DNA of 64,000 bases from Nitrospinota bacterium (GTDB taxonomy: Bacteria; JADFOP01; DATKYB01), in NCBI GenBank assembly GCA_035528715.1, contig DATKYB010000054.1, positions 131 through 64,130 of the forward strand, given 5' to 3'. How positions within the stretch are numbered: the stretch's first letter is position 1; the number at the start of each line of letters is the position of its first letter. A program made the translations under genes and the position numbers. Positions 1 through 64,000 of this stretch are shown here, piece after piece. The notes under the pieces are model-generated. The model was not told where the DNA came from. It saw only the letters and a program-made list of their open reading frames with translations, and searched no databases.

Positions 1-106
1 TTTTCAATTTCTGTTGTAGATTATTTTGAATTTGATATAATATTAGATGCCAAAAAGGTTATTTTATATATGTTACCAAATATTGGAAATAATATCAAGG
101 ATTAAT

Positions 107-322
107 ATGATCGGTGATAATGTAAAGAAATTTCGAAATAAAAAAGGTCTTACACAAGACCGTCTTGCAAGAAAAGCCGATATTCCCTACACTACTTTTA
201 CAAAGTCAGAATCCAACATTGTTAAGAAACCTTCTGTTCAGACAGTGGCGAAAATCGCCAAAGCGTTAGATGTTGGCATGGAGGAATTAATAAGACAAAC
301 TCTAGGCAAATGCAAAATTTAG
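107..322 (+). CDS. XRE-family helix-turn-helix transcriptional regulator. The ORF track starts at 47, but the ATG at 107 (MIGDNVKKF...) has AAGGA 7 nt upstream.
   Basis: N-terminal HTH_3 pattern (KKFRNKKGLTQDRLARKADIPYTTFTKSE...VQTVAKIAKALDV), about 70 aa, typical Cro/C1-type. Confidence 0.6.
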   Translation: MIGDNVKKFRNKKGLTQDRLARKADIPYTTFTKSESNIVKKPSVQTVAKIAKALDVGMEELIRQTLGKCKI

Positions 323-482
323 CAAAGATTTACAGCGATCCGAAAGAAAAATCGCCAGGACTACGAAAAATTTGAAGAAACTAGAGGGACATGGGAAATG
401 AATAAAAATAAGTACGGACTATTTAAAATTTTGACAGTAAAACGAAAATATTTGCTTAGGCGACATAAATTAAAACAAAGAT

Positions 483-1454
483 ATGGATAATAAAAGCCTT
501 TACGACAAAGAAACGGCCATAAAATTTTATGGAGACAGATATTCGCAAGGATATATGGATGAGTGGCCAGTTGAAAAAAAGCAAAGGGTATTTGAAATAA
601 TAAAGAATTTGCCTTTACCACCGATAGGGGATGCCTTAGATTTTGGTTGTGGAAATGGAGTTTTTACAGAAACTATAAAGCAAGCTCTTCCCAATTGGAA
701 TGTTTACGGTTGCGATATTAGCAAAGTTGCTATTAAAAACGCTACCAAAAGATTTCCTAATTGCAATTTTTTTATATCAAATAGTAATACTGTAAGTAAT
801 AGAAAATTTGATTTTTTATTTTCACACCATGTATTAGAACACGTATTTGACATAAGAAAAGCTATTGATGAAATGAACAATTATATAAAACAAAATTCAT
901 TTATGTTACATATATTACCTTGTGGCAATAAAAACAGTTTTGAATATAATGTTTGCAAAATGCGAAAAGATAGCATTAAATATGATATGGAAGGAAGATT
1001 TTTTTTTGAGGATGAGGGACATGTAAGAAGGCTCACTACAAATCAGTTAACCGAATATCTTGAAAAATATTCTTTTAAAATATTAAAAGATTATTACAGC
1101 AATCAATATTATGGTGCTATTAAGTGGATTAGTAGATGTGATAAAAATTTTATCTTTAATTTCGCTAACCCGTCAATGGCATTAAATGCTGGTTATTCGA
1201 AAGAATTAAAAAAGATAAAAATAAAATTACTTTTCGTGCATTTTTGCAATAATATAAGCTGTTCGGAATTTAGAAATCATTTGAGAAATACTTACTATGG
1301 AGGTAGGCAAATTATAATGGCAATCATCAAAATATGTTTCTACCCATTGGCAAGAGCTATATCATTTTATTATGATAATAAAGCAAATCAGGAATGGAAA
1401 GAACAAAAAGAGAAAAAGAATGGTAGTGAAATGTATGTTTTTTACAGGAGGTAA
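483..1454 (+). CDS. Class I SAM-dependent methyltransferase with an unusual C-terminal extension of about 120 aa
   Basis: Motif I LDFGCGNG and motif post-I/II (VYGCDIS ... FDFLFSHHVLEHV). The C-terminus after about aa 200 has no recognisable match. Confidence 0.7.
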   Translation: MDNKSLYDKETAIKFYGDRYSQGYMDEWPVEKKQRVFEIIKNLPLPPIGDALDFGCGNGVFTETIKQALPNWNVYGCDISKVAIKNATKRFPNCNFFISNSNTVSNRKFDFLFSHHVLEHVFDIRKAIDEMNNYIKQNSFMLHILPCGNKNSFEYNVCKMRKDSIKYDMEGRFFFEDEGHVRRLTTNQLTEYLEKYSFKILKDYYSNQYYGAIKWISRCDKNFIFNFANPSMALNAGYSKELKKIKIKLLFVHFCNNISCSEFRNHLRNTYYGGRQIIMAIIKICFYPLARAISFYYDNKANQEWKEQKEKKNGSEMYVFYRR

Positions 1455-1569
1455 AGAAAAAAATACATCTTTTTAGTATTGTATATATGACAATGCAGGC
1501 AGAAGAAAAGTTGCACGGCATATAATATTTTTCCATTAAACAAGAATTTTTGAAAAGCCACTTATTTTT

Positions 1570-1606
1570 AACCCTCTGCAAATAAATAGATTGCAGAGGG
1601 TTTTTT
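1570..1606 (+). terminator. Rho-independent terminator downstream of the methyltransferase gene
   Basis: 12-bp perfect stem AACCCTCTGCAA/TTGCAGAGGGTT with a 9-nt loop, followed by TTTTTT. Confidence 0.6.
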
Positions 1607-1666
1607 ATTATAATATAATACTTCGGTTTTGACCTTAGTCGTCCAAAAAGGGCCGATATAATATAT

Positions 1667-1703
1667 GAGAAAACCCTTTGGCGACTTTGTCATAGGGTTT
1701 TCT
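1667..1703. repeat. Copy 1 of a 37-bp hairpin-containing direct repeat (GAGAAAACCCTTTG...GGGTTTTCT), upstream of the GC-rich dehydrogenase gene
   Basis: 30/37 identical to the copy at 3508..3544. The first 14 and last 10 nt are identical. Internal inverted repeat AAACCCT/AGGGTTT. Confidence 0.55.
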
Positions 1704-1789
1704 GTATGTTTATATACTTGAATCCAGCGAGAATCTATGTCTGGAACTTATTAATCGATGCCTAAATGGCAATAAAGGGAGGAGATAAG

Positions 1790-3421
1790 ATGTTCAATGG
1801 TATCTTTCATATCCGAAAGCCTCAAAATGAACCTGTGCTTAGCTACGCCCCTAGCAGCAAAGAACGTAGCGAACTAAAAGCCAAGCTCAAGGAGATGCTT
1901 GAAAATCCGGTCGAAGTCCCCTGTATCATTGGTGGAAAGGAAGTATTAACAGGCGACCTTGTCGAAATGAGAACACCTCATAACCACAACCAGATTCTTG
2001 GTCGCTATCATCGCGCCAGTGCCAAGCAGGCCGAGATGGCAATTGCCGCTGCAAACGAGGCGAAGTATGCATGGAGTGAGATGCAGTGGTCTTCACGGGC
2101 AACCGTATTGCTCAAAGCCGCAGAGCTTCTGGCTGACAAGTACCGTCAGACTCTCAATGCGGCAACTATGCTCTGCATGAGCAAAACATGCCACCAAGCG
2201 GAGATCGATTCTGCATGCGAGCTGATCGATTTCTGGCGCTTCAATCCCTACTTCATGACAGAGATCTACGATGACCAGCCGATTTCCACAAAGGAGGTCC
2301 TAAACTACATGGAACACCGCCCACTTGAGGGTTTTGTATTCGCGGTCTCCCCTTTCAACTTTACATCGATTGCAGGTAACCTCCCTACCTCACCGGCTCT
2401 TATGGGAAATGCTGTTGTCTGGAAGCCATCATCAGCGGCAGTACTCCCAGCGTATTATATCATGAAGGTGCTGAAAGAGGCCGGAATGCCCGATGGCATT
2501 ATTAATTTGATTCCCGGACCAGGCCCGGTTATCGGCCCGCCCGTGCTCAACCATCTAGACCTTGGTGGTGTTCATTTCACTGGTTCGACCTATGTATTTT
2601 CGACCATCTGGCTGGCCATTGGCTCTGATATACGTAAATACTACTCCTATCCTCGGATTGTTGGAGAGACAGGCGGCAAGGACTTTATTTTTGCTCACAC
2701 CTCTGCCAACGTGGACGCCCTTGTCACTGGCATTGTACGCGGAGCCTTTGAGTATCAGGGCCAGAAGTGCTCGGCTGCCAGCCGAATTTATATCCCTGCC
2801 AGTATCTGGCCCAAAGTCAAGGAGCGGCTGCTCGATGAGGTTGCAACGATAAAGGTTGGGGACGTCTGCGACTTCAGCAACTTCATGAATGCTGTAATCA
2901 ACAGGAAGGCCTTTAAGAAAATCTCCGAGTATATAGAATTTGCAAAAAACGATCCTAACTTGGAGATACTCTGCGGTGGGACTTGCGACGACAATTTGGG
3001 ATACTTTATCCAGCCGACAGTTGTAGAAAGCAAAGACCCTCGCTCAAAACTGATGTGCGAGGAGATTTTTGGTCCGGTCATAACTGTCTACGTTTATCCA
3101 GATAAGCAATACGAAAAGATGCTTGAGCTTTGTGACAAGACCAGTCCTTATGCTCTTACAGGCGGCATCTATGCACAGGATAGATTCGCTATTGTGACGG
3201 CTGTCAAGGCGCTTAGAAACGCTGCGGGCAACTTCTATATCAATGACAAGCCAACCGGAGCTGTTGTTGGGCAGCAGCCTTTTGGCGGAGCGCGCGCCTC
3301 AGGCACCAACGATAAGGCTGGGAGCTGGTTGAATCTCGAACGCTGGATCTCCACTCGTGCCATTAAAGAGACCTTTATACCACCGACTGACTACCGTTAT
3401 CCGTTTATGGAAGAAAAGTAA
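1790..3421 (+). CDS. L-glutamate gamma-semialdehyde (1-pyrroline-5-carboxylate) dehydrogenase, ALDH4 type
   Basis: ALDH superfamily motifs: catalytic Cys in GQKCSAASR and Glu in ETGGKD. The N-terminal block NEPVLSYAPSSKERSELKAKLKEM...VPCIIGGKEV is typical of ALDH4A1-like P5C dehydrogenases. GGGAGGAG SD precedes the ATG at 1790; the track ORF starts at 1766. Local GC is far above the neighbouring sequence. Confidence 0.8.
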   Translation: MFNGIFHIRKPQNEPVLSYAPSSKERSELKAKLKEMLENPVEVPCIIGGKEVLTGDLVEMRTPHNHNQILGRYHRASAKQAEMAIAAANEAKYAWSEMQWSSRATVLLKAAELLADKYRQTLNAATMLCMSKTCHQAEIDSACELIDFWRFNPYFMTEIYDDQPISTKEVLNYMEHRPLEGFVFAVSPFNFTSIAGNLPTSPALMGNAVVWKPSSAAVLPAYYIMKVLKEAGMPDGIINLIPGPGPVIGPPVLNHLDLGGVHFTGSTYVFSTIWLAIGSDIRKYYSYPRIVGETGGKDFIFAHTSANVDALVTGIVRGAFEYQGQKCSAASRIYIPASIWPKVKERLLDEVATIKVGDVCDFSNFMNAVINRKAFKKISEYIEFAKNDPNLEILCGGTCDDNLGYFIQPTVVESKDPRSKLMCEEIFGPVITVYVYPDKQYEKMLELCDKTSPYALTGGIYAQDRFAIVTAVKALRNAAGNFYINDKPTGAVVGQQPFGGARASGTNDKAGSWLNLERWISTRAIKETFIPPTDYRYPFMEEK

Positions 3422-3507
3422 TACTAGGAACTCGTCTTGATTAGCAATCAAAGAGGTAAGATTTAGAGTTAAAATTATATTTTATATTTATTTGGGTCGC
3501 CATAAAA

Positions 3508-3544
3508 GAGAAAACCCTTTGCCAGTCATGTCAAAGGGTTTTCT
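3508..3544. repeat. Copy 2 of the 37-bp hairpin-containing direct repeat, downstream of the dehydrogenase gene. It probably also acts as that gene's terminator: 10-bp stem followed by TTTTCTTTT.
   Basis: AAACCCTTTG/CAAAGGGTTT stem; 30/37 identity with 1667..1703. Confidence 0.55.
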
Positions 3545-3628
3545 TTTATAGAAAAATTAGTAGCTCAAGAGGCATTGTTTGAATGATGAAATCTTTGAGA
3601 TAATATTAATTATAAATAGGGGGTTAGG

Positions 3629-3751
3629 ATGAAAGAAATAACAAAAGAGGATGGAAAACGTTATTTTACATGTGAAGAATGTGGTCTTTTATATAATAAA
3701 AAGGAATGGGCTTTGAAGTGCGAGGCATGGTGCTCGACTCATGATAGCTGA
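3629..3751 (+). CDS. Small (40 aa) zinc-ribbon-like protein: MKEITKEDGKRYFTCEECGLLYNKKEWALKCEAWCSTHDS
   Basis: Below the ORF-track size cutoff. Strong SD (AGGGGGTTAGG) immediately upstream of the ATG. CxxC ... C...C cysteine pattern. Confidence 0.4.
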   Translation: MKEITKEDGKRYFTCEECGLLYNKKEWALKCEAWCSTHDS

Positions 3752-3822
3752 AATTTGGCTATCACGCAGTATGCGGTGAAACCAAACATAAAGTAAAATT
3801 AAGGTTAGATTGTCTCTTTTAG

Positions 3823-4818
3823 TTATTTTTCAGTAATCGATTCTTCTATTTTTTGACCGAAATGTCGTCCGGCTTCTTCTACATAACCCAGAACTTCATC
3901 TCCAGGTTTCAAGTTAACAACTGAGACCGCTTTTCCACCAGGTTTTGTTAATCTGATGGTTTCAGCATTCTGCATGATTAATGAAATAGGGCTGTTTTCG
4001 TATTCTGCTTTGATTAAAATCATAGGACGTTTTTCGATTTTTGCCCTGCCAAGATTAGTTGTATAGGTCGTGCCATCATGATTAACTATTAACAGTTCAT
4101 CACCTGTTTCCAAATCGGTCAGATATTTGGTTTTATTATCAGGAAGTTTTAAGTAGGCATGGACAGCACTTGCATTTACCCTAAATGGCCTTGGCTCGCA
4201 GTAAGGTGTTTGTAAAGATTCTGAGTGAACTAATAAATATCCTGATGAAGTATCACCTACAAGCATGCCTGCTCCTTTACCCATATTTGTGGTTGTATCA
4301 ATACAAACTCTGTCAGCGAGGCCCAACTGTTTTATTTCTACAATTTTTGCTTTGATTAAATTGATTTTTTCTGAGGTTTGAAAAACCACTTTTGACACTT
4401 TCTTTAATTCATTTATGTTTCTTGTCTTTAAAACAACGCCGGCAACACCCTTTTCTAAAATATTTAATGCTATCTCTGCTTCTTTTGAATTTTTGACATA
4501 ACAATAAACGTTTTCTGGATTTGATGCTATCAGGTCTTCTAAGGGGATAATTTTCCAATCTGAAATTTTAGCAATCATTGGCACCTTTTTTACTTTGTCC
4601 ATCGCTTTTTTTTCATCTTCTTTATTATTGATCTCCTGGACTAAAATATCTTTGCCCAATCTGATGTCACCCTTTTGAGAAATGACTTTTATCAACCCCA
4701 ATTTTTTTATCTTTTTGACATCTGTGTCATTGCAAAGGAGTGCATCTGCACCGGATTCTATTGCAGTTGTGACAATCTTTTTATCATAATCAGTTACATC
4801 GACATAAAATTTCTTCAT
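3823..4818 (-). CDS. 3-dehydroquinate synthase II (archaeal-type DHQ synthase, AroB-prime)
   Basis: About 330 aa; its sequence matches the family that works with ADH synthase. Start codon lies 3 nt after the upstream gene's stop, so the two are translationally coupled. Confidence 0.8.
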   Translation of the reverse strand: MKKFYVDVTDYDKKIVTTAIESGADALLCNDTDVKKIKKLGLIKVISQKGDIRLGKDILVQEINNKEDEKKAMDKVKKVPMIAKISDWKIIPLEDLIASNPENVYCYVKNSKEAEIALNILEKGVAGVVLKTRNINELKKVSKVVFQTSEKINLIKAKIVEIKQLGLADRVCIDTTTNMGKGAGMLVGDTSSGYLLVHSESLQTPYCEPRPFRVNASAVHAYLKLPDNKTKYLTDLETGDELLIVNHDGTTYTTNLGRAKIEKRPMILIKAEYENSPISLIMQNAETIRLTKPGGKAVSVVNLKPGDEVLGYVEEAGRHFGQKIEESITEK

Positions 4819-4821
4819 CGC

Positions 4822-5616
4822 TTATCTCTTTTTAAGTAGCTCTAAGGCTTCTTTGGCACTTATTCCTTTATGAACCATCTCGCAGGCTGCTTTTACAAAT
4901 TTCACTGGGTCTTCATGCTGAAAAGCATTTCTCCCCATTGATAACCCAGCAGCCCCTGCCTTCATTGCACCCTCAATCATCTTCAGAGTCTCTTCATCTG
5001 ACAATTTCGAACCCCCTGCTATGACAACGGGTACGGGGCAGCCTTCGACAACCTCCTTAAAGGTTTCAGGACTGCCTGTATAAGGACATTTAATAATGTC
5101 TGCACCCAATTCCACACCAACACGTGCAACATGTTTTACAGCATCAACATCATTTTCATTCTGAATCTTCTTGCCTCTGGGATACATCATGGCAAGCAAA
5201 GGCATACCCCATTCCATGCATTCAATAGAAACCTTACCAAGATCTCTTAGCATCCGGGCTTCGTCCTCTGCTCCAATATTGATATGTACAGAAACAGCAT
5301 CAGCGCCCATCTTTATAGCTCGCTGTACATTATTGACAAGAACTTTATAATTAGGGTCTGGCCCCAGAGACGTTGATGCAGACAGGTGAAGTATCAGCCC
5401 AATATCTTTACCTGTGCCTCTGTGACCATGTAACGCCATTCCTACATGTAAGACTACTGCATTCACACCGCCTTCAGCTATCAAATTGATAGTTTTTGGC
5501 ATATCAATAAGACCTTTTATCGGACCAACGGTAACGCCATGGTCCATTGGAACAATTACGATTTTCTTGGTATTCCGGTTTATGATTCTTTCAAGTCTTA
5601 TTAATTTTCCAATCAT
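4822..5616 (-). CDS. 2-amino-3,7-dideoxy-D-threo-hept-6-ulosonate synthase (AroA-prime), class I aldolase (DhnA) family
   Basis: 264 aa DhnA-type class I aldolase fold (VPMDHG... [10 protein letters not shown]...). Adjacent to and co-directional with DHQ synthase II, the canonical pairing of the alternative DHQ pathway. Confidence 0.8.
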
Positions 5617-5670
5617 TTTATTACCTCCATTTTACTTAAAAATATTTATTAGAACTACTCTCATATTGTT

Positions 5671-5708
5671 ATAATCTTATAGAAATTTTAATCTTAAAAT
5701 AAGATTAT
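5671..5708. promoter_or_regulatory. Nested palindromes ATAATCTTAT-N9-AATCTTAAAATAAGATTAT in the divergent intergenic region between the aroA-prime operon and the VOC gene. Candidate operator.
   Basis: ATAATCTTAT at 5671-5680 is the exact reverse complement of ATAAGATTAT at 5699-5708. The inner AATCTTA-AAA-TAAGATT is itself a perfect palindrome. Confidence 0.3.
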
Positions 5709-5856
5709 GATAAATTTTAGTGGAACGCAAGTCAAATAAATTTTGCTAATTGAATTTTTTTAAAAGAGATATTAGATTAATATAAAATTTTATAAAAAAG
5801 TTTGTTCATATAAAGAAATCATATTAACTTAACCTTAAAAGAAAGGAGGGTTTGTT

Positions 5857-6444
5857 ATGATTAAATTTAATGGAATCAATCATCTGGCTATGGTTACTGG
5901 AGATATGGATAAGACGATTCGATTTTGGAGGGACTTGCTGGGTATGCGCCTGGTGGCTGGTCTTGGAAAACGCGGATATAGGCATTACTTTTTTGAAATC
6001 TCTGAAAATGATCTCATTGCATTTTTTGAATGGCCAGGCATAGAACCTGTGGAGCCTAAGGATCACGGACGACCAGTTACTGGTCCATTTATTTTCGATC
6101 ACATCTCCTTTGGAGTAGAAACCGAGGAGGAACTCTGGCAGCTAAAGGATAATCTATCAACTGCTGGTTTTGAGGTATCAAACATGATCGATCACGGATT
6201 CATCCACTCCATCTATGCCCACGATCCTAATGGTATCCCCATTGAGTTCAGCTGGAATGTTGAAGGCATCAATATCCGAAAGACGCCTAGGATGGTGGAT
6301 GACCAACCCTCCAACGTCACTCAAGAAGGTTCAGAGCCTCAATTAAAAAAATGGCCAAAAGTCAAAATACCTACACCTCCAGAAAAGCGAACTGTATATC
6401 CTGGAGCTGGAAGTGAACTCTTCCATGGAGTTAAAAAGTCTTAA
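5857..6444 (+). CDS. VOC family protein (glyoxalase, bleomycin resistance or dioxygenase fold)
   Basis: N-terminal INHLAMVTGDMDKTIRFWRDLLGM... glyoxalase-type beta-alpha-beta-beta-beta module. AAAGGAGGG SD 7 nt upstream. Confidence 0.8.
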   Translation: MIKFNGINHLAMVTGDMDKTIRFWRDLLGMRLVAGLGKRGYRHYFFEISENDLIAFFEWPGIEPVEPKDHGRPVTGPFIFDHISFGVETEEELWQLKDNLSTAGFEVSNMIDHGFIHSIYAHDPNGIPIEFSWNVEGINIRKTPRMVDDQPSNVTQEGSEPQLKKWPKVKIPTPPEKRTVYPGAGSELFHGVKKS

Positions 6445-6451
6445 TAAGAAA

Positions 6452-7212
6452 TTACCTTTCAGCTACAATCCATAGAAAATCTCTAAATGGAGGGGAGACA
6501 AATAGCAGTGGGGAAATGAGAAATTTCGAAAAAACCTTTTTTGGATTATCTTTCCAACAATTACCCTCCCTGATAAATCCTGAGGATTGTATTTTAAATC
6601 CCGTTTGAGAAACAAGCTCTCTTAATTCCTTCATGGTGTACAATCTATTATGTCGGTAAAAGAAACTCATCCCTTTGTAGTAAATGGGCTCTTGATAATA
6701 TGAATCCAAATCAGGATAGAGGTTATAACCTAACAATAGTTTAAAAAGATTAATCAAGCGAAGAGCATTAGGAGTTGTGATAATTAATCTTCCACCCTTT
6801 TTTAAAACTCTTTTTATTTTTCTTAAAGGAATAAGGGGGGAATAGTTGAAGTGCTCTACAATTTCTCCAAGAAAAACCACATCAAAAACCTCTTCTCCAA
6901 AAGGCAAATTATCAATTTCAATATTCAATTGGAAGAAAGGCACCCCCATCTCTTTACAGTGAATTTTGGGTATATCTCCATAAAAAAATCTACCCCAAAA
7001 ACCTTAAAGCCATGAATCTTAAGAAATTTTGTTTGATAACAGAAACCGCAACCTATATCCAGAATTTTAGATGAGGAAGATAAAGGTAATGCAAGCTCTA
7101 TCATTTTAAGGTATCTTTTTTTATTTTGCTCGAGATGTAGAAAATTAAAATTTTCTCCTTCTAATTCTAAATAAGCTTGTTTTAATTTTTGAGAGAGTAA
7201 ATTCTTTTTCAT
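6452..7212 (-). pseudogene. Class I SAM-dependent methyltransferase split by a frameshift into two ORFs (6925..7212 N-terminal part, 6452..6949 C-terminal part)
   Basis: The N-terminal ORF carries motif I (ILDIGCGFCY...FKVFGVDF). The C-terminal ORF carries the downstream methyltransferase motifs (VPFFQLNIEIDNLPFGEEVFDVVFLGEIVEHF ... LKKGGRLIITTPN). The two frames overlap at 6925-6949, next to A7 and C4A5 homopolymers. Confidence 0.6.
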
Positions 7213-7218
7213 AATCCG

Positions 7219-7680
7219 TTACCATTGAATACCTTCTGATTTTAAATAATCCTGTGCTGAATGAAGGCCCAACTTAGCAGCAATTTTTAAATCTTTGATC
7301 GCCCGCTTTTGATTTCCAAGTCTTTGATAAACAAATCCCCGACTAACATAAGCCACCGTATCTCTTGGATTGAGTTTTATGACCTTATCATAATCTTCGA
7401 TGGCCTGCTGTAGTTTGCCAAGCCTTGCATAAGCTGCTCCTCGATCACTATACGCCACTGCATTCTTCGGATTGAGCTCTATGGCCTTATTGCAGTCGAT
7501 GATGACGTTTTGATGTTTACCAAGTCTTCCATAGGCAAGCCCTCGACCAATATAAGCATCTTCAAATTTGGGGTTCAGTTCTATGGCCTTGGTAAAGGCA
7601 TCTATTGCCTCTTCGTATTTGACAGAATCTATAAACTTATGTCCCTTCTTAAACCAAGCCATTGAATCCATGGGGATCAA
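7219..7680 (-). CDS. Tetratricopeptide-repeat (TPR) protein
   Basis: Four tandem 34-aa TPR units (AIELNPK..AY..RG.AY..LG). Ends 7 nt before the methyltransferase start, so the two are probably co-transcribed. Confidence 0.8.
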   Translation of the reverse strand: MIPMDSMAWFKKGHKFIDSVKYEEAIDAFTKAIELNPKFEDAYIGRGLAYGRLGKHQNVIIDCNKAIELNPKNAVAYSDRGAAYARLGKLQQAIEDYDKVIKLNPRDTVAYVSRGFVYQRLGNQKRAIKDLKIAAKLGLHSAQDYLKSEGIQW

Positions 7681-7998
7681 TTCTCTTAAATTATTTAACT
7701 TATTATATTTTTTTAACCAAAAAGATTACCTTATTTACTCTCTTTATAACCAAATCTAATAATTTATTTTTAGCTTTTGAATGTTAAAAAAAATAAGAAT
7801 AACAAGAATCTAAGCTAAAGTTTTCTGGATTATCAATTGAAAATTAAATCACAGTGCGAACCCAATTTAACTACTTTTTACTAAAAATAAAGGATTTCGT
7901 CAATAATTCTATGCAATCTATGTAATAAATATAAGTGAATATAAGTGCTTTGACAAATTGTTCTCATTAAACCATTATATTCTTCAAAACTATTCTCC

Positions 7999-8027
7999 TT
8001 GACATATGAAAGTCTTCATTTTATATT
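7999..8027 (+). promoter_or_regulatory. Sigma70-type promoter TTGACA-N17-TATATT for the SH3b gene
   Basis: Exact -35 hexamer, 17-nt spacer, TATATT -10, about 60 nt upstream of the start codon. Confidence 0.5.
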
Positions 8028-8089
8028 GCCTTCAATAAAGCCACTGTGAATGGATTTCCCGGGAAGTTTAAATAGAAGGTAGATAAAAC

Positions 8090-8767
8090 ATGAAGAGACT
8101 TTTATCCATCTCAGCTATTATTTTGGTCCTATGCTTGATGTGGCAATCAAGTTGGGCCACTAATGCCTATATAACAGATTTTTTAAAAGTAACCCTGCGT
8201 ACCGGACCTAGTACTGAAAATAAAATCATTGCAGTACTTTATTCTGGCCAAATTGTAGAAGTCCTTAATTCAGAAGGCGACTGGAGTTATGTACGCCTTT
8301 TGGAAGGTGGGATGAGCGAGAAAGAAGGCTGGATGCTAAGTCAGTATCTGATAACCCGTCAGCCATGGGAATTGATAGCCAAATCCTTAAAGAAGGAAAA
8401 TACCCTCCTCAAAGAAAACGAAAAGAAATTAACTCAAGCGCTTAATCAACAAAAAGATCTCAGAATAAAGCTTCAAGACAATACAGAAGCATTTAATAAG
8501 TTAAAAAAGGAATATGAATCTCTAAGTAAAGGTTCTACTGGCTATTTGAAGCTGAAAGAAAAATACGATAAGGCTCAATCTATATTGGAAACTGCCCAAA
8601 AAGATGTTCAAAGGCTGACAGAGGAAAACAAAAAATTGGAATCCTTGCAAAGTCATAAATGGTTTTTAACAGGAGCTCTTGTGCTTCTCAGCGGGTTGAT
8701 AATCGGTTTGCTGATAGGACGTAAGCAAAAGAAACGCAAAACACCATTCTATTCAATCCCCGGTTGA
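8090..8767 (+). CDS. SH3b domain protein with signal peptide, coiled coil and C-terminal transmembrane anchor (TIGR04211-like architecture)
   Basis: N-terminal signal peptide; SH3b-like segment (YITDFLKVTLRTGPSTENKIIAVLYSGQIVEVL...DWSYVRL); long heptad-rich region; C-terminal hydrophobic helix followed by KQKKRK. Confidence 0.75.
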   Translation: MKRLLSISAIILVLCLMWQSSWATNAYITDFLKVTLRTGPSTENKIIAVLYSGQIVEVLNSEGDWSYVRLLEGGMSEKEGWMLSQYLITRQPWELIAKSLKKENTLLKENEKKLTQALNQQKDLRIKLQDNTEAFNKLKKEYESLSKGSTGYLKLKEKYDKAQSILETAQKDVQRLTEENKKLESLQSHKWFLTGALVLLSGLIIGLLIGRKQKKRKTPFYSIPG

Positions 8768-8793
8768 CAGAAGTTATAAAAAATCCTGAATCT

Positions 8794-9570
8794 TTAAAAA
8801 AAATCCTCAGCAACCTTATAAAACATTTGATCATCGTGAATTTGGATATTGCTTAATTCCTGAGCAATTTTCCCATTGCTTAATACATAAACCTTATCAG
8901 ATATACGTCTGGTCTGTCTTAGGCTATGGGATACTACAATGAGAGTATATTTCTGTTTGAGCTCTAAAAGAAGCTGTTCGATCCTCTTTGATGCCTTGAA
9001 ATCTAGTGAGGATGTTGGTTCATCCAAGAGAATAATCTCAGGTTCTAGTGCTAGAGTTCTTGCTAAACACAACCTCTGTTGCTGACCACCTGAAAGGATA
9101 AGGGCTGGTTTTTTTAATCTATCCTTGACCTCATCCCATAGATGAACCTGTTGCAATGAATTTATTAACCTCTCCTCTCTTTCAGAGCGGTTCAAACCTG
9201 TGATTATTTTGAGAGCAAGTGTAATATTTCGCTTTATGGTTGTAGGAAGAGGGTTGGGATGCTGAAAAACCATTCCTATTTTTCTTCGCAAATAAACGGG
9301 TGAGGAATAGTTGCTAAGTATATTATGCCATTTATCTTGAAGCTTTATAAAAAGTTTTCCACTTGTATAGCAATTTTCCTCGATATCATTCAGCCGATTT
9401 ATCGCTCTAAGCAAAGTTGTTTTGCCTGATCCCGATGGCCCGATAATCGAATTGATTTTATTTTGAGAAAAACTTGCGCTAGTGTTTTTAATAACCTCTT
9501 TACTGCCGAATCTTACACATAAGTTTTCTATGTGAATTTTCCAGTCTGATTGAAATTTTTTATCTACCAT
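8794..9570 (-). CDS. pstB: Phosphate ABC transporter ATP-binding protein PstB
   Basis: Walker A GPSGSGKTT, ABC signature LSGGQQQRL, Walker B ILLLDEPTSSLD. Its length and its position last in a pstSCAB-ordered cluster are as expected. Confidence 0.9.
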   Translation of the reverse strand: MVDKKFQSDWKIHIENLCVRFGSKEVIKNTSASFSQNKINSIIGPSGSGKTTLLRAINRLNDIEENCYTSGKLFIKLQDKWHNILSNYSSPVYLRRKIGMVFQHPNPLPTTIKRNITLALKIITGLNRSEREERLINSLQQVHLWDEVKDRLKKPALILSGGQQQRLCLARTLALEPEIILLDEPTSSLDFKASKRIEQLLLELKQKYTLIVVSHSLRQTRRISDKVYVLSNGKIAQELSNIQIHDDQMFYKVAEDFF

Positions 9571-10439
9571 CTTTTTTCTAACCTTTTTCTTATCATGTAA
9601 GAAACAAAGAATAGAGTCCCGGTTATCGTAAGTAATATTAAGGAAGCACCATAGCCTCTTGCTAACTCTTCAGCGGATGTATATTCAGCTGCAATATAGA
9701 ATATATAAAAAGGAAGAGCCTCATATTTTGAAAAGATAGAGTCTGGAATGCCTCCAATTGCAACCACCCCGGTAAGCATAATCACAGCAGTGTCTTCAGC
9801 ACATCTTCCAATTGAAAGTATAATACCGCTTAGGATATTCTTGGTTGATTGCGGTAGGCGAATATGCCAAAGATCGTCTAATTTGCTAAAGCCAAGCGAA
9901 GGACCTATGAGCTGTGATTCTTTAGGAATAGAGGATAGAGCAATTTGAGTTGTTTTTATAAGGTAAGGTAAAACCAAGAATGCCAGAGAGAGAGCAGAAA
10001 CAATAAGGCATGTATTCGCTGCTGGCGTAATAAATTTATGGATGAGTAAAACCAGAGAGAACGCAAATAATCCCATAACAATTGATGGTATTCCAGCTAA
10101 AAGATCAATGAAGAAGGAAAACATTGCTTTGAGATTAGCTGGACAGTATTCTGACAGATAAATTCCTGCGGAAATCCCTAAAGGTATTGAAATTGCTGTT
10201 GATAAAATAATAAGAAAAAATGTTCCTACCATTGCTGGCCAGATACCGTCAAATACAATTTGCTTTCCTATCAGAGCCTTATACCAATGCACATCTCCAA
10301 AAATTAACTTTAAACCTAGGTTAGGCATACTTTTGTAAAGTAAAAATCCGATAAGGCATGCAACCACAGTTATAAGGAATATTCCACATGACCAACAGTA
10401 CAAAAATAAGAAATTTTCTATAGTCTGAGTTCTTTTCAT
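9564..10439 (-). CDS. pstA: Phosphate ABC transporter permease PstA
   Basis: Multi-transmembrane ABC permease with the EAA-like loop, placed between pstC and pstB. Confidence 0.85.
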   Translation of the reverse strand: MKRTQTIENFLFLYCWSCGIFLITVVACLIGFLLYKSMPNLGLKLIFGDVHWYKALIGKQIVFDGIWPAMVGTFFLIILSTAISIPLGISAGIYLSEYCPANLKAMFSFFIDLLAGIPSIVMGLFAFSLVLLIHKFITPAANTCLIVSALSLAFLVLPYLIKTTQIALSSIPKESQLIGPSLGFSKLDDLWHIRLPQSTKNILSGIILSIGRCAEDTAVIMLTGVVAIGGIPDSIFSKYEALPFYIFYIAAEYTSAEELARGYGASLILLTITGTLFFVSYMIRKRLEKRW

Positions 10440-11287
10440 TGATCTAATCTTTTCTTGTGAATTATAAAATAAGAACTCAAGCTTGCTAACAACATAAATA
10501 TAAAAAGAATGAGGCCGGATGCAAAGATTGATTTAAACGTCAAGCTCTCAGTATCAGACGCCAAAACAAGTGCTATCTGAGCCGTCAGTGTTCTCACAGA
10601 ATCAAAGAAACTGTAGGGAACCTGTGCTGCATTACCGGCGATCATCAAGGCTATCATGGTATCTCCTACTGCCCTACCGAACCCGAGAATAACCGCATTG
10701 ATAATTCCAAATTTACTATAGGGTATAATAATATATATCAGTTCCTGAATAGGGGTAAAGCCTAATGCCTTTGATGATTCAATATAGCTTTTGGGAACAC
10801 TTTTAAAACTATCACTAATTAAAAGCACCATGGTTGGGAGAATAAGTATGCTCAAAACAAATATAGCGCTTAAAAGACAAAACCCACTTCCTTTCCCTGA
10901 AATATCCCTGACAAAGGGTATTAAGAGAAATATTGAAACAAAGCCGTAAATAACTGTAGGTATGCTAGTCATAAAGCGTATCAAAATATCTCCAATCTTC
11001 GCTATACCCTTATTGGCAAGACTTGATAAAAGGCAAGAAATTCCAAGACCGATCGGTAAAGCTATCGTAACCGCTAAAACTGCAAGGATAATAGATGTGA
11101 GAGCCATTGGCAAAATCCCAAATTTTCCATATAAGGGCTGCCACTCAAAGCTTAATATATTTCTTAATATAGCTGGCTGAAAGAGGGGTAAAGAAAAATA
11201 GATTAAAAAAAAGAGTATCAAAACTGATAGAGAAACAGCAAACAAACCAGCCAAATAAAGACATCTTTCTAATATCTTGTCTTTCAT
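10436..11287 (-). CDS. pstC: Phosphate ABC transporter permease PstC
   Basis: Multi-transmembrane ABC permease (..GFGRAVGDTMIALMIAGNA..) directly after pstS. Confidence 0.85.
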   Translation of the reverse strand: MKDKILERCLYLAGLFAVSLSVLILFFLIYFSLPLFQPAILRNILSFEWQPLYGKFGILPMALTSIILAVLAVTIALPIGLGISCLLSSLANKGIAKIGDILIRFMTSIPTVIYGFVSIFLLIPFVRDISGKGSGFCLLSAIFVLSILILPTMVLLISDSFKSVPKSYIESSKALGFTPIQELIYIIIPYSKFGIINAVILGFGRAVGDTMIALMIAGNAAQVPYSFFDSVRTLTAQIALVLASDTESLTFKSIFASGLILFIFMLLASLSSYFIIHKKRLDQ

Positions 11288-11392
11288 ATCTTTGTTTTAG
11301 TTTTTGATAAAAAAATAAAAAGCCAGCTTATTTCATCATGATTCATATTTTTTAACAAGCTAGCCTTTACAGTAAACAAAAAGAAGTCTTAT

Positions 11393-12220
11393 CTATTGAA
11401 TAGGGATAAAATTATGCTTTTTAATAATCTTTTCACCTTCGGGTCCCATGATATAATCAATAAAGGCCTTTACAAGAGGTTTTGGTTCACCTTTAGCATT
11501 TGAGTAAAGCTTTCTTACTACTTTGTATTCTCCACTTAAGGCAGTTTCCTGGGACGGTTTCACACCATCTACAATCGGTGCTTTTACGGTTTCATCAATA
11601 TGACCAATGGAGATATAACCAATAGCATTCGGATCATTTGCAACAGCTACCTTCATTGCCCCATTTGATGGGACTACGTTTGCTTTAGAACTCACCTTCC
11701 CCTTTTTTAACATTTTTTTCCAAAAGACTGCTCTGGTTCCGCTCGCTTCGTCTCTGGTATAAAGATTAATTGTTGCATCATTCCCGTCCACATCTCTCCA
11801 ATTGCTGAGCTTGCCTGAATAGATATCTTGAACCTGGCTGCTTCTAAAAGAAGAAACCTTGTTTTTTTTATTCAAGACCACAGCAACACCGTCCAGAGCC
11901 CAAGGATATAGTTTTAAGCCATATTTTTTAATTTCTGTATCTTCCGGTTTTCTTCCAGAGTTGCCGATATCAACGAGGCCTTCTCCAACCTTCTGGATAC
12001 CAACACCACTTCCCCCGCCAGCAATGGTAATCTTAATCTTTGGATTAAAAGACATAACTCTTTTTGCCGCATCCTTCAATACAGGAATATGGGCAGTTCC
12101 TCCAGCAATATCAATCGTTCCGCTCATTCCCTTAAAACGATCCAGCTCACCTGCTTGCGTTGCTTTGCCTATTGATATTAAAGCTATACCCAGCAATAAC
12201 ACCAAAAAAAACTTCTTCAT
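11393..12220 (-). CDS. pstS: Phosphate ABC transporter substrate-binding protein (PstS family)
   Basis: Signal peptide followed by the PBP-superfamily phosphate-binding fold (TIDIAGGTAHIP..., SGTRAVF), first in a pstSCAB operon. Confidence 0.85.
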   Translation of the reverse strand: MKKFFLVLLLGIALISIGKATQAGELDRFKGMSGTIDIAGGTAHIPVLKDAAKRVMSFNPKIKITIAGGGSGVGIQKVGEGLVDIGNSGRKPEDTEIKKYGLKLYPWALDGVAVVLNKKNKVSSFRSSQVQDIYSGKLSNWRDVDGNDATINLYTRDEASGTRAVFWKKMLKKGKVSSKANVVPSNGAMKVAVANDPNAIGYISIGHIDETVKAPIVDGVKPSQETALSGEYKVVRKLYSNAKGEPKPLVKAFIDYIMGPEGEKIIKKHNFIPIQ

Positions 12221-12258
12221 ACAAACTCCTTAGGAATGGTTGATTAAAAGATAAATAT

Positions 12259-12283
12259 TTTTGTTTATTTAGCATAAACAAAA
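12259..12283. promoter_or_regulatory. Perfect 10-bp inverted repeat TTTTGTTTAT-N5-ATAAACAAAA about 40 bp upstream of the pstS start. Candidate operator.
   Basis: Exact palindrome seen in the sequence. It does not match the E. coli Pho box. Confidence 0.3.
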
Positions 12284-12553
12284 TCGATTTGTCAAATAGG
12301 AAAAATCAATAATTAGATGATTTTTATCTTGAGAAACTATATTGCTCCCCTTTTCTTGTTTGTACAAGAAAGGTAAGAAAGAATATGCTTTGAAAATCTA
12401 ATGTTAGTTTAAAATCCAAAAAATTTATTAATCAGAAACTTTTAAATATTTTTTAATTTTCTAATCTAATGAATTATGATATAAGGTTCCTATCAAAAAG
12501 ACTCTCATAATAATTAATATCTTTTATTTTTCTATATTGAAGGGAAAAGAGGA

Positions 12554-12802
12554 ATGGCTTCTCTTGAACCTTATTTATTATTCAGGATCTTTTTAGTTGT
12601 TTTATTTAGTAGTTATCTCATCTATACGGTCTTTGACATTATTTTCTGGTTTAAAGATCTTCCAGTTTTATTTAAGAAATATATTTTAATATCTCTCCTT
12701 TCGTTGAGGTTTTCAGCTGTAAAAAAAGAGCTTTATACTATACTGTTTTTATCACCTATTTTAACTATTTTGGTCTGGCTTAATTTAAGAATTGTTTTTT
12801 AA
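12554..12802 (+). CDS. Hypothetical small membrane protein (82 aa); could be a spurious AT-rich ORF
   Basis: Highly hydrophobic; the A+T-biased sequence naturally yields F/I/L codons. Its stop overlaps the start of the next ORF (TAAAGATG). Confidence 0.25.
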   Translation: MASLEPYLLFRIFLVVLFSSYLIYTVFDIIFWFKDLPVLFKKYILISLLSLRFSAVKKELYTILFLSPILTILVWLNLRIVF

Positions 12803-12804
12803 AG

Positions 12805-13236
12805 ATGGTAAAACTTCATTTAATAAAATCTATAGTCGATTTTCTATCTAAACCTGCTTTTAAAAAGACAGCCTCAGAGGTTGCCAAGATGGCAGTAAGA
12901 GAGGCAGGGATGAAAGCAGGTATGCAAGCAGTTAACAAAACAGCAAGTGCTATCAGCAGTGCGCCAAAAAAGGTCGAGGCCTTTGTTGATAGAAAAAAAG
13001 ATCAGTATCTAAAAGAAATATTAAGAGAAGCAGAGATTTTCTTTGAAAATCAAATGGATATCTTAGAAAAAAAGGTGGATAAAAAGATTACTGATATAGA
13101 AAAGCGATTGGATGATCAGATTCAGAAAGAGCTTCGAATAAAACTGAGAATTCTTATTTATACTCTTATTACAATAATTTTAGTAAGCCTTCTTTCACTG
13201 GGATATTTCTATATAAAAAAGGTCTTCAATATTTAG
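12805..13236 (+). CDS. Hypothetical protein with coiled-coil region and C-terminal transmembrane helix
   Basis: ATG start; charged helical middle (EILREAEIFFENQMDILEKKVDKKITDIEKRLDDQIQKEL); C-terminal hydrophobic helix. No recognisable family. Confidence 0.4.
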   Translation: MVKLHLIKSIVDFLSKPAFKKTASEVAKMAVREAGMKAGMQAVNKTASAISSAPKKVEAFVDRKKDQYLKEILREAEIFFENQMDILEKKVDKKITDIEKRLDDQIQKELRIKLRILIYTLITIILVSLLSLGYFYIKKVFNI

Positions 13237-13347
13237 AACGACTACTTTTTCATTATTGAAAAAACCTTTTAATATTATTATACTGAAATATTATAGAACC
13301 ATAAATTATCGAATGAATATTTTTTAAAAAGGAGGAATCTATTGATT

Positions 13348-15783
13348 ATGAAGATAAATCTTGCTTCCAAAGAGGTGCCTATTGAAAATCTGAGATGGCG
13401 TTGCGACCTAAATAAACTTACTTTTAAAGATACCTGTGAAGTCAAGGCCTGTGATGAAATTATAGGTCAAGAAAGGGCTTTAAAAGCTATTAGACTGGGT
13501 CTTGAAATAGAAGGCATGGGTTACAATGTCTTTGTAACCGGATTGGCAGGAACTGGAAGAACAACTACCATAAAATGTCTCTTAGAAGAGATAGATAAAA
13601 AGAAAAAGCTTCCAGATGATATCTGTTATGTAAATAACTTTCAAGATCCTGATACACCTCGAGCGATACTTCTCAAACCAGGATTAGGGAAAAAATTTAA
13701 GAGGGATATGAATCTGTTAATAGAATCGATGAAAAAAAATATCCCAGAAGTATTTGAAAGTGAGGGATACCAAAAAAAACAAAAGAATATTGTTGAGTCA
13801 CTGAGAGAAAAAGGGAAGGATATCTTTAAAGAACTCGAAAAAAAACTGTCCAAAGAAGGATTTACAACTATCCAAGTTCAGCCCGGGCAATACCTAAGGC
13901 TCGATATAGCTCCATTAGTAAAAGAAAAACCTATCAATATAGATGAATTAGAAAAAATAACAGAGGAGGGAAAATTTTCTAAAGAAGAATTTAAAAGGCT
14001 AAAAGAAAAATATAAAGAATTCAGTACAGACCTTTTAGAGACAATTAACATAAGCCAGAAGATTGAAAAAGAAATTCGTGAAAATGTTGATGAGCTCAAC
14101 AAAAAAACTCTCTTGCCTCTCGTAGAAAATGCAATTTTTGAAATCAAAGTAAAATATAAAAACAAAAAGATAGACCGATATCTAGAAGATGTTAAAACCG
14201 ATATTTTAGAAAATTTTGAAAGATTTGTAAAAGACGTCTCTCAGTCAAAACATTCTCCTTTTAGAGATATGCCTCCTAAGGAAACCTTTAATGAATATAG
14301 AGTCAATGTTCTTATAGACAATTCAGAAGTTAAGGGATCTCCGATTATTATCGAAACGAATCCAACATATAAAAATCTATTTGGAACTATTGAGAGAGTT
14401 TTGGACCGGAGCGGTGTATGGCAGACAGATTTTACAAGGATTAAGGCAGGTTCCTTTCTTAAGGCTAATAATGGATACCTTGTAATTAATGCACTGGATG
14501 CCATGATAGAGTCAGGGGTTTGGCAAACACTGAAAAGAACTCTAAGAAATAGGGTTATGGAGATTCAAAGTTATGACCCCTTTTACATGGCAAGCATCTC
14601 TGCATTAAAACCAGAACCAATAGAGGTGAATGTAAAGGTAGTAATGATAGGAGATAACTATCTCTATCACCTCTTATACAATCACGACGATGACTTTAAA
14701 AAGATCTTTAAGGTAAAGGCAGAGTTTGACTCTGAAATGGATAAAAAAGAAGAAAGCATTGCCCAGTATACCACTTTTGTTTCAAAGATATGTATCCAGG
14801 ATAATCTTCTCCCTTTTGATAATAAGGCCATAGGAGCTATTATAGAATATGGTGTAAGACTGGCAGGAAAACAATTCAAGATATCTATACGCTTTAATAA
14901 GATAGAAGAAATCGTGAAAGAAGCCAATTTTTGGGCAAAAAAAAATGGCCGCAGAATCGTTACTGAAGAGTATGTGGATGAGGCTATTAAGGAAAAATAT
15001 AATAGGGTCCGACTGACAGAGGATAAACTCCAAGAGATGATTGATAGAGGAACATTAATGATAGACACTGACGGCATGGTAGTGGGACAGGTAAATGGCC
15101 TCTCTGTCTATGATACAGGAGACTATTCCTTTGGAATCCCAACCAGAATTACTGCCAAGACATCTATGGGCAGAGACGGCATCATTAATATCGAGAGAGA
15201 GGCAGATTTAAGCGGAAAAACCCACAACAAGGGTGTCTTAATCTTAGAAGGCTATCTAAGAAGTAAGTACGCCCAGGACAAACCCTTAACCCTCAGTTCA
15301 AGCCTCTGCTTTGAGCAATCATACGGTGGAGTAGATGGTGATAGTGCCTCCTCTACAGAAGTATATGCCATTTTATCAAGTCTCAGCGAACTCCCCTTAA
15401 GACAGGATATTGCAGTTACAGGTTCTGTTAACCAGAAGGGAGAGATACAACCCATCGGTGGGGTAAACCAGAAAATCGAGGGGTTTTATGATGCGTGTAA
15501 GGCCAAAGGACTTACTGGAAAACAAGGGGTAATGATCCCCCATTTGAATATCGAAAATCTCGCCTTGAGAAAGGATATTGTTAAGGCAGTCGAGGAGAAA
15601 AAATTCCATGTCTATTCTGTAAAAAATATAGATGGAGGTATTGAAATCCTAACCGGAGTAAAGGCTGGTAAGATTCAGAAAGATGGAACTTATCAAAAGG
15701 GATCCGTTAATTATCTGGTCAATCAAAAACTGATGGATCTCGCAATGAAGATGAAAAAATTCGGTGAAAAGAAAAAAAAATAA
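13348..15783 (+). CDS. Lon-like (LonC/COG1067-type) protease: AAA+-like N-terminal region with degenerate Walker A plus C-terminal S16 Ser-Lys protease domain
   Basis: C-terminal Lon proteolytic domain with catalytic Ser in GGVDGDSASS and Lys in IGGVNQKIEG. N-terminal P-loop-like GLAGTGRTT has Arg in place of the canonical Lys. AAAGGAGGAA SD precedes the ATG at 13348; the track start at 13342 is TTG. Confidence 0.8.
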   Translation: MKINLASKEVPIENLRWRCDLNKLTFKDTCEVKACDEIIGQERALKAIRLGLEIEGMGYNVFVTGLAGTGRTTTIKCLLEEIDKKKKLPDDICYVNNFQDPDTPRAILLKPGLGKKFKRDMNLLIESMKKNIPEVFESEGYQKKQKNIVESLREKGKDIFKELEKKLSKEGFTTIQVQPGQYLRLDIAPLVKEKPINIDELEKITEEGKFSKEEFKRLKEKYKEFSTDLLETINISQKIEKEIRENVDELNKKTLLPLVENAIFEIKVKYKNKKIDRYLEDVKTDILENFERFVKDVSQSKHSPFRDMPPKETFNEYRVNVLIDNSEVKGSPIIIETNPTYKNLFGTIERVLDRSGVWQTDFTRIKAGSFLKANNGYLVINALDAMIESGVWQTLKRTLRNRVMEIQSYDPFYMASISALKPEPIEVNVKVVMIGDNYLYHLLYNHDDDFKKIFKVKAEFDSEMDKKEESIAQYTTFVSKICIQDNLLPFDNKAIGAIIEYGVRLAGKQFKISIRFNKIEEIVKEANFWAKKNGRRIVTEEYVDEAIKEKYNRVRLTEDKLQEMIDRGTLMIDTDGMVVGQVNGLSVYDTGDYSFGIPTRITAKTSMGRDGIINIEREADLSGKTHNKGVLILEGYLRSKYAQDKPLTLSSSLCFEQSYGGVDGDSASSTEVYAILSSLSELPLRQDIAVTGSVNQKGEIQPIGGVNQKIEGFYDACKAKGLTGKQGVMIPHLNIENLALRKDIVKAVEEKKFHVYSVKNIDGGIEILTGVKAGKIQKDGTYQKGSVNYLVNQKLMDLAMKMKKFGEKKKK

Positions 15784-15838
15784 AACCAGTTAAAAAAGGG
15801 AAAAAGCCGATAGCTAAAAAATAGTTTTAAGATTCTTT

Positions 15839-16765
15839 TTAAGACGGATTTTTTCTCGAAACAATCTCTTTTAAATTTTTATCATAGGGCGATCTTATAA
15901 TCCCTTTTTCTGTAATGATTGCATCAACAAGTCTGTTAGGGGTCATATCAAAGGCGGGATTGATAACTCTAATCCCATCAGGTGCTATCCTCTTTCCGCT
16001 AAAATGAGTTATCTCATTTGAATCTCTCTCCTCGATTGGAATATCGTCTCCTGAACTCACTGACATATCCATAGAAGATACAGGAGCAGCCACATAAAAA
16101 GGTATATTGTGTTCCATTGCTAAAATAGCTATAGAATAAGTTCCAATCTTGTTAACAACATCACCATTTGAAGCAATTCTATCCGCCCCAACAAGAACCT
16201 TATTAATATCCCCTTTTTTCATGAAATAACCCGCCATATTATCAGTTATTAAAATAACAGGAATCTTGTCCTTATTCAGTTCCCATGCTGTAAGTCGTGC
16301 TCCTTGCAAAAATGGTCTTGTCTCATCTACAAAAACATTAATTCTTTTACCATTTTTTTTGGCTGTTCTTAAAATACCTAATGCTGTCCCATAGCCAGCC
16401 GTTGCTAACGCCCCAGCGTTACAATGGGTTAAGATAGTATCTCCATCCTCAATGAGTTTTTCCCCTATATCACCCATTTTTTTACAAATGGCGATATCTT
16501 CTTCCATAATCTTAATGGCCTCTTTTTCTATTATCTTCTTTAGAACATTAATCTTTAGATCTCTATTATCCTTTATTAGCTTCTTAATCCTATCAATAGC
16601 CCAGAACAAATTGACTGCTGTTGGTCTTGTATCTGCTAAAACCTTGCATATCTTTTCGATTTTTTCATGGAAATCTTTAAAACTAGTCGTATTAATCTTT
16701 TTTGCTCCTATGGCTATACCAAAGGCAGCCGCTACACCAATAGCTGGGGCTCCCCTGACAACCAT
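15839..16765 (-). CDS. mtnA: S-methyl-5-thioribose-1-phosphate isomerase MtnA. The coordinates are an ATG-defined minimum; the conserved N-terminus continues in frame up to 16888 (see findings).
   Basis: eIF-2B/MtnA family motifs VRGAPAIG, THCNAGALATAGYGTALG and GADRIASNGD. Confidence 0.8.
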   Translation of the reverse strand: MVVRGAPAIGVAAAFGIAIGAKKINTTSFKDFHEKIEKICKVLADTRPTAVNLFWAIDRIKKLIKDNRDLKINVLKKIIEKEAIKIMEEDIAICKKMGDIGEKLIEDGDTILTHCNAGALATAGYGTALGILRTAKKNGKRINVFVDETRPFLQGARLTAWELNKDKIPVILITDNMAGYFMKKGDINKVLVGADRIASNGDVVNKIGTYSIAILAMEHNIPFYVAAPVSSMDMSVSSGDDIPIEERDSNEITHFSGKRIAPDGIRVINPAFDMTPNRLVDAIITEKGIIRSPYDKNLKEIVSRKNPS

Positions 16766-16888
16766 ATTCTTAATTGCAGTAGCAACTTCTCTATAATCGT
16801 TACATTCTACATAAACCTCTTCCTCGGGAAGTCTGGTCTGGTCTATTAATATAAGCCTAGTCTTTTTATACTCTAGTGTCTTAACCAG

Positions 16889-17206
16889 CTACTTATCCCC
16901 CTTTGAAATGAGTTTTAAAATGCCTTTTTTATTTATCCCCATAACCATTATTCGCTTTTCTCTGCTTTTTTCACCCCTTATAATAGTAAGAGAGGATGTT
17001 TTTACTCCGAAACTCTTTGCCAAAAACTTTATGCACTCTCTATTCGCTGCTCCTTCAACTGCAGGTGCTGCAATCTTTACCTTCAATACTCCATTGTAAA
17101 TACCACTTATTTCATTCCTAGAAGACTTAGGCACAACCTTGATATCAAAGATAACCCCGTTAGTAGCATCATCAACCTTCAACATAGCATCATTTGCCTC
17201 CCTCAT
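16889..17206 (-). CDS. DUF167 (YggU) family protein
   Basis: About 100 aa; (V)KV.PKSSRNEI.G....LKVKI.APAVEGAAN pattern typical of YggU. A possible internal start at M8 (17185) would remove the overlap with divIVA. Confidence 0.75.
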   Translation of the reverse strand: MREANDAMLKVDDATNGVIFDIKVVPKSSRNEISGIYNGVLKVKIAAPAVEGAANRECIKFLAKSFGVKTSSLTIIRGEKSREKRIMVMGINKKGILKLISKGDK

Positions 17207-17645
17207 CTTCCTTTTCTAATAGCTTTAAATAGGACTCAATAATAGACCTTATCTTTATCTGAAGTTGTTTTTTATGTTTTTTTAATTCCTGAATCTCTAT
17301 CTTTATCTTCTCTACCTCTTTGTGAGAACTGCCCAGTATTTCTCTGGCCCTTAACTCCGCATCTTTTATAATTAACTGGGCTTCTTTCCCTGCTGTTCCT
17401 GCAATTTCATCCTTCAACTTCTGGTTGGATTTCAACATCCTTTTCAGCTTTTCTTCATTTTCCATATAGAGCTTTATCTGCTCCTTCTTCTTTTCCAACT
17501 CACCTTTTAATTTTTTATTTTCTTCAATAATCTCTTCATATTCATTAGCAACTATTTCCAAAAAAGTGTCTACCTCTTCAGCATCAAAACCACGAAATCT
17601 GACATTAAACTGCTGCTGACGAATATCTAAAGGGGTGATTTTCAT
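17190..17645 (-). CDS. divIVA: DivIVA domain cell-division protein
   Basis: N-terminal MKITPLDIRQQQFNVRFRGFDAEEVDTFLEIVA DivIVA lipid-binding domain followed by a coiled coil. Confidence 0.85.
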   Translation of the reverse strand: MKITPLDIRQQQFNVRFRGFDAEEVDTFLEIVANEYEEIIEENKKLKGELEKKKEQIKLYMENEEKLKRMLKSNQKLKDEIAGTAGKEAQLIIKDAELRAREILGSSHKEVEKIKIEIQELKKHKKQLQIKIRSIIESYLKLLEKEDEGGK

Positions 17646-17675
17646 AAATTATCTCCTTTAGGAAAGATAAAAAAT

Positions 17676-17969
17676 CTATCGTAGTTGATAACCTAGTTGA
17701 ACCAATGATTGGATGACAGCTGACCTTAAGAATATTATAGCAAATATAGCTATGATGGGAGAAATATCTATACCTGTAATAGGAATATATCTTCTAATTG
17801 GTGCCAATACAGGCTCAGTAGATCTTATTAAAAACTGAACAATAGGATTGTGGGGATCGGGATTAACCCAAGACATTAACGCTCTTATAATAATAACCCA
17901 CATATAGAGATTAAGGGCAATATCCAGAATGTGGGCTAAGGCCGTTATAAAATTTCCAACTATAAACAT
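17676..17969 (-). CDS. YggT family membrane protein
   Basis: 97 aa, two transmembrane helices, YggT-like (VIIIRALMSWVNPDP..). Sits between proC and divIVA as in ylm clusters. Confidence 0.85.
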   Translation of the reverse strand: MFIVGNFITALAHILDIALNLYMWVIIIRALMSWVNPDPHNPIVQFLIRSTEPVLAPIRRYIPITGIDISPIIAIFAIIFLRSAVIQSLVQLGYQLR

Positions 17970-17995
17970 CTATTTCCTCCTGATCAATCTATAAA

Positions 17996-18832
17996 TTATT
18001 TCTCTTTCTTTTTTGACAAGAACTTTCCTAATTCTTTAGATCTCTTGGTAGCTGCCTCTATTGCATTCATAATTATCTCGCTTAAACCCTCTTTCTCTAG
18101 GACATGAAGTCCGGCTACGGTCGTGCCTCCTGGAGAGGTAACCATATCCCTTAATCTTGCAGGATGTTCGCCTGTCTCAACGATCATCTTCGCAGAACCC
18201 AGTAAAGTTTGAACAGATAATTCTTGAGACACCTCTCTACTGAGACCCATCTTAACTCCTGCGGCTATCAGTGCCTCTACAATTGTAAAGATATATGCAG
18301 GCCCGCTACCGCTTAAACCTGTCACAGCATCCATCAATTTTTCATCGATAATTACAGTCTTCCCTATTGTATTAAAAATTTTTCTTGCTGTTTCTAGATC
18401 ATCCTCTGTAGCATAATTCCCTTTAGATAACGCAGCAGCTCCTTCTTGAATAAGGGCGGGGGTATTTGGCATAACTCTTATTAGCCTAATCTTAGAACTG
18501 GAAAAAGACTCGATAAATTTTAATGAAACCCCTGCAGCAATGGATATCAATAGTTTTGATCTGTTAATCTCACCAGCAATCTCTTTGAGTACTGTGGTTA
18601 TATCTTGAGGTTTCACAGCAAGGATAATGATATCTCCCTTTTTAACTGCATCTCTATTCCTTTGAACAGCCTCGACAGAATAGGTCTTTTTGATATAACG
18701 AAGCCTTTCCTTGCTTATATCCATACCAATAATGTTCTTTGAGGAGATAAAATTTTTCCCCAATAAACCTTTTATCAATGCCTCACCCATATTCCCACAG
18801 CCTATAAATGCTAATTTATAATTCTTCTTCAA
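17996..18832 (-). CDS. proC: Pyrroline-5-carboxylate reductase ProC
   Basis: N-terminal Rossmann motif IGCGNMGEALIKGL and C-terminal P5CR dimerisation domain (VTSPGGTTVAGL). Confidence 0.9.
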   Translation of the reverse strand: MKKNYKLAFIGCGNMGEALIKGLLGKNFISSKNIIGMDISKERLRYIKKTYSVEAVQRNRDAVKKGDIIILAVKPQDITTVLKEIAGEINRSKLLISIAAGVSLKFIESFSSSKIRLIRVMPNTPALIQEGAAALSKGNYATEDDLETARKIFNTIGKTVIIDEKLMDAVTGLSGSGPAYIFTIVEALIAAGVKMGLSREVSQELSVQTLLGSAKMIVETGEHPARLRDMVTSPGGTTVAGLHVLEKEGLSEIIMNAIEAATKRSKELGKFLSKKKEK

Positions 18833-18841
18833 AAGTGCCTC

Positions 18842-19534
18842 CTAATATTGTCTCTCTCCAAATATAGTTGTTCCTACCCTTACCATAGTAGCCCCCTCTT
18901 CTATTGCAATCTCAAAATCATTAGACATCCCCATTGAGAGCTCTTCTATAGAAACTCCTTCTATCTCTTGCTTTTCGATCTCATCTTTTAACTCTCGAAG
19001 CTTTATAAAATAGGGCCTGGCATCTTCTGGGTCATTAAAGAAGGGAGGCATGGTCATTAAACCCTTAATAGAAATATGCTCATAGTTAGAAATCTCTTTT
19101 ATGATCTTCATCATCTCTGCTGCTTCCATGCCATATTTTGTCTCTTCCCCTGATATGTTAACCTGGATAAGAATATCCATTACCTTTCCTTTTTTTTTAC
19201 CAATTCTATCAATCTCATGTGCTAATGGAATGCTGTCAACAGAGTGAACCATATCGAAAAGGTCAAAAATATACTTAACCTTATTCCTCTGAAGATGTCC
19301 TATCATATGCCACTTTACATCCCTGCCTATATCTTCTATCTTATCCCTAGCCTCTTGGACCCTGTTTTCTCCAAAAAGTTGATGCCCTGCCTTAATCGCC
19401 TCTTTAATGCGATGAACATCCACAGTTTTGGAAACAGCAATGAGTTTTACCTCATTAGAATTTCTGCCACTTCTCTCCGCAGCCTTTTTCATTCTTTCTT
19501 TAACTTCTAATAGATTATCTTTAATAAAAGACAT
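18842..19534 (-). CDS. YggS family PLP-binding homeostasis protein. The track ORF extends to 19579; the ATG at 19534 (MSFIKDNL...) fits the family length.
   Basis: Alanine-racemase-N-like fold (KLIAVSKT ... HMIGHLQRNK...). About 230 aa from the internal start. Confidence 0.8.
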   Translation of the reverse strand: MSFIKDNLLEVKERMKKAAERSGRNSNEVKLIAVSKTVDVHRIKEAIKAGHQLFGENRVQEARDKIEDIGRDVKWHMIGHLQRNKVKYIFDLFDMVHSVDSIPLAHEIDRIGKKKGKVMDILIQVNISGEETKYGMEAAEMMKIIKEISNYEHISIKGLMTMPPFFNDPEDARPYFIKLRELKDEIEKQEIEGVSIEELSMGMSNDFEIAIEEGATMVRVGTTIFGERQY

Positions 19535-19861
19535 ATCAAAGACTCCAAAAAACCATTGAATATTTTTAAAATATAACATTTAAAAAAAAAGACTTCAACA
19601 AAAATAAGGAAATCTCTCTGCTCTTTCAAATATTTAACTTTGTAAATTATAGGAAATAAGGTATCTTGAGCTAAAGAGTCAAAAATGTGGCAATTTTTTA
19701 TGAAATTTGACAACTATTTGACTGCTCTGCGAAACTTTCAAATAAAAAGTCCCTTCATAAAAAACTCATTAAATCAGAATGTTATACATAAGAAACATTA
19801 GTAAAAAATACTAGGTATATTATTTGCATATTCGGTATATAAATTTTATAGGATTTCTTGA

Positions 19862-20146
19862 ATGTTAGAAAAAACAAATATTGATAATATAAAGAGATTA
19901 ATCCTTTGTATAAGTCACGAAATAAACAATCCTTTAAACACAATATCTCTTAATGCCCAATTATTAAAGAGAACAACGAATGAGGATATCTTAAAACGGG
20001 CAGCTATCATTGACAGTAGTGTGGATAGACTAAAAAATATAATTTCCCAGATGCTCCAATCAGTAAATAACCATCCTAGACATATTAAGAATGCAAAGAT
20101 AATAGATCTTAAAAAATTTAAAGAGAGAAAGATGTTTCATCTCTGA
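19862..20146 (+). CDS. Stand-alone histidine-kinase DHp (HisKA) domain protein of 94 aa with no catalytic ATP-binding domain
   Basis: H-box ISHEINNPLNTISLNAQLL closely resembles the DHp of the PAS kinase at 59058..60767 (IAHEIRNPLTSISGSVQLL). The ORF ends just after DHp helix 2. Weak SD. Confidence 0.4.
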   Translation: MLEKTNIDNIKRLILCISHEINNPLNTISLNAQLLKRTTNEDILKRAAIIDSSVDRLKNIISQMLQSVNNHPRHIKNAKIIDLKKFKERKMFHL

Positions 20147-20162
20147 AGCTATGCTCTTTGAT

Positions 20163-20906
20163 TTATTCTTCATCGGCTAACATTGCTATATTAATCATTC
20201 TCCCCTTTTCTTTATTATTTCTTCGATATGAATAAAATTCTCTATAATGACAACATGTGCATAAATCTATAATCAATATATTTTCTCTTTTAACACCTTC
20301 TTCTAATAACTGATCATAATTTATACCACCAAGATCTAAAAAAAATTTATTATTATCGTTTCCTTTGATATATCTTTTAAAATGAATAAATTCTTTTTTA
20401 AAAAACTCTATTACATTTTCACCCACTTCATAACAACATGCTTTGATAGACGGTCCCATACCAACAAGAACATCACTCGGATTAGCACCAAAGAATTCTT
20501 TTAATTTTTTAATGACTTTCTTTGTAATCTTTAAAAGGGTTCCTTTTCTCCCAGCATGAACTATGGCTATTATCTTTTTTTTGGGATCAAATATAATTAT
20601 TGGGATACAATCAGCGGTCCTAACAGCAATAGGAAGGTTAATCTGATTTGTAATAATTGCATCACCTCTAAAATCATTTAAAGAATCCAAATCAATCTTT
20701 TTTTCAATGATAAGTATATGACTGCTGTGGATTTGTTTTATGGATAAAACCCTCTCTTTAAAAATATTCAAAGCATTGTAAAATTGCTTTTCCTTGTCAT
20801 TCAACCGAAAACTAAATCCATGAATAAAAAATGGAAATTGTTCTAGTCTCTTGAATGTAACATAGCTAATCCTTCTGTAACTTTTTATGAGATAACTATT
20901 CCCCAT
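20163..20906 (-). CDS. pgeF: Peptidoglycan editing factor PgeF (YfiH/YlmD, DUF152 laccase-domain protein)
   Basis: Conserved RTADCIPIIIFD and AIVHAGRKG motifs; canonical position downstream of ftsZ. Confidence 0.85.
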   Translation of the reverse strand: MGNSYLIKSYRRISYVTFKRLEQFPFFIHGFSFRLNDKEKQFYNALNIFKERVLSIKQIHSSHILIIEKKIDLDSLNDFRGDAIITNQINLPIAVRTADCIPIIIFDPKKKIIAIVHAGRKGTLLKITKKVIKKLKEFFGANPSDVLVGMGPSIKACCYEVGENVIEFFKKEFIHFKRYIKGNDNNKFFLDLGGINYDQLLEEGVKRENILIIDLCTCCHYREFYSYRRNNKEKGRMINIAMLADEE

Positions 20907-22599
20907 ATCTTATGTTCTTTTCTCTTTTATTAAAAAGGTAGTCTTTTTCTATGCCGATATCGATATGATCCCACGGAAATATCTCTTTATAATCTCTTTT
21001 TCTATATACATAAAACTCTGGATTAATATTTACCTCTTTAATTGCTTTACGCCAATCTTCCCTTAGATTGTAAGAAGCAAGTAAAAGTTCTCCAACCCTT
21101 CTATCGCCCCTTGATAATATTGCTTGGATAAATGACCATTTGGGAAGTTCATGAATAACAAAGACATTTGCAACCTTTTTCAAGCCATTTTTAATAATCT
21201 TCAACTTTCTTTCTAAAGACTTTACATCCTCCATTCTATCCCATTGAAAAGGGGTAAAAGGCTTGGGAACAAAAGGATTTATACTCAAAGTTATATTCCC
21301 CAATCTTCCTTTTTTTCTCGAGTCTTTTAAGATGTAATGTTTTATCCTTTTTATCAAATCTATTAATCCTTGAATATCTCCCTCTGTTTCAGTTGGAATA
21401 CCAATTAAAAAATACAATTTTATATGCGGTATGTCTTCGGCAGTAATTAATCTTATACCTTTTATAATTTCCTCATCTGTCATCTCTTTATTTATAAACC
21501 TTCTCAGGCGTTCTGTTCCGGCTTCAGGGGCAAACGCCAATGTCTTATGCCCGCTTGCAGCTAAACACTTAATAAAGTCTTCTGAAAGGGCATCAATTCT
21601 TAAAGAAGATACTGATATCTTCCCTCCCATCTTTAAGATAGCGTGACAGATAGACTCTATCTGTGGATGATCCATTAAGGAAGAACCCACAAGACCAATC
21701 TTATTACTATACTGCAATCCTTTTTTAACATCTTCAATGATGATCTCTTTGCTTGAATATCGGGGTGGACCATATACATGACTTGTAACACAAAATTTAC
21801 AGTTTTTCCCGCATCCCCGTTCTATCTCTATAAGATATATATCAGAAAATTCTGTATTCACTGTAAAAATCTTTGTAGAAGTAGGAAAGTTATCGATATT
21901 TTTTGTATATCTTTTCTTTATCTTCTCTGGATAACCCTTCTTTGCCTTAAGAGATCTTATTCTTCCATCAGAATAATAACTAATCTTATATCCTGAAGGG
22001 ATATATATCCCCTCAATTTTAGAAAATCTCTTTACGATTTCCTCCTTTTTTCCTCTAATACCTAAAGTGCTTCTGAATTCATCTAAAAAATCTTTTATTG
22101 CCTCCTCTCCCTCTCCTATTATAAACATATCGATAAAATCTGCTAAAGGCTCTGGATTATAAAAGGTGCAAACACCTCCAGCGATAACGATTGGAAAATA
22201 ATTTTTACGTTGATTTGATAACAAAGGAATCCCAGCTAAATCCAAAATCCTCAAAATGTTTATATAATCTGCTTCGAAGGATATCGAAAAGGCAAGGATA
22301 TTGAAATCTACTATAGGAATTTGACTCTCAAAAGAGAATAGAGGGATTTTTCTTCTGATAAAAACCTCAATATCTTCTTTATCTGGTAAAAATACTCGTT
22401 CACAAACAACATCTTCTTCTTTATTTAATAAATAATAAATATTTTGAAATCCTAAGTTTGACATTCCCACTTGGTAAAGATTGGGATATGCCAAAGCGAC
22501 AGATATTCTATCCCTAAAGGTTTTTTTTACAGTACCTTTTTCATCATTTATCAATCTCCTGATTTTATCAATATACTTCAATGCATCACCAAAAATCAA
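20896..22599 (-). CDS. B12-binding-domain radical SAM protein (TIGR03960-like), embedded in the dcw cluster
   Basis: CGKNCKFC (Cx3Cx2C) radical-SAM motif preceded by a cobalamin-binding-like N-terminal domain. TTG start overlaps the ftsZ stop by 4 nt, and its 3' end overlaps pgeF by 11 nt. Confidence 0.8.
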
Positions 22600-23741
22600 T
22601 CAGGTTGTTTCCTTAGAAAAGTTGGTACGTCTAATTCCCTATCATCAAGGTATGATGTCTCTAAGGCTATTTTAACATTTGGTTCTTTTTTACGATTCTG
22701 TCTGATATGGGTCGGTATTTCAATATCATCTCCACCTGCCACTGCCTTCAATCTTCTAACAGAGGATTCTTCTTTTTTCTCATCTTGTATATTAAAACCA
22801 GTAGCAATCACTGTAACCCTAACTTCTTCTCCCATACTTTCATCAAGCACCGATCCAAATATGATATGGGCATCCTCATGGGCACTTTCATAAATGATAG
22901 TTGCGGCTTCATTCACTTCATACAGGCTCAGATCGTTTCCTCCTGTAATATTAATCAGAACGCCTCTTGCACCTTCAATGGAAGACTCTTCTAATAGTGG
23001 ACTAGAGACCGCTCTTTGCGCTGCCTCTACAGCCCTGCTTTCTCCTCTGGCAACACCCGCACCCATTAAAGCCATTCCCATTTCAGACATAATCGTTCTT
23101 ACATCTGCAAAATCTAGATTGATGAGGCCTGGAACAGTTATAAGATCAGATATGCCCCTTACTGCTTGCTTCAAAATATCATCAGCGATCCTAAACGCAT
23201 CTCTAAGAGAAGTCTGTTTTCCAACAACATTTAACAGCCTCTGATTAGGAATCGTTATCAATGTATCAACCGATTCTTTTAGTTCCTTAATTCCATCCTC
23301 AGCCTGAAGAGCTCTTTTTTTCCCTTCAAACAAAAATGGTTTCGTAACAACGGCTACAGCTAATGCACCTTTATCTCTTGCTATTTTCGCTATTATAGGC
23401 GCTCCTCCAGTGCCTGTTCCTCCACCCATCCCTGCAGTAATAAAAACCATATCTGCTTCACCAATGATATCTGCAATCTTATCAGTATCTTCTAAAGCAG
23501 CTTTTCTTCCAATCTCAGGATTAGCCCCAGCTCCTAAGCCTTTGGTTATTTCTTTTCCTAACTGGAGTTTGTGAGTCGCTAAAGATGCCTCCAGAGCTTG
23601 CATATCAGTGTTTGCGATAACAAAATCAACCCCTTCTAATCGCGATGCGATCATAGTGTTGACAGCATTACCACCTCCTCCGCCAACACCAATAACCTTG
23701 ATTTTAGCCGATAAATCTATATCTTCAACAAATTCGAACAT
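22596..23741 (-). CDS. ftsZ: Cell division protein FtsZ. Start moved to the ATG at 23741; the track start at 23759 is TTG.
   Basis: Tubulin signature GGGTGTG; T7 loop NLDFADV; GGAGG SD 8 nt upstream of the ATG (MFEFVEDID...). Confidence 0.95.
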
Positions 23742-23766
23742 CCCTCTTCCTCCTTTCAAGTTTTTA

Positions 23767-24999
23767 TTAAAAAACTCTTAAAACTGTCTCTTTCATTCGT
23801 TCGAACATCTTCCCTAACATTCTATTGTTACCAGATCCATTGAATTTCCCATTGTTTTGATTGTTATATCCATATAGAACCAACCCAACGCCTGTAGCAT
23901 ACATAGGACTGTTTACCACATCAACTAATCCCCCAATACCGATAGGCATACCGACCCTTACAGGTAATTCAAATGTCTGCTCACCTATCTCAGACATTCC
24001 CTCCATTATTGCAGCCCCCCCCGTAATCACGACACCAGAAGCAATCAGTTCATTGAATCCCGACATAAGCAACTCTTTCTTAACAAGGGTAAACAATTCT
24101 TTAATCCTCGGTTCTATTATCTCACTTAAAATCTTTCGGGAAAGAGTCCTGGGCATCCTTCCGCCTACACTTGGCACCTCTATTGTTTCATCTTCTTTGA
24201 CGAGAGATGTCATGGCACAACCATATCGCTTTTTAATTTTTTCTGCTTCTACTGATGGTGTCTTCAAACCTATTGCAATATCATTTGTCACATGGTTCCC
24301 GCCAATGGGTAACACCGATGTATGTCTAACACTTCCATCATAGAACAGAGCAATGTCAGTTGTTCCTCCTCCAATATCCACAATTACAACACCTAACTCT
24401 TGTTCATCCGGGGTTAGAACTGCTTCGCTAGAAGCCAGTTGATCTAAAACAATATCTTTAACTTCTATATTTCCTTTGTTCACACATTTTACAATATTTT
24501 GTAACGATGTCGCTGCACCCGTAACAATATGAACTTTTCCTTCTAATCTTACCCCTGAGATACCCAAAGGATCTTTAATGCCATCCTGCTCATCAATAAT
24601 AAACTCTTGGGATAAGACATGAATAATTTCTCTATCAAAAGGCATGGCCATAGCCTTCGCAGCGTCTATAACTCTCTCTATATCTGATTGTACCACCTCC
24701 TTATTTTTTATGGCGATGATGCCATGGCTGTTTAGACCCTTAATATGAGAACCTGTAATACTGACATAAGCAGAATCAATCTCTATTCCTGCCATAAGTT
24801 CCGCCTCTTCAATAGCTTTCTTAATCGAGTCTACTGTACTATCAATATTGACTACTACACCCTTTTTCAATCCCTTTGACGGATGGATTCCTATTCCTAT
24901 GATATCTATCTCATTTTCTTCACCCAGCGCACCTACAATTGCACAGATCTTTGAAGTCCCTATATCTAAACCTACAATTGTATCTCCTTTCTTAATCAT
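23767..24999 (-). CDS. ftsA: Cell division protein FtsA
   Basis: Actin-like ATPase fold ([10 protein letters not shown] ... DIGGGTTD), 410 aa, immediately upstream of ftsZ. Confidence 0.95.
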
Positions 25000-25017
25000 A
25001 TCCTTATCACCTCCTCC

Positions 25018-25803
25018 TTAAAATAATTTAACAACAACCTTTTTTCTAAAGCAAAGATCAACATATTCAATCCTCCTCTTATCTTTTTTTAAAAGTTTTG
25101 ATATTGTTTTTAAACGTGAAACTTCTTTTTCAATATTGCTTTCATCCAAATTGAGACGGGTCCCATTAGTCATTTTAATAGAAACTCTTCTCATGTCAGA
25201 CATATCAACAATGAAAATATCTCTTAAGTTGTATAAACCGGAATTACTTAGGTTTTTTAAAATCGCAAGTCCTCTAAGAGGTCTTTCTAAAGATACCCTA
25301 TTTCCAATATTGTAATTTATTTTTTTGACTCCTTTAATTAAAGGGTATCTCTCTGTTTCTTCTTTAAAATCCAACTTCTTAATAATAAAGCCAGCATCAT
25401 CTAAAAGATATTTTTCAGTTGATAGCAATACTGCATAAGGTTTCCTTTCTTGAATATTGATATTAATGGTTTTTGGTAATTTTCTTTCTATTTTGACCTT
25501 TTTAATCCATGGCTCTTTTCCCAATACCTTACTTATTTTTTCTATATCTATTTTAAATATATTCATACCTGGTTCTACGGAGATCAATTCAGCGATATAT
25601 TTCTCTGATAAAAAATTTGTTCCTAATATATTTATCTCTTTTACATTAAAAAAATAAGATTGCTTAATATAGGTTATTAACTGAAAAACAAAAAAAGCTA
25701 TCAAAATGGGAATGCAGAAAATACGTAATCTGTAATAAATTTTTTTGATCTTCAAAAACCTTTTTTCCGCTGAACTCGATTTTTTTGATTTCTTATATTT
25801 CAT
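25018..25803 (-). CDS. ftsQ: Cell division protein FtsQ (POTRA domain)
   Basis: Single N-terminal transmembrane helix followed by a POTRA domain; sits between murB and ftsA. Confidence 0.8.
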   Translation of the reverse strand: MKYKKSKKSSSAEKRFLKIKKIYYRLRIFCIPILIAFFVFQLITYIKQSYFFNVKEINILGTNFLSEKYIAELISVEPGMNIFKIDIEKISKVLGKEPWIKKVKIERKLPKTININIQERKPYAVLLSTEKYLLDDAGFIIKKLDFKEETERYPLIKGVKKINYNIGNRVSLERPLRGLAILKNLSNSGLYNLRDIFIVDMSDMRRVSIKMTNGTRLNLDESNIEKEVSRLKTISKLLKKDKRRIEYVDLCFRKKVVVKLF

Positions 25804-25804
25804 G

Positions 25805-26719
25805 CTATTTCCCTACTATACAAACCTCTCTCTCTAAAGTAATACCCGTTTCTTGAAAAACTTTTTCCTCTATATACTCGATTAAACAAATAACATCCTT
25901 TGCAGAAGCTCTTCCTTTATTTATAATATAGTTTGCATGAAGCCTTGAAATCTCAGCATCACCAATACAATATCCTTTGAGCCCTAGATCATCTATAAGT
26001 TTACCCGCAGCAATATTTTGAAGATTTTTGAATATTGAACCAGCACTAGGAAAAGAGATGGGCTGAGTCTTTTTACGTGTTTTCAAGTTTTTTAGAAATA
26101 TATCTCGTATAGTATCCTTATTACCTTTTTTTAAGGAAATATCCACATCTAACACAATTCCCTCATAGGGGAGTTTTGAGGAACGATAACTGAATTGGAT
26201 ATCTTTTTTTGCTATATTAAATATCTTTCCTTGATAATCCATCAGGGTTATCGATTTAACGATATCTCCGATTTCCCAAGACTTTGTTCCCGCATTCATG
26301 ACCAGTGCGCCACCTATAGAACCTGGAATACCTGTTCCACCTTCTAGCCCTGAAAATCCTTTTTCGATACAAAAATGAATCAAATCAGACATCTTTAAAC
26401 CAGCTCCTGATTTTAGAATTAACTTTTCCTTATAGCTAGTAATCTGAATATCACTAAATCCCTTCTTTAAGTTTATAACAACTCCTCTAATACCATTATC
26501 GCTAACAATAATATTTGTTCCCTCTCCTAGAATAAAAACCGGTAAGTCATTTTCATTAATTATTTTAAGGATTTTCTGAAGTTCCTTCACATCTTTTGGG
26601 CTTATAAACACATCAGCCCTTCCCCCCAGAAGAATAGAGGTATGTTTCTTCATCTCCTCATCAAATTTCTTTTCCTGAAAATCCCTAAAAAGAGAAAAAT
26701 ACACTTCTTTTTTATCCAT
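25805..26719 (-). CDS. murB: UDP-N-acetylenolpyruvoylglucosamine reductase MurB. The start is probably the ATG at 26719; the track start at 26767 would overlap murC by 56 nt.
   Basis: FAD-binding PCMH domain (ILLGGRADVF...LGEGTNIIV) and C-terminal MurB domain. Confidence 0.85.
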   Translation of the reverse strand: MDKKEVYFSLFRDFQEKKFDEEMKKHTSILLGGRADVFISPKDVKELQKILKIINENDLPVFILGEGTNIIVSDNGIRGVVINLKKGFSDIQITSYKEKLILKSGAGLKMSDLIHFCIEKGFSGLEGGTGIPGSIGGALVMNAGTKSWEIGDIVKSITLMDYQGKIFNIAKKDIQFSYRSSKLPYEGIVLDVDISLKKGNKDTIRDIFLKNLKTRKKTQPISFPSAGSIFKNLQNIAAGKLIDDLGLKGYCIGDAEISRLHANYIINKGRASAKDVICLIEYIEEKVFQETGITLEREVCIVGK

Positions 26720-28112
26720 TATTGTTTGTTCTATTTTTTTTAGCCCCCAATTTTGAAAGGAGTTCATCTCCTACTGACGAAATATTACCTGCACCTAAGG
26801 TCAGAATCAGATCTCCTTTCTGAATGATACTCATTAGAAAATCCACAATCTCAGATTGATCTCTTATATGAAAAACAGACTTATGACCATACTTTTTCAC
26901 CCCTTCATATATAAGTCTTGAATCTATGTTTTCTATAGGCTCTTCGCCAGCTGAATATATATCAGTAATAATTAATTCGTCGGAATCATTAAAGGCTGTA
27001 AAAAAGTCGTTTAAAAGATACTGAGTTCTCGTATATCTATGAGGTTGAAAGACCACTATCATTCTTTTTTCTTTCCATACCTCTTTTGATGCCTTAAGAA
27101 CCGCACGAATCTCTGTAGGATGATGTCCGTAGTCATCTACTACTATAATCCCATTGGTTTCACCTTTGATTTCAAATCTTCTTTGGATGCCTCCAAATTC
27201 CTTCAAAGCCTTTTTGATTATTTCAAATTTTATATCTAGTTCAAGACCAACAGCTACAGTGGCCAGAGAATTATATACATTGTGGAGGCCAGGCATATTG
27301 ATAACCATCTCACCTAACTCTTTTCCCTTATTAAAAATATTAAATGATGTTTTCAATCCTGAATAGGTTATATCCTTTGCTATATAATCAGCTTGGCTTG
27401 TCACTCCGTATGTGACACATCTTTTTTCAACTTTTGGAATGAGCTCCTGAATATATTTCTGATCAAGACATAATATGGAAAGACCATAAAAAGGGACTTT
27501 ATTGATGAATTTCAAGAATCCCTCTTTGATTTTACTTATACTCTTATAATGGTCCATGTGTTCCTTATCGATAGTAGTCACAATTGCTATCGTAGGTGTT
27601 AATCTTGTAAATGAACCATCACTCTCATCAGCTTCTGCAACTAAAAAATCTCCCTGACCGAGCTTTGCATTGCTGCCAAGGCTATTTAGCTTTCCACCAA
27701 TGACCACTGTAGGGTCTAATCCACCCTTTGCTAGTACCGTGGCTATTAAAGATGTTGTTGTTGTCTTTCCATGGGAACCTGCCACAGCGATGCCATATCT
27801 TATTCTCATTAATTCTGCAAGAATCTCTGCTCTACGTATAACCGGGATCAAATTTTCCTTAGCTGATTTAATTTCTATATTATCTTGGTTTACTGCTGAG
27901 GAATAGACAACAACATCTGCATTTTTTATATTAGACTTATTATGGCCAATAAATATGCTTGCACCTAATCTTCTTAGTCTCTCTATAATATCTGAATCTT
28001 TTATATCAGAACCACTAACAGCATAGTTTAAGTTAAGAAGAAGCTCCGCAATACCACTCATTCCAATTCCACCTATGCCAACAAAATGGATATGCTGCGT
28101 CTTTCTAAACAT
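26712..28112 (-). CDS. murC: UDP-N-acetylmuramate--L-alanine ligase MurC
   Basis: Mur ligase N-terminal domain (HFVGIGGIGMSG) and central GSHGKTTTT P-loop. Confidence 0.95.
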   Translation of the reverse strand: MFRKTQHIHFVGIGGIGMSGIAELLLNLNYAVSGSDIKDSDIIERLRRLGASIFIGHNKSNIKNADVVVYSSAVNQDNIEIKSAKENLIPVIRRAEILAELMRIRYGIAVAGSHGKTTTTSLIATVLAKGGLDPTVVIGGKLNSLGSNAKLGQGDFLVAEADESDGSFTRLTPTIAIVTTIDKEHMDHYKSISKIKEGFLKFINKVPFYGLSILCLDQKYIQELIPKVEKRCVTYGVTSQADYIAKDITYSGLKTSFNIFNKGKELGEMVINMPGLHNVYNSLATVAVGLELDIKFEIIKKALKEFGGIQRRFEIKGETNGIIVVDDYGHHPTEIRAVLKASKEVWKEKRMIVVFQPHRYTRTQYLLNDFFTAFNDSDELIITDIYSAGEEPIENIDSRLIYEGVKKYGHKSVFHIRDQSEIVDFLMSIIQKGDLILTLGAGNISSVGDELLSKLGAKKNRTNNNG

Positions 28113-28121
28113 ATATTCTCC

Positions 28122-29231
28122 TTAACAATTGCCATGAACTGCTTCTTCTTTTTTTATGAGGCTATAACAGATATCGATTATCTTCTCAGCAGCATCTGTA
28201 ACCGCCATTTTTTTGCTCTTGAAACACATATCCTTAAGTTTTCCCCTGTCTTTCATCAATTCAAGTATCTTTTTTGCAAGAAACTCTCCAGTCAAATCCT
28301 TTTCTAAGATCATTTCAGCTGCGCCTGACATTTGTAGTTTTCTTGCATTAATTTCCTGGTGATTGTTGGCAGAAAATGGAAAAGGAATTAATATTGAAGC
28401 CTTACCTGCTACTGTTAGTTCAGAAAGAGTTGTGGCACCTGCTCTGCATATTATCAGATCCGCCTCCTTATATTTATCAACGATATTATAGATAAAGGGT
28501 TGAACACTTGCTAAAAAACATCTCTTTTCATACTCTTTTTTCATCAATTCCTCATTTCCTTTTCCTACTTGATGGATAATCCTTATAGAATCCTTAAACT
28601 CTTTTAGATACTCTAGTCCTTCAATAACAGCCCTGTTAATACTCTGCGCTCCTTGGCTCCCTCCAAAGATCAGTAATGTAAATTTAGAGTGATTACTATT
28701 TGATATACCATTTTTCAATTGTTCTAAAAATTCTCTTCTTATAGGATTACCGGTGAATATAACTTTATTTTTAGAAAAATAATCTTCAGTTTCTTTAAAA
28801 GAAATGGCTATTTTATCCGCAAATATCCCTAGAATCCTATTTGTAACTCCTGGTAAAAAATTCTGCTCTTGGATAATAATAGGAATTCTTAAAATATAGG
28901 CGCAAGATACCACGGGTCCAGTTACATATCCCCCTACACCTATAACGATATCTGGCTTATAGCATAATAAAATCCATAAAGATTGAAGAAATCCTATGGG
29001 TAATTTTAATAATGAAACAATGGTTCTTACTGAAATCTTACCCTTAAGACCTCCAACTGAAATTCTTTTTAGTTTAAATCCTTCTTTGGCTAATATTGAG
29101 TTTTCTAAACCTTTTTTTGTCCCTATAAAAAGCACATCAGTTTCTGGATTTCTCTTTAATAATTCCTTTGCTAAACTGATACCAGGGTATACGTGCCCCC
29201 CTGTTCCGCCACCTGCAATAAGAACTTTCAT
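28122..29231 (-). CDS. murG: UDP-N-acetylglucosamine--N-acetylmuramyl-(pentapeptide) pyrophosphoryl-undecaprenol GlcNAc transferase MurG
   Basis: GT28 family; N-terminal GGTGGHVYP motif. Confidence 0.95.
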   Translation of the reverse strand: MKVLIAGGGTGGHVYPGISLAKELLKRNPETDVLFIGTKKGLENSILAKEGFKLKRISVGGLKGKISVRTIVSLLKLPIGFLQSLWILLCYKPDIVIGVGGYVTGPVVSCAYILRIPIIIQEQNFLPGVTNRILGIFADKIAISFKETEDYFSKNKVIFTGNPIRREFLEQLKNGISNSNHSKFTLLIFGGSQGAQSINRAVIEGLEYLKEFKDSIRIIHQVGKGNEELMKKEYEKRCFLASVQPFIYNIVDKYKEADLIICRAGATTLSELTVAGKASILIPFPFSANNHQEINARKLQMSGAAEMILEKDLTGEFLAKKILELMKDRGKLKDMCFKSKKMAVTDAAEKIIDICYSLIKKEEAVHGNC

Positions 29232-30343
29232 TAAAACCTCAAACTTTTATTAACTTCTTTAGAAATATTTAATAATATCCCAATCCCAATAGAGTTAATG
29301 AGAAGTGATGAACCTCCCAGACTAATAAAAGGAAGGGGTAGTCCTTTTGTAGGCAAGAGCCCAATAACAACTCCTATATTGATAATGACCTGCAGACCTA
29401 TCATCATAATAATTCCAAAAGCCAGATATCTCCCAAAAAAATCAGGACATCTTTTCGCCACAAGGATGCCTCTCCAAAATAAAATAAGGAACAAAACAAT
29501 AATCGCCAGTGCCCCTATAAAACCTAGTTCTTCACCTATTACAGCAAAGATAAAATCTGTATGGGGTTCCGGGAGATAAAACAATTTCTGTCTGCTTTGG
29601 CCCAGACCCAATCCAAAAAAACCTCCCCTACCTAATGCTAAAAAAGATTGTACAATTTGAAATCCAGAATCTAGTGGATCCCCCCAGGGATCTAAAAAGG
29701 CCAGTATTCTTCTTTTTCTATAACTCACAGTAGAAACGGTTACATACAAAAATGGTAATATCATTAAAAAGGAATAAAAGAGATAAGAATAACGAATCCC
29801 TGCGATAATAAAGAGAAAGAATACTACAGCCGCTATCAGAACAGCTGTTCCTAAGTCAGGCTGAAACATAATTAAGACGAAGAAAATCCCTAAAATGAGA
29901 AGGTTGGGGAGGTATCCCATGCTAAAGCTATCGAGGTAATCTTTCTTTTTCACTAATGAGTAAGACATGTAGATTATAAGAACGAGTTTTGCCAATTCTG
30001 AAGGCTGGAATGAAAAATAGCCTAGATTCAACCATCGCTTAGCACCCCCTACCTCTCTACCAAAATGGGGAATTAAAACCAAAACTAATAAAACGATTGA
30101 TACAATGAGAAGAGGATAAATAAATTTTCTTAAAAGATGATAATCAAAATTCATAAAAAAGAGCATAGAAAAGATGCCAAGTATTGCCCACAATATCTCT
30201 TTTTTGAGAAAAAAATAGGGATCATTAAAGTTTTCACTCGCAATAATTGTGCTCGAACTGTAAACCATTACTATGCCGACCTGTAATAGGATAATCGGTA
30301 TAAAAAAGATGATTGGATCAAAAGATCCTACTCTTTCTCCCAC
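29231..30343 (-). CDS. ftsW: Peptidoglycan glycosyltransferase FtsW (SEDS family)
   Basis: Ten-transmembrane SEDS protein; its position between murD and murG identifies it as FtsW. Confidence 0.9.
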   Translation of the reverse strand: MGERVGSFDPIIFFIPIILLQVGIVMVYSSSTIIASENFNDPYFFLKKEILWAILGIFSMLFFMNFDYHLLRKFIYPLLIVSIVLLVLVLIPHFGREVGGAKRWLNLGYFSFQPSELAKLVLIIYMSYSLVKKKDYLDSFSMGYLPNLLILGIFFVLIMFQPDLGTAVLIAAVVFFLFIIAGIRYSYLFYSFLMILPFLYVTVSTVSYRKRRILAFLDPWGDPLDSGFQIVQSFLALGRGGFFGLGLGQSRQKLFYLPEPHTDFIFAVIGEELGFIGALAIIVLFLILFWRGILVAKRCPDFFGRYLAFGIIMMIGLQVIINIGVVIGLLPTKGLPLPFISLGGSSLLINSIGIGILLNISKEVNKSLRF

Positions 30344-31685
30344 GAATCCTCCTTACAATCTCTTTGAATTGGTTACCCCTCTCCTCAAAATCTCTAAACA
30401 TATCAAAGCTTGCACAGGCAGGTGAGAGAAGTACAACATCTCCCGAGACAGCCATTTTAAAACTCTTTTTTACAGCATCCTGTAAATTCTCTACCAAATT
30501 GACCTCGCATTCTCCATTTAAGACCTCTTTTATCTTATCCTTTGCTTCTCCAAATATGATTACGCTTTTAACCTTTCCTTTGATATATCTTTTCAGTGGT
30601 CTATAATCACTTCCTTTATCCTTCCCTCCGGCAATTAATATGATTGGCTCAGAAAAGCTGTTTAATGATTTTATAACAGCTCCAACATTTGTCCCTTTTG
30701 AATCATTGATAAATTTCACCCCATCGATATCTCTAACAAACTCTAACCGATGAGGCAATCCAGAAAAAACTCTGATAGAACGCAACATTTCTTCTCTATT
30801 AAGATTAAGAATGAGTCCTGTAGCAAGAGAGGCCAAGACATTCTCTATATTTCTCCTGCCTAATTCTCCCAGATCTCCTAATTGTCCAATTTTCCTCTTC
30901 TTGTTATTATCATTCCAGAAGATCTCTTCTCTATCTATATATATCCCTCGCTCTGCCATTATCTTTTTGCTAAAAAAAACCACTTTTGACGGAACCTCTG
31001 ATTTCAACCCCATTAATAAGGGATCATCATAATTTAATATTAGATAATCCGATTCTTCTTGATTCATATATAACCTTTTTTTTAATGCTATATATTCCCT
31101 ATAATCTCTATGCCTATCCAGATGATCTGGGGATATATTTAAGATAATCCCAATGAAAGGTTTAAACTCGCTTATTCCCTCTAACTGAAATGTGCTGATC
31201 TCTGCCACGATAAAATCCTTGTCTTTGCTCTCCAGTATTTCTTCTGCCAGGGGATATCCAATATTTCCACCTAAAATAAATTTCTTTTTACATCTTTTTA
31301 GCATTCCCCCAATCAGGCTTGTTGTTGTACTTTTTCCATTGGTTCCTGTGATTGCAATAAAAGGCACAGGAGATAATAAAAAAACCAATTCGATCTCACT
31401 AATTATTCTTAATCCTTTTTCTCTTGCTTTCACTAAAGGGGGTATATCCATTCTTACACCAGGACTAACCACGATAAGATCCGCTTCCAAGAAAAATTTT
31501 TCAGTATGATGATTAAGATCAAGTGCTACATCACCTTTTAATTTAGATATATTCTCCTTTAATTGAAAAGGATCCTTAACATCTGAAACTGTCACCTTGC
31601 ACCCTAGTTCTGTTAAAAGATTAGCTACGGCTACACCTGTTCTTGCCAGTCCTACCACTGTAATCCTCTTTCCTTTTATATTCAA
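30318..31685 (-). CDS. murD: UDP-N-acetylmuramoylalanine--D-glutamate ligase MurD
   Basis: Mur ligase fold with GTNGKSTTT P-loop and an N-terminal Rossmann-like domain (VVGLARTG). Confidence 0.95.
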   Translation of the reverse strand: MNIKGKRITVVGLARTGVAVANLLTELGCKVTVSDVKDPFQLKENISKLKGDVALDLNHHTEKFFLEADLIVVSPGVRMDIPPLVKAREKGLRIISEIELVFLLSPVPFIAITGTNGKSTTTSLIGGMLKRCKKKFILGGNIGYPLAEEILESKDKDFIVAEISTFQLEGISEFKPFIGIILNISPDHLDRHRDYREYIALKKRLYMNQEESDYLILNYDDPLLMGLKSEVPSKVVFFSKKIMAERGIYIDREEIFWNDNNKKRKIGQLGDLGELGRRNIENVLASLATGLILNLNREEMLRSIRVFSGLPHRLEFVRDIDGVKFINDSKGTNVGAVIKSLNSFSEPIILIAGGKDKGSDYRPLKRYIKGKVKSVIIFGEAKDKIKEVLNGECEVNLVENLQDAVKKSFKMAVSGDVVLLSPACASFDMFRDFEERGNQFKEIVRRIRGRKSRIF

Positions 31686-31705
31686 AACCTCTTTGCCTTT
31701 TTAAA

Positions 31706-32791
31706 TTATCTGAGTTTTAATGTGCTCAAACTCAACAAAGCCAACATGATTGCAATAATCCAAAATCTCACAATAACCTTTGGCTCAGCCCATCCTATTT
31801 CTTCAAAATGATGGTGAAGGGGGGCCATCCTGAATACCCGTTTTCCTGTCACCTTGAAATAGAGAACCTGCACAATAACAGAAAGGGTTTCAATAACAAA
31901 TATTCCTCCCACTATGATTAAAACCAACTCATGCTTTGTTATTACCGCTACTGTCCCCAGAGCACCCCCTAAGGCTAATGAACCGACATTACCCATAAAC
32001 ATCTGTGCAGGATATGAGTTAAACCAAAGGAAACCTAAACTCGCTCCTATTATGGAGCCGCAAAATATGGATAGCTCCCCTGCTCCTTTTATATAAGTAA
32101 TATTTAAGTACCCGGCAAATTTAACATGACCTGAAAGATATGATATAAGGACATAAGTAAGAGTAGCTATGATTATAGGTCCAATGGCAAGGCCATCTAA
32201 GCCATCGGTTAAATTGACTGCATTAGATGTTCCAACAATTACAAAAACAGCAAATAGAATATACCACCAACCCAGATCAGGATTAATCTTTTTAAAGAAA
32301 GGTATGAACAATTTTGAAGAAAACGAAGAGGTAGCTGGATCAAGATAGAGAAAAAGGGCAATCCCCAATCCCAGGAGAAATTGAACTAAGAATTTTTCCT
32401 TAACTCTTAGACCATTTTCTCTCCTTTTTATTACTTTTAAATAGTCATCCCAAAAACCTATAAGGCCAAAACCGATGATGGAAATCAAGACAAGCCATGC
32501 ATATTTATTAAGCAAGTCAACCCAAAGAAGAGTTGAAATCACAAGGGAAACAATGATAAGCATTCCTCCCATCGTCGGCGTACCCTCTTTTGATAGATGG
32601 GATGGGGGACCATCACTCCTGATACTTTCCCCAATCTGATATTTCATGAGTTTTTTGATTACAAAAGGGCCTAATAAAAGACTAATCAAAAGGGCCGTTA
32701 AAATAGCATAAGAGGTTCTAAAGGTTATATATTTAAAGACATTTAAAAACGAGATTTTTGCATGTAGAGGATAAAGTAAATGGTATAGCAT
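31706..32791 (-). CDS. mraY: Phospho-N-acetylmuramoyl-pentapeptide transferase MraY
   Basis: Polyprenyl-phosphate N-acetylhexosamine 1-phosphate transferase family motifs ([13 protein letters not shown]; HHHFE). Confidence 0.95.
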
Positions 32792-34212
32792 TAATAAGCC
32801 TCTCTTGTTTTCTTAAGTTTCTCAATGATCCTTTCCATTTTCATTCTTCGCGATCCCTTTACGAGAAGGATATCCCCGTTTCTTAAGTTCTTGTCTAATA
32901 TATTGAAGGCCTCATCTGCATCTTTACAAAAAAATACATTTTGTTTTTCCATTCCGTTAAGCAAGGCCTCTTTTCCAATAAAGGATGCCATTTCGCCAAC
33001 AACAATCAAAAAATCGATAGATCTTCCAGCAATCATTCTCCCTATCTCTTTGTGAGCATCCATTGAAGCATCGCCTAACTCTAGCATATCCCCAATAGCC
33101 AGAAACGAATGACCGCTTTTGCTAATATTTGAAAGAGTCTCTATGGCTCTTTTCACAGAAGAGGGATTCGCATTGTAGCTATCATTAATGATTCTAATAT
33201 CATGATCCAGATGACATAACTCCATTCGCATGGGAAGCCCTTTAAAAGATTCCAAACCTTTTTTTATGTTTTCTATCTCTATACCACAGACCGATCCTAC
33301 TGCAGCAGCAGATAGTGCATTATAGACATTATAATTTCCAATAAGGGGGAGATGAACCTTAATTTCTTTATCATTAATCATTAATAGAAAGGTGAGACCA
33401 TCTGTACCTAAATCTCTAATGTTTTTTGCTCTTATATCTGAATAGGATTCTATGCCATAGGTCAACAATCTTCCTTTAACCCTTTTTTTCAAATCCATAA
33501 TGAACGGATCATCAGAATTGAGAATGACTGTTCCTTCTTGATCAATAAAATCAACTAACTCTCCCTTTGCCTCTTTTACCCTTTCAAGAGAACCCAAAAA
33601 CTGAAGATGGACACCGCTGATATTTGTCAAAACCCCTATACTCGGTTGAGCAATTTCACAGAGCCTCCTGATTTCTCCTAATCCACTCATTCCCATTTCC
33701 AAAACCGCAATATCATGAGAAGGCTCTAACCTTAAAAGGGTTAAAGGAACACCTATATGATTATTATAATTACCCTCATTCTTCAGCACAGAAAATTTAG
33801 TCTCTAAAATTGAGGCTATCATTTCTTTTGATGTGGTCTTTCCATTACTTCCTGTAACACCTATTAAAGAGACACGGTTTCTTTCCCTATGATATTGAGA
33901 AATCCTTTGCAATGCAGCCAAGGTATCCTTAACAAGAATAATACAAGGCTTATGATAAATTTTTTTATCAGAAAGATTCTCTCCATTACATAACTCTCTT
34001 TTTGATAGCATGGCTCCAAATGCCCCTTTACTCAAGGCCTCACAAACAAAATCATGCCCATCAAAATTGTTTCCCTTAAGGGCAACAAACAAATCTCCAG
34101 GGCTGAGACTTCTTGAATCAATAGAAATATTCTTAAAGCTATGATGCATATTACCTTGAATAACACTACCCCCTGTTATTTCTTTTATCTCTTCTAATGT
34201 GAAACTAACCAT
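32791..34212 (-). CDS. murF: UDP-N-acetylmuramoyl-tripeptide--D-alanyl-D-alanine ligase MurF
   Basis: Mur ligase fold, [11 protein letters not shown]-loop; sits between murE and mraY. Confidence 0.95.
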
Positions 34213-35707
34213 ATTTCTGCTGTCTTTTTTTAAGCCTTAAAATCTTCCGTACAACCTCTCTATCATCAAATCTTTTCCTTTTATTGCCAATAATCTGATA
34301 AGACTCATGACCTTTACCAGCTATTAATACAAAATCCCCTGGACATGCCAACTTTAATGCTCTCGTAATAGCCTCTTCTCTATCCTTAATTTTTATATAC
34401 TCTCCTTTTTTACCCTTCACACCATCAAATCCCTTTTCAATCTCCTCGATAATTTTCATAGGATCCTCAGTTCTGGGATTATCTGAAGTTATAATGATAA
34501 AATCAGAAAACCTTGCCGCCACCCTTCCCATAAGAGGCCGTTTTAATCTATCTCTATCACCCCCGCAGCCAAATACTAAAATCAATCTCTTTTTTGTTAT
34601 ATTCCTTGCTGATTGAAGGAGATTTTTCAGGGCATCTTCAGTGTGAGCAAAATCTACTGCAACCATAAAATCTTGACCTTCCTCAATCTTTTCAAATCTT
34701 CCAGGAATGACTCTAACCTTCTCAATCCCTTTTTTAATCATCTTTAAATCCATTTCATGACAAATACCTGTTCCTATCGCAGCTAAGATATTATATACAT
34801 TGTGCTGTCCAAGTAGAGGGGATTTAATTTTTATGCGACCTTGAGCTGTTTTTGCTGTAAATGATATTCCTTTCCGGAAACAATATATATCTTCTGCAAT
34901 CACATCAGAACGTTTATTTACACTATAAGTCATTACTCTCCCGGGAAAGTTTTCTAAAAGTCTTTTTGAATAGGGATCGTCTATATTGATGATTCCGATT
35001 TTAATGGGATATTCTCTAAAAAGTTTTGCTTTTGCCTCAAAATAGATGTCTTGGTTCTTATGAAAATCAAGGTGGTCTTGCCCCAAATTAGTAAAAATTG
35101 CTGTGTGGAACTCACACCCCACTAATCTCTGTAATTCTAAGGAGTGTGAGGAGGCTTCTAAGATGCAGTAGTCGACATCATTATCAACCATATCTCTTAA
35201 TAAATACTGAAGATCAAGAGATTCTGGTGTAGTTTGAGGCGCTGGTAAGATGCAGTTATTATAACGATAAGATATTGTTCCTATAACCCCAACCTTGAAG
35301 CCATCATTTCTTAAAATAGAATCAATAAGATATGAAACTGTGGTTTTCCCGTTTGTACCTGTAACCCCAATTAATCTCAATCTTTTCGAAGGATAATCAT
35401 AAAATTTAGAAGCCGCTAATGCCAGAGCCTTTCTAGAATCAGACACAAGAATATCTGTAATGTTTTTCTTTTTTTTGCTTATCTCTTCATCAGGTATATC
35501 CTTGTCCCTTATTATAGCAATTGCACCATTTGAAATCGCTTCTTTTATATAATCATGACCATCTCTTTTAAATCCGCTGATAGCTATAAAGACTGAATCG
35601 GGTTTCACTTGATTAGAATGATAATATATACCCTTTATCATTCTATTTGTTTTTCCATGAATATTTATAACATTAAGAGATTTTAATAATTCCATAATAT
35701 TAATCAT
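34205..35707 (-). CDS. murE: UDP-N-acetylmuramoyl-L-alanyl-D-glutamate--2,6-diaminopimelate ligase MurE
   Basis: Mur ligase fold, GVTGTNGKTT P-loop, and the DNPR motif that indicates meso-DAP specificity. Confidence 0.95.
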   Translation of the reverse strand: MINIMELLKSLNVINIHGKTNRMIKGIYYHSNQVKPDSVFIAISGFKRDGHDYIKEAISNGAIAIIRDKDIPDEEISKKKKNITDILVSDSRKALALAASKFYDYPSKRLRLIGVTGTNGKTTVSYLIDSILRNDGFKVGVIGTISYRYNNCILPAPQTTPESLDLQYLLRDMVDNDVDYCILEASSHSLELQRLVGCEFHTAIFTNLGQDHLDFHKNQDIYFEAKAKLFREYPIKIGIINIDDPYSKRLLENFPGRVMTYSVNKRSDVIAEDIYCFRKGISFTAKTAQGRIKIKSPLLGQHNVYNILAAIGTGICHEMDLKMIKKGIEKVRVIPGRFEKIEEGQDFMVAVDFAHTEDALKNLLQSARNITKKRLILVFGCGGDRDRLKRPLMGRVAARFSDFIIITSDNPRTEDPMKIIEEIEKGFDGVKGKKGEYIKIKDREEAITRALKLACPGDFVLIAGKGHESYQIIGNKRKRFDDREVVRKILRLKKRQQKYG

Positions 35708-35714
35708 AAAATAA

Positions 35715-37586
35715 TTAAGTAGATTCTTTATCTTTTTCTAACTGGTAAACAACTTTTTCTTTTCCAAGATTTAAATAGGTTGTAAGGATTGTCATAATCT
35801 TATTTGAAATATTAGAAAAAAATCCATTTTCTAAAGAACTTTCTATCTCATTCTTATCCTTTTTAATCCTATTATCATATTTTACATAGAGCATATTTTC
35901 ATTTTGAGGAATCATTAAATATCTTAATACTTGTTGAGCTACCCTACTGAAGACGGGAGCTGCTACCTTACCTCCCCAAAAGATATCTTTTGGTTCATCA
36001 ATAATTACCAGAACTACAATTTTAGGCTCCTCAGCTGGAACAAACCCCACAAAAGACGCCAAGTATTTATCTTTAGAATAGGCTTTTTGTATAGGATCAA
36101 ACTTTTGCGCTGTTCCTGTTTTTCCAGCAACGCTAAATCCTTTTACTGCGGCTAAATTACCCGTTCCGTTATTAACAGCACCTTTTAAGATTTTACTCAT
36201 TATTTTACTTGTTCGATAAGATATCACCCTTCTTATCTCTTTTCGCTGAGTCTCTTTTATAATCTTATTTTTATAAGACACCGCTTTTAAAATTCTTGGT
36301 TTAACTAAAACGCCCCCATTAGCAATTAGAGATACAGCATTGATTAATTGTATAGGGGTTATAAGGATTTCCTGGCCGATGGAAATTGCTCCAATAGATA
36401 CATTAGACCAATCTTTTGGAGCTCTAATAAGCCCTGGAATTTCTCCTGGAAGACCAATGCCTGTTTTATCTCCAAAACCAAATTTTCTGATGTAATCATA
36501 AAAACTTACTTTTCCCAGTCTCTGGCTTGTTTTTATTGCCCCTATATTGCTAGATTTCTGAATGATCTCCTCAAAGCGCAACCATCCATATTCCTGATGA
36601 TCACGAATTGTTAATCCTCCTAGCTCTATCTTTCCATTTTCACAAAAAATCAGTTCTTCTGAATTAACTTTATTTTCCTCTAATGCTGCAGCTGCAGCTA
36701 TGATTTTAAAAGTAGAACCTGGCTCATAACCAGTTGTTATTGCTCTATTTCGCCATATAAACTGGTCGTATTTCACAAAGATATTTGGATTAAAACCCGG
36801 GGTCTCCGACAATGCCAAAATTTCTCCTGAATAAGGATCCATGATAATAATGATACCCCTTTTGGCATCGGTCTCTATCACCTGCCTCTTCAGCTCTTTT
36901 TCTGCTATATATTGAATAACCTCATCAATGGTTAATATCAAATCATAACCTATCAAAGGATATCTTGAATCAATATCCTTAAGATATAGATTTCTTCCTA
37001 AAGCATCCCTTTCAATAAGAACCTGCCTCGATTCTCCTCTTAAGCTATCATCATGTAAATATTCTAATCCTTCTAATCCTTTATTATCAGTCCCTACAAA
37101 ACCTATTACATGACCTGCTAGACCACGTTTAGGATAAAATCTTTTATACTCTTTTATAAAGCCAGCACCTTTTATATTAAATTCCTTAATTTTCTTAGCT
37201 TTCTCAGGTTCTATTTTTCTCTTGACCCAAACAAAATTTTTCTTTTCTTTCAAGCTCTTCAGAATCTCACTTTTTTTAATATTAATCACCTTTGATAACT
37301 TCTGAATTGTCTCTTTAGGATTATCTATTTCTTTAGGATTTAAATAAATAGAATCTAACTCGATACTTACTGCTAATTCTTTCATATTACGATCATATAT
37401 AGTCCCCCTTTTAGGCTCCAATAAAAGAAATCTTTGATACTGATCTTTAGCCTTTGAGAAAAATTCATCATGCTTAAGAACCTGAATATAATATAATTTA
37501 ACAGCTAATGTTAAAAAACATACAGTTATCAATAGAGAAAAAAATATAATTCGCTTATTCAATTTATCCTCAATATGTTTCAACAT
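35715..37586 (-). CDS. ftsI: Peptidoglycan D,D-transpeptidase FtsI (class B penicillin-binding protein)
   Basis: N-terminal transmembrane helix and PBP dimer domain. Transpeptidase motifs STFK (GSTFKI), SSN (KSSNIG) and KTG (AGKTGTA). Confidence 0.95.
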   Translation of the reverse strand: MLKHIEDKLNKRIIFFSLLITVCFLTLAVKLYYIQVLKHDEFFSKAKDQYQRFLLLEPKRGTIYDRNMKELAVSIELDSIYLNPKEIDNPKETIQKLSKVINIKKSEILKSLKEKKNFVWVKRKIEPEKAKKIKEFNIKGAGFIKEYKRFYPKRGLAGHVIGFVGTDNKGLEGLEYLHDDSLRGESRQVLIERDALGRNLYLKDIDSRYPLIGYDLILTIDEVIQYIAEKELKRQVIETDAKRGIIIIMDPYSGEILALSETPGFNPNIFVKYDQFIWRNRAITTGYEPGSTFKIIAAAAALEENKVNSEELIFCENGKIELGGLTIRDHQEYGWLRFEEIIQKSSNIGAIKTSQRLGKVSFYDYIRKFGFGDKTGIGLPGEIPGLIRAPKDWSNVSIGAISIGQEILITPIQLINAVSLIANGGVLVKPRILKAVSYKNKIIKETQRKEIRRVISYRTSKIMSKILKGAVNNGTGNLAAVKGFSVAGKTGTAQKFDPIQKAYSKDKYLASFVGFVPAEEPKIVVLVIIDEPKDIFWGGKVAAPVFSRVAQQVLRYLMIPQNENMLYVKYDNRIKKDKNEIESSLENGFFSNISNKIMTILTTYLNLGKEKVVYQLEKDKEST

Positions 37587-37587
37587 T

Positions 37588-37926
37588 TCAATCTTTATCC
37601 TTTAAAAACAAAATCTGTTCTTTCTTTGGGAAGATAAAACCCAGATCCTCAACTGCTAATCTTTCGATTCTATCAAGGGATTTTATACTCGCGATTTCTA
37701 ATCTTAATATTCTATTTTCTTGGAATAGCTTTTCATGTTTGGCTATTAACTCTTGATACTCATAACTAATTTCTATCATCTGATGATGGGGCCACATATA
37801 AAAAAGTGCTCCTACGATAAAAATCAAGATATAAAAAGAAAATAAAGCAGCCTTTCTAAAGTTAATGAGATTTTTTTCTTTACTTAAATTTGGTTTCACG
37901 ATTTTTCCCCTGTTAGCCCTATGCAA
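37588..37926 (-). CDS. ftsL: Cell division protein FtsL
   Basis: Small bitopic protein, transmembrane helix followed by a coiled coil; sits between rsmH and ftsI. Confidence 0.8.
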   Translation of the reverse strand: MHRANRGKIVKPNLSKEKNLINFRKAALFSFYILIFIVGALFYMWPHHQMIEISYEYQELIAKHEKLFQENRILRLEIASIKSLDRIERLAVEDLGFIFPKKEQILFLKDKD

Positions 37927-38857
37927 TTTTTTCAGCCACCCTTAATTTTGCACCTCTTGATCTTGGATTAATCTCTATTTCCTTGAGGGAAGGAACAAGG
38001 GGTTTCTTTGTCAAAATCTCAATCACCTTCTTCTTTCCGCAGATACACTTCGGTATTCTCGGAGAACATGTACATCCTTTTTTATATGAATTAAAAATAT
38101 TTTTTACGATTCTATCCTCTAATGAATGGAAAGATACTACACATAATCTTCCTTTAATTTTAAGAAGTTCTATTGCATCTTTTAGCGCAACTTTTAGAAC
38201 ATCTAATTCTTTATTAACATCTATTCTTAAAGCCTGAAAGGTTTTTGTGGCAGGATGAATGCGTTGTGATTGGTAGGAAAGGGGAATGGCTGATTTAACG
38301 ATCTCAGCCAATTCTTTTGTTGTTCTGATTTCTCTTTTTTCTCTGATATCAACTATCCTCCTTGCAATCCTTTGTGACCATCTTTCTTCTCCATAAAGCC
38401 TCAGTATTTCAATGAGTTCTTTTAAAGAAATATTATTAATTAATGAAAAGGCCGTAATTTCTTGATCAGTGTCCATTCTCATGTCTAATGGACCATTGTA
38501 TTTGAAGCTAAAACCTCTTTCGGGTATTCCTAATTGCCGTGATGAGATGCCTAAATCAAAAAGAATTCCATCTGCCTTCTTGATATTCAGCAAAGAGATG
38601 ATATTCTTAATGTTTTTAAAATCATCTCTTATTATGTGAAATCTTCCCTGAAAAACTCTTAATCGCTTTATAGCTATTTTTATTAAGTCTTTATCTTTAT
38701 CAATGCCTATGAGTATACCTGAAGGGGTGCTCTTTTTTAAAATTTCAAAAGCATGACCTCCTTCTCCCAAAGTACAATCTATAAAAATCTTTCTTGGACC
38801 GCATAAAAGATAATCTAATATCTCATTTAATAAAACTGGGATATGATAATATTTCAT
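37919..38857 (-). CDS. rsmH: 16S rRNA (cytosine1402-N4)-methyltransferase RsmH (MraW)
   Basis: MraW family (HIPVLLNE ... DCTLGEGGH ... FDLGISS). Confidence 0.95.
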   Translation of the reverse strand: MKYYHIPVLLNEILDYLLCGPRKIFIDCTLGEGGHAFEILKKSTPSGILIGIDKDKDLIKIAIKRLRVFQGRFHIIRDDFKNIKNIISLLNIKKADGILFDLGISSRQLGIPERGFSFKYNGPLDMRMDTDQEITAFSLINNISLKELIEILRLYGEERWSQRIARRIVDIREKREIRTTKELAEIVKSAIPLSYQSQRIHPATKTFQALRIDVNKELDVLKVALKDAIELLKIKGRLCVVSFHSLEDRIVKNIFNSYKKGCTCSPRIPKCICGKKKVIEILTKKPLVPSLKEIEINPRSRGAKLRVAEKIA

Positions 38858-38887
38858 TTAACTTTATAATAAAAAAGTTTTTCATAA

Positions 38888-39202
38888 TTAAATAACTTCC
38901 TTTACATTCTCATACCTATCAATTGAGTTATTGAGATCAATTATTTTGATTTCTTTTAAATAGTTTATTAATTTAGGATTTGAAATGTTTTTTAATTTTT
39001 GTAATACCTTTCGTATCCTTACAGATTCCTTCTGGATGAGATCAAGTCTTTGAACAGTCTTTTTATCTAGCTTTTCCTCATTGAATATATGGGTTAAATT
39101 CAACAGTATGACTGAAATAGGCTTCTCCAATCTTTGATTTATCATGTTTGTCATCTCATTTAAAATGATTGGGAATTCATTTTTAAACTTTTCTCTTATC
39201 AT
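38888..39202 (-). CDS. Hypothetical 104-aa protein inserted between mraZ and rsmH; degenerate DHp-like paralogue of the ORF at 19862..20146
   Basis: Aligns with the stand-alone DHp ORF (INQRLEKPIS vs INNPLNTIS; both end ...KIIDL) but has N/M where the phospho-accepting His sits. No other recognisable domain. Confidence 0.5.
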   Translation of the reverse strand: MIREKFKNEFPIILNEMTNMINQRLEKPISVILLNLTHIFNEEKLDKKTVQRLDLIQKESVRIRKVLQKLKNISNPKLINYLKEIKIIDLNNSIDRYENVKEVI

Positions 39203-39230
39203 TGTAAAAAATACTTTAACTTTTTTAAAA

Positions 39231-39671
39231 TTAAAAACCTAACTCGGACAAACCCTCAGCTATATCTTCAAATTTCTCCTTAGATTCTTCAAAAAAAGAA
39301 TCCCACATATTTTTGCTCCAGATCTCCATCTTATTAAGTATGCCTATAATCACAGCTTCGGCATCTAAAGAGATCGATTCTCTTAGATAAGAAGGAATTA
39401 AAATTCTTCCTTGTTTGTCTGTGCTGCATTCTGCAGCACCTGAATAGAGAAGTCTCATAAATGTTCTCACATCTTTTTTCATTGTAGGTAGAGACTTTGT
39501 CTTTTCTTCAAGGATCAGCCATTCTTCTGTTGGGTATGCTACAATACAATTATCAAAATTTATTAATATTAAACGATTACTATATTTTGAGTTCAATATC
39601 TCTCTAAATTTTGCAGGAATATTAAGCCTTCCTTTTTTGTCTAAATTTACATAATATGTACCGATAAACAT
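39231..39671 (-). CDS. mraZ: Transcriptional regulator MraZ
   Basis: Two MraZ repeats, each with a DxxxR-type motif (NLDKKGRLNIP; STDKQGRILIP). First gene of the dcw cluster. Confidence 0.95.
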   Translation of the reverse strand: MFIGTYYVNLDKKGRLNIPAKFREILNSKYSNRLILINFDNCIVAYPTEEWLILEEKTKSLPTMKKDVRTFMRLLYSGAAECSTDKQGRILIPSYLRESISLDAEAVIIGILNKMEIWSKNMWDSFFEESKEKFEDIAEGLSELGF

Positions 39672-39678
39672 AGTTTTT

Positions 39679-39705
39679 TACCCACTTTAACCCACTTTTA
39701 CCCAC
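39679..39705 (-). promoter_or_regulatory. Candidate MraZ operator: three GTGGG direct repeats with 5-nt spacers (GTGGGTAAAAGTGGGTTAAAGTGGGTAAAA, minus strand), ending 8 nt before the mraZ ATG
   Basis: Matches the direct-repeat, 10-bp-periodicity architecture described for MraZ binding in E. coli. Lies downstream of a TTGACA-N17-TATATT promoter. Confidence 0.6.
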
Positions 39706-39715
39706 ATATAATGAA

Positions 39716-39744
39716 AATATATAGAATAGACGACTCTTTGTCAA
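39716..39744 (-). promoter_or_regulatory. Sigma70-type promoter TTGACA-N17-TATATT driving mraZ and the dcw cluster
   Basis: Exact -35 hexamer, 17-nt spacer and TATATT -10 on the minus strand, 45-70 nt upstream of the mraZ ATG. Confidence 0.5.
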
Positions 39745-39866
39745 GTAAATAAATCTTTATTTTTCTTTTTTTAAGGCTTAAAACTAAGAAATTGAAAGCT
39801 TTTAATGAGGATTAGAAAGGAATGAATAAGATAAGAATTAATTGGAAAAGAAATTAGAAAAATATA

Positions 39867-40295
39867 CCAAAGTAGATCATAAGCCGGGTTCTGTACCTAA
39901 AAAATTAGGTGATGATCATTTATCTGGGACACAGGTTACCCTTTGCCTCTAGCGACCTAACCCGAAAGCATCGGACGAGCAATCCTTATTTAGAAATAAG
40001 CAACTTCGTGAATAACCACAAAGTAAAATAGCTTATATCTAAAGTGCTTCCCTATTTGGTCTTGCTCCGGATGGGGTTTGTCAGCTCTCGATGTCACCAT
40101 CGAGACTGGTAAGCTCTTACCTTACCTTTTCACCTTTGCCCTTTTAAAGATTTTTTAAAAGGGTAGTCTCTTTTCTGTGACACTTTCCTTAGGGTTACCC
40201 CTACTGGACGTTATCCAGCATCCTGCTCTGCGGAGCCCGGACTTTCCTCTAGTTTCAAAAAATTTTGAAACCAGCGATCATCTGATCTACTTTGG
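39867..40295 (-). ncRNA. rnpB: RNase P RNA, bacterial type A
   Basis: Minus-strand transcript contains P4 5'-strand AGGAAAGTCCGGGCTCC and P4 3'-strand ACAGAACCCGGCTTA; GGTGAAAAGGTAAGGTAAGAGCTTACC (P10-P12 region); GGAGCAAGACCAAATAGGG. A 13-bp P1 helix (CCAAAGTAGATCA/TGATCTACTTTGG) defines the ends. Region is GC-rich relative to its surroundings. TATAAT about 10 nt upstream of the 5' end. Confidence 0.9.
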
Positions 40296-40364
40296 TATTT
40301 AAATTATAGTTATCTTATTAATTATATTTTTTGTTCTCCTCCATGGTTTGCTTTTAAATAAAAT

Positions 40365-41069
40365 TTAATCCTCCCAATATAATATCCTGCTACAGTGGGA
40401 ACAATGAATTATCTTGCTGTTATTTTTAATATCGTTAAATTTCTGCGGTGGCATGCTCACATGACAGCCTTGACATACATAATCCTTAACATTTATTACT
40501 GCTAATCCATGACGAATCTCTTTTATTTTAATGTACTCTCTAAGTACTTTTTTATCAATAAGTTCTTCAATTTCTTCTCTTTTCTTATTCTCTATACCTA
40601 ATAACTGTTGAAGCCTCTCAACTTCTTCTTCTTTTTCCTTTTTCTCGATTTGAAATCTCTTCTCTTCTAATTCCAACCTTTCTAAATTCTTTTTGTTCTC
40701 TTCAGTTTTCTCTTCAACTAATTCCATAACCATTAGAATCTCATCCTCTATGCTGCTAATCTTCTTCTCAATCTCCTGTATTTCCGATAGTATTGCTGAA
40801 TACTCCTTGTTTGTTTTAACCTCCATGAGTTTTATCTTGGTTTTATTAAGATTATCTCTCTTAATCTCTTCTTCTCTTTCTCCATTTCTTCTTTTTTTTT
40901 GTAAATCTTCTATCTCTTGATTAATCTCGCTGACCCTCTTCTCAAACTTCTGATATTCAGAGCGCAAACCCTCTATCTCTTCAGGTATTTTGGATTTAAC
41001 TTCCTTAAAATCAGAAACCTTTAAATCGACTTTTTGTAAATTTATTAATAATTCTAAATCTCTATTCAA
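40365..41069 (-). CDS. Zinc-ribbon domain protein (COG1579/DUF164-like): long coiled coil plus C-terminal CxxC...CxxC
   Basis: About 200 aa of heptad-rich, E/K-rich helix followed by CQGCHVSMPP...CSHCSRILY. Confidence 0.8.
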   Translation of the reverse strand: MNRDLELLINLQKVDLKVSDFKEVKSKIPEEIEGLRSEYQKFEKRVSEINQEIEDLQKKRRNGEREEEIKRDNLNKTKIKLMEVKTNKEYSAILSEIQEIEKKISSIEDEILMVMELVEEKTEENKKNLERLELEEKRFQIEKKEKEEEVERLQQLLGIENKKREEIEELIDKKVLREYIKIKEIRHGLAVINVKDYVCQGCHVSMPPQKFNDIKNNSKIIHCSHCSRILYWED

Positions 41070-41110
41070 TTTAGGTATCCAATGTATTGATTGTTTGTGA
41101 AATATTATTC

Positions 41111-41145
41111 CAAAAAATAAAAAAGTGCATCTTTTATCGATGCAC
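41111..41145 (-). terminator. Rho-independent terminator downstream of the tRNA gene
   Basis: On the minus strand, GTGCATC-N7-GATGCAC hairpin followed by TTTTTTTATTTTTT. Confidence 0.55.
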
Positions 41146-41210
41146 CTTGTCTCCCTTACAAAAAACTATCTCTATTAAAATTCTAAACATCAAACAATTT
41201 TTAATCCTTT

Positions 41211-41286
41211 TGGTGGGCCCACCTGGGCTCGAACCAGGGACCTACCGGTTATGAGCCGGTGGCTCTTCCAACTGAGCTATGGGCCC
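41211..41286 (-). tRNA. tRNA with anticodon CAU and CCA encoded; most likely tRNA-Ile2 (lysidine), alternatively elongator tRNA-Met
   Basis: Cloverleaf GGGCCCA-TA-GCTC-AGTTGGAA-GAGC-C-ACCGG-CTCATAA-CCGGT-AGGTC-CCTGG-TTCGAGC-CCAGG-TGGGCCC-A-CCA. G1:C72 excludes an initiator. C4:G69, C5:G68 and C29:G41 match TilS identity elements. It lies immediately downstream of rpoD, as ileX does in E. coli. Confidence 0.9.
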
Positions 41287-41338
41287 TCGATAGATTCAAA
41301 ACTACACCATGCCTCTAAAGATTGTCAAGTTCAAATTT

Positions 41339-43099
41339 TTATTCTAACCCTTCTACGAAGCTTTTAAGTCTTTTACTCCTGCTTGGATGACGAAGCTTTC
41401 TTAGGGCCTTGGCCTCAATCTGCCTAATTCTTTCCCTTGTAACATCAAAATCTTGACCAACCTCTTCTAATGTATGATCCGTATCATTTCCTATCCCAAA
41501 ACGCTTTCTTAAAACCATTTCTTCTCTCGGTGTCAATGTCTGTAAAACTCTTACCATCTGCTCTTTTAAATTCAACTTAACCACAGCATCGGAAGGAGCA
41601 ACAAGTTTTTTATCTTCAATAAAATCTCCCAAATGACTGTCTTCTTCCTCGCCTATTGGCGTTTCTAAAGATATCGGCTCTTTAGCAATCTTTAGAATCT
41701 TTCTAACCTTTTCAATAGGCAATTCCATTCTTTCAGCAATCTCTTCAGGTATAGGCTCTCTTCCTATTTCCTGAACTAGATGTCTCGAAGTTTTTATCAA
41801 TTTATTTATTGTCTCAATCATATGAACAGGTATACGTATCGTCCTCGCTTGATCAGCAATAGCCCGAGTAATAGCCTGTCGAATCCACCAAGTTGCATAG
41901 GTACTGAATTTATATCCTCTCTGGTATTCAAATTTGTCCACCGCTTTCATCAAACCTATATTTCCTTCTTGAATAAGATCAAGAAATTGAAGACCTCTAT
42001 TCGTATATTTTTTTGCTATACTTACCACTAATCTCAGATTAGCTCGTGCCAGTTCTTTTTTTGCCTCTTTACCTTTTGACCTTCCTCTTTGAATTTTGTT
42101 TAGAGTTTCCTGAAGATTCTCATAAGACATATCTGTCTCTAACTCTATCCTTTTAATCTTCCTTTTAACGTTCCTTATACCCTTCTCAAACTCCAATAAT
42201 TTATCAAGAGAAAACTTTGACTGTTTTTTTAATGCCTCATTTTTTCTAGAGTTATTTCTCAACAATCTTATGTTGCTTCTAAGCTCATCAATATTCATTC
42301 CCATCTTTTCCAAAGGAATATCTATCTCTCTTTGGAAAATACCTATCTTATTGACTAAGACTTTGATTTTTTGAGCTAGTCTATCGATCTGATCTGAATT
42401 GAGATTAATTTCTTTTATTAACTCTACTATTTTAGATCTAGTTTTCTCCATCTCTTGGTTAAATCTATTAATATTTCTAGCTTTCTTTTTCTTCAGTTTT
42501 TCCTTAATCTTATATAATTTTTTATCATATCCCTTTATCCTGTTAATTAATTTTAAGACCCGCTTATATTCATTTTCATCATCCTCATTAATTTCTTCTT
42601 CAAAAACACCACTATCAGTGACTTGAGTTATTCCTATTTTCCGCTGTTTTAATCTCTCCTCTAGAAAAATAACTTCACTAACCGCTATAGGTGTATTAAT
42701 AACTGCATTTATTTCCTCATTTCTTCCCTCTTCAATCTTCTTTGCTATTTCAATCTCCCCTTCTCTGGTCAAAAGAGGTACTGTACCAATTTCTCTTAAA
42801 TACATTCTTACGGGATCATCAGTCTTACCCGCAATACTATCTGTTAAATCGATTGCTTTTTCTTTTTCTAACTTTTCTCTCACATAGGTCTTTATCACTG
42901 ATACTTTCTGGCTCTTTTGATCTGAATCAACTATTTCTATATCCATTTCTCCAAAAAGAATCATCATATCATCAATCTGATCAGGGGAAACAATGTTAGA
43001 AGAGAGACCATCATTAACTTCATCATAAGTAAGGAAACCTTTTTCTTTTCCTAAAGAAATGAGTTTTTTTATCGCTTTCTTTTCTAATTTTTTTGCCAT
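41339..43099 (-). CDS. rpoD: RNA polymerase sigma factor RpoD (sigma-70). The start is probably the ATG at 43099 ([12 protein letters not shown]...).
   Basis: Region 2 ([37 protein letters not shown]) and region 4 ([30 protein letters not shown]), with an acidic 1.1 region and a non-conserved spacer. Confidence 0.95.
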
Positions 43100-43149
43100 A
43101 ATTTGTTTTTCCTCCCCATGTCTTGGCAAATTTTTTTAAATAACAAAAT

Positions 43150-44946
43150 TTATTTAGAACTATTTTTATATATTATCATTAATCTACGCTGCAATTCGTT
43201 TATCTCTTTAATCTCTCCTTTTTGTTCTGCTTCTTTCATTTTAGTATTGATTTTTTTTATCTGTGCCTTTTTATTCTTTTTCATAAATTTTTTTATACAG
43301 TCATCTAGTGCCTGATCCCATATTTTCTCTTTACCATTACCATAAAGCAGCTCTCCTTCTAAAGCCATCTTTCTAGCTAAACCAGATAATTCTACAGGTA
43401 ATTGATCAATGATATTATTTACAGTCAGCTTTTTGTTTTCATCATAAATCTTGTATACTGAAAAAATAATCTTTGATAGTTTTTCATCTCCGATTTCAGA
43501 AGGAGAAATGATTTCTCGTATCTTGTCTAATTTTTTATATAAATATGTAGTATTAGCTAGAAAAAGCCTTACAATTTCAGCCTCAAGTGTAGGCATCCTC
43601 TCTTTTTCTTTAGAATTTAGGGATATTCTCTTATGAATAGAATTTCCTTTTTGAAACTCATTCATCAACTCCTTGCTGGAAAGATTCATCCTATCAGCTA
43701 ATAAAGAAATATAGTGATTTTGTTCAATACTACTTTTCAATCTTGAGATAGTAGGCATTAGTTTATCAATACAATCTATCTTTTCTTCGATTTTATTAAG
43801 ATCCTTATCCTTTAAGGTTATGTTAATGATATATTCTACTAAGGGAAGAGCGCTTTTAATCCTTTTTGAAAATAGACTCTTGCTCTCTTTTCTAATATAA
43901 CTATCGAGGTCATATCCAGCAGGCAAAGAAACGACATATATTCTTAATCTGTCTCCAGTAAATAACTCTTCAACTCTCTTTACCGCTGATTCCCCTGCCT
44001 TATCAGAATCGAAAACCAGATATAAATTTTTAGTATACCTCTTTAATTTATATACATGATCCTTTGTAATAGAAGTACCTAAGGTAGCAACCACATTTTT
44101 TATACCATTCTGATGGGCAGTTATAACATCAAAATAACCCTCTGTAATTAAGACAGCATCCTCACTTTTAATGCTATCTTTTGACAAATTCAAGCCGAAT
44201 AGGTTCTTACCTTTTTGAAATACAATACTTTCTGGAGAGTTAATATATTTCGCAGAATCTGAGTTGTCAAGTGATCTACCACCAAATCCTATAATATTGC
44301 CTCTCATATTAAAAATAGGAAAAATAATTCTACCCCTGAATCGATCATAATATCCTTCTTTATGAGACCTTTTGATTATCAGGCCAGTTTTTTCCAATAA
44401 AGTTTCAGAAATGCCATTGGTTTTAGAATATTTCAGGAGATGGTCCCAAGAGGGAATAGAATAACCCAATTGGAATTCGTTTATAGATATCTCATTAATA
44501 CCTCTCTTTTTTAAATATAATCTGGCTTTTTCTGCAATATGGAACTCCTTAAGAAGTTTGTGAAAGTATCTCGAAGCTAAATTATTTATCTGAAAAAGCT
44601 TATCTTTATCCTCTGAAACTTCGAAAGATGTTTTTCTAATTATCTTTTTATCTGGTATATCTACCCCAATCTTAGAGGCCAAAAATTTTACTGATTCTGG
44701 AAAAGAAAAATCCTCGTACAGCATTAAAAATTGAAACACATTTCCTCCCCTTCCGCACCCAAAACAGTGAAATATTTGTTTCTCAGGGCTCACAATAAAA
44801 GAGGGGGTCTTTTCAGAATGAAAAGGACACAAACCCTTATAGTTTCTTCCCGTCTTTTTTAATGAGACAAATCCGGATATTGTCTCAACAATATCACTTC
44901 TTTCTCTTATCTCTTCAATAATCTCTTCGCTTACATACGCATCCAA
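43150..44946 (-). CDS. dnaG: DNA primase DnaG
   Basis: N-terminal zinc-binding CPFHSEKTPSF...CFGCG and a TOPRIM domain (EGYFDVI...DSDKAG). Confidence 0.95.
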   Translation of the reverse strand: MDAYVSEEIIEEIRERSDIVETISGFVSLKKTGRNYKGLCPFHSEKTPSFIVSPEKQIFHCFGCGRGGNVFQFLMLYEDFSFPESVKFLASKIGVDIPDKKIIRKTSFEVSEDKDKLFQINNLASRYFHKLLKEFHIAEKARLYLKKRGINEISINEFQLGYSIPSWDHLLKYSKTNGISETLLEKTGLIIKRSHKEGYYDRFRGRIIFPIFNMRGNIIGFGGRSLDNSDSAKYINSPESIVFQKGKNLFGLNLSKDSIKSEDAVLITEGYFDVITAHQNGIKNVVATLGTSITKDHVYKLKRYTKNLYLVFDSDKAGESAVKRVEELFTGDRLRIYVVSLPAGYDLDSYIRKESKSLFSKRIKSALPLVEYIINITLKDKDLNKIEEKIDCIDKLMPTISRLKSSIEQNHYISLLADRMNLSSKELMNEFQKGNSIHKRISLNSKEKERMPTLEAEIVRLFLANTTYLYKKLDKIREIISPSEIGDEKLSKIIFSVYKIYDENKKLTVNNIIDQLPVELSGLARKMALEGELLYGNGKEKIWDQALDDCIKKFMKKNKKAQIKKINTKMKEAEQKGEIKEINELQRRLMIIYKNSSK

Positions 44947-44964
44947 AATATAATCCTTTAATAA

Positions 44965-47328
44965 TTAATTACTTATCTCAACAATCGTGGCTCCCCATCC
45001 CCCCTCATTCATTCCAGAGGAATAAAAGTTTTTTACATGGGGATGTTCCTGAAGCATCGCAGTGATAGCCCTCTTTAATCTACCTGTTCCCTTTCCATGA
45101 ATGATCCTCACTTTGTTCAAACCGCTTATCTTGGCATTATCCAGATACTTATCCACCTTAGGAAGAGCTTCATCAATCCTGTTTCCTATAACATTCAGTT
45201 CCACAGAAAAATCTTTGAGAAAGTCTTTTTTCATAAAAATACCAGAACTCATGGCAACCCTTGATTGATCATCACCTGCCTTTGAAGAATGTCCTAAATC
45301 CTCTAGAGGAACCTGAATCTTTTTGAAATCGACCTCTACTTCTACTATAGATGGGGATTTATAACTCTTGATTACCCCCTCACACCCCAAGCTGTTGATC
45401 CTCACTATCTCCCCTATTTTGGGTTCTAAGGGGCTTCTTTTCTCCTCATAAGGCGTTTTTTGAAGATCATCAATTCTGGATTTCCATAGAGCAAAATCTT
45501 TTTGGGGGAATTTTATAATACCCTTTTTAGAATTCTTTCTTAAATCATTAACAATGTTTTCTAACTCTCTTTTTGCCTCTTTCAAGAATTTATTGGCCTC
45601 TTTGCTAAAAAGAGATTTCTCTCTTTTTAACTCCTCAATTAATAATAGCTGTTCACTCTTCTTTTCTTGGATTTCGTATTTTTCAGTAAAAATCTCCTTT
45701 TTGAGCTCTTCAATATCCCTTATCTGAGTCTCCAGTCGATCAATAAGCCGATCAACCTCATCCTTTTCCTGTTTAATTTCTCCAATAGCCCTCGAAATCA
45801 ATCCCTGAGGAAGGCCTAAATTCTTTGCAATATCAAAAGCACTGCTTTTTCCAGAATATCCATAGATTAGTCTGTATTTCGGTTGGAGGGTTTTTGAATC
45901 AAATTCTACGGATGCGTTTTCAACATCTTTGTAAGAATGAGCAAAAACCTTTAGAGAATTATGATGGGTTGTGGCCAAGGTCTTAATCCCTCTTTCCCTC
46001 AAATTATCTAGAATAGCAATCCCTAACGCAGCCCCCTCAGAAGGGTCTGTTCCTGCTCCCAACTCATCCAAAAGAACAAGAGATGAGGAATCAGATTCTT
46101 TAATAATCTTTATAATCTGTTTTGTATGAGAAGAAAACGTGCTGAGATTCTGTTGGATACTCTGTTCATCACCAATATCAGCAAATATCTTTTTGAATAT
46201 GGATATCTCGCTTCCATCCTTCACGGGAATATGCATTCCTGATTGTACCATCATACACAAGAGCCCAAGTGTCTTTAATGAAACGGTTTTCCCGCCAGTA
46301 TTTGGACCGGTTATCACAAGAATATTAAAATCTTTACCTAAGTTTATATCTATGGGAACCGTATTTTTTTTTGAGTTCCTTCTCTCCCATTCTAAAAAAG
46401 GATTTCTCGCCTGAATAAGTTTAATTTTCCCGTGAGCATTGATTACTGGTTCCACACTGTTAAATTCTATACTATATTTAGCCTTTGCCGTGATAAGATC
46501 AATTTCAGCTAAGATATCAATATTTTTCTCAATCTCGTTAAATCTTTCTCTGATTTCTTCTGTTAACCCTTTTAAAATCCTAAATTTTTCTTTCTGTTCT
46601 TCTGCTCCTAAATTGATAATTTCATTATTGAGATCAACGATTTCAAGAGGCTCAACAAAAACGGTTGCTTTACTTGTTGATATCCCGTGAACAATCCCCT
46701 TGACAGATCGATTAAAATTGGACTTTAGAGGAAGAACATACCGATCGTCCCTCACCGTAATGATCGGCTCTTGAACAACAGAAGCTCTCTTGTCCATCAG
46801 AACATTGAGTTTATCTCTTATCTCTTCCCTTTTCCTCTTTATATGTCTTCTTATCTTCTTCAATTCAGGACTCGCATCATCTACAATCTCGCCCTGTTTA
46901 TCAATCGTCTTATCAATCCTTCTGCTCAAAGAAGGAGAAGTGAATATCTCTTTGATTTTAATTTCGATATAAGGATAAGAATTCTCTAACTGTGTAAAAA
47001 ATTCTTTAATTTTTCTTGAGACGGAAAGGATATCTGCTATATCCAAGACTTGTGGGGCATCTAAAACAGCATTCTTTTTCCTGAGAATTTTAAAGATATT
47101 TCCAGGTTCTTTGAGGTTCTTAATGGGTATTTCTCCAACAGTTAAGAGAATATCCTTTATCTCTGATGTCTCTTTCAATCCTTTTTTTGTTGAGTCCCCA
47201 GAAACCTCAGGATGAAGATTTTCTATCTTAGACAGGCCTATCTCTGATTCCAAATAGGTTTTGAAAATATCCTTTATTCTCTGAAATTCCAAAACTTTCA
47301 GGGTATGATGATCCAGTGTAACTTTCAT
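44965..47328 (-). CDS. mutS2: Endonuclease MutS2 (MutS domain plus C-terminal Smr)
   Basis: Walker A GPNTGGKT, and a C-terminal Smr domain (LNVIGNRIDEA...KVRIIHGKGTG). Confidence 0.9.
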   Translation of the reverse strand: MKVTLDHHTLKVLEFQRIKDIFKTYLESEIGLSKIENLHPEVSGDSTKKGLKETSEIKDILLTVGEIPIKNLKEPGNIFKILRKKNAVLDAPQVLDIADILSVSRKIKEFFTQLENSYPYIEIKIKEIFTSPSLSRRIDKTIDKQGEIVDDASPELKKIRRHIKRKREEIRDKLNVLMDKRASVVQEPIITVRDDRYVLPLKSNFNRSVKGIVHGISTSKATVFVEPLEIVDLNNEIINLGAEEQKEKFRILKGLTEEIRERFNEIEKNIDILAEIDLITAKAKYSIEFNSVEPVINAHGKIKLIQARNPFLEWERRNSKKNTVPIDINLGKDFNILVITGPNTGGKTVSLKTLGLLCMMVQSGMHIPVKDGSEISIFKKIFADIGDEQSIQQNLSTFSSHTKQIIKIIKESDSSSLVLLDELGAGTDPSEGAALGIAILDNLRERGIKTLATTHHNSLKVFAHSYKDVENASVEFDSKTLQPKYRLIYGYSGKSSAFDIAKNLGLPQGLISRAIGEIKQEKDEVDRLIDRLETQIRDIEELKKEIFTEKYEIQEKKSEQLLLIEELKREKSLFSKEANKFLKEAKRELENIVNDLRKNSKKGIIKFPQKDFALWKSRIDDLQKTPYEEKRSPLEPKIGEIVRINSLGCEGVIKSYKSPSIVEVEVDFKKIQVPLEDLGHSSKAGDDQSRVAMSSGIFMKKDFLKDFSVELNVIGNRIDEALPKVDKYLDNAKISGLNKVRIIHGKGTGRLKRAITAMLQEHPHVKNFYSSGMNEGGWGATIVEISN

Positions 47329-47439
47329 TTACAAAAAAACCTTCCTGAATAAGAGAAATCAATCTAGGGAAAGCTTATAGGGATTATGGAGTCTAAAATG
47401 TAATTTTGGTTATTGAACAATTTAAAAAGTTTATCTTTA

Positions 47440-47478
47440 GGGAAAAAAATAACTCTTGAATACGTAAGATTCAAAAGT
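47440..47478 (-). terminator. Probable rho-independent terminator after the rpsU-yqeY unit; looks bidirectional
   Basis: Hairpin TCTTGAAT-N9-ATTCAAAA, with TTATTTTTTTCCC on the minus strand and TTTTTT on the plus side. Confidence 0.45.
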
Positions 47479-47538
47479 TTTTTACTATAAATATAGACAA
47501 AATATAAGCTCCCTCGCGGGATATATGAGATTAAGGAT

Positions 47539-47982
47539 CTAACTCAAGGCCTCCTTCACGATGCGATTCACTGTTGAACCCTCCGCCTTCCCTTTCAACT
47601 CGGCCATCAAAAGCTTCATCACCTTTCCCATATCTTTCATAGAGGAGGCTTCAGTTTGTTTGATAACTTCGTCTGCCTTTTTTCTTATATCCTCTTCCGA
47701 CATCTGTTCTGGCAGATAGGAGAGGACGATATCCAATTCTGCTTTTTCCTTCTCATAGAGATCCTCTCTTCCCCCACTCTCATAAGCCTTTATAGACTCT
47801 CTCCTCTGTTTAGACAAAGAAACAAGAATATCTATTATGTCAAGATCAGTAAGTTCATCACTTTTTTCCTTTTCAGCATTGATAATGGCTGTTCTTATCA
47901 TACGAATCGTAGATAGTTTAATCTTCTCACCATTCTTCATGGCATCTTTCATATCAGCAAACAGTTTCTCTTTTAAATCCAT
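47539..47982 (-). CDS. GatB/YqeY domain-containing protein
   Basis: 147 aa with the YqeY-like pattern; adjacent to rpsU, as rpsU-yqeY is in Firmicutes. Confidence 0.85.
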   Translation of the reverse strand: MDLKEKLFADMKDAMKNGEKIKLSTIRMIRTAIINAEKEKSDELTDLDIIDILVSLSKQRRESIKAYESGGREDLYEKEKAELDIVLSYLPEQMSEEDIRKKADEVIKQTEASSMKDMGKVMKLLMAELKGKAEGSTVNRIVKEALS

Positions 47983-48006
47983 CTTAATCTTCCTTAACTC
48001 TCCTTC

Positions 48007-48192
48007 TTATCTCATACCTCTAGAAGATTTTTTTCTTGCAGCTATTAATTTCTTTTTTCGTCTAACACTGGGCTTTTCGTAATGTTCTCTCTTTCTCACC
48101 TCTGATAAAATCCCAGACTTTTCACACTGTTTTTTAAACCTCTTCAGGGCATTCTCAAAAGGCTCGTCTTCTCTGATCTTTATACCAGGCAT
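48007..48192 (-). CDS. rpsU: 30S ribosomal protein S21
   Basis: 61 aa, basic, KREHYEKPS...RKK pattern; GGAGGGGA SD upstream. Confidence 0.9.
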
Positions 48193-48295
48193 TCACATAT
48201 CCCCTCCTTCCACTTGATTTATAAAGGGTGTTCGTCTCAATTTTTATTTAAATTCAAACAAATAATCTTCTAAGTTATAAATATAATTAAATTAT

Positions 48296-48324
48296 CAATA
48301 TAATATCTACTTCAGATTTTGTCA
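48296..48324 (-). promoter_or_regulatory. Sigma70-type promoter TTGACA-N17-TATATT upstream of rpsU
   Basis: Same consensus as the mraZ and SH3b-gene promoters, about 100 nt upstream of the rpsU ATG. Confidence 0.4.
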
Positions 48325-48337
48325 ACACCCTAAAATT

Positions 48338-48703
48338 TTAAATATTTTTATCTTTTTCTTTCTTATTATCGTCGATTTTTCTAAAAAAACATGTCCGATG
48401 TCCTGTATGACATGCTTCTCCTTCTTGAATGACCTTTATTAATAATGAATCTTTATCACAATCATAATAAATTTCTCGTACTTTTTGAACATTGCCTGAA
48501 GTCTCTCCCTTTTTCCAAAGGGTTTTTCTTGAACGACTCCAAAAATGAGTAAATCCTGTCTCTAATGTTTTTCTTAAAGACTCTCTATTCATATAGGCCA
48601 TCATCAATACCTGATTATTCTCAATATCTTGTATAATAGTTGGCATAAGACCCTTTTCATTAAAAGCTAATTCATTGATTATTTTCATTTGATTTTCCTT
48701 CAA
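48338..48703 (-). CDS. hisI: Phosphoribosyl-AMP cyclohydrolase HisI, monofunctional with no HisE fusion
   Basis: 121 aa with the WSRSR..LW.KGETSG...D.D.D..L and C..C..H motifs. Confidence 0.9.
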
Positions 48704-48706
48704 ATA

Positions 48707-49465
48707 TTATAATCTTATAACTATTCCTCTCTCTTGAAGATATCTTTTTGCCTCTCTTATTGAATACTCTTGATAATGAAAGATTGAAGCAGCTAATACA
48801 GCATCAGCCCCTCCTTTTGCCAAACCTTCATAAAGATGTTCTAAGGTTCCTACGCCTCCTGAAGCAATAACAGGTATGCCCAACAAGTCTGATACTTTTT
48901 TGGTCAACTCTAAATCATAACCATCTTTCGTGCCATCTCTGTCCATACTCGTTAAAAGAATTTCTCCCGCTCCTAACTCTTCTGACTGTTGTGCCCATTC
49001 TATTGCATCTAAACCGGTTGGCGTCCTACCCCCATGAATATAAACTTCCCAAGTATTTCCATTTTTCCTCTTAGCATCTATTGCAACAACAATGCATTGA
49101 CTTCCAAACCTTTCGGATGATTCTTTTATAAAAAGAGGCTCCTTTACTGCTGTGGTATTTATAGAAACCTTATCAGCTCCGGCTTTTAACAATTTCCTTA
49201 TATCTTCTATGTTTCTTACACCACCTCCAACAGTTAAAGGCATAAAAACCCTTTCAGCAGTCTCCTTTACCACCTCTAATATAATATCCCTGTTTTCATA
49301 GGAAGCGGTTATATCTAAGAATACGATCTCATCTGCACCCTCTTTGTCATATATCTCGGCATTCTCAACAGGATTTCCAGCATCCTTTAAATTGATAAAA
49401 TTAATCCCTTTAACTACCCTACCGTTTTTAACATCCAGACATGGTATGATCCTTTTAGCAAGCAT
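48707..49465 (-). CDS. hisF: Imidazole glycerol phosphate synthase cyclase subunit HisF
   Basis: (beta/alpha)8 HisA/HisF family ([16 protein letters not shown]...). Confidence 0.95.
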
Positions 49466-50201
49466 TGATATTCCTCTTTCTTTTTACCAGTCTTAGTGCC
49501 TCTTTAAAATCTATGGACTTTTCATAGAGGGCCTTTCCTATAATCATTCCTTCAATATTACCCTCTTTTAAATTCGAAATATCTTCAATATCCTTTAAGC
49601 TAGAAATTCCTCCTGATACAATCAGAGGTATCTTTATAGAAGGGGCCAACTCCTTTACTCCTTGAATATTCGGACCAGTCATCATTCCATCCCTCTTGAT
49701 ATCTGTATAAATAATAGCCCTTAGCCCCAAACCTTCAAATTCCTTCGCTAAATCTCTGGCCCTTTTTCTAACAACCTGAGTCCATCCCTTAACAGCGACA
49801 TATCCATCCTTAGCATCTAACCCTAGAATGATTCTATCCGGAGAAATTCTACATGCCTCCTTTACCATACCATGATCTTCAAGAGCTGCGGTGCCTAGAA
49901 TAACTCTATTTACACCAACAGAAAAATATTCCTCTATAGATTTAAGGGTCCTTATCCCCCCTCCTAATTCCACCGGGATCTTTATTGAAGAAACAATCTG
50001 CTTTATAATATCAAAATTTACTGGTTTCCCTTCAAAGGCGCCATCGAGGTCCACTAAGTGAAGCAACTCAGCTCCCATATCAACCCATTTTTGAGCCATC
50101 AAACAGGGGTCATCAGAATATATGGTTTCTCTATCTCTCTCTCCCTGAATGAGGCGCACACATTTTCCAGCTTTTATGTCTATCGCAGGTATGATAAGCA
50201 T
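49455..50201 (-). CDS. hisA: ProFAR isomerase HisA
   Basis: HisA family ([17 protein letters not shown]...); overlaps hisF by 11 nt. Confidence 0.95.
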
Positions 50202-50202
50202 A

Positions 50203-50820
50203 TTATATCAATTCACCAAAATTCCTCAGGATATTTAAACCAGTGGTCTGACTCTTTTCTGGATGGAATTGAGTGGCAAAGATATTATCCTTGTAAACAC
50301 TTGATGTGAATTCAATTCCATATTTTGTTGTCGTAGCAATAATGTCTTTATCTTCAGGTATCGGATGATAGGAATGAACAAAATATACAAAGGAGTTATC
50401 TGGCAGCCCCTTAAAAAAAGGGGAATTCTTTTTAAATTTAATATTATTCCATCCCATATGAGGAATCTTTAGCCTTGCTCCATTTACTGTTTGAGGAAAG
50501 CGAACAACCTTTCCCTTTAAAATATCTAATCCAAGGCTTTTCCCGAACTCTTCACACTCAGAAAAAAGAAGCTGCATCCCAACACAGATTCCCAGAAAGG
50601 GCTTTCCCTTTTTTATTGAACTTAAAACCACATCCACAAGTCGATAGCTCTGAAGATTATTCATACAGGCTCCAAAAGCACCTACACCAGGTAATACAAG
50701 GGCAGATGCCTTTTTTATGATATCAGGATTACTGGTAATAACCGCATCTTGCCCAACCCTCTCAAGGCCTTTTTGAACACTTCTTAAATTTCCCATTCCA
50801 TAATCTACAACAGCAATCAT
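50203..50820 (-). CDS. hisH: Imidazole glycerol phosphate synthase glutamine amidotransferase subunit HisH
   Basis: Class I glutamine amidotransferase triad region (LGICVGMQ...H..E). Confidence 0.95.
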   Translation of the reverse strand: MIAVVDYGMGNLRSVQKGLERVGQDAVITSNPDIIKKASALVLPGVGAFGACMNNLQSYRLVDVVLSSIKKGKPFLGICVGMQLLFSECEEFGKSLGLDILKGKVVRFPQTVNGARLKIPHMGWNNIKFKKNSPFFKGLPDNSFVYFVHSYHPIPEDKDIIATTTKYGIEFTSSVYKDNIFATQFHPEKSQTTGLNILRNFGELI

Positions 50821-50850
50821 ATCAACTTCACTTTTTTGAAAAATCTTGTT

Positions 50851-51438
50851 TTATAATTTCCCCTTTGTGGAAAGTACCCCTTTAATCCTTTGATCAATAG
50901 CTGTAGCCTGATCCAAAGCCTGCCCAAAGGCCTTGAATACAGCCTCTAAAATATGATGGGTGTTATCACCATAAATCTTATTTATATGGAGATCGATGCC
51001 ACAATTCCCAGCAAATGACCTAAAGAATTCCTCTGCCAGTTCAGTGTCAAACTCCCCCACCTTTTCTTTCTTCATCTTGACATTATAAACAAAGTTAGAT
51101 CTTCCGCTTAAATCTAATGTTACAGAAGCAAGAGACTCAATCATTGGTACAGTAGCATCTCCATATCTTTTTATGCCCTTTTTCTTATCTAATGCCTTCT
51201 CAAGGGCCTGCCCCAGACATATACCGATATCCTCTACCGTGTGGTGGTAATCAACATCAGTATCTCCTCTGGCCTTGAGTTCAATATCAAAGAATCCATG
51301 TTTTGCCACTAACGATATCATATGGTCCATAAAAGGAATACCAGAAGAGATCTCATGCTTCCCATTCCCATCTATTTTTAATTTAACTTCAATGTCAGTT
51401 TCTAAAGTGGATCTTTTTATTTTAGCCTCTCTATTCAT
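50851..51438 (-). CDS. hisB: Imidazoleglycerol-phosphate dehydratase HisB
   Basis: IGPD family, 195 aa, metal-binding His clusters (DYHHTVED; HHILEA). Confidence 0.95.
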
Positions 51439-51458
51439 TTTTTCCCCTCATGTTTAAG

Positions 51459-52523
51459 TTATGTTTTTAAACTCCTCTTTAGAACTTTAAGAAACTCACT
51501 GTTTTCTCTTTCTTGACCAATAGTTACTCTCAAGCAGTTTTCTAATAGTTCTATGTTATTTAAATTTTTTATCAGTATTCCATGCTCTAAGAGACTCCGC
51601 CAGATGTAATTAGCATTTCTTTTTTCTTTAAATAAAATAAAATTAGAATCTGTTGGATAAGGAATAATCCCTTCCAAATTCTCCATGCTAACAAATAATT
51701 TTTCTCTTTCCTTAAGAATAAGTTGAATCTGAGAATTGATGATCTCTTTGTGTCTCAATACAAACCCAGAGATTGCTTGAGAGATTATATTTACATTATA
51801 TGGAAGTTTCACTTTTATCAACTGTTCTACCAGTTCTCTACTAGCAATCATAATACCCACCCTTAAACCTGCCAGCCCAATCTTCGATAGACTCCTAAGA
51901 ATGATAAGATTTTTGAAATCTTTTAAATAGCGAATAAAGGTCTTTTGCGAAAAATCATAATATGCTTCATCCAAAACTACAATCCCATCAGATAAGTCTA
52001 TAACCTCTAACACTTTATCAATAGAAAAGCAGTTACCTGTAGGATTATTTGGGAAACTTAAAAAAGTTGTTCTCGGATGTTCTTCTTTAAGATATTTTTT
52101 AATCGTATCCAAATCTAAATCCCACTTATCGTTTAATGGAACCTTAACCGGAATTTTACCTAAAGCCAGAGATAAAATCTCATACATGGCAAAGGTAGGA
52201 ACCGGAAACAACACCTTTGCTTTAGATTCTCCAAAAGCTATCATAATAGATTGTATCAATTCGTCAGATCCATTGCCTATAATCAGTTGATCCATTTCTA
52301 TTTCAAGATCTTTACTGATAATCTCTTTCAACTTTACAGCATGGGGATCAGGATATCTATTAAAGGCGATGCCTTTTATCTCGCATAACAATCTTTCCTG
52401 AAATTCCTCTGGTAAGGAATATGTACTTTCATTGGCATCCAATTTAATCCTAACAGGAAAATCTTTTACTTCATAAGGTTTTAAATTTCTAATCTCTTCT
52501 CTTACAACCTCTTCTATCTTCAT
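51459..52523 (-). CDS. hisC: Histidinol-phosphate aminotransferase HisC
   Basis: Class II aminotransferase fold with the LSKIGLAG PLP-lysine region. Confidence 0.9.
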   Translation of the reverse strand: MKIEEVVREEIRNLKPYEVKDFPVRIKLDANESTYSLPEEFQERLLCEIKGIAFNRYPDPHAVKLKEIISKDLEIEMDQLIIGNGSDELIQSIMIAFGESKAKVLFPVPTFAMYEILSLALGKIPVKVPLNDKWDLDLDTIKKYLKEEHPRTTFLSFPNNPTGNCFSIDKVLEVIDLSDGIVVLDEAYYDFSQKTFIRYLKDFKNLIILRSLSKIGLAGLRVGIMIASRELVEQLIKVKLPYNVNIISQAISGFVLRHKEIINSQIQLILKEREKLFVSMENLEGIIPYPTDSNFILFKEKRNANYIWRSLLEHGILIKNLNNIELLENCLRVTIGQERENSEFLKVLKRSLKT

Positions 52524-52524
52524 T

Positions 52525-53817
52525 TCAGCTATTCAATCCTCTTATCTTTATTGAATGGGCATGGGCATCTAAACCCTCTAGGTTTGCAAAATGAAAAACC
52601 TTTTCACCAATTTCTTTAAAACCCTTGTCGGTAAAGAAGACAACGTTTGATCTCTTAATAAAATCATAAACCCCCAATGGAGAGAAAAATCTGCTCGTTC
52701 CACCTGTTGGAAGAACATGGTTTGGTCCAGCCATATAATCTCCTAAAACTTCTGGGGTATCAGAACCTAAAAAAATGGCTCCAGCATTCTTCACCTTTTT
52801 CAATAGATCAAATGGCTTCAAAACAAAAAGCTCCAAATGTTCAGGGGCTATCTCATTTACCAATGAGATCCCTTCTTTGAGGTCCTTCACAACCAATATC
52901 CATCCATTTTTATCTAAAGATTTTTTAATGATCTTCTTTCGAGAAAGTTTTTCCTTTTGTATATTTAATTCTCTGAGGACATCATTTGCCAATCCTTTTT
53001 CTGGGGTTATCAGCACAGTTAAAGCCATTTCATCATGTTCTGCTTGAGAAAGAAGGTCAGCCGCTATATAATCTGGCTTACCGGATTTATCAGCTAGTAT
53101 TACAATTTCGCTTGGACCAGCAATCATATCAATGTCCACATGCCCATAAACAAGCTTTTTGGCTGTAGCAACATAGATATTCCCTGGTCCTACTATCTTA
53201 TCGACTCTCTTAATATTCTCTGTTCCGTAAGCCATAGCTCCTATTGCCTGTGCACCCCCAATAAAATATATCTCTTCAATATCAATGATATCAGCTGCAA
53301 CTATAACATAAGGATTGATATCTCCTTCCTTTGTAGGAGTACACATAACGATCTCCTCGACACCAGCTACTTTAGCCGGTATGGCATTCATTAAAACAGA
53401 GGAGGGATAAGAAGCTTTTCCACCAGGGACATAAATACCGACCCTCCTTATAGGATTAATCGTCTGACCCAATGTAACACCTCTTTTATCAGTAGAAAGC
53501 CATGATTTCTCTCTCTGTCTCTTATGAAATCTCTCTATTCTTTTTGCTGCTTCTTTTAAAATGTAAACCAAACGTGGATCGGTTTTTTGATAAGCTTTTT
53601 TTATGTCCTTTTTTCTCAGTTTTAATGATGAAGGACTTAATTTTATACCATCATAAGTTTCAGTATACTTTATTAAAGCCTTATTACCATGCCTTCTTAA
53701 GTCTTTTAGAATCTTTAAAACCGTCTCGTCTACACAGCCGATTGACTGATCTGATCTATTAATAATTCTTTTTAAAGATTCTCTAACTCCCTTATCATTT
53801 GTATTTATGATTTTCAT
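52525..53817 (-). CDS. hisD: Histidinol dehydrogenase HisD
   Basis: 430 aa HDH family (AGPSEI..; QAEHD). Confidence 0.95.
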   Translation of the reverse strand: MKIINTNDKGVRESLKRIINRSDQSIGCVDETVLKILKDLRRHGNKALIKYTETYDGIKLSPSSLKLRKKDIKKAYQKTDPRLVYILKEAAKRIERFHKRQREKSWLSTDKRGVTLGQTINPIRRVGIYVPGGKASYPSSVLMNAIPAKVAGVEEIVMCTPTKEGDINPYVIVAADIIDIEEIYFIGGAQAIGAMAYGTENIKRVDKIVGPGNIYVATAKKLVYGHVDIDMIAGPSEIVILADKSGKPDYIAADLLSQAEHDEMALTVLITPEKGLANDVLRELNIQKEKLSRKKIIKKSLDKNGWILVVKDLKEGISLVNEIAPEHLELFVLKPFDLLKKVKNAGAIFLGSDTPEVLGDYMAGPNHVLPTGGTSRFFSPLGVYDFIKRSNVVFFTDKGFKEIGEKVFHFANLEGLDAHAHSIKIRGLNS

Positions 53818-53831
53818 TGAGAAGAATCCTT

Positions 53832-55082
53832 TTAAATTCTCTCTATATTCGCCCCTAAACTTTTCAATTTATTCTCTATCCTCTCATAGCCTCTGTCAAT
53901 ATGATAAATTCTGGAGATCGTCGTAGTCCCTTCAGCAACAAGGCCAGCTAGGATTAAGCAAGCACTGGCTCTTAGATCAGTAGCCATTAAAGGGGCACCA
54001 GTGAGTTTTTTAACCCCTTTAATAATAGCACTATTTCCTTCAATTGAAATATCAGCGCCCATCCTTTTAAGCTCAGCAATATGCATAAACCTATTTTCAA
54101 AAACTGTCTCAGATATAACGCTTATTCCATTAGCAATGGAAAGCAAAGACATAATCTGAGCCTGCATATCTGTGGGAAATCCTGGATAAGGAGCGGTTTT
54201 TACATCTACTGCTTTTATCTCTTTATTTCTCCTTACCTTAATCCAAGAATCACCTTCTACCACATCTGCACCCGTATCTTTCAGCTTAAGAATCAGAGAA
54301 AGAACATGTTTTGGAATACAATTTTTTATTAATACTTCACCGCCAGTAATAGCTGCAGCAATCATAAAAGTCCCTGTCTCAATCCGATCAGGAATAATTG
54401 AATGTTTAAATGAATGAAGGCTCTTCACCCCTTGAATCTTAATGGTATCAGTTCCGGCACCCGTGATTTTAGCTCCCATACTATTCAAGAGGTTCGCTAG
54501 GCCCTCAACCTCTGGCTCGCAGGCTGCATTCTCAATAACTGTTTGGCCTTCTGCCATAGATGCTGCCATAAGAATATTTTCTGTACCAGTCACAGTAGGT
54601 AAATCGAGATAGATATGCGCTCCTTTTAATTTTGGGGCTGAGATATTAACATAACCATGCTCAATCTTTATCTTGGAACCCAGAGCCTCTAGACCTTTAA
54701 GATGTAAATCAATCGGCCTTGCTCCAATCGCACAACCTCCTGGCAAAGAAACCCTTGCTCTTCCTAATCTCGCAACCAAAGGCCCTAAAACCAAAACAGA
54801 GGCCCTCATGGTTTTCACTAAATCATAAGGTGCTTCAATGTTATTAATCTCTGATGGATCTATAGTGAATTTCCCTTTGTTGTTATCTGCAATCTTGGCA
54901 CCTAATACCTCAAGGAGTTTAAATATAGTTTTAACATCAATGAGTTTTGGGACATTTTCTAGAAAACATTTTTCCTTAGTAAGAATGGAAGCGGCTATAA
55001 TAGGAAGGGCGGAATTCTTTGCTCCACTGATTTCAATAGAACCCTGTAATGATATACCACCTTTTACTATTATCTGATCCAC
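53832..55082 (-). CDS. murA: UDP-N-acetylglucosamine 1-carboxyvinyltransferase MurA
   Basis: EPSP-synthase-like fold; active-site loop with Cys in [10 protein letters not shown]. Confidence 0.95.
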
Positions 55083-55091
55083 ATTATAAAC

Positions 55092-55982
55092 CTATTGTTT
55101 TACTTTTTGAGCCATGATTACCCTTTCAATCCCTGCTAGGTCTCTTTTAACTCTGATATTAGCATAAAGGCCTCTGTTTTCAATCATTCGCTGCACAGAG
55201 TCTCTCTGGTCTTTTCCAATCTCAAGAAGTAAAAAACCTTTATCTTTTAGAAAATAAGGAGATTTTATAATTATCTCATTTATGTAATCTAACCCACCTC
55301 TTCCTCCGTTTAAAGAATCAATCGGTTCAAAATCCTTGACCTCTTTTGAGAGTCTTTTGAGCTCATGAACAGATACATATGGAGGATTAGAGACGATTAT
55401 ATCAAAACAACCCTTTTTGAAACCCAAATCCTTGCAAAAATCTCCCTTAATGAGTAGAGTCCTATCCTGAACAGAATGTAATATCAGATTTTCTTTAGCG
55501 ACTTTCAGAGCTTTTTCTGATTGATCAAGGGCATAGACAAAACAGTTTTTAAGCTCTTTAGTTAATGCTACGGGAATATTCCCGCATCCTGTTCCAAGGT
55601 CTAAAATCTTTATTTCTCTTTTTATATTTAAACTTTCTAGACCGTATTCTTCTACAATTTCCAATGCTCCTTCAATCAAAAACTCTGTTTCAGGTCTAGG
55701 TATCAATACATCTTTATTTATCTTAAAAATTAAAGACCAAAACTCCTTTTCGCCAATAATATAATGGACGGGCTCCTTCGATGCCCTCCTTTTAATTAAA
55801 GACTTAAACCTTCTCAGGTCTTTATTGCCTAAAACGCTTTGGTGTTCTAATAAAAGCCTCAATCTGTCTAAGCCAAGTGTATTGGCTAATAAGACCTCGG
55901 AGTCTAAACGCGGGCTCTTTATACCTTTTTTTTGGAGCACAGTAATACCCCATTGCAGAGAATCACGTAGGGTCAATGACAT
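55092..55982 (-). CDS. prmC: Release factor glutamine N5-methyltransferase PrmC (HemK). Start placed at the ATG at 55982; the track start at 55991 is GTG.
   Basis: NPPY motif (IVSNPPYV) and SAM-binding motif I (ILDLGTGCG). Confidence 0.9.
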   Translation of the reverse strand: MSLTLRDSLQWGITVLQKKGIKSPRLDSEVLLANTLGLDRLRLLLEHQSVLGNKDLRRFKSLIKRRASKEPVHYIIGEKEFWSLIFKINKDVLIPRPETEFLIEGALEIVEEYGLESLNIKREIKILDLGTGCGNIPVALTKELKNCFVYALDQSEKALKVAKENLILHSVQDRTLLIKGDFCKDLGFKKGCFDIIVSNPPYVSVHELKRLSKEVKDFEPIDSLNGGRGGLDYINEIIIKSPYFLKDKGFLLLEIGKDQRDSVQRMIENRGLYANIRVKRDLAGIERVIMAQKVKQ

Positions 55983-55993
55983 AAAAAACACCC

Positions 55994-57124
55994 TTATCTT
56001 TTTGGTTCTAACAATGAATTGCTGGTCTTTTTGTTCTTATCTAGATTGGTATTTTTATCCTCGATGTTCTTGAGCCTCTCTAAATCATAAGCTTCTGTCA
56101 GCCCCTCTATTATTTCATCTAACTCCCCTTCCATTATCGATTCTAACTTGTAAAGGGTAAGGTTAATTCTATGGTCTGTTACTCTCCCTTGGGGGAAATT
56201 ATATGTTCTTATCCGCTCACTTCTATCACCACTTCCAACTTGAATCTTTCTCTTTTGAGATATCTCAGCCTGTTGATTTCGTTTTAGCTCATCAAGGATA
56301 CGTGCCCTTAGAATCTTCATGGCTTTCGCTTTATTCTTATGTTGAGATTTTTCGTCCTGACATGTAACCACAATCCCTGTTGGAACATGAGTGATTCTTA
56401 CAGCAGAATCAGTTGTGTTAACGCTTTGTCCTCCAGGTCCTGAGGAACGAAAGACATCCACTCTTATATCATTATCATTTATATCAACGTCTACCTCCTC
56501 TGCCTCTGGAAGTATAGCGACAGTTACTGCTGAGGTATGAACCCTACCTGAAGCTTCTGTAATAGGTATCCTTTGAACCCTGTGGGTTCCACTTTCAAAC
56601 TTCAATCTACTAAAGACATCTTTACCTAAAATCGAAAGGATAACCTCCTTAAAACCTCCGACCCCTCTAATGTGTCCACTTAAAACCTCCATCTTGAAGC
56701 CCTGTTTTTCACAATATTTCGAATACATTCTAAAGAGATCTAATGCAAAGAGAGCGGCTTCTTCTCCACCGGTTCCAGCCCTTATTTCTAAAATAACATT
56801 TTTTTTATCTTCAGAATCTATAGGGGTCAATAGCATCTTAAGTTCATGTTCTAATTGGTTTTGTTTCTCTTTAAGCTCTTTTAATTCTAACTCTGCTAGT
56901 TCTTTTAAATCACTGTCTTCCTCATCTCTTAAGAGCTTCTCATCATCATCTATTTGACTAAGAACATGCTTAAGTTTCCTATATTTGTTAACAATCTTTG
57001 AGATCTCTGAGTGCTCTTTTGCATAGCGGTGAAAATCTTCTTGATTGTATTTCACCGAAGATCCGCTCATCAAATTGTTTAACTCTTCAAATCTTTTCTC
57101 TATATTGTCTAACTTTTGATACAT
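55994..57124 (-). CDS. prfA: Peptide chain release factor 1. Start placed at the ATG at 57124, preceded by AGGAAGAG; the track start at 57145 is TTG.
   Basis: GGQ motif ([13 protein letters not shown]) and the PxT-type recognition region; immediately upstream of prmC. Confidence 0.95.
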
Positions 57125-57145
57125 TATCTCTTCCTGAACCAACAA

Positions 57146-57352
57146 TCATTTTTTTATTTTTTTATACTTACTTTTAAATCTCTCAACCCTTCCAGCAGTA
57201 TCAATTAACTTCTGCTTTCCTGTAAAAAAGGGATGGCATTTTGAACATATCTCAACCTTTAACTCTTTTTTGGTTGATCTCGTTTGAATAACCTCCCCGC
57301 AGGCACAGGTTATTGTTGCATCAACATATTCTGGATGAATCTTAGCTTTCAA
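57146..57352 (-). CDS. rpmE: 50S ribosomal protein L31 (zinc-ribbon form)
   Basis: 68 aa, CxC...CxxC pattern (TCACGEV...[10 protein letters not shown]). Confidence 0.9.
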
Positions 57353-57535
57353 TTTACTAACCTCCTCTAATTTTAATGAATTAACTAATTAAACTAATTA
57401 TTTTAGTTTACTAAATTTAAAATGCAATAAAAAAATAATGTAAATTTGATTATCAAAGCTTTTTAATAAATACTTGATGGAGTGAAAGATATGAATGGGT
57501 ATGATCCAGAAGCCTCGTTTTATCGGTCAATAAAT

Positions 57536-58783
57536 CTAGCTATTCATAGAATCTAAAAATTCTTTATTTGTTTTTGTTTTTTTGATTCTCTCAGAGATCA
57601 ATTCCATGCATTCAACAACATTCAATTGACTTAAAACCTTTCTAAGAACCCATACTCTATTGAGTTCTTCTGATACCAGAAGAAGCTCTTCCTTTCTTGT
57701 TCCTGAACGATGGATATCTAAAGCAGGAAAAATTCTTTTATCAACCAACTTTCTGTCTAGATGCAATTCCATATTCCCTGTTCCTTTAAACTCCTCAAAG
57801 ATAACATCATCCATCCTGCTACCAGTCTCTATGAGGGCTGTAGCGATGATCGTCAAACTACCCCCTTCTTCTATATTTCTTGCTGCACCAAAAAATCTTT
57901 TAGGCCTTTGTAAAGCATTTGAATCTACACCTCCTGAGAGGACCTTTCCGCTAGGGGGAACAATAGCATTATATGCTCTGGCTAGCCGCGTTATACTATC
58001 AAGTAGTATCACAACATCCTTTTTGTGTTCTACAAGCCTTTTGGCCTTTTCGATAACCATCTCAGCTACCTGTACATGTCTTTCATAGGACTCATCAAAT
58101 GTAGAACTTACCACCTCTCCTTTCACAGAACGCTCCATATCAGTTACTTCTTCAGGCCTTTCGTCTATCAACAAAACGATCAAGATTATATCTGGATGAT
58201 TGGTCGTAATGCTTCTAGCAATTGACTGAAGTAACATTGTTTTTCCAGTTCGAGGCGGAGCAACAATCAATCCCCTCTGGCCTTTGCCTATCGGAGTCAA
58301 CAGATCCATAATCCGTGTGGAATAATCGCCATTGCTCATTTCTAAATGAATCCTCTCTTGAGGATAGAGTGGTGTCAAATCATCAAAAAATATCTTATCT
58401 TTAGCATTATCTGGATTATCAAAGTTTACAGCTTCAACCTTTAACAAGGCAAAATATTTCTCACTATTTTTCGGTGGTCTAATCTGGCCCGAAATGGAAT
58501 CACCTGTGTGAAGATCAAACTTTCTGATTTGAGAGGGAGATATATAAATATCGTCTGGTCCAGGAAGATAATTGTAGCTCGGGGCTCTTAGAAATCCATA
58601 ACCTTCTGATAATGTCTCTAACACCCCTTCCCCGAAGATCAATCCATTCTTCTTTGCACGTCCTTCTAATATCCTGAAGATGAGTTCTTGTTTTCGTAAA
58701 CTGCTTGCACCGGCTATATTAAAATCTTTCGCAATTTTCAACAATTCAGATATCGTTTTTCTTTTAAGCTCATCAATATTCAT
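57536..58783 (-). CDS. rho: Transcription termination factor Rho
   Basis: N-terminal OB/RNA-binding domain and a RecA-like ATPase domain (Walker A PPRTGKT), 415 aa. Confidence 0.95.
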
Positions 58784-59057
58784 TAAAAATATTTCCTTTT
58801 AAAGACTCATTAGTATTTCTCTCATGAAAGATATAAGAAATGTCATTAAAAAGATAACTTGAAATATAGATATTCCATTCTTTGGATTGAAAGAAATAGT
58901 AGATTTGTATCAGATACCTAATAATTCATTATATATACTATTCAACCTTCGAAAAACTTTAAATCGTGGATTTCTCATAAGAGTATTTTTTAGAAGGTTA
59001 TTTAAGGGATAATCAAATATAATATACATATATACTTTTGTCAACACCTTTTTTACA

Positions 59058-60767
59058 TTACTGCGAAGGAAGGAAAATTTGAAAAGCAGTCCCTTCCCCT
59101 GGTTTACTCTTTACCTCTATGATTCCTTTATGATTCTCAATGATCCTACAGACTATTGCTAATCCTAATCCATTACCTCCCTCTTTAGTCGTATAAAAAG
59201 GTTCAAATATCTTTCCAATGTCTTGTTGAGAAATCCCAGTTCCACTGTCCTTAATATTGATCTCTATAAACTTATTTATATTTTCTCTGTCTACTAATTT
59301 TCTAGAAGGAATCTTACTTCTTTCATTATCATCACAATAATGAGTCTCAATCCTGAGAACACCACCCTCTGGCATTGCCTGTGCACTATTTAAATACAAA
59401 TTCCAAAAAACCTGCTTTATCTGTTTTGGATCTACCATTGCATTAATCTTTTTTTGTTTAAAATCTGTAGATATTTCGATATCTGACCGATACTCTTTGT
59501 TGTTTTTGAACAGCCCAATGGTCTCATTAATAATCTCATTTATATTATAGCTGCCAACAACTAAAGGTACTGGACGAGCATAATTTAAAAAATTAGAAAT
59601 GATCGTATTCAATCTCTCTGCCTCTCGAATCACAATGTCCATTAATTGTCTATCAGCCTTTTTCAATCCAAAGGTATCTTTTAAGAGTTGGACCGACCCA
59701 CTGATAGAAGTTAAAGGATTCCTGATCTCATGAGCAATCCCTGCAGCTATTTCTCCGACCGCAGCTAATCTATCTTTTTTTCTTATCTTTTCTTCCATCT
59801 CCTTTAATAGTGTAATGTCTTGAAAAATACCGATGATTCCCTGAATCGTATTTTTTTCATCCCTAAAAGAAGAAAAACTCATTCCTAAAAAGATCTCTTT
59901 TTTATCTTTTCTCTTAAAAATTCCTTCATATCTTTTTGGATCAGTGCTATCTAAAGAGATGTTTCTCGTACTATCGGATAGATCTGGTAAAACAAAAACC
60001 TCATAAAAGAATTTTCCAATGACCTCGTTTTTTTCATAACTGGTCAATTTCTCTGCAGTTTTATTAAAAAAGTTTATCTTTCTATTAATATCAGTGGTAA
60101 ATAAGCCGCTTTCTATACTATTTACAATATTTTCATTAAAGCTCTGGAGCTTGATAAGATGATCCTTTTCCCGCCTCAGTTCCTTTCCTGTGATCTTCAG
60201 CCTTTCTGAAAGATTTCCACTTAAGAATGCAACCAGGAAAAATGCTAAGATATTAAAAAATACTAAGTAAAATACATATCCTGGGTCTAAGGAACTCAAA
60301 ATCTTCCCATAAAAAGAGGCAGGGGATATAAAATTATATAACTCCAGATTTGCCATAGTGCCATATATTACACTGGAAAAAGAGGCAATAATATATCCCC
60401 CTTTTCTTGAAATGATTATGCTTGCGGTTATGATTGAAAATATATATAAAAATGAAAGGGTACTTTGAACACCCCCTGTGACATAATTCACTCCTGCTTC
60501 TATGATTATATCTCCGATGATCTGGACATAAGAGAATAAGATCAGATTCTTTATATTCCTTAATAGAATGGCATATAAAATGGTCAAAAAATAGGTAAGA
60601 CCTATAAGAAAGCTTATATGAATAAGGGCTGGAATTTCACCCCCTTTTTTCTGGAAAATAACTACTACTCCAAGAAAAAGGGTAAGAAATATAACCCTCA
60701 ATAACATTAAGGTTTTTAACCTTCTTTGAAGTTCATTATCGGAAGTATCTGATTGGCTATCAGTCAT
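59058..60767 (-). CDS. Membrane-bound PAS-domain sensor histidine kinase (NtrB/PilS-like)
   Basis: About 6 N-terminal transmembrane helices, a PAS-like segment, DHp with AHEIRNPL, and HATPase_c N/G boxes (NLYLNSAQAM ... DSGTGI ... GGNGLGL). Confidence 0.85.
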   Translation of the reverse strand: MTDSQSDTSDNELQRRLKTLMLLRVIFLTLFLGVVVIFQKKGGEIPALIHISFLIGLTYFLTILYAILLRNIKNLILFSYVQIIGDIIIEAGVNYVTGGVQSTLSFLYIFSIITASIIISRKGGYIIASFSSVIYGTMANLELYNFISPASFYGKILSSLDPGYVFYLVFFNILAFFLVAFLSGNLSERLKITGKELRREKDHLIKLQSFNENIVNSIESGLFTTDINRKINFFNKTAEKLTSYEKNEVIGKFFYEVFVLPDLSDSTRNISLDSTDPKRYEGIFKRKDKKEIFLGMSFSSFRDEKNTIQGIIGIFQDITLLKEMEEKIRKKDRLAAVGEIAAGIAHEIRNPLTSISGSVQLLKDTFGLKKADRQLMDIVIREAERLNTIISNFLNYARPVPLVVGSYNINEIINETIGLFKNNKEYRSDIEISTDFKQKKINAMVDPKQIKQVFWNLYLNSAQAMPEGGVLRIETHYCDDNERSKIPSRKLVDRENINKFIEINIKDSGTGISQQDIGKIFEPFYTTKEGGNGLGLAIVCRIIENHKGIIEVKSKPGEGTAFQIFLPSQ

Positions 60768-60807
60768 TATTGGATAATGTCCTCTGGAGGGTTAATGAAT
60801 TTTAAAT

Positions 60808-62019
60808 TTACTTTATAAAAGTGGCTAATTTAAAAATAGGAAGATACATAGCGACAACAACAAATCCAATAATAACCCCAAGAAATGCCATAATCAAAGG
60901 CTCTAAAAGGGAAGTAAGGCCAGCCACCGATGCATCTACTTCTTCCTCATAAAAATCTGCGATCTTTGAAAGCATGGTATCTAATGCCCCTGTGTTTTCT
61001 CCCACGTTTATCATCTGAACGACCATCGGAGGAAATACCTTTTTCCTACTTAATGGCTCTGCAATGGTCTGTCCTTCTTTTATGCTCGATATAGCAGAAA
61101 TTACAGCCCCTTCTACTACCTTATTGCCAGAGGTTTTAGCCGTTATTTCTAAGCCCTCTATAATGGGTACGCCGCTACTTACCAAGGTCCCCAAAGTCCT
61201 CGTAAATTTTGCTACTGCCACTTTTTGAATCAAAGTGCCGAATATGGGAAGCTTTAAAAGTGTCGAGTCAACAGAGCGCCTTACCTTTAAATTTCTCTTA
61301 TATAAGTGACGAAAGAAAACCATCGCTCCGATTGTAAAAGCCAGAATAAAGAGTATATAGCTCGTCATAAAGTTACTGAGACCAATAACTATTCTCGTGT
61401 ATATAGGAAGTGTTTGACCAAACCCAGCAAACATCTGAGCAAAAATTGGGATAACGAATATCATTAAAAATATGACGACTAAGATTGCAATACAAATAAT
61501 ACTGGCAGGGTAAACAAGCGCAGACTTAATCTTTTTCTTAAGAGAAATGGACTTTTCCATATATGCAGACAGCCTATTTAATATGGTATCTAAGACACCC
61601 CCTGTCTCACCTGCTTCAACCATATTAGTATAAAGTTCGCTGAATACATTTGGATGTTTTCTCAAGGATTCATTGAATGTGGCCCCGGATTCCACATTCT
61701 CTTTTATCTGATTGATGATCTTACCAAAGGCTTTGTTATCCGTCTGAGTTCCTAATATATCTAAACATTGAACTAAAGGAAGGCCAGCATCTATCATCGT
61801 AGCAAACTGTCTTGTAAAGATAACGATATCCTTATCCTTGATTTTCTTACCCAGCGTCGGTATCTTTATCTCGATACCCTTTGATTTTTTCTTGATAGAT
61901 TGAACAGTTATATTTCTACGACGCAAAATAGCGGCTGCAGCAAGCCTGTCTTTGGCTTCAACCTCTCCCTCTTGAACGGTTCCTGACCTTGTTTTTCCAA
62001 CATATTTAAAAGAAGGCAT
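60808..62019 (-). CDS. pilC: Type IV pilus assembly platform protein PilC (GspF family)
   Basis: Two GspF repeats, three transmembrane segments, 403 aa. Confidence 0.9.
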   Translation of the reverse strand: MPSFKYVGKTRSGTVQEGEVEAKDRLAAAAILRRRNITVQSIKKKSKGIEIKIPTLGKKIKDKDIVIFTRQFATMIDAGLPLVQCLDILGTQTDNKAFGKIINQIKENVESGATFNESLRKHPNVFSELYTNMVEAGETGGVLDTILNRLSAYMEKSISLKKKIKSALVYPASIICIAILVVIFLMIFVIPIFAQMFAGFGQTLPIYTRIVIGLSNFMTSYILFILAFTIGAMVFFRHLYKRNLKVRRSVDSTLLKLPIFGTLIQKVAVAKFTRTLGTLVSSGVPIIEGLEITAKTSGNKVVEGAVISAISSIKEGQTIAEPLSRKKVFPPMVVQMINVGENTGALDTMLSKIADFYEEEVDASVAGLTSLLEPLIMAFLGVIIGFVVVAMYLPIFKLATFIK

Positions 62020-62041
62020 GATTTAACCCCCGATCAGATTC

Positions 62042-63133
62042 TTATCTTTTTTGTGAAAAAGATTGACCGCTTTGACCTTTTTCTATCATCGCCCTTAATT
62101 CATCAGGAATAGAAGACCTACCCATCGCATCTTCATACGTTATTAACTTCCTTTGATAAAGCTCGAACAAGGATTGATTTAAGGTTTGCATACCGAACTT
62201 CGCTTGACCGGTCTGCATCGCTGAATAGATCTGATGGACCTTGTCTTCTCTTATGAGATTTCTTATCGCAGGGGTAGGGATCATTACCTCCAGGGCAAGA
62301 ACACGCCCCCCTCCAATTCTTGGAATTAAGGTTTGACTTAAAACCCCTTCAAGAACAAAAGAGAGCTGAGCCCTGATCTCTGGCTGTTGATACGGAGGAA
62401 ACACATCGATAATTCTATTGATTGTCTGAGCACATGAATTGGTATGTAAGGTGCTAAAGGTGAGATGTCCTGTTTCAGAAATAGTCAATGCGGAGCCTAT
62501 AGTCTCTAAATCCCTCAACTCTCCGATAAGTACTACATCTGGATCTTCCCTCAGGGCAGACCTTAAAGCCTTATGATAATGAAGAGTATCGGCGTTAAGC
62601 TCTCTTTGATTCACAATACAATTTTTATGCTGATGGACAAACTCAATGGGGTCTTCAATAGTTACAATGTGTTCATGTCTTTCTGAATTGATCTTATCTA
62701 TCATTGCAGCTAATGTAGTAGACTTTCCGCTTCCCGTGGGTCCGGTTACAAGTATCAATCCCCGCGGTTTCTTTGTCAAATTCGCAACAATGGGAGGCAG
62801 ACCCAACTCTTCAAAAGAGAGAACCTGATAAGGAATAGTCCTGAAGGCTGCCGCAACAGCCCCTCTCTGCATAAACACATTTGCCCTAAAACGACTCAAA
62901 CCTTTTACGCCAAAAGAGAAATCTATCTCCTTTTCCTGTTCAAACTTCAACTTTTGAGCATCAGTTAATACACTATAACAGATTTCTTTTGTATCTGCTG
63001 GTGTTAAAGGCGGCATATCTAAAGGGACTAAAGCCCCATCAATTCTTAACTGCGGAGGAGACTTTATCGTAATATGTAGGTCAGAAGCTCCCTTTTCCAT
63101 CATTGTCTTTAATATCTGATGTAAATTTACCAT
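62042..63133 (-). CDS. pilT: Type IV pilus retraction ATPase PilT
   Basis: PilT N-terminal (ASDLHI) domain, Walker A GPTGSGKST, and His and Asp boxes. Confidence 0.9.
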   Translation of the reverse strand: MVNLHQILKTMMEKGASDLHITIKSPPQLRIDGALVPLDMPPLTPADTKEICYSVLTDAQKLKFEQEKEIDFSFGVKGLSRFRANVFMQRGAVAAAFRTIPYQVLSFEELGLPPIVANLTKKPRGLILVTGPTGSGKSTTLAAMIDKINSERHEHIVTIEDPIEFVHQHKNCIVNQRELNADTLHYHKALRSALREDPDVVLIGELRDLETIGSALTISETGHLTFSTLHTNSCAQTINRIIDVFPPYQQPEIRAQLSFVLEGVLSQTLIPRIGGGRVLALEVMIPTPAIRNLIREDKVHQIYSAMQTGQAKFGMQTLNQSLFELYQRKLITYEDAMGRSSIPDELRAMIEKGQSGQSFSQKR

Positions 63134-63157
63134 CTTTTCTCCTTCTATTCATTAATC

Positions 63158-64000
63158 TCAAAAGGTTACCCTTAAGACTTCTTCTATTGTGGTTAGCTCT
63201 TCTTTGATTTTCTCTAACCCACTCTTTCTTAAGGTTCTCATTCCGAGTTTCACAGCTTCCCTTTTAATGTCTATATCACTAGCGCCTTTTAAAATCAATT
63301 CTTTAATCTCTTCTCTAACCGGCATTACCTCATAGAGTGCAACTCTTCCTTTATACCCTGTGCCACCACATTGCTCACATCCTTTTCCCTTATAGCATTT
63401 TAGAGACTTTGCTTCTTCTGGAGAAAAACCAATATCTATTAATGCATTGGTTGGAACCTCTATCTTTTCTTTACAATTTTCACATATCCTTCTCACAAGT
63501 CTTTGTGCTAATATCATAATAACGGAAGAAGAAACAAGAAAGGGTTCAATACCCATATTCAACAATCGGCTTATCGTGCTTGGGGCATCATTAGTATGGA
63601 GTGTACTGAAGACAAGATGGCCGGTTAGGGCTGCTTTTACAGCTGTCTCTGCTGTTTCAAAATCCCTGATTTCCCCTACCATAATTATATCAGGGTCCTG
63701 ACGCAGAAAAGAACGAAGAGCTGATGCAAAATTTAATCCTATGCTTTCCTTCATCTGAACCTGATTAATTCCTCTTAAATTAAACTCAACCGGATCTTCA
63801 GCCGTCATAATATTCTTTTCATCATTGTTTATCTTATCCAAGGCACAATAAAGGGTTGTGGTTTTGCCGCTTCCCGTAGGCCCAGTTACTAAAATCATCC
63901 CGAAAGGACTGCTGATGGCTTTTTCAAACCCCTGTAGCTCGCTTTTTTCAAAACCCAAGTGAGTCATATCTAATAACAAACTGGATGGATCAAGGAGCCT
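63158..64000 (-). CDS. pilB: Type IV pilus assembly ATPase PilB (GspE family), C-terminal part only; the 5' end lies beyond the window
   Basis: Walker A GPTGSGKTTT and a tetracysteine motif (CENC...CEQCGGTGYKGR). The reading frame stays open to the window end (…RLLDPSSLL). Confidence 0.85.
   Translation of the reverse strand, partial: RLLDPSSLLLDMTHLGFEKSELQGFEKAISSPFGMILVTGPTGSGKTTTLYCALDKINNDEKNIMTAEDPVEFNLRGINQVQMKESIGLNFASALRSFLRQDPDIIMVGEIRDFETAETAVKAALTGHLVFSTLHTNDAPSTISRLLNMGIEPFLVSSSVIMILAQRLVRRICENCKEKIEVPTNALIDIGFSPEEAKSLKCYKGKGCEQCGGTGYKGRVALYEVMPVREEIKELILKGASDIDIKREAVKLGMRTLRKSGLEKIKEELTTIEEVLRVTF

Follow-up and report, generated by a model that had tools for sequence, protein, structure and literature searches.

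We conclude that, in an uncultured bacterium that bears the label Nitrospinota, the division/cell-wall (dcw) operon is very probably governed by an autoregulatory operator for the cell-division regulator MraZ; this operator would consist of three phased GTGGG boxes placed between the promoter and the mraZ start codon. The boxes were read from the minus strand of the 64-kb stretch of DNA analysed here (hereafter the window), where they span positions 39705-39681 at an exact spacing of 10 bp, the pentamers alternating with TAAAA and TTAAA. Box 1 (39701-39705; GTGGGTAAAA) would fall at approximately +5 to +9 of the predicted transcript, box 2 (39691-39695; GTGGGTTAAA) is preceded by AAA and thereby fits an AAAGTGG consensus, and box 3 (39681-39685; again GTGGGTAAAA) lies 9 nt before the ATG at 39671. 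The original prediction of three GTGGG pentamers with an exact 10-bp period is borne out by this read-out and by our pattern searches, while the gap of 8 nt that it gave between the array and the start codon is in fact one of 9 nt (TAAAAAACT).

The triple repeat is singular within the window. The pattern GTGGG-N5-GTGGG-N5-GTGGG was matched once in 64 kb and in none of 100 dinucleotide-preserving shuffles, and a relaxed search for three GTGG-N6 units with one mismatch allowed returned the array site only. A double-box search of the window recovered the array itself and one mismatched match, at chance level, in a tRNA gene (41213-41227); no further MraZ targets were found by it in the 64 kb. Short tandem repeats often occur in AT-rich intergenic regions, and an array might in principle have arisen by chance or slippage and carry no function, or be the site of a different regulator, but we consider either very improbable here. 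Chance and slippage are excluded because the shuffles lack the pattern and relatives conserve the array: the GTGG cores stay invariant while the intervening bases vary, in relatives down to 58% MraZ identity. The same motif is also found upstream of mraZ in distant phyla, and a different regulator is further disfavoured by the cognate mraZ lying immediately downstream with its DNA-contact residues intact.

The promoter that would be controlled by MraZ is close to the sigma-70 consensus. Its -35 hexamer TTGACA (39739-39744, minus strand), identified from the sequence and by a promoter scan, is separated by 17 nt from a -10 hexamer TATATT (39716-39721, minus strand; a 5/6 match), and we take the pair to be the mraZ/dcw promoter, equivalent to Pmra. 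TTGACA-N17-TATATT scored 11/12, a figure that describes a consensus match only, and was the best promoter-like site of the region in the scan, so that the array does lie downstream of a near-consensus promoter, as had been proposed. Box 1 begins 10 nt after TATATT (TTCATTATAT, minus strand). Transcription is predicted to start about 7 nt past the -10, near 39709 ± 2, which would give a leader of about 38 nt with the boxes at approximately +5 to +29. Abutting the -35 on its upstream side is an A-tract/T-tract block (TTAAAAAAAGAAAAATAAAGATTTATTTAC; 39774-39745, minus strand), retained as A8-G-A8..T-rich by those relatives whose MraZ is at least 73% identical, which is probably a UP-element-like enhancer of the mraZ promoter, judging from its sequence.

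Two other ways of controlling or initiating mraZ expression from this region were considered and rejected. A second promoter, or a leaderless start near the ATG, was dismissed on inspection and by the promoter scan, neither of which gave an acceptable -10/-35 pair ending about 7 nt before the ATG. A structured leader or riboswitch-like element was likewise set aside: for the leader together with the initial 38 coding nucleotides the folding energy is -9.1 kcal/mol, which is not significant (z = -1.0). The leader is A/U-rich, and the box 3 segment is unpaired in the predicted MFE fold. An Rfam search of the window returned rnpB and one tRNA and nothing else.

The rnpB gene (class A RNase P RNA; RF00010, 322 bits; 39865-40293, minus strand) is the upstream neighbour of mraZ and lies outside the regulatory element. 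The distance from its 3' end to box 1 was measured as 159 nt, in agreement with the approximately 160 nt given beforehand. It carries a 16-bp extended P1 helix (-24.2 kcal/mol) followed by TATTTTTC at about 39864-39857 (together 39857-39880 and 40283-40298, minus strand), an end that looks like a built-in intrinsic terminator; mraZ would therefore be expected to rely on a promoter of its own. The adjacency of rnpB and mraZ is kept in four of the related loci (L001, L003, L004 and L099), and their proximity is conserved synteny, with no functional link or evidence of coupling. Further upstream, on the same strand, the window encodes a CT398-like coiled-coil/zinc-ribbon protein (40365-41069), a tRNA (41214-41286) and a 596-aa ORF (41339-43129), which corresponds by position to a gene recognised by Pfam as sigma-70 in L004. 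That locus has the same upstream gene order with an extra RNase H gene.

Downstream of the array, mraZ (39231-39671, minus strand) is the dcw cluster's first gene and encodes a 146-aa product that is recognised by the Pfam MraZ family (E = 6e-36) and is 100% identical to a protein of a metagenome-assembled genome (MAG) labelled 'Nitrospinota bacterium'. The start codon appears to be right, because the MF.G N-terminus of the product lines up with the N-terminus of the family in the alignment. Both DxxxR motifs are kept (D11-K13-G14-R15 and D85-Q87-G88-R89) and are invariant in our protein alignment (A1), as are the individual residues K13, R15 and R89, the last being the equivalent of Arg86. 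The genes that follow are a 104-aa ORF, rsmH, ftsL and a class B penicillin-binding protein (PBP) gene, which together make up the dcw cluster's 5' end.

The 104-aa ORF (38888-39202, minus strand), an insertion between mraZ and rsmH, is probably a genuine gene, because it is kept at 56-70% identity in L001, L003 and L097; it is absent from L004 and L099, and among 5.8 billion proteins only two other clusters turned up for it. Its sole Pfam match, to the HisKA dimerisation/phospho-acceptor domain, is sub-threshold (E = 8e-4; 19.9 bits, the cutoff being 26.9), and by eye there is no histidine at the expected phospho-acceptor position. A 56%-identical relative (L101) has a STAS-domain gene (1124-1519) between mraZ and rsmH, and it seems that small genes of regulatory appearance have repeatedly been inserted at this junction in the group. 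The 82%-identical relative L003 has an extra 86-aa ORF without a Pfam match (2179-2439) between rsmH and ftsL, which has no counterpart in the window.

The mechanism that we propose follows from these elements and from work on MraZ in other bacteria. A strong sigma-70-type promoter, comprising the A/T-rich block, TTGACA, the 17-nt spacer and TATATT, would fire some 38 nt before the mraZ ATG, and the three GTGGG boxes, one per helical turn, would then occupy approximately +5 to +29. In Mycoplasma genitalium, cryo-EM has shown that each MraZ subunit uses Lys13, Arg15 and Arg86 to contact a GTG(G/T) box through the major groove; the subunits bind cooperatively, transcription starts within box 1, and most bacteria possess three boxes (PMC12957436). 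By analogy, adjacent subunits of the MraZ oligomer in the present organism would insert their DxxxR 'cradle' (K13, R15, R89) into the major groove, one box each and cooperatively, and MraZ bound along one face of the helix would prevent RNA polymerase from assembling an initiation complex or escaping from it, at the step of open-complex formation or promoter escape. The expected result is negative feedback on mraZ, the small ORF, rsmH, ftsL, the PBP gene and the operon's remaining genes. The sequence elements, their conservation, the consensus across the family and the conserved DNA-contact residues are observed; we infer the start site, the binding of MraZ, the repression and the SD function of box 3 discussed below, the repression step being drawn from homology.

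This scheme differs in two respects from the one first put forward, in which MraZ was thought to occlude both transcription elongation and ribosome loading. The boxes lie at approximately +5 to +29 of the predicted start, within the footprint of the initiating RNA polymerase, as they do in E. coli, Burkholderia cenocepacia and M. genitalium, so that a block of initiation or promoter escape is a more economical explanation than a block of elongation. Occlusion of ribosome loading is not supported either, because the contacts of MraZ are with the major groove of double-stranded DNA (PMC12957436) and ribosomes load on mRNA; nothing in our analysis suggests that the protein binds RNA.

The architecture agrees with that of the MraZ operators described so far. 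The Pmra operator of E. coli reportedly consists of three GTGGG/TGGGN direct repeats bound by MraZ (Eraso et al. 2014). When we checked the E. coli MG1655 sequence, we read TTGACA-N17-TAAACT, 7 nt, the array GTGGGAAATTGTGGGGCAAAGTGGG, and 19 nt containing AAGGGGTGAGG before the ATG. The GTGGG-N5-GTGGG-N5-GTGGG pattern of the window is thus identical to that of E. coli, and it is likewise located just past a promoter with TTGACA, N17 and a -10, upstream of mraZ-rsmH-ftsL-ftsI, with a similar predicted leader of about 38 nt. The two differ in that E. coli has 19 nt between the last box and the ATG, with a separate Shine-Dalgarno (SD) sequence (AAGGGGUGA; -10.4 kcal/mol), whereas the window has 9 nt and no separate SD; the -10 of the window, moreover, is TATATT (5/6) accompanied by an A/T-rich upstream block, as against TAAACT in E. 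coli.

The correspondence extends to other well-studied systems, as the original prediction had in part anticipated by naming E. coli and Bacillus. In B. subtilis, as work with an MBR deletion showed, repression by MraZ needs three GTGG[A/T]G repeats (MraZ binding repeats, MBRs), a triple found nowhere else in the genome (10.1101/2022.02.09.479790). The window resembles B. subtilis and other Bacillota in having three GTGG repeats with a 10-bp period in the mra promoter region, in a triple that occurs once in the 64 kb, but the Bacillota boxes read GTGG[A/T]G, and in 76 loci, mostly of Bacillota, among the matches listed the last box is 18-85 nt (median 29) from the start and is followed by a strong SD, compared with 9 nt in the window. 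In Mollicutes the motif is AAAGTG[T/G] (PMC8475190), an AAAGTGG-type 10-bp unit shared with the window; one MraZ subunit occupies each box in successive major grooves, and the start site is at or inside box 1, the start site of the window being a predicted one. M. genitalium differs from the window in having four boxes of the GTG(T/G) type, at which binding and repression have been verified by cryo-EM, EMSA and reporter work (PMC12957436), whereas the window has three GTGGG boxes at which both are predicted. In B. cenocepacia the repeats lie past the -10 and overlap a start site mapped by 5'-RACE, and MraZ shifts the fragment in EMSA (PMC7761207). PmraBc and the window are alike in having repeats past the -10, which in the window would lie at or near the predicted start site, but PmraBc has four 7-nt repeats and a 100-nt leader, in contrast to the window's three boxes and predicted leader of some 38 nt. 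Our search for literature naming both MraZ and Nitrospina found none.

A survey across bacteria placed these comparisons on a wider footing. It covered 80 mraZ loci among the matches listed, mostly from Bacillota with some from Desulfobacterota, under a strict GTGG criterion, and 76 of these 80 loci from other species carried three GTGG boxes at a period of 10. The positional consensus of these 76 arrays is AAAGTGG, which the window array fits, and among the matches listed the last box of the 76 loci is 18-85 nt (median 29) from the start, with a separate SD present. In four Paenibacillus loci (L018, L054, L082 and L086) the SD (GGGGG) follows the last GTGG box at a distance of exactly one 10-bp period, in the manner of a pseudo-fourth box, and this placement hints that operator phase and SD position may be linked in other lineages too.

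Comparison with related mraZ leaders had been set beforehand as a test of the array, and the GTGGG periodicity was found to be kept at the same position. Scanning metagenome contigs with the window MraZ alone yielded 2 loci. As close relatives we used contigs encoding MraZ proteins 99% to 58% identical to that of the window, the leaders of which were read out and aligned (A3); they comprise 10 loci including two duplicate contigs, of which 8 are distinct (L007, L001, L097/L003, L004/L099/L100, L089 and L090 among them). All 8 keep the promoter hexamers, the three boxes and a gap of 8-10 nt, while the spacers vary. No variation occurs in A3 at GTGG in boxes 1 and 2 (for box 2, at the longer A.AGTGG), at TGG in box 3 or at TAT.TT in the -10, and the -35 is TTGACA in 7 of the 8 aligned sequences, with TTTACA in L090. 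The 17-nt promoter spacer and the bases between the boxes are variable. So too is the sequence between the last pentamer and the start codon, although its length stays at 8-10 nt in all the compact relatives (TAAAAAACT, TAAAAAGTT, ATAATGTTT, GAAAATAATC, TAAAAAGCT, ATAAAGTT and GCAAGATC). More distant relatives (L096 and L101, both 56%; L093, 54%; L102, 53%; L091, 51%) retain the boxes in longer leaders, and those of L093 and L102 have a separate SD.

Some of these leaders carry additional GTGG-like elements in the promoter itself. In L004, L099 and L100 (73-74% identity) an extra GTGGGG directly follows the -35 (TTGACAAGTGGGG; approximately 2424-2430 in L004), 31 bp upstream of box 1 and thus roughly in helical phase; it is absent from the window, and may represent a fourth MraZ box inside the promoter spacer. 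In L090, L091 and L096 a GGTGG abuts TATATT, which creates an extended -10 (TGnTATATT) together with a GTGG about 21 bp upstream of box 1.

The pattern of conservation also bears on whether the G-tracts could form a G-quadruplex (G4), in DNA or RNA, that controls mraZ expression. A functional G4 motif is reported to lie between the mraZ promoter and mraZ in Staphylococcus aureus (PMC11796246), and the array of the window does have three GGG tracts with 7-nt loops. Yet these are the only three G3 tracts at 39800-39640, where no four-tract pattern emerges even with G2, and a canonical intramolecular G4 is excluded because only three G-tracts are present. What the relatives conserve, moreover, is GTGG (including the T and the first G) and the 10-bp phase, not the length of the G-run, just as a protein-recognition site predicts. 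We consider control by a G4 to be highly unlikely, and the array to be best read as a set of MraZ boxes.

The one unusual aspect of this operator, as far as its sequence tells, is the compaction of the leader, in which box 3 is 9 nt from the AUG and no separate ribosome-binding site is present. The original prediction held that there is no SD, and it was right insofar as the stretch from the array to the ATG lacks a purine-rich SD; but box 3 is itself SD-like, at -6.2 kcal/mol compared with a gene median of -5.6. The segment concerned, AAAGUGGGU in the mRNA (39680-39688, minus strand), consists of box 3 and its flanks, and its duplex with the anti-SD CACCUCCUUU pairs via AAAG-U-GGGU at -6.2 kcal/mol, with the paired segment ending 7 nt from the AUG. 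From the last G of box 3 to the AUG the distance is 9 nt, a workable spacing that slightly exceeds the 5-7 nt at the clear SD sites of the window. For the scoring, the last 20 nt before 39 ATG-initiated long ORFs were paired with CACCUCCUUU; the starts were taken at the first ATG, so that some may be wrong, and the anti-SD sequence was assumed, the 3' end of the host 16S rRNA lying outside the window. The 39 ATG genes had a median of -5.6 kcal/mol, compared with -2.2 for random 20-mers from the window, of which 10.6% reach -6.2. Many genes of the window have clear GGAG or GGAGG sites, and the organism therefore uses SD pairing.

The last box is likewise where the anti-SD pairs best in all relatives of the compact clade (-4.0 to -6.4 kcal/mol). 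The last box contains GGAG or AGGAGG in L089 and L008, and the third box of L003 (ATGGGA) is weaker, at -4.0. Box 3 thus very plausibly doubles as a moderate SD, and once transcribed, AAAGUGGGU would most likely act as such an element in the mRNA; this would explain the fixed distance of 8-10 nt between box 3 and the AUG in the clade. Against this reading, G-rich boxes in an AT-rich (35% GC) genome look SD-like regardless, and the pairing could be a by-product. No literature linking MraZ boxes to SD function was found.

A stronger version of this idea would have the three SD-like GUGGGU repeats work chiefly in the RNA, as a tandem 'standby' platform for ribosome binding or a translational enhancer, with the likeness to MraZ boxes being secondary. 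Each AAAGUGGGU unit is indeed complementary to the anti-SD, and the leader is A/U-rich and unstructured with no other SD in it. However, boxes 1 and 2 are at 29 and 19 nt from the AUG, beyond SD range, and an exact 10-bp phasing is a feature of the DNA helix that is meaningless for 30S binding. Furthermore, the same array occurs in 76 of 80 other genomes (among the matches listed) at 18-85 nt from the start and with a separate SD, and because those genomes pair a distant array with an SD of its own, the primary ancestral role of the array is not ribosome binding. We therefore judge a mainly RNA-level function improbable, and retain MraZ binding as the principal role of the array.

Between these positions lies the possibility that operator and ribosome-binding site have been fused in this clade. 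The segment AAAGTGGGT (39688-39680) would then be read twice, as box 3 by MraZ on the DNA and as an SD by the 30S subunit on the RNA; two constraints would act on its sequence and on the 8-10 nt spacing, and additional standby contacts with the 30S subunit might come from boxes 1 and 2. We put this forward tentatively, with a confidence that falls somewhat short of even. If true, it would represent a compact, dually coded operator and ribosome-binding site of a kind not described for MraZ systems.

In summary, our results add an uncultured lineage with the label Nitrospinota to the range of the experimentally defined MraZ operator, here with GTGGG-N5 spacing as in E. coli, and support the view that autoregulation by MraZ via three phased boxes is close to universal. 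The new detail in an otherwise standard MraZ operator is a clade-specific compaction, in which the last box is the sole SD-like element of the leader. If its dual use were confirmed, it would illustrate neatly how signals at the DNA and RNA levels can overlap.
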